20,000 nt of DNA from an uncultured virus (IMG/VR IMGVR_UViG_3300032181_000411) (IMGVR_UViG_3300032181_000411); one strand, 5' to 3'. Counted from the first letter of the stretch, positions 1 to 20,000 are shown. Program-made: numbers and translations. The notes: generated by a model from the letters alone, not told the origin.

Positions 1-162
1 AAAATTAACGTCACTAATCTATCCGACTTTAATAGATTAAAACTTCCCGCATGGGAAAGCGAAGCCAAGTTCTCAGAATATGCCACTCCTGTTGTAGGAA
101 CTACTATTCTTCTCAACGGTGCTTGGAAAACCTGGACTGGCAGTAAATATACAGGAATTTAA
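1..162 (+). CDS. Partial small hypothetical protein (5' truncated), probably virion/fiber-associated
   Basis: Frame 1 is open from base 1 to TAA at 160-162: KINVTNLSDFNRLKLPAWESEAKFSEYATPVVGTTILLNGAWKTWTGSKYTGI. It loosely shares the L-P...G-x-x-I...W/Y-x-G-S/T module with the next two ORFs. Confidence 0.6.
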   Translation, partial: KINVTNLSDFNRLKLPAWESEAKFSEYATPVVGTTILLNGAWKTWTGSKYTGI

Positions 163-164
163 CT

Positions 165-344
165 ATGTCAACTGTTAACGCGAATCAGATTTCTCTACCT
201 CAAAACGCTAGGTTGAGATTACCGAACTACACTACAGCACAAAGAAATGCTTTAACACCAATAGCTGGTGATGTGATTTATAATACCTCAGATAGTAATA
301 TAAATTATTACACAGGTACACAGTGGAAAGCAGCTAGACTCTAA
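165..344 (+). CDS. 59-aa hypothetical protein (LPNYTTAQR...GDVIYNT...YYTGTQW module), putative virion protein
   Basis: Hand translation, not in the ORF track: MSTVNANQISLPQNARLRLPNYTTAQRNALTPIAGDVIYNTSDSNINYYTGTQWKAARL. It sits tightly between its neighbours (2-nt and 12-nt gaps) and aligns with the N-terminus of the 357 ORF. Confidence 0.8.
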   Translation: MSTVNANQISLPQNARLRLPNYTTAQRNALTPIAGDVIYNTSDSNINYYTGTQWKAARL

Positions 345-356
345 GATTAGAATACT

Positions 357-1175
357 ATGTCAACTCTATCAGCAACGAATATTAATATTTTTAAAAATTT
401 TAATATTCCATATTATACATCATCACAAAGAACTAATCTTTCTAGCAAACAAGTTGGAGAGATTATTCTCAACACAGATCTTGGCAAGGTAGAATTTTGG
501 AATGGATCTACTTGGGTAGAGACATCAGTTTTACCAGATTTGTTTGATGATTTTAAAAATAGTTACCCATCTTGGGTCTTGTCTGGTCAGGGAACTAAAC
601 CTTCCTCGTACTACGGAATTAATAGTACAGGACACTTTATTACTGGAAATGCTTTTGGTACTTCATCTTACCCAACTAGAACTGATGGTCTCGAAATTCC
701 TGGTGACATTAGTGTAGTGGTTAGATTTAGCATTGACAAAAACCATGTTTGTGCTGATCATGGAATTGCTTTTTATAAATCTGATGCTACTCCAAGTTGG
801 ACTTGGGGTAACAATAGTTCTAGACATGCTTTCCAGTGGAACTGTTATTACCCATATATCTATCCAGCATCTGGTGGTAGCACATTTATTGCTTATCTCC
901 CTACCCAACAAAATTATTCCAACCAAGTTGTTTACGTTCCATCAACTGGAACAATGAATGTAAAAATTTGGGCAGGAGCAAATACTTATTCTGGAACTCC
1001 TCTTGCTGAGGGTACTAATACTAATTGTCAGTTTGCTAATCTACAAGGAAGTGCTGATACATATGAAGTCGCTTTTGATGCTGACCAAGATAGCACATCC
1101 AACAATTCATATTTCTGGGACGTTAGTATCAAAGCATTTGATGGAGTCGTCGGTGATGAACCAGGACCTCCATAA
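357..1175 (+). CDS. Putative virion structural / fiber-like protein with the shared N-terminal module and a beta-rich C-terminal domain
   Basis: 272-aa ORF. N-terminus IPYYTSSQR...GEIILNTD...FWNGSTW; the remainder is S/T/G/N/aromatic-rich. It lies upstream of the neck genes, where cyanomyoviruses carry variable fiber genes. Function is inferred. Confidence 0.6.
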   Translation: MSTLSATNINIFKNFNIPYYTSSQRTNLSSKQVGEIILNTDLGKVEFWNGSTWVETSVLPDLFDDFKNSYPSWVLSGQGTKPSSYYGINSTGHFITGNAFGTSSYPTRTDGLEIPGDISVVVRFSIDKNHVCADHGIAFYKSDATPSWTWGNNSSRHAFQWNCYYPYIYPASGGSTFIAYLPTQQNYSNQVVYVPSTGTMNVKIWAGANTYSGTPLAEGTNTNCQFANLQGSADTYEVAFDADQDSTSNNSYFWDVSIKAFDGVVGDEPGPP

Positions 1176-1178
1176 ATA
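1172..1178 (+). promoter_or_regulatory. T4-type late promoter ATAAATA
   Basis: Matches the T4 gp55 late -10 core (TATAAATA/TAAATA) and ends about 28 nt before ATG 1206. Confidence 0.7.
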
Positions 1179-1205
1179 TAATCATAGATCATTTTTTATT
1201 AAAAC

Positions 1206-1397
1206 ATGGACACTGAACAACTAAGACAAAACTTTAACGATCAGCTCGCTAATGCTGATAAGCAGATTGCTGAGTTAGAAGCAAATTTAGTTAAAGCAAA
1301 AGAATATAAACTAAAACTACTAGGTGGTTTGGAGACCTTAGACCTGCTAAACCCACCCACTACTGAAGAAGCAGTAGAAGAAAATGGCGAAGGTTGA
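1206..1397 (+). CDS. Small coiled-coil hypothetical protein
   Basis: 63 aa with a heptad pattern (QLANADKQIAELEANLVKAKEYKLKL) and an acidic tail; preceded by a late promoter. Confidence 0.8.
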   Translation: MDTEQLRQNFNDQLANADKQIAELEANLVKAKEYKLKLLGGLETLDLLNPPTTEEAVEENGEG

Positions 1398-1971
1398 TCT
1401 CTTTTCAACCCCACTACATACATTTGATTTAAAACTGGATACTAATAGACTACTAAATGCAGTCGAAGAGTTTCGAGCAAGTAACCCGCCCTTAGATTCC
1501 AATAAGGACGGGTCTTCTAATGTTGGGGGACAACAGATAGAGAGTACTAGCAGCGATGGATTTAATGACCCAGAGTTATTTCAAGAAATAGCAAATATTT
1601 TACCATCACTAGGATTTGTATATACTCAAGAAACGGGCGTCTCTTTTTGGTCGTGGATTAATATAAATTCCAAAGGATCTTATAATAAACGACATACACA
1701 TATCAATACAAATTTTGTAGTTTGTGGTGTTTATTATGTACAGTGTCCAGAGAATTCGGGACCTATAAGATTCTGGGATCCTAGAGGAAGACTCCCATCT
1801 GAAATGAGATACGAACCCTGGGCAACACGCCCTTTCGTAGATTACACTCCAAAAACTAACGAGCTACTTCTTTTCCCATCATGGTTAGAGCATGAAGTAT
1901 TGCCTAGTTCCTGTGATGGGGAGAGGATTTCTATAGCCTTCAATGTTCTGAAACGTTCGGTCCCTAAATAG
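1384..1971 (+). CDS. 2OG-Fe(II) oxygenase superfamily protein (TIGR02466-like)
   Basis: Motifs SWININ..GSYNKRHTH, GVYYV, GPIRFWDPR, LLLFPSWLEHEV and RISIAFN are characteristic of this family. Confidence 0.88.
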   Translation: MAKVDLFSTPLHTFDLKLDTNRLLNAVEEFRASNPPLDSNKDGSSNVGGQQIESTSSDGFNDPELFQEIANILPSLGFVYTQETGVSFWSWININSKGSYNKRHTHINTNFVVCGVYYVQCPENSGPIRFWDPRGRLPSEMRYEPWATRPFVDYTPKTNELLLFPSWLEHEVLPSSCDGERISIAFNVLKRSVPK

Positions 1972-1986
1972 AAGTAGGGAACTTTT
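1961..1986 (+). terminator. Putative intrinsic terminator hairpin overlapping a late promoter (CTAAATA 1964-1970)
   Basis: TCCCTA (1961-1966) pairs with TAGGGA (1975-1980) and is followed by ACTTTT. TAAATA ends about 28 nt before the gp13 ATG. Confidence 0.55.
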
Positions 1987-1997
1987 GCGTGGAATAA

Positions 1998-2828
1998 ATG
2001 GCAACGCCAAGCAGTAGAGCAGAACTTATATCTTATTGTAAGAGACAATTAGGCGAGCCTGTTCTTCAGGTCAACATTGCTGACGAACAAGTCAGTGATG
2101 TAATTGACGATGCTATCCAATTCTATCACGAACATCATTTTGATGGTCTTGAAAGAATGTATCTCAAACACAATATTACAGATTTAGATGTTGCTAGATT
2201 TACCACCCAAAATGAAGTCACTCAAACTGTAGACCCAGATGCCACTGGATGGGAGCATAGAAAGAATTTTCTAGAAATTCCTGATCATGTAATGGGTATC
2301 AGTAAAGTATTTGGTGTTTCATCAAACTTTGTTCGTAACAGTTTGTTTGGTATGACCAATCAGTATTTTCTGATGGACATGTTCTCTTTTTCTAATGGAT
2401 TCAAGATGGGGAACTTTGACTTAACCAACTATTTCATGGTTAAGCAATACTTCGAAACCCTAGATATGGTTATCAATACTGGGGGATTTGTTGAATATAG
2501 ATTCACCAAGAGACAAGACAGATTATATCTTGACATTGATGTCAATAGATTAAAAGAAGGAAACTGGATTTTAATTGACTGCTGGGGTGCTGTAGATCCA
2601 GATACTTACACCCAAGTATATAACGATACGTTTGTCAAACGATATGCCACATCTCTAATGAAGAGACAGTGGGGAGCAAACCTAATCAAATATAATAACG
2701 TTCAACTTCCTGGTGGCATCACTCTCAATGGTCGTCAGATCTGGGAAGATGGCAACAATGAAGTTCAAGCACTTGAAGCAGAAATGCTTTCCAAGTACTC
2801 CCTCCCACCAATGGATATGATCGGATAA
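1998..2828 (+). CDS. gp13: Neck protein gp13 (T4-like)
   Basis: N-terminus SRAELISYCKRQLGEPVLQVNI; C-terminus VKRYATSLMKRQWGANLIKYNNVQLPGGITLNG; synteny with gp14/gp15. Confidence 0.93.
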   Translation: MATPSSRAELISYCKRQLGEPVLQVNIADEQVSDVIDDAIQFYHEHHFDGLERMYLKHNITDLDVARFTTQNEVTQTVDPDATGWEHRKNFLEIPDHVMGISKVFGVSSNFVRNSLFGMTNQYFLMDMFSFSNGFKMGNFDLTNYFMVKQYFETLDMVINTGGFVEYRFTKRQDRLYLDIDVNRLKEGNWILIDCWGAVDPDTYTQVYNDTFVKRYATSLMKRQWGANLIKYNNVQLPGGITLNGRQIWEDGNNEVQALEAEMLSKYSLPPMDMIG

Positions 2829-2829
2829 G

Positions 2830-3708
2830 ATGCCTACTAGTCCCTATTTTCCAACATATTATCAAGGAGATTCTGGAGAGCAAAACCTCTATCAGGATCT
2901 AGTTGACGAGCAGATTAAACTGTTCGGATCGGATATCTATTACATGCCCAGGACAATCCTGAAAGACAATACTCTAGATGACATCATCTATTCCAAGTAT
3001 GAGTCACAATTTCAGATTGAAATGCTCCTAGAAAATGTAACAGGATTTGGAGATACATCTGAATTTATCAGTAAGTTTGGTCTACGTATTACAGACGAAG
3101 TAAAGTTCCGTGTGTCTACGAGGCGCTGGACAGAAGCTTCTAGTGGATACAACTTAACTGTTAATGGAAGACCAAACGAGGGAGACCTTTTATATTTCCC
3201 ACTGACACAAGACTTGTATGAAATCAAATTTGTAGAAAGAGAGAATCCTTTTTACCAGTTTGGAAAAATTCAATTCTACACGATGACTGCTGAAATCTAC
3301 GAAATCGGTAGTGATAATATTTCCACAGGTGTTGCTGAGATTGATGAAATTGAAACTCTGTTTAGTTCTGCTATCGCTCTTACTATGGCAGTTGGTGGTA
3401 CTGATGACTTCACCGTTGGAGAGACCGTTACAGGAAGCACAACTGGAATTACAGCAGAGGTGAAGTCCTGGGATGCCGCTACTAGAGTTTTACAAGTGAT
3501 CAATAGAACAGGAACCTTTGCTCAAGGTGAGGCTATGACTGGAGATGATAGTGGTGCTGTTCACGTAGTAGGTACATTTGACACTCTAAATAATACGAAC
3601 AGCGAGTACGATCAAAATTACGAGATCGAACAAGCAGCTGACAACCTCATCGACTGGGGAGAAGTTAATCCCTTTGGTGAGTACGGTAACTTTATGGATT
3701 CATTCTAA
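2830..3708 (+). CDS. gp14: Neck protein gp14 (head closure)
   Basis: EQNLYQDLVDEQIKLFGSDIYYMPR, SKFGL, RPNEGDLLYFP, YEIKFVE..NPFYQFG and C-terminal EVNPFG; synteny. Confidence 0.93.
   Translation: MPTSPYFPTYYQGDSGEQNLYQDLVDEQIKLFGSDIYYMPRTILKDNTLDDIIYSKYESQFQIEMLLENVTGFGDTSEFISKFGLRITDEVKFRVSTRRWTEASSGYNLTVNGRPNEGDLLYFPLTQDLYEIKFVERENPFYQFGKIQFYTMTAEIYEIGSDNISTGVAEIDEIETLFSSAIALTMAVGGTDDFTVGETVTGSTTGITAEVKSWDAATRVLQVINRTGTFAQGEAMTGDDSGAVHVVGTFDTLNNTNSEYDQNYEIEQAADNLIDWGEVNPFGEYGNFMDSF
3586..3592 (+). promoter_or_regulatory. Possible late promoter CTAAATA inside gp14, upstream of gp15
   Basis: TAAATA core about 115 nt upstream of the gp15 ATG; intragenic, so less certain. Confidence 0.4.
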
Positions 3709-4511
3709 TGCTAGGCCAACACTTCTATAACGAAGCAATACGTAAGACGGTTATTGGTTTCGGTACATTATTCAACAACATCGAACTCAAGAAAGTAGAT
3801 CCCAACACAGGTGACGTGTTGGAGGTTGAAAAGGTTCCTCTTGCTTATGGTCCCAAGCAGAAGTTCTTGACACGTCTAGAACAAAATCCTGATGTGGGAA
3901 GAAAAGTTGCTATTACTTTACCACGTCTATACTTTGAGATGACAAGCATCAATTATGATGCTGCCAGAAAAACAAGTCCTGTACAGAAGTACAGAACAGT
4001 TATCAATGATGACGGCACAGAAGTTAAGTCACAGTATGTTCCAGTTCCATACGATATGGAATTTGAACTAGGAATCATTGCTAAAAATCAAGACGATGGT
4101 CTTCAGATTATTGAGCAAATCTTACCATTCTTCCAACCCAACTTTAATATCACTCTCAACATGATTAGTGATATGGATGAGAAAAGAGATATTGCTATTG
4201 TGTTAAACAATATCAACTATGAAGATGATTGGGATGATAATTTCTTAGATCGTAGAAGTATTGTGTGGTCATTGAATTTTACTGCTAAGTCTTACATCTA
4301 CGGTCCTTATAGTAATAGTGGTATTATTCGTAAGGCAACTATTTACGAATCACTTGGAGACCTTGAGCAGAGTAGAAGAACTGCTGCCTATAGTTACTCA
4401 CCTAAGGCACTAGAAGATAAAGATGGAGATGGAGTTATCACTGCTGCTGATGATGAACTAGTCATCTCTACCGATGACTTTGGATTTAATGAGGGGATTG
4501 AAATCTTATGA
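3708..4511 (+). CDS. gp15: Tail sheath stabilizer / tail terminator gp15
   Basis: FYNEAIRKTVIGFGTLFNNI, KVPLAYGPKQKF, ITLPRLYFE and QIIEQILPFFQP motifs; TAATG overlap with gp14. Confidence 0.93.
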   Translation: MLGQHFYNEAIRKTVIGFGTLFNNIELKKVDPNTGDVLEVEKVPLAYGPKQKFLTRLEQNPDVGRKVAITLPRLYFEMTSINYDAARKTSPVQKYRTVINDDGTEVKSQYVPVPYDMEFELGIIAKNQDDGLQIIEQILPFFQPNFNITLNMISDMDEKRDIAIVLNNINYEDDWDDNFLDRRSIVWSLNFTAKSYIYGPYSNSGIIRKATIYESLGDLEQSRRTAAYSYSPKALEDKDGDGVITAADDELVISTDDFGFNEGIEIL

Positions 4512-4921
4512 GCAAGTTTGAAGATAATATGGAAGACATGTTCGACATCGAAGTCGAGTCGTCAGATGTTGAACCTAAGAAACCACCTATTCCAAAACAA
4601 AAAGATGATCAGGATGCTGACTACGAGTATACCCGTGGTCAGTTGTACAACTTAATAATGAAAGGTCAGGAGGCGCTAGACGGCGCTCTAGAGGTTGCTC
4701 AGGAGTCTGGACACCCTAGGGCATATGAAGTCGCTGTAAACGCCATGAAGCAGGTAGCAGACACCACTGACAAGCTCATGGAATTACAGAAGAGAATGAA
4801 AGACCTCGAAGCACCAACAAAACAAAAAGCAGGTAATACTACCAACAATTTATTTGTAGGTAGTACAGCAGATCTTCAAAAAATGCTCAAGCAAATAAAT
4901 AAAGATAAATCAGATGAGTAA
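4508..4921 (+). CDS. gp16: Terminase small subunit gp16
   Basis: DYEYTRGQLY, HPRAYEV and NNLFVGSTADLQKML are T4 gp16-family motifs. Confidence 0.93.
   Translation: MSKFEDNMEDMFDIEVESSDVEPKKPPIPKQKDDQDADYEYTRGQLYNLIMKGQEALDGALEVAQESGHPRAYEVAVNAMKQVADTTDKLMELQKRMKDLEAPTKQKAGNTTNNLFVGSTADLQKMLKQINKDKSDE
4895..4901 (+). promoter_or_regulatory. Late promoter ATAAATA
   Basis: Within the 3' end of gp16, ending 13 or 22 nt before ATG 4914 or 4923. Confidence 0.55.
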
Positions 4922-5159
4922 CATGGCAACCCACGTACCAAATACAGAAGACGTTTTTTTCAACGTTGAATATGCCAGAAGAGTGAAAGCAACTCTCATA
5001 GCAGATCAGGTTATGGAGATTATAGTTAAAGGTGAGAATGGAATTGTATCTTCCAGGTTCCAATTACCTCCAAAAGAAGAAGTTTTTTTCAATAAAGGAG
5101 CATCCGATTATATTTTTGCTCCCCATAGAGCTGTCGTACAAGTAGAGAAAGTCTTCTAA
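4914..5159 (+). CDS. Small hypothetical protein (paralog 1 of a beta-rich triplet); start may be 4923
   Basis: 81-aa ORF containing ARRVK...FQLPPKEEVFFNKGASD, resembling the next two ORFs. Confidence 0.75.
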   Translation: MSNMATHVPNTEDVFFNVEYARRVKATLIADQVMEIIVKGENGIVSSRFQLPPKEEVFFNKGASDYIFAPHRAVVQVEKVF

Positions 5160-5165
5160 TAAATA
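5159..5165 (+). promoter_or_regulatory. Late promoter ATAAATA
   Basis: Intergenic, ending 23 nt before ATG 5188; followed by a purine-rich RBS-like GGGAGAG. Confidence 0.65.
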
Positions 5166-5187
5166 AGAAAAAGGATAAGGGAGAGTC

Positions 5188-5634
5188 ATGATCATCAGAC
5201 CACAAGGTAAAGTAACGGTAGTTGATGGAACCACAATTACTGGTGATCATTCTGTTGCGCTTGCAACAGCAGTTCATTTGAAAACAAAAGAACTGTATCG
5301 TGCTCGCTGGATCAAAGTAACAAATGCCACCGATGCTCGTATCGTAGCAAGAAGAACCAAGATTCAAGCTATTGATCCTGCCACTGGAGAACCAACTCAT
5401 TTTGAAGTTATCCAAAACGTAGAAACAGATAACTATCCATCAATGGTTATTGAATCTGGAGAAACTGTATATCTCGAAAAGAATCCTGGTCAGACTCCTA
5501 TTGAGGATCCCCAAGGTCCAACATACGAAATTGTTCAAATAGATCAGAACGGACAAGTCTATTCGTTGTTCCAAGTTGATGGTGCTCCCACTTCTGGTAA
5601 TGTCTATGTCTCCCCTGTAGCAATCCTAGGATGA
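5188..5634 (+). CDS. Hypothetical protein (paralog 2, with insertions)
   Basis: 148-aa ORF with RBS and late promoter; ARWIKVTN...SMVIESGETVYLEKNP...VYVSPVAILG. Confidence 0.8.
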   Translation: MIIRPQGKVTVVDGTTITGDHSVALATAVHLKTKELYRARWIKVTNATDARIVARRTKIQAIDPATGEPTHFEVIQNVETDNYPSMVIESGETVYLEKNPGQTPIEDPQGPTYEIVQIDQNGQVYSLFQVDGAPTSGNVYVSPVAILG

Positions 5635-5900
5635 ACGTAATCAAACTCTTGGGTCAAGCAACTCAACTCACCACAACACCAGATACCGTTGACTCTGGCG
5701 AAAGAATTCTCTGTCAGCATAACCATGCTGGTGGTAACGCTCATCTAATTATCCACAAGAATGCTGGTGGCGATGTGCTTGGTAGTTTCTACCTTGCTCC
5801 ACACAGACCAGTTGTTATTGATAAGCAACCTACTGATACGTTGGAAACTGAAGCGGCAGTTACTGACATCTATGCCACATCTATCGCTCACATGGGGTAA
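5631..5900 (+). CDS. Hypothetical protein (paralog 3)
   Basis: 89 aa with an ATGA overlap; GDVLGSFYLAPHRPVVIDKQPTDTL...IYATSIAHMG. Confidence 0.8.
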   Translation: MNVIKLLGQATQLTTTPDTVDSGERILCQHNHAGGNAHLIIHKNAGGDVLGSFYLAPHRPVVIDKQPTDTLETEAAVTDIYATSIAHMG

Positions 5901-5905
5901 TAAAT

Positions 5906-6187
5906 ATGAAGTCGTTTAAAGATCTGAGGCATGACCTCCAAGAAGCAGCCTGGACAAGGAAAGAAGGAAAGTCCAAGTCAGGCGGACTCAACGAAAAAGG
6001 ACGGAAGTCTTACGAGAGAGAAAATCCTGGATCAGACCTTAAGGCACCATCAAAGAAGGTTGGAAATCCCCGTAGGAAATCCTTCTGTGCTCGAATGAAA
6101 GGTATGAAAGCGAAGTTGACTTCCAAGAAGACAGCACGTGATCCAGACTCCCGTATTAACAAATCCTTACGTGCCTGGAATTGTTGA
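5906..6187 (+). CDS. Basic putative virion (internal head) protein, DUF6321-like
   Basis: AWTRKEGKSKSGGLNEKGR...RRKSFCARM...DPDSRINKSLRAWNC is a pattern I recall from T4-like cyanophages. The N-terminus MKSFKDL...LQE resembles a capsid-targeting leader. Confidence 0.75.
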   Translation: MKSFKDLRHDLQEAAWTRKEGKSKSGGLNEKGRKSYERENPGSDLKAPSKKVGNPRRKSFCARMKGMKAKLTSKKTARDPDSRINKSLRAWNC

Positions 6188-6222
6188 CCTGAATAGATAT
6201 AATTACATTATTAGAATGGCAT

Positions 6223-6378
6223 ATGGAAATGAGACTAAACTCCGACGACATTGCACGGTTGATTCGTGCCTGTGAAATGTACAAGGACTACACTGGATCA
6301 GAATATATGTGGGATGAATATGATCGTCTTGAAAAAAAATTGATGTATTACGAAGAAGAAAATTGCCCTGAGGACTAG
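6223..6378 (+). CDS. 51-aa hypothetical protein
   Basis: Hand translation: MEMRLNSDDIARLIRACEMYKDYTGSEYMWDEYDRLEKKLMYYEEENCPED (alternative start 6229). It is preceded by TAGATA/TATAAT and its stop abuts the next start. Confidence 0.75.
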   Translation: MEMRLNSDDIARLIRACEMYKDYTGSEYMWDEYDRLEKKLMYYEEENCPED

Positions 6379-6602
6379 GTGTATCGAGAACCTCACTTAA
6401 ATGAGAAGAATGCTGAATGTGCCAAACTGTGGCATGAATGGTATAGCTTGTTTCTAAAAAAGCATTAGGGGCACCAGACGTTAGACAGCAATGGTGCCAG
6501 TGCTGTGATGAACTCAGTGAGATGTTAAGTCAGGAAGTCAAGACAAACCCACGTTACAATAAGCTTCGGAGCAACTTGAATACGCCTGAACCTGATAGAT
6601 AA
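6379..6602 (+). CDS. Hypothetical protein split across two frames: 29 aa in frame 0 (6379-6468), 74 aa after a -1 shift at 6456-6462
   Basis: GTG start with GAGGA upstream gives MYREPHLNEKNAECAKLWHEWYSLFLKKH*. The -1 frame continues ALGAPDVRQQWCQCCDELSEMLSQEVKTNPRYNKLRSNLNTPEPDR* (TAA 6600-6602), filling the gap up to petE. Confidence 0.7.
6456..6506 (+). promoter_or_regulatory. Candidate -1 programmed ribosomal frameshift signal (slippery heptamer plus hairpin/pseudoknot)
   Basis: In-phase A_AAA_AAG at 6456-6462; 7-nt spacer; stem 1 GGCACCA (6470-6476)/TGGTGCC (6492-6498); stem 2 ACAGCA (6485-6490)/TGCTGT (6501-6506). Confidence 0.7.
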
Positions 6603-6622
6603 GGTAGTTGCTATAAAGTTAT

Positions 6623-6946
6623 ATGAAGTTTATTCTAGGACTTCTAGCCACAATGTTTCTTGCCCTCCCAGCGTGGGCAGTCGATGTCCAAATGGGATAC
6701 GACGGAAACCTCGTTTTCGAACCAGCCGAAGTTACCATTTCCGCTGGTGAGTCAGTTCATTTTGTTAATAATATGCTTCCTCCTCATAATGTAGTAGTGG
6801 AAGATCATCCAGAGATTTCACACGAAGGTCTCGCTATGATGCCTGGTGAAGAGTTCGATGTTGAATTTACCGAAGCAGGTGACTATACTTACTGGTGTGG
6901 TCCCCATAAGGGGGCTGGTATGATCGGTACAGTACACGTAGAATGA
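6623..6946 (+). CDS. petE: Plastocyanin (with signal peptide)
   Basis: Signal peptide ending AWA; LVFEP, NNMLPPHNVV and YTYWCGPHKGAGMIG supply the H, C, H, M type-1 copper ligands. Confidence 0.96.
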   Translation: MKFILGLLATMFLALPAWAVDVQMGYDGNLVFEPAEVTISAGESVHFVNNMLPPHNVVVEDHPEISHEGLAMMPGEEFDVEFTEAGDYTYWCGPHKGAGMIGTVHVE

Positions 6947-7446
6947 TGAAAAAATTTAATGAGGTTGTTTTAAATGTCACAGTAGCGATACTTGATTTTT
7001 TGTATCAAGGTCGTGACATACAACGTTTTTGGGTGCTTGAGACTATTGCTCGGGCACCCTATTTTGCTTTCTTGAGTGTCTTACATTTCAAGGAGTCTCT
7101 AGGTCTCAGGACCCCAGAACACTTTGACCTGATGGTAGAACACTTCGAGCAAACAGTTAATGAAACCGTACACTTAGAGGAGATGGAACGCCGTGGTGGA
7201 CATACTGCTTGGATTGATAGGTTCTTCGCTTATCATTTGGTGCTGGTCTACTATTGGATTATGGTCGCTTATTTTGCTGTGTTGCCTAGGTATGCTTATC
7301 ATCTGAACTCGGAAGTAGAACTTCACGCTTCTGTGACATACGCAAAGTATCTTGTTACAAATCCTGACGATCAGAAAATCATCGATATAATGAATGATGA
7401 ATTACACCACTACCAAGAGTTAGTCTTGGCTATGGAGAAAATCTGA
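6943..7446 (+). CDS. ptox: Plastoquinol terminal oxidase (PTOX, alternative oxidase family)
   Basis: RFWVLETIARAPYFAFLSVLH, NETVHL, EVELHA and DELHH give the E/ExxH di-iron ligands; adjacent to petE, as is usual in cyanophages. Confidence 0.93.
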   Translation: MMKKFNEVVLNVTVAILDFLYQGRDIQRFWVLETIARAPYFAFLSVLHFKESLGLRTPEHFDLMVEHFEQTVNETVHLEEMERRGGHTAWIDRFFAYHLVLVYYWIMVAYFAVLPRYAYHLNSEVELHASVTYAKYLVTNPDDQKIIDIMNDELHHYQELVLAMEKI

Positions 7447-7664
7447 TGTTCAAAAACTGGGGCAAAGGTATAGAACCACCCGAATTCACAACTAAAGAAG
7501 AAGTACAGGAGATGATCGACGATGCCATACGAAAGCATAATCGTAATGCTTCAATTATCAGTATGTGTGTTGGTTGGGTTGTTCTTGCACTTTTTGCTGA
7601 GGGTCTGCTTAGACTCATTGGAGTAATCGATCCCGTATTCCCATGGCTCAACATACACTTATAA
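7446..7664 (+). CDS. Small membrane protein, hypothetical
   Basis: 72 aa; TGATG coupling to PTOX; hydrophobic segment SIISMCVGWVVLALFAEGLLRLIGVI. Confidence 0.78.
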   Translation: MFKNWGKGIEPPEFTTKEEVQEMIDDAIRKHNRNASIISMCVGWVVLALFAEGLLRLIGVIDPVFPWLNIHL

Positions 7665-7825
7665 TTGAATGGATAGGTATAATCCTAGCACTTGTGTTTG
7701 GAGTAACTATGTTCTGCCAAGGACATGCTATCTTCCATGGTAAATACGGGTACAAACACACAGAGCGTGAGAAGAAAAAAATGTCTGACGCTCGTAAACA
7801 AGTAGAGGATTTATTTAAAAAATGA
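7643..7825 (+). CDS. Small single-TM hypothetical protein
   Basis: 60 aa; TM segment IIEWIGIILALVFGVTMFC followed by a charged tail; ATGA overlap with gnd. Confidence 0.75.
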   Translation: MAQHTLIIEWIGIILALVFGVTMFCQGHAIFHGKYGYKHTEREKKKMSDARKQVEDLFKK

Positions 7826-8868
7826 AAGTAGGAATTATCGGATTGGGTCGTATGGGTGAGGGTATGTCCCGCCGTATGATCTCAGCAGGACACGAAGTAC
7901 ATGGTTATCGAAACAATGTTAAAAAAGCTGAAGAACAATATGAGAAGGGTTATATCAGTGGATATACCACTTCTGTGGAAAGCCTTGTTCAAGTAGTTCA
8001 CAACGGACGTGGAGTGTTTGGAGATGAGTCATTCAAACCTGGCGTCTTTATGATGGTTGTACCAGCAGAAACTGTAGAGGACACACTTAATGACTTACTA
8101 CGATATTGTCGTGAAGGCGACATTATTATTGATCATGGCAATTCCAATTTTAAAGACTCTAGACGCAGGGCAGAAAGGTTGTCTAAACTTGGCATCCAAT
8201 ATATTGACTGTGGTACTAGTGGTGGTGTTTATGGTTTGGACCGTGGATACTGTCTTATGGTTGGGGGCAGAGATACTGCAGTCGCCACTTGTGCGCCAAT
8301 TTTTAACGCCCTCTCCCCAGGTATCTCTGCCGCCGAACGTACACAACCTAATGATTTCGTAACACAAGCAGAAATGGGTTGGTTACATTGTGGTGGTCCA
8401 GGTGCTGGACACTTCGTTAAGATGGTCCACAATGGTATTGAATACGGTATTATGCAAGCATATGCCGAAGGTTTTAATATTCTACATGAAGCAAATGCTG
8501 GATCTAAGTATGTCAAAGAAGGAGACGCCGAGGTTGCCCCAATGGACTGCCCCGCCGATTATTGCTACGACATTAAAGTTGATGAGGTGGCTGAGCTTTG
8601 GCGTCGTGGTAGCGTGGTTGGTAGTTGGTTACTTGACCTTACCGCTGTTGTACTACGCCGCGATAGAGAGCTTAGCAAGTTCGATGGGGGAGTATCAGAC
8701 TCTGGTGAGGGGCGTTGGACTGTTCACGCTGCTGTGGATCTTGGCGTACCCGCTCCTGTCATCAGCAGTGCGTTGTGGGCACGTTTTGAGTCGCGCCGTC
8801 TTGGTGCTTTCACAGCCAAGGTTTTGAATGGAATGAGAGCTATGTTTGGTGGTCATGACGTTCGCTGA
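7822..8868 (+). CDS. gnd: 6-phosphogluconate dehydrogenase (short form)
   Basis: Rossmann motif GIIGLGRMG, IIDHGNS, DCGTSGG, catalytic motif GAGHFVKMVHNGIEYGIMQAYAEG, DSGEGRWT and C-terminal MRAMFGGH. Confidence 0.96.
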   Translation: MKVGIIGLGRMGEGMSRRMISAGHEVHGYRNNVKKAEEQYEKGYISGYTTSVESLVQVVHNGRGVFGDESFKPGVFMMVVPAETVEDTLNDLLRYCREGDIIIDHGNSNFKDSRRRAERLSKLGIQYIDCGTSGGVYGLDRGYCLMVGGRDTAVATCAPIFNALSPGISAAERTQPNDFVTQAEMGWLHCGGPGAGHFVKMVHNGIEYGIMQAYAEGFNILHEANAGSKYVKEGDAEVAPMDCPADYCYDIKVDEVAELWRRGSVVGSWLLDLTAVVLRRDRELSKFDGGVSDSGEGRWTVHAAVDLGVPAPVISSALWARFESRRLGAFTAKVLNGMRAMFGGHDVR

Positions 8869-8986
8869 TGTCTTACTTTGGGCAGCACTACCTTTTGTAT
8901 GTGCCACCATCTATTTCGGGAAACGAAAAGGTGAAAATAACTATTACGAATCAGACGACTACGATGGAAACGGAACCGCTCACTAA
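8855..8986 (+). CDS. ndhP: NdhP-like small subunit of the NDH-1L complex (43 aa)
   Basis: Hand translation, not in the ORF track: MTFADVLLWAALPFVCATIYFGKRKGENNYYESDDYDGNGTAH. One TM helix plus a tail matching the cyanobacterial NdhP pattern FG-x-R/K...Y-D/E-x-D-x-Y-x-GNG-S/T-AH. Confidence 0.85.
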   Translation: MTFADVLLWAALPFVCATIYFGKRKGENNYYESDDYDGNGTAH

Positions 8987-10301
8987 AGGAATTGTTATCT
9001 TCGGAGCAACGGGAGACCTTTGTAAGAAGAAACTAATTCCTGCTCTTTATAAACTGTGGAAGAAAGATCTTCTTCCACACAATTTTTTAATCACTGGTTG
9101 TGCCAGAAGACAACCAACAGCAGCACAATGGAAAGAATCTCTTGGTGATTATCCAGAAGAGTTTTTCCATCAACTAGACTACGTTTCAGCGGACTTGGAC
9201 AATGTTGACACTCTCAGTCACCTTCCTGATTACCTCCACGATAATACTTATTTTCTTTCGGTTCCTCCCGAAAGATATGCTAACGCTATTGTCAATCTCA
9301 AAGAGGCAGGTAAACTCAATGACCCCGAAGCATCCCGTGTGGTTATTGAGAAACCCTTTGGGTACGATTATAAATCTGCTGATAATCTACAGTCTGTGGT
9401 GGAGCGACATCTACGGGAGAAACAAGTATATCGCATTGACCATTATCTTGGCAAAGATACTGTTAATAACATACTTGCTACTAGGTTTAGCAATATTCTG
9501 CTGGAACCACTTTGGAATCGCCAGTACATAGACGAGATTCAAATCTTTGCTTCCGAAACTATTGGTTGTGAAGGTCGCTCACAATACTACGAGACTGCTG
9601 GTGCTGTACGTGACATGCTACAAAACCACATTCTTCAAGTTCTAGCGTTGATTGCTATGGAACCCCCAAGCAAAATGAATGCAAGGGAAATCAGACGTGA
9701 AAAGACAAAAGTTCTCGCCGCTACTAGAATGAGCGGGAACATTATTTTGGGACAGTACGATGGTTACCGTAGCGAAGAGGGCGTTGATCCTAACAGTGGT
9801 ACTCCTACCTATTTTGCTGGGACTCTATTCGTCGATAACTGGCGTTGGGAGGGGGTTCCTTTTAACGTCATGACAGGCAAGAAACTACCATATCAATGTG
9901 TAGAGGTAGTCATTAAACTCAAAGCACCACCGCTAAAATTATATGAAGGAGAAGTTAACGACCGTATCGTCATGCGTCTACAGCCTAACCCTCATCTCGA
10001 TATCCGTATGGATATTAAGTCACCTGGGCTCAATGACGACTTGGAGTTGGCAACACTCACCCACGCCTATCCACAGGACAGAGCAATAGATGGATATGAA
10101 AAACTTCTTTATGACGCTATCAATGGGGACCAGTCCCACTTTGTACACGCTGATGAAGTCATGGAGTCATGGAGGATCGTTGATGATCTTCTCTGTACTG
10201 GTGACAGTTGTCCCATTCGTACTGCTCCTTATCTCTATCTTGGTGGATGGGGACCGTCACACAAAACAGAATTCATAACCAACTGGGATTATCCAGCATG
10301 A
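8964..10301 (+). CDS. zwf: Glucose-6-phosphate dehydrogenase (445 aa from the probable start at 8964; frame open from 8868)
   Basis: IFGATGDL, RVVIEKPFG, YRIDHYLGK, GAVRDMLQNH and DNWRWEGVPF motifs. Confidence 0.96.
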   Translation: METEPLTKGIVIFGATGDLCKKKLIPALYKLWKKDLLPHNFLITGCARRQPTAAQWKESLGDYPEEFFHQLDYVSADLDNVDTLSHLPDYLHDNTYFLSVPPERYANAIVNLKEAGKLNDPEASRVVIEKPFGYDYKSADNLQSVVERHLREKQVYRIDHYLGKDTVNNILATRFSNILLEPLWNRQYIDEIQIFASETIGCEGRSQYYETAGAVRDMLQNHILQVLALIAMEPPSKMNAREIRREKTKVLAATRMSGNIILGQYDGYRSEEGVDPNSGTPTYFAGTLFVDNWRWEGVPFNVMTGKKLPYQCVEVVIKLKAPPLKLYEGEVNDRIVMRLQPNPHLDIRMDIKSPGLNDDLELATLTHAYPQDRAIDGYEKLLYDAINGDQSHFVHADEVMESWRIVDDLLCTGDSCPIRTAPYLYLGGWGPSHKTEFITNWDYPA

Positions 10302-10540
10302 AAAAAGAAGATGAAGAAAAGAAAAAAAGAATAGAAGAGATCAGTAAACATCTTCATCCACATAATGATGAACCTGATCCTACTGCCCACATGGGAAACT
10401 ATAACTTCCCTCAAATGCTTTTTGCTTTCTGTGTCGGATTTTGCACCATGTTTGTCTTAGCAGTAGATGAGATAAACGATTTCAAAGGATGTCCACTACC
10501 CGAGTATTTCCAAAATGAATCACGTTCAGCTCCTGGTTAG
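10298..10540 (+). CDS. 80-aa single-TM hypothetical protein
   Basis: ATGA overlap with the zwf stop supports a start at 10298 rather than 10208. TM segment MLFAFCVGFCTMFVLAV followed by FKGCPLPEYF. Confidence 0.72.
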   Translation: MKKEDEEKKKRIEEISKHLHPHNDEPDPTAHMGNYNFPQMLFAFCVGFCTMFVLAVDEINDFKGCPLPEYFQNESRSAPG

Positions 10541-10673
10541 ATCTGTTATGAATACCCCATGGTGCTTAGGTGTCATGGGGTTTTGTCTTGTATTTGTTCC
10601 CATCATAGGTATGCACCTTGTACATAAATATGGTTGGGAACACTGGGAACCTTTCTCTAGGAGTCACAAATGA
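10515..10673 (+). CDS. 52-aa single-TM hypothetical protein (HKYGWEHWEPF motif)
   Basis: Hand translation: MNHVQLLVRSVMNTPWCLGVMGFCLVFVPIIGMHLVHKYGWEHWEPFSRSHK. It fills the gap and has an ATGA overlap with the 10670 ORF. Confidence 0.78.
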   Translation: MNHVQLLVRSVMNTPWCLGVMGFCLVFVPIIGMHLVHKYGWEHWEPFSRSHK

Positions 10674-10879
10674 ACCCCATAATTTTAGTTGGGTGCTTTA
10701 CACCCCTCATCATCATTTTTATCGTGATGAAACTTGCTGTTTGGATTGATGCCGTAAATGCTGAACAGGATTATGTCAGACAAGAACCTTTACGAAAACG
10801 AGGACCCTTTGTGGAGAATCCATATGCTGACGTTGATGAAGAGGAAGAGGAATATGGAGATCGGACAGACTATCGATAA
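10670..10879 (+). CDS. 69-aa hypothetical protein with N-terminal TM and acidic tail
   Basis: AGGAG RBS upstream; hydrophobic N-terminus IILVGCFTPLIIIFIVMKLAVWI; tail YADVDEEEEEYGD. Confidence 0.78.
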   Translation: MNPIILVGCFTPLIIIFIVMKLAVWIDAVNAEQDYVRQEPLRKRGPFVENPYADVDEEEEEYGDRTDYR

Positions 10880-10997
10880 AGCACTAGAAGAATATTATTC
10901 AGAAAAAGGTCTTCCAGTTCCTCGCTGGAAAAAGGAGAAACATTCCTGGTGGCGTGAATACTTAGAGTCATTAGGAATGGATCCCAATAACCCATGA
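10854..10997 (+). CDS. 47-aa hypothetical protein
   Basis: Probable start at 10854 (GAGG upstream) inside the 10758 ORF: MEIGQTIDKALEEYYSEKGLPVPRWKKEKHSWWREYLESLGMDPNNP; ATGA overlap with the next gene. Confidence 0.68.
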   Translation: MEIGQTIDKALEEYYSEKGLPVPRWKKEKHSWWREYLESLGMDPNNP

Positions 10998-11191
10998 ATG
11001 AAGAACAAGACTACGATTACGAAGTAAAGTTAACCATAGAAGATATCCATCTTCTACATCAATGTGTGCTGAAAAGAATTGAGACTTGGGAAGGTTCTCC
11101 CTCTCGACATCCCACTGAGCAAGAGCACCTCTGGTACTTAAGGGATTCTATGTATCGAATGATATTAGAATATAAATTTGAAAACATGTGA
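10994..11191 (+). CDS. 65-aa hypothetical protein
   Basis: Coupled ORF; LTIEDIHLLH...WEGSPSRHPTEQEHLWYLRD...ILEYKF. Confidence 0.75.
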   Translation: MNEEQDYDYEVKLTIEDIHLLHQCVLKRIETWEGSPSRHPTEQEHLWYLRDSMYRMILEYKFENM

Positions 11192-11275
11192 TATGCTTAT
11201 CAAATCGTAGCCATTCTTTACACTATTTTTTACTAGATAGTCTATAATACTAATAACCCTACGGAACGAACCAAA

Positions 11276-11557
11276 ATGGAAGATGACCGTCAATTTTCGG
11301 ACTTATCTATGTCACGTGCTGAGTGTCCTAAGTGTGGAGCAACTTGGATCAACGGAGAACATAGATGGTCTGGTACGGGTGTAAAAGGCAGCGATTTAGA
11401 TCTTGCTGGTTTGGTATGTAATAAACTGGGTGATTTCCAGTGTATCAATCCAGCGAAAGGAAAGGATGGTGGAGATACCTGGGAGAAGAGAATGGAAGAC
11501 CTTGACAAGTTTGGAGAGAAATACGAAGAGGGAGAATCCCAGTGGTGGAATAAATAG
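11276..11557 (+). CDS. Cys-rich hypothetical protein (CPKC...C...C, possibly metal-binding)
   Basis: 93 aa; ECPKCGATWING, DLAGLVCNKLG and CINP; preceded by TAGATA/TATAAT. Confidence 0.8.
   Translation: MEDDRQFSDLSMSRAECPKCGATWINGEHRWSGTGVKGSDLDLAGLVCNKLGDFQCINPAKGKDGGDTWEKRMEDLDKFGEKYEEGESQWWNK
11550..11556 (+). promoter_or_regulatory. Late promoter ATAAATA for gp17
   Basis: Ends 22 nt before ATG 11578. Confidence 0.7.
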
Positions 11558-11577
11558 TTACATATGAATAGTATGTA

Positions 11578-13233
11578 ATGGGTGCTGGAGACGACATTTA
11601 TCTTGGTAATCCGCTTCTAAAGAAAGCGAATGTACAAATTGATTTTACCAAGGAGCAACTAGAAGAATACATCAAGTGTGCTAAAGATCCTGTATATTTT
11701 ACCAAGAACTATGTACAGATCGTTTCACTTGACGAAGGTCTGGTGCCATTCAAGATGTGGGACTTCCAAGAAGAACTAATCAAGAAGTTTCACAATAATA
11801 GATTTAACATTGCTAAGTTACCACGACAGACTGGTAAGTCTACCACCGTGGTATCTTATTTGCTGCATTATATTTTGTTCAACGATAACGTTAACATCGG
11901 TATCCTAGCGAACAAAGCATCTACTGCTAGAGACCTTCTAGCACGTTTGGCTACAGCATATGAAAACTTACCCAAGTGGATCCAGCAAGGTGTGGTAGTA
12001 TGGAACAAAGGAAACATCGAATTAGAAAATGGCAGTAAGATATTGGCAGCTTCTACGTCTGCAAGTGCTGTCCGAGGTATGTCGTTTAACATCATCTTTC
12101 TCGACGAGTTCGCGTTCGTCCCGAATCACATTGCTGAGTCGTTCTTTGCCTCTGTTTATCCTACTATTACTTCTGGTAAAAGTACGAAAGTAATTATCAT
12201 TTCTACCCCACAGGGTATGAACCACTTCTATAAGATGTGGACTGATGCTGTTAACGAGAGAAATGGATATACGTATCACGAAGTACACTGGTCACAAGTC
12301 CCTGGTAGAGACGCCAAGTGGAAAGAAGAGACCATCAAGAACACATCAGAAAGACAGTTTACCCAGGAATTTGAATGTGAATTCTTAGGATCTGTTGACA
12401 CCCTAATCTCAGCTGCTAAACTACGTGCGCTAACATTTGAAGAACCCATAAGTTCCAATAAAGGGTTGGATGTTTATGAAAAACCAAAAGACAAATCCGA
12501 ATACCTTCTTACGGTTGATGTTAGTAGGGGTATTGGGGGAGACTATTCTGCTTTTATTGTTTTTGATATTACAACTGTTCCCTACAGGGTAGTAGCAAAA
12601 TATAGGAACAACGAAGTTAAACCAATGCTGTTCCCCAACGTTATCAATGATGTAGCGAGAGCATATAATAACGCTTGGGTTCTAGCAGAAGTAAATGATA
12701 TTGGAGATCAGGTAGCATCTATCTTAAACTACGATCTAGAGTATCCTAATGTTCTCATGTGTGCTATGAGAGGACGTGCTGGACAGATTGTGGGACACGG
12801 ATTCTCTGGCACAAAGACACAGCTAGGTGTCAAGATGAGTGTTACTGTCAAGAAGGTTGGTTGTGCCAACCTAAAGAGTATCGTAGAAGATGATAAGTTA
12901 GTATTCAATGACTACGATTTAATCAACGAACTTACTACGTTCATTCAGAAAAAGCAATCCTTTGAAGCTGATGAAGGATTCCATGATGACCTAGTAATGT
13001 GTATGGTAATCTTTGCTTGGTTAGTCCAACAGGATTACTTTAAAGAGATGACTGATAATGATGTTCGTAAGAGAATTTATGACGAACAAAAAAATCAGAT
13101 CGAACAAGATATGGCACCATTTGGATTTATCACCACTGGTCTAGAAGGTGATGAAGGATTTGTTGAGGATGGAACATTGTGGGAATATGGTGACACACAA
13201 GAAGATGTTTCTTATATGTGGAATACCTACTAA
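11578..13233 (+). CDS. gp17: Terminase large subunit gp17
   Basis: YLGNPLLK, Walker A PRQTGKST, Walker B IIFLDEFAF, ISTPQG, FTQEFECEF, and nuclease motifs TVDVSRG..GDYS and HDDLVM. Confidence 0.97.
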   Translation: MGAGDDIYLGNPLLKKANVQIDFTKEQLEEYIKCAKDPVYFTKNYVQIVSLDEGLVPFKMWDFQEELIKKFHNNRFNIAKLPRQTGKSTTVVSYLLHYILFNDNVNIGILANKASTARDLLARLATAYENLPKWIQQGVVVWNKGNIELENGSKILAASTSASAVRGMSFNIIFLDEFAFVPNHIAESFFASVYPTITSGKSTKVIIISTPQGMNHFYKMWTDAVNERNGYTYHEVHWSQVPGRDAKWKEETIKNTSERQFTQEFECEFLGSVDTLISAAKLRALTFEEPISSNKGLDVYEKPKDKSEYLLTVDVSRGIGGDYSAFIVFDITTVPYRVVAKYRNNEVKPMLFPNVINDVARAYNNAWVLAEVNDIGDQVASILNYDLEYPNVLMCAMRGRAGQIVGHGFSGTKTQLGVKMSVTVKKVGCANLKSIVEDDKLVFNDYDLINELTTFIQKKQSFEADEGFHDDLVMCMVIFAWLVQQDYFKEMTDNDVRKRIYDEQKNQIEQDMAPFGFITTGLEGDEGFVEDGTLWEYGDTQEDVSYMWNTY

Positions 13234-13460
13234 TGGATATAGAAGATCAGTTTTCACTTGATCATTTACTTTTCAAGGAGAGAGTATGTAGAACATGTGG
13301 TGAGAAAAAAGATTTACTTACCGATTTTTATTTGACGAGAAAAAATAAGAGACCACTACCATCAGCATATTCATACGAGTGTAAAGATTGTACTATCAAA
13401 AGGGTTATAGATTCTAGAAAATACAAACCAGGATCACCCGAGGTATATCCAGATTGGTAG
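13233..13460 (+). CDS. Zinc-finger protein (CxxC...CxxC), 75 aa
   Basis: TAATG coupling to gp17 supports a start at 13233. RVCRTCGEKK...FY...YECKDC resembles the Zn-finger of some phage endonucleases, but no nuclease domain is visible. Confidence 0.75.
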   Translation: MDIEDQFSLDHLLFKERVCRTCGEKKDLLTDFYLTRKNKRPLPSAYSYECKDCTIKRVIDSRKYKPGSPEVYPDW

Positions 13461-13501
13461 GTTGTTCACGTATTGTTTCCCCCGTGGAAAAGTCCAGAAT
13501 A

Positions 13502-13508
13502 ATAAATA
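13502..13508 (+). promoter_or_regulatory. Late promoter ATAAATA for gp18/gp19
   Basis: Intergenic, ending 39 nt before ATG 13547; an AGGAG RBS follows. Confidence 0.75.
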
Positions 13509-13546
13509 TTTTTAGATTAAATCTGGATCACCCATAGGAGAAAAAC

Positions 13547-15757
13547 ATGGCAAGTCTTATCTCGCCTGGTATTGTAATCAAAGAGCGTGACCTAACTAAC
13601 GCTGTTGTTGTAAATTCTCAAGCCATCACTGGCGCTTTTGCTTCAACATTTGCTAGAGGTCCCGTTGGTGAGATTGTAACTATCAGTACCCAAAAAGAAT
13701 TATTAGATACTTTCGGTAAGCCCAACGCTACTAATGCTGAAGATTGGTTCGTCGCTTCCGAATTCCTCAACTATGGCGGTCGTCTCGCTGTAGTACGTGC
13801 CGAAACTGGAGCGAAATCCTCCCACACTGGAACTGGCGACTTAACTGTCAGAAACGCTGCCGACTGGGCTGCTGGTGTTGGCGCTGGAGAAGACTTCGTT
13901 GCTAGAACTCCTGGCAAATGGGGTGACGGACTCAAGGTTCTAGTCGTAGACAGAGGACCTGATCAGGTTGTAACCCTAGGTGGTGCTCCTGACACTACGC
14001 CCGTTGTAGGTTCTACCGTTACTTTCAACGAAGGTGGTAGCACTATTTCTGCTACAGTCGAAGCATATAATCCTGCTACTTATGAGCTATCCATCAAAAC
14101 CAGCACCTTAATCACTGATGCTGCTGAGTTAGAAGATGGTGATGAGATCCTTGGTTTCAGTCACGACGCCGTTACCGAATCAGGAAGATCTCCTGGTGAT
14201 TATACTCCATCTGCTGACCTAACTGGTGGTGCTCAATTCCGAGTTGTAGTTGCTGATGCTGGCGAAGAAGCTGGCGGTGCTGCTACTGGAGTTGGTGGTT
14301 CTGTTACTGTTACCCTAATCAATGGTGGCGACGGATATAACACTGGAACAATTATCGCTCTTGCTGGTGCTCAAACAGGCAATGGTTCCGACATCAACGT
14401 CACCGTAACTGGTCTAGATCCTGACATCGGTGTTGCTTCGGTAAGAAACTGGTGGACAACTACAACCATCAACGGTGTTGCTCTATCTGAAATTGGTCCT
14501 CGTCCTGGTACTTCTCAGTACGCTTCCGACAGAGGTTTAGCAGACGACGAACTTCACATTGCTGTTGTTGATTCGGATGGTGCTATTACTGGTACTGCTG
14601 GAACTATCCTTGAGCGTTTAACTTATCTCTCCAAACTAACTGATGGTAAGAGTGCTGAAGGCGCTGTAGCATACTACAAAGATGCTGTCAATGCTGGTTC
14701 TGCTTACATCTTTGCTGGTGCTACTCTAGCTCCTACTGGTGCTGGTGAGGCATGGGGACAAGAGTCTACTGCTTTAGACAGTGGCGATTCTTTCAAGGTT
14801 CTAGGTAAGTACGAAGCTGCTCTTTCGAATGGAGCTGACGACTACGATTACAACACGGGAGAAATCGGAACTGCTTACGGTCTTTTCACAGAAACCGAAG
14901 AAGTTGAAATCGACTTCGTTCTCATGGGTGGTTCTATGGGAGATTCAGCTGACACCAAACTTAAGGCTGGTTCTGTAATGGGCGTTGCTCAAACCAGAAA
15001 GGATTGTGTTGCTTTCATCTCCTGTGCTAAGACTGATCAAGTAGGTTCTGGTGGTGCTCTAACCAGAACTCAACAGAAGACCAACACTCTAAACTTCTTC
15101 TCTACTTTACCTTCCACTTCTTACGCCGTGTTTGATAGTGGTTATAAGTACATGTATGATCGCTTCAACGATATCTATCGTTGGATTCCATGTAACGGAG
15201 ACGTTGCTGGTCTATGTGTTTCTACTTCCGCTACACTTGATGATTGGTATTCCCCTGCTGGAACCAACCGTGGTGGTTTAAGAAACGCTGTTAAGCTTGC
15301 CTACAACCCAACCCAGGCTGATAGAGACGAACTATATCAAGCAAGAATCAACCCAATCTGCTCGTTTGCTGGATCTGGCATTATTCTATTCGGTGACAAG
15401 ACTGCCCTGTCTTCACCATCTGCTTTCGATCGTATCAACGTTCGTCGTCTCTTCCTCAATGTTCAGAAGAGAGCAGAATCTCTTGCTAAAGGAGTTCTGT
15501 TTGAGCAGAACGATGCCACAACTAGAATTGGTTTCGCTTCCGCTCTAAATTCCTACCTCTCCGAGGTTCAGGCACGTAGAGGAGTCACCGACTTCCTCGT
15601 CGTTTGTGATGATTCTAATAACACCCCATCGGTGGTTGATCGTAACGAGTTTGTTGCTGAAATCTTCATGAAGCCAACACGCTCCATCAACTACATCACG
15701 GTTACCTTAACGGCAACCAAGACAGGTGTTTCTTTCAGTGAAGTTATCGGTAATTGA
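13547..15757 (+). CDS. gp18: Tail sheath protein gp18
   Basis: SPGIVIKERDLT, FARGPV, FLNYGG, WYSPAGTNRG, RDELYQARINP, GDKT, FDRINVRRLF and KPTRSINYI motifs. Confidence 0.97.
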   Translation: MASLISPGIVIKERDLTNAVVVNSQAITGAFASTFARGPVGEIVTISTQKELLDTFGKPNATNAEDWFVASEFLNYGGRLAVVRAETGAKSSHTGTGDLTVRNAADWAAGVGAGEDFVARTPGKWGDGLKVLVVDRGPDQVVTLGGAPDTTPVVGSTVTFNEGGSTISATVEAYNPATYELSIKTSTLITDAAELEDGDEILGFSHDAVTESGRSPGDYTPSADLTGGAQFRVVVADAGEEAGGAATGVGGSVTVTLINGGDGYNTGTIIALAGAQTGNGSDINVTVTGLDPDIGVASVRNWWTTTTINGVALSEIGPRPGTSQYASDRGLADDELHIAVVDSDGAITGTAGTILERLTYLSKLTDGKSAEGAVAYYKDAVNAGSAYIFAGATLAPTGAGEAWGQESTALDSGDSFKVLGKYEAALSNGADDYDYNTGEIGTAYGLFTETEEVEIDFVLMGGSMGDSADTKLKAGSVMGVAQTRKDCVAFISCAKTDQVGSGGALTRTQQKTNTLNFFSTLPSTSYAVFDSGYKYMYDRFNDIYRWIPCNGDVAGLCVSTSATLDDWYSPAGTNRGGLRNAVKLAYNPTQADRDELYQARINPICSFAGSGIILFGDKTALSSPSAFDRINVRRLFLNVQKRAESLAKGVLFEQNDATTRIGFASALNSYLSEVQARRGVTDFLVVCDDSNNTPSVVDRNEFVAEIFMKPTRSINYITVTLTATKTGVSFSEVIGN

Positions 15758-15793
15758 TAATTAATCTCATAAACATCTTAGAGGAAAAAACAA

Positions 15794-16417
15794 ATGGCAA
15801 CACGTATTAACGATTTTATCTCGAATATTGGGCAAGGCGTTAAGCCCAATATGTTTTCGATTGATATCACCTGGCCTACTGATCTAGGTGATAACGCCTC
15901 TCCTACAGACGACAAAGATCTAATCAATGTTCTCTGTAAGTCTGCTGCTCTACCCGCTTCGAACCTGGGTGTCATCGAAGTTCCTTTTAGAGGAAGAACA
16001 GTCAAGATCGCTGGTGATCGTACCTTCGATACTTGGACTGCTACCTTCTTCAATGATAAGGAAATGAAGATCCGTACCTACTTCGAGCAGTGGTTGGAAT
16101 CTATGAATACTCACGAAGGAAACTACTCTCCAAACTTCACGCCTAACCAGGATGGATACATGTCCACCGTTAAGGTTAAGCAACTTGAGAAGCATGGTAC
16201 TGAGGGTGGTCAGATTCTTCGCCAGTACAACCTGATGCACGCTTTCCCAACGAACGTGTCTCAAATTGACCTTGCTTATGACAGCAATGATCAGGTCGAA
16301 GAGTTCTCGGTTGAATTCCAGTATTCTTACTGGGTTGTTCCTGAGCAACTGGAGCAGAGTAATATTGATGGTGGTATTTCTAACGTCTTTGGTGCTGGAA
16401 AACCAATCAATCTTTGA
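15794..16417 (+). CDS. gp19: Tail tube protein gp19
   Basis: CKSAALPAS, FRGRTVKIAGDRTFDTWT, FPTNVSQIDL and EEFSVEFQY; GAGG RBS. Confidence 0.95.
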   Translation: MATRINDFISNIGQGVKPNMFSIDITWPTDLGDNASPTDDKDLINVLCKSAALPASNLGVIEVPFRGRTVKIAGDRTFDTWTATFFNDKEMKIRTYFEQWLESMNTHEGNYSPNFTPNQDGYMSTVKVKQLEKHGTEGGQILRQYNLMHAFPTNVSQIDLAYDSNDQVEEFSVEFQYSYWVVPEQLEQSNIDGGISNVFGAGKPINL

Positions 16418-16421
16418 TCTA

Positions 16422-16428
16422 ATAAATA
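16422..16428 (+). promoter_or_regulatory. Late promoter ATAAATA for gp20
   Basis: Intergenic, ending 28 nt before ATG 16456; embedded in palindromic repeats. Confidence 0.7.
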
Positions 16429-16452
16429 GATCTATAGGATAATAGATCTATT
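16425..16452. repeat. Duplicated palindrome AATAGATCTAT (direct and inverted) in the gp19-gp20 intergenic region
   Basis: AATAGATCTAT occurs at 16425-16435 and 16441-16451. An 11-bp stem is possible between 16425-16435 and 16442-16452. Confidence 0.7.
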
Positions 16453-16455
16453 ACG

Positions 16456-18138
16456 ATGAGTCAACTCTTTGGATTTTTAATTAATAACAAGGGGGGAGAT
16501 AAAGGTCAATCCCCAATCCCCCCTAATCAAAACGACTCGGTAGCCACCGTAGCAGGTGGCTATTTTGGTACGTATGTAGATGTTGATGGTTCTCAGGGCC
16601 GTAATGAGTATGAGTTACTCAAACGATATCGTGACATGGCACTTCATCCAGAGTGTGACAGTGCTGTTGACGAGATTGTAAACGAATTTGTTGTTAGCGA
16701 TGCTGACGACAGTCCTGTTGAGATTGAACTTTCTAATTTAGATGTCAGTGCTGGCGTCAAGAAGAAAATTAGAAATGAGTTTAATCATATCAAAAGACTT
16801 TTAAATTTCGACAAGAATGCTCACCAGATTATCAGAAGCTGGTACATCGATGGTCGTACATATTACCACAAGGTAATTGATCTAGACAATCCTAGAAAAG
16901 GTATTCTTGAGCTCCGTTATATGGATCCACTCAAGGTACGTAAGGTAAGGCAAAAGATCAAAAATCCAGAAGCAAGTTCCCAAGGAGCAAAAGGAACTGC
17001 TATGGAATTTGATTGGGGCGACTATGTTGATTATTACATCTACAACCCCAAGGGTTTTACCAATGCTTTGAGTGTAAACTCAACGTATGATATGGCATCT
17101 TCAAATGGAATCAAGATCGCTTCCGATTCTGTTGCTGCCTGTACATCTGGTTTGATGGATCTCAATAAAAAAACTCCATTGAGTTTTTTACATAAAGCAA
17201 TCAAGTCTCTCAATCAACTCCGTATGATTGAAGACTCTCTTGTTATCTATAGATTGTCCCGTGCTCCTGAGCGTAGAATTTTCTACATCGATGTCGGCAA
17301 TCTACCTAAAGTCAAAGCGGAACAATATCTCCGTGATGTGATGGCACGTTATCGTAACAAACTTGTTTACGATGCTAGCACTGGTGAGATCCGTGACGAC
17401 AAAAAGCATATGAGTATGCTAGAAGATTTCTGGTTGCCTCGTAGAGAGGGTGGACGTGGAACTGAAATTACCACACTACCTGGCGGACAGAACCTTGGCG
17501 AACTCAAGGATGTGGAGTACTTTAAAAAGAAACTCTATAACTCTCTCAATCTTCCTCCTTCTAGACTTACCGACGATAACAAAGGATTTAACCTCGGTAA
17601 GACCACTGAAGTCTTACGTGACGAACTCAAGTTCGCCAAGTTTATCGGAAGACTACGTAAAAGATTTAGCGAACTTTTCCACGATATTCTCAAGACCCAA
17701 CTTATCCTCAAAGGAGTAATTGCTCCTGAAGATTGGGATGACATGGAGGAACATATCCAGTATGACTTCCTGTTCGATAACCACTTCAACGAATTGAAGG
17801 AACAGGAAATGATGCTACAGCGTATGAACCTTGTCACCCAGATGGATCCATTCCTCGGCAAGTATTTCTCTGTTGACTACATCCGTCGTCAAGTTCTTCA
17901 GCAGACTGAGAAAGAAATGAAGGAAATGGATAAGCAGATGAGAGGTGATATCGATTCTGGTATGGCACTGGATCCCGCCGACCTCAATACGTTTGATATG
18001 ATGGATCGTCAGAACGATGCTTTCGCTCCCGAACTAGAAGCACAAGCAGCGGACGATGCTCAAGAAAGAGAGATTGAGAAGATGAAAGCAATGCCTAAAC
18101 CCTCTCCAGCGCCAGCAAATAAAAAAACTGATAAATAG
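16456..18138 (+). CDS. gp20: Portal vertex protein gp20
   Basis: LHKAIKSLNQLRMIEDSLVIYRLSRAPERRIFYIDVGNLPK, EDFWLPRREGGRGTEITTLPGG and RDELKFAKFI. Confidence 0.98.
   Translation: MSQLFGFLINNKGGDKGQSPIPPNQNDSVATVAGGYFGTYVDVDGSQGRNEYELLKRYRDMALHPECDSAVDEIVNEFVVSDADDSPVEIELSNLDVSAGVKKKIRNEFNHIKRLLNFDKNAHQIIRSWYIDGRTYYHKVIDLDNPRKGILELRYMDPLKVRKVRQKIKNPEASSQGAKGTAMEFDWGDYVDYYIYNPKGFTNALSVNSTYDMASSNGIKIASDSVAACTSGLMDLNKKTPLSFLHKAIKSLNQLRMIEDSLVIYRLSRAPERRIFYIDVGNLPKVKAEQYLRDVMARYRNKLVYDASTGEIRDDKKHMSMLEDFWLPRREGGRGTEITTLPGGQNLGELKDVEYFKKKLYNSLNLPPSRLTDDNKGFNLGKTTEVLRDELKFAKFIGRLRKRFSELFHDILKTQLILKGVIAPEDWDDMEEHIQYDFLFDNHFNELKEQEMMLQRMNLVTQMDPFLGKYFSVDYIRRQVLQQTEKEMKEMDKQMRGDIDSGMALDPADLNTFDMMDRQNDAFAPELEAQAADDAQEREIEKMKAMPKPSPAPANKKTDK
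18131..18137 (+). promoter_or_regulatory. Late promoter ATAAATA
   Basis: Overlaps the gp20 stop and ends 24 nt before ATG 18161. Confidence 0.65.
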
Positions 18139-18160
18139 TTTATAACCCAAAATTTTAATC

Positions 18161-18355
18161 ATGAGTGACCAACCGTTAGATTCTGAAGTTCTGAGCGTTG
18201 TCAATTTAATTGCTGACAAAAAACGTGCCGATGCTCTCGATAAAATCGAGGACATTCTATTTGCCAAAGCTTCGGAAACAATTGATACATACAAAAGAAC
18301 TGTAGCTAATACATTCTTTGATGAACCAACAGGAGATACTCCAGAAGAACAATGA
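18161..18355 (+). CDS. Small acidic protein between portal and protease (position of T4 prohead core genes 67/68)
   Basis: 64-aa helical acidic ORF with an ATGA overlap with gp21; function inferred from position only. Confidence 0.7.
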   Translation: MSDQPLDSEVLSVVNLIADKKRADALDKIEDILFAKASETIDTYKRTVANTFFDEPTGDTPEEQ

Positions 18356-18996
18356 GACTAATTACCGAGAACATCGAAGACATCCAAATTCTTACTGAAG
18401 AAAAGGATGGTAAAAAGAACCTCTACATTGAGGGTGTATTCCTCCAATCGGAAATTAAAAACCGTAATGGAAGAATCTATCCCTTCGATGTACTCAACAA
18501 AGAAGTCGAAAGATATTCTGAGGAGTATGTAAAGGCAGGAAGAGCATTAGGAGAACTTGGTCACCCTGATGGTCCTACCGTAAATCTCGATCGTGTTTCT
18601 CATAAAATTACTTCGCTTAAAGCGGAGGGTAATAATTTTATTGGGAAGGCAAGAATTCTCGATACCCCAATGGGAACTATTGCCAAGAATCTTCTAGGTG
18701 AGGGTGTAAAACTAGGCGTATCTTCTAGAGGCATGGGTTCTCTAAAAGAAGAAAATGGTGTGAAGTATGTTGGGGAAGACTTCATGCTCGCCACCGCTGC
18801 TGATATCGTAGCGGATCCTTCCGCGCCTGATGCTTTTGTTAATGGCATCATGGAAGGCAAAGAATGGGTTTGGGAAGGAGGACTCCTTCGTGAGAGACAA
18901 ATCCAAGAACTTAAAAAAGAAATTGACAACGCTTCCAAAATGGAATTAGAGGAGAAAATGCTCTCCGCGTTCGATAAGTTCCTTTCAAATCTTTGA
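18352..18996 (+). CDS. gp21: Prohead protease gp21
   Basis: YIEGVFLQ, NRNGRIYP, ALGELGHP, LGVSSRGMGSL and DIVADPSAPDAFV. Confidence 0.97.
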   Translation: MRLITENIEDIQILTEEKDGKKNLYIEGVFLQSEIKNRNGRIYPFDVLNKEVERYSEEYVKAGRALGELGHPDGPTVNLDRVSHKITSLKAEGNNFIGKARILDTPMGTIAKNLLGEGVKLGVSSRGMGSLKEENGVKYVGEDFMLATAADIVADPSAPDAFVNGIMEGKEWVWEGGLLRERQIQELKKEIDNASKMELEEKMLSAFDKFLSNL

Positions 18997-19000
18997 TATC

Positions 19001-19007
19001 ATAAATA
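19001..19007 (+). promoter_or_regulatory. Late promoter ATAAATA for gp22
   Basis: Intergenic, ending 39 nt before ATG 19046; a GAGG RBS follows. Confidence 0.72.
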
Positions 19008-19045
19008 ATCTTAGAATATACTAGATACAATCGAGGAAAACTCAA

Positions 19046-20000
19046 ATGTCAGATATGTTAAACGAAAAATTTGAGGAGTTTACCAGTGAGCACGCCGCTG
19101 TCCTCGCTGAGGCAGGACAAGATCCAATGCCAACGGTGACGGCTGCTGTTCTCCCTGGTGACGCCGCTGCTTCAGGTCAATCCAACACCGCTGTTAACGC
19201 TAAAGCCGCTGCTGGCGAAGGCGCTACAGGTCACGCCGCTCCACTTCAGCCTGGTATTGCTATTGGACAAAAGGCACCTGCCGAAGTCAATAGCGTAACA
19301 ACCACACCTCATGAGCATGATGAGGATGGCGACGAGAACCCTGGCGCTAAGGCTGCTGCTCCTATTTCTGGTGGCATTTCTGGAGAACCTAATCGTGGTG
19401 CTTCTAACACCGATCTTCCTAATGGTACTGCTCCCAAGTTTGGTAGCGAGATTGCCTATGGAACAAAAGAAGGTGGTAGTGTAACATATCCTATCAAACC
19501 CAAGTTCGAAGAACTTGACGTATCTAGTGACATCGCTGCTCTAACCGAGGGCACCGAACTATCCGAAGAATTTGCTGAAAAAGCAAAAACAATCTTTGAA
19601 GCTGCTGTTAAGTCTAAACTGTCTGAAGAGTGGAGCAAACTCGAAGAGCAGTTCCAGGCACAACTTACTGAGCAAGTCGAAGCATCCAAGAAAGAACTTG
19701 CTGAGGAAGTAAGCGGCACAATCAACTACGCTGTCACCAAGTGGCTTGAGGAAAACCAAGTTGCTGTTGACCGTGGTATCAGAAATGAGATTACCGAAGA
19801 CTTTATTACAGGTCTGAAGAGTCTCTTTGAAGAGCACTACATCTCTATTCCCGACGAGAAAGTCGATGTTGTAGAGGGTATGAGCGAAGATCTTTGTAAG
19901 ATGGAAGAGCGCCTCAACGAACAGGTTAAGGCCAACATTGAACTACAAAATCGTCTCAATGAGTCTGCTAAGCAGATCATCGTCAAGCAAATTGCCGAGG
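19046..20000 (+). CDS. gp22: Prohead core scaffold protein gp22 (3' truncated by the window)
   Basis: Hand translation MSDMLNEKFEEF... continues to ELSEEFAEKAKTIFEAAVKSK, KWLEENQVAVDRGIRNEITEDFITGLKSLFEEHYISIPDEK; follows gp21. Confidence 0.93.
   Translation, partial: MSDMLNEKFEEFTSEHAAVLAEAGQDPMPTVTAAVLPGDAAASGQSNTAVNAKAAAGEGATGHAAPLQPGIAIGQKAPAEVNSVTTTPHEHDEDGDENPGAKAAAPISGGISGEPNRGASNTDLPNGTAPKFGSEIAYGTKEGGSVTYPIKPKFEELDVSSDIAALTEGTELSEEFAEKAKTIFEAAVKSKLSEEWSKLEEQFQAQLTEQVEASKKELAEEVSGTINYAVTKWLEENQVAVDRGIRNEITEDFITGLKSLFEEHYISIPDEKVDVVEGMSEDLCKMEERLNEQVKANIELQNRLNESAKQIIVKQIAE

Follow-up and report, generated by a model that had tools for sequence, protein, structure and literature searches.

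A 20,000-nucleotide stretch of DNA from an uncultured virus (IMGVR_UViG_3300032181_000411), referred to here as the window, contains a small gene that, judging from sequence comparison, probably encodes a single 74-aa protein of two helices, with a frame break in the inter-helix loop that is bridged by programmed -1 ribosomal frameshifting. The gene is split and the slippery heptamer A_AAA_AAG is kept in all split relatives examined; hence, the ribosome most likely must slip for the full protein to be produced.

A split gene with an in-phase slippery heptamer

The gene and its candidate shift signal consist of the following features, positions being those of the window:

6370..6374, + strand: GAGGA, a Shine-Dalgarno (SD)-like motif 4 nt 5' of the GTG start, read from the sequence
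6379..6468, + strand: 0-frame ORF (ORF list), ending ...TTT CTA AAA AAG CAT TAG, with a 29-aa product
6456..6462, + strand: A_AAA_AAG, a slippery heptamer with X_XXY_YYZ phasing and the candidate site of the -1 shift, invariant in relatives
6466..6468, + strand: 0-frame stop TAG, one codon 3' of the heptamer, seen in the sequence and in relatives
6462..6602, + strand: -1 frame segment of 46 codons (ALGAPDVRQQWCQC...NPRY...) plus TAA 6600-6602, identified by PHROG 8483 and by the frame of selection

The 5' end of the 0-frame ORF is the GTG at 6379, which adjoins TAG 6376-6378, the stop codon of the previous ORF. It comprises 28 sense codons including the heptamer, followed by CAT TAG, and codes for helix 1 of the family protein. 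The -1 frame segment, which codes for the end of the loop and helix 2, corresponds in alignment to the C-terminal portion of fused homologs. In the window, TAG at 6444-6446 closes the -1 frame, the first ATG, GTG or TTG thereafter is ATG 6522, and 46 open codons follow the heptamer before TAA 6600-6602 is reached, giving a predicted trans-frame product of 28 + 46 = 74 aa. A preliminary description of the window had reported this layout, namely the GTG-started 29-aa ORF with GAGGA upstream and a start abutting the previous stop, the heptamer at 6456-6462 in X_XXY_YYZ phase, and a -1 frame closed at 6444-6446, lacking a start until ATG 6522 and open to TAA 6600-6602, and all of it is borne out by the sequence.

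The heptamer itself is not unusual in the window, in which AAAAAAG is found 6 times vs 6.26 times expected from shuffles, that is, at chance level, so its significance rests only on comparison with relatives. The five further AAAAAAG occurrences on the + strand begin at 7921, 10301, 10323, 13305 and 18913, and the one at 7921 begins at the first codon position of a dehydrogenase ORF and is therefore out of shift phase. The 20 nt 5' of the heptamer in the window (GGTATAGCTTGTTTCT...) contain neither GGAGG nor AGGA, and thus no SD-like stimulator. The motif GGAGGGAG, present in some relatives about 17 nt upstream, stems from Trp-Arg-Glu-Trp codons and is not conserved (Arg 78%).

The preliminary description had raised the possibility of a homopolymer error (A6 versus A7). 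DNA contigs of two studies, one of which may be the sample of the window's own origin, match the window over 6154-6555 and 6154-6547 without a single difference or gap, and an RNA-library contig covers 6213-6560 with 4 substitutions and no gap. Insertions or deletions are listed in none of the four runs, contigs being blind to rare variants such as occasional A7 transcripts; coverage by RNA-library contigs is likewise no proof that the site is transcribed. As contigs from other runs share A6, with no indel in the independent DNA contigs, the site is not a sequencing error.

Conservation of the frame break among cyanophages

A DNA search placed the region in Synechococcus phages of several genera, and in the alignment S-CAM3, S-H9-2, S-H9-1, S-RSM4 and S-SM2 share AAAAAAGCATTAGG as well as both reading frames. 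When viral contigs were searched with the -1 frame protein, 173 relatives were recovered, the best 80 of which were combined with the five isolates into a set of 85 loci. The frame break is kept in 85/85 loci of this set (five isolates plus the best 80 of 173 relatives). In all 85, the N-terminal peptide (MYREPHL...) lies exactly 77 nt 5' of the C-terminal match and one frame ahead, one locus that is cut by a contig end showing this peptide only in part. Together with the window, the 85 loci collapse into 65 distinct sequences with a protein identity of 57-79%. The AAAAAAG is invariant in 65/65 distinct sequences, all of which were recovered through the downstream protein. The position of the start codon is conserved as well: of the 65 unique rows, 64 reach the start, which is ATG in 37 cases and GTG in 27.

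The 0-frame stop 3 nt past the heptamer is present in 59/65 distinct sequences and in 75/87 of a larger set. The forms without this immediate stop have TGG in place of TAG, which leaves Leu unchanged in the -1 frame, and their 0 frame extends by 18-60 nt. In 4/65 and 8/87 distinct forms, the window included, the -1 frame offers no ATG, GTG or TTG from its last stop up to the heptamer, and these start-less split forms nevertheless keep the conserved -1 frame sequence.

The same layout is also found in WH25-B, S-IOM18, S-CAM1, S-M1, S-BM3, S-CAM22 and Syn19. Among 128 loci of relatives, 110 are split, 2 are split and cut by a contig end, and 13 are fused; the remainder comprises 2 loci with a different N terminus and 1 weak match. 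None of the 128 loci is a broken form that lacks the heptamer; for loci added beyond the 65-sequence set the split class is defined by the heptamer, so only 65/65 is an unbiased heptamer count. A search of a phage collection with a fused query returned 52 records, of which 39 align in two pieces that lie in different frames and 13 in a single piece. The 39 two-piece records represent about 20 named isolates from at least nine genera, and no Prochlorococcus phage record in this collection matches the fused query.

A second in-phase A_AAA_AAG is present in S-CAM1 (L089, 1224-1230) at N-terminal Gln-Lys-Lys codons (CAA AAA AAG), and likewise in S-SCSM1 (L128), where it lies 23 nt past the start. 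Counted from the first heptamer of S-CAM1, 70 codons are open in the -1 frame, which continues into the downstream part.

The selected frame changes at the heptamer

Codon differences were analysed among 64 distinct sequences, the row cut by a contig end having been dropped. The synonymous share of codon differences in each frame is as follows:

72 nt 5' of the heptamer: 0 frame 62%; -1 frame 2.5%; +1 frame 15.6%
102 nt 3' of the heptamer: 0 frame 11%; -1 frame 46.5%; +1 frame 6.3%

Column entropy is highest at third codon positions, those of the 0 frame before the heptamer and those of the -1 frame after it. Purifying selection thus acts on the 0 frame up to the heptamer and on the -1 frame beyond, the switch falling exactly at this site. 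The downstream part is called as a gene of its own, of 46-61 aa, by annotators and gene callers; since the selected frame switches at the heptamer, the N-terminal extensions of the 57-61 aa downstream ORFs are non-coding in that frame.

Fused homologs and the predicted protein

Homologs in which both halves are contained in a single ORF of 66-97 aa are found in S-SCSM2R (74 aa), S-B05 (69 aa), S-SCSM1 (71 aa), S-8S55 (97 aa) and nine viral contigs (L113-L120 and L123). The distance between the N- and C-terminal motifs is 153 nt in the fused L115-L117 vs 152 nt in every split locus, so that re-reading one base restores exact collinearity. In a joint alignment, the two halves of the window tile the fused protein with neither gap nor overlap: FLKK+ALGAPDVRQQW is matched by YNAKDPLAKTTRKAW, 15 residues each, and the 0-frame ORF aligns to residues 1-29 of fused homologs. 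The proposal of the preliminary description that a programmed -1 frameshift joins 28 and 46 codons is strongly supported by the break, the heptamer, the spacing, the frame switch and the collinearity with fused forms.

A protein search with the fused form gave 259 clusters at E <= 0.001, and the 120 listed span 91-100% of the query. The protein alignment comprises 117 fused forms, the four longest listed hits (P0031, P0035, P0040 and P0045) having been excluded. Y2, E4, H6, L7, K10, C14, W18, W21, R36, W39, E53, N57 and Y60 are invariant in these 117 forms, and the linker between invariant residues varies across the fused proteins. AlphaFold2, run on the fused alignment with a fused homolog standing in for the trans-frame product of the window, predicts a helical hairpin with helices at residues 5-26 and 31-56 (mean pLDDT 89.1, pTM 0.69). 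Based on this model, the shift site (residues 27-29) is predicted to fall in the inter-helix loop, and the 0-frame product would be helix 1 alone.

The -1 frame part matches PHROG 8483, which has no assigned function, with an E value of 7.8e-29 over profile positions 7-57 of 58; this family covers the downstream half only and the upstream half is found in no PHROG. No Pfam family matches the protein, a fold search against the PDB returned nothing at E <= 0.001, and a protein atlas gave only hypothetical clusters with a score under 0.8; the names of protein clusters read only 'hypothetical protein'. The best PDB fold matches, CsoR/FrmR-like helical bundles, have E values of 1.3-2.3 and were discounted as evidence.

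On a FastTree tree of all alignment columns, the split/fused label changes 2 times. When the linker and C-tail columns are removed (45 columns left), 10 label changes are counted, of which well-supported branches force only 1. Two further contig loci (L121, 320-490; L122, 496-666) contain the C-terminal helix only (KCADELGEMVNEEVKTNPRYK), in frame with an unrelated N-terminal sequence, and may be a chimeric or rearranged variant of the family. The 90% cluster of P0015, the 57-aa downstream ORF of S-H9-1, includes a 306-aa MoaC/MoaB protein from a Bacteroidia MAG, an odd assignment.

An RNA stem-loop downstream of the proposed shift site

Four structural elements were considered 3' of the heptamer, all on the + strand:

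6470..6498: 3' stem-loop with arms GGCACCA 6470-6476 and TGGTGCC 6492-6498, from the fold of the window
6471-6475 with 6493-6497: conserved 5-bp core, 8 nt after the heptamer, from relatives
6461..6504: possible lower stem below the main stem, 6461-6466 with 6499-6504, from the fold of the window and the RNAalifold consensus
6485..6506: claimed pseudoknot pairing, 6485-6490 with 6501-6506, complementary in the window

The perfect 7-bp stem noted in the preliminary description begins 7 nt after the heptamer, and all 7 of its pairs are present in the minimum-energy fold of the window (-18.5 kcal/mol, z -2.46). The outer two pairs are frequently unpaired in relatives, and the 5-bp core is paired at 97.1% (63 distinct rows) vs 90.5% in shuffles and 27-45% with slid partners. 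For the 50 nt that follow the site, the folding energy is -14.4 +/- 3.3 kcal/mol among 87 split forms vs -8.3 +/- 4.3 kcal/mol for the equivalent stretch of 12 fused forms. In addition, the linker of split forms reads KKALGAP at 89-100%; being variable when the gene is fused and near-fixed when it is split, it shows a pattern that fits a constraint at the RNA level. Two observations weigh on the other side: third codon positions vary as much in the stem region as they do elsewhere, or more, and 4/5 core pairs involve first or second codon positions of Ala-Pro and Trp-Cys.

Covariation in the stem is confined to one pair, 6473-6495, which is GU in 26, AU in 18, CG in 10, UG in 4, UA in 1 and unpaired in 4 of the 63 rows; here, a synonymous change of an Ala codon accompanies a Cys-to-Gly or Cys-to-Ser change 22 nt away. 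On the tree, there are two changes of the 3' base and three of the 5' class, and a test of independent pairs comprises just 2 pairs. With so few events on the tree, the covariation is suggestive and not a statistical proof.

The preliminary description had also suggested an H-type pseudoknot. ACAGCA 6485-6490 is indeed complementary to TGCTGT 6501-6506 in the window, but the pairing is not conserved, with 57.1% of cells paired vs 54.5% in shuffles and 34-46% with slid partners (63 distinct rows), and this candidate was rejected. It also competes with the lower stem in the window. The lower stem was in turn rejected as a covarying element, as it is paired at 95.2% vs 94.9% in shuffles and is conserved without covariation. 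A search of 6000-7000 against Rfam returned 0 matches at E up to 1, and the 6470-6498 stem is not terminator-like.

Proposed mechanism and alternative explanations

Translation would begin at GTG 6379 and yield helix 1. At 6456-6462, both lysine tRNAs would re-pair one base back, while the stem-loop 7-8 nt downstream may sit at the mRNA entry channel and hinder translocation. Ribosomes that slip would decode ALGAP... in the -1 frame up to TAA 6602 and produce the full hairpin protein, and those that do not would read CAT and terminate at TAG 6466-6468, releasing a 29-aa helix-1 peptide; the two products may occur at a set ratio, as the preliminary description proposed. The sequences show the signal, its conservation, the change of the selected frame and the collinearity with unbroken homologs, and slippage on the ribosome, its efficiency and any role of the short product are inferred. 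In E. coli, A_AAA_AAG, which is the dnaX site, is far more shift-prone than related heptamers, and the passages of PMC5009743 drawn on here tie this to a single tRNA-Lys(UUU) and the absence of a CUU counterpart (PMC5009743). A single tRNA-Lys for AAA and AAG is reported there for about half of bacteria (PMC5009743). The 48 tRNA matches of one Synechococcus genome, a MAG whose organism may not be the host, include a single tRNA-Lys(UUU) and none with CUU.

It is conceivable, if rather doubtful, that the frameshift is a regulatory device in which slippage of the host tRNA-Lys(UUU) sets the ratio of helix-1 peptide to full hairpin. If so, the ratio would follow the translational state of the infected cell, that is, tRNA-Lys charging or modification and ribosome load, the isoforms would have distinct or opposing roles, and the fused lineages would have given up this control.

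Other explanations of the frame break have been weighed against programmed -1 ribosomal frameshifting. The gene could be split and involve no recoding: overlapping ORFs would yield helix 1 (29 aa) and, as a separate peptide, helix 2 (about 48-61 aa), the second ORF starting at a GTG or ATG a few codons before the A-run; the two peptides may then associate non-covalently. Annotators do give the downstream part as a gene of its own of 46-61 aa, a canonical -1 frame start (GTG, ATG or TTG) is available 6-39 nt from the heptamer in 79/87 distinct split forms, and retention of Lys-Lys in both overlapping frames would likewise fix AAAAAAG. These -1 frame starts are, however, by-products of 0-frame Trp codons (xTG TGG), no coding signal is seen in the -1 frame before the heptamer (2.5% synonymous), and 8/87 forms including the window have no such start and their -1 frame is still under selection. 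As independent peptides would also leave the fixed 152-nt spacing, the stem and the invariance of the linker in split forms only unexplained, we regard this arrangement as unlikely. Slippage of RNA polymerase is distinctly unlikely as well. The site is a homopolymer run in which one extra A would restore the frame in a fraction of the mRNAs, and contigs over the site cannot reveal minor RNA variants; yet the run is A6 in 63 and A7 in 24 of 87 distinct forms and never longer, whereas productive transcriptional slippage needs runs of about 9. Exact X_XXY_YYZ phasing, together with a stem 8 nt downstream, characterises slippage by the ribosome and not by the polymerase, and the RNA-library contig over the site has no indel.

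A pseudogene formed by a one-base deletion, or an assembly error due to a miscalled homopolymer, is barely credible. The window is a metagenome-derived viral contig, and unbroken homologs exist, as the preliminary description had foreseen for a recent pseudogenising deletion. The same break is nonetheless present in 39/52 phage records and 110/128 loci, both halves are under purifying selection, A6 is also found in independent DNA contigs, and no broken form lacking the heptamer occurs among 128 loci. The split form is old, diverse and under selection, and hence not a recent pseudogene.

Comparison with known frameshift systems

The gene has the features of a bacterial -1 cassette of the dnaX/IS3 type: an in-phase heptamer, a 3' structure 5-9 nt away and a conserved break. 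In 8/87 distinct forms, among them the window, the downstream part would be reachable only by a shift; the other 79 have a possible -1 frame start codon nearby, in a stretch with no coding signal in that frame. In E. coli dnaX (tau/gamma), slipping yields the shorter product and is aided by an SD-like stimulator upstream of the site. The cyanophage gene shares with dnaX the identical A_AAA_AAG and a simple 3' stem-loop a few nt downstream. It differs from dnaX in that slipping would give the long, full-length product, the 0-frame stop comes immediately after the site, and no SD-like element is present upstream in the window. A further likeness is the one tRNA-Lys(UUU) for AAA and AAG, as described for E. 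coli (PMC5009743) and found in one Synechococcus genome, and dnaX candidates whose layout is reversed in the way of the cyanophage gene are reported in other bacteria (PMC5009743).

Unlike the IS3/IS911 transposase, the cyanophage product is a 74-aa helical hairpin, the stimulator is a simple hairpin, and neither a transposase nor inverted repeats are involved. In orfA-orfB of IS911 and other members of the IS3 family, the site is of the A_AAA_AAG type, the long fusion needs the shift and the 0-frame ORF ends soon after, and the cyanophage gene resembles them in the type of site, in the shift-dependent long product and in the 0-frame end close to the site. The 3' structure of IS911 is described as a three-way junction (PMC5009743).

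As in the G/GT tail assembly chaperones, a conserved phage -1 frameshift would give a short and a long form with a common N terminus. The G/GT frameshift is located between the tail tube and tape-measure genes. The cyanophage gene instead has petE/PTOX or zwf...endonuclease-terminase as neighbours and shows no similarity to the chaperones. Its protein is also unrelated to that of csoS2, in which the shift gives a shorter form of a large protein. As described for csoS2 of the Halothiobacillus carboxysome, a -1 frameshift with a 3' stem-loop and, in the account given there, no 5' SD stimulator (PMC5009743), the shift is present in some lineages of one gene family and absent in others (PMC5009743). 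A frameshift mutation in chloroplast atpB is corrected translationally (PMC8254509), and ribosomes of cyanobacterial descent thus recode past a frameshift in that case too (PMC8254509). In contrast to this spontaneous mutant with its low-level rescue, as reported there, the cyanophage break is ancient and widespread and has a dedicated signal.

Gene neighbourhood

The flanking genes, all on the + strand, are the following:

6223..6378: upstream small gene of 51 aa, PHROG 5190 (E 1.7e-26), from the ORF list
6623..6946: petE (plastocyanin), 20 nt past the -1 frame stop, from the ORF list and the annotation of relatives; context, outside the element
6943-7446: PTOX, from the ORF list and the annotation of relatives

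The window also carries a 6-phosphogluconate-dehydrogenase-like ORF, is cyanomyovirus-like and has no tRNA genes. PHROG 5190 has no known function, and a similar gene lies directly upstream in 28/107 split-form loci. A link between the frameshift and petE-PTOX expression, as envisaged in the preliminary description, is not general, petE being directly downstream in only 37/105 split-form loci; the count for fused-form loci with enough flank is 7/13. A second neighbourhood, zwf ... endonuclease-terminase, is found in WH25-B, S-IOM18, S-CAM1, S-M1, S-BM3, S-CAM22 and Syn19.

Several observations concern petE and PTOX themselves. The petE TGA (6944-6946) overlaps the PTOX ATG at 6943 (ATGATGA, 6940-6946), which suggests translational coupling of the two genes. 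A terminator-like hairpin with 11 pairs, 7 of them G-C, followed by TATTTTGCTT, lies at 7031-7059 within the PTOX frame. Contigs from two RNA libraries join 6946 to 7027 or 7045, omitting 80-98 nt of the PTOX start; these joins have only 27 nt on the short side and may stem from other phage strains. In NC_070962.1 (S-SCSM1, L128), the plastocyanin gene at 826-1149 is named 'tail tip protein Tal' and carries a note giving petE, which looks like an annotation slip. A 193,981-base contig of a Synechococcus MAG (G001:C1) contains a petE 83% identical to that of the window (L131, 82358-83078) and tRNA genes for Leu-UAG, Arg-UCU, Thr-UGU and Leu-UAA, and looks like a cyanophage genome binned with its host.

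Implications

In the part of the cyanophage literature that was searched, no description of this frameshift was found. The signal itself is textbook; apparently new are the gene and host group in which it occurs and the fact that fused and split forms exist side by side. The few cases known in tailed phages would gain a deeply conserved -1 frameshift that lies outside tail-chaperone genes. The finding also corrects the annotation of 39/52 records, in which the gene is unannotated or given as a truncated downstream ORF with a spurious N terminus. The carriers are abundant marine cyanomyoviruses with cultured isolates (S-RSM4, Syn19, S-SM2, S-CAM1 and others), and the fused and split versions of this tiny gene are natural paired controls with which efficiency, selective value and evolutionary direction could be tested. 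More broadly, the finding suggests that A_AAA_AAG is a working shift site on cyanobacterial ribosomes.
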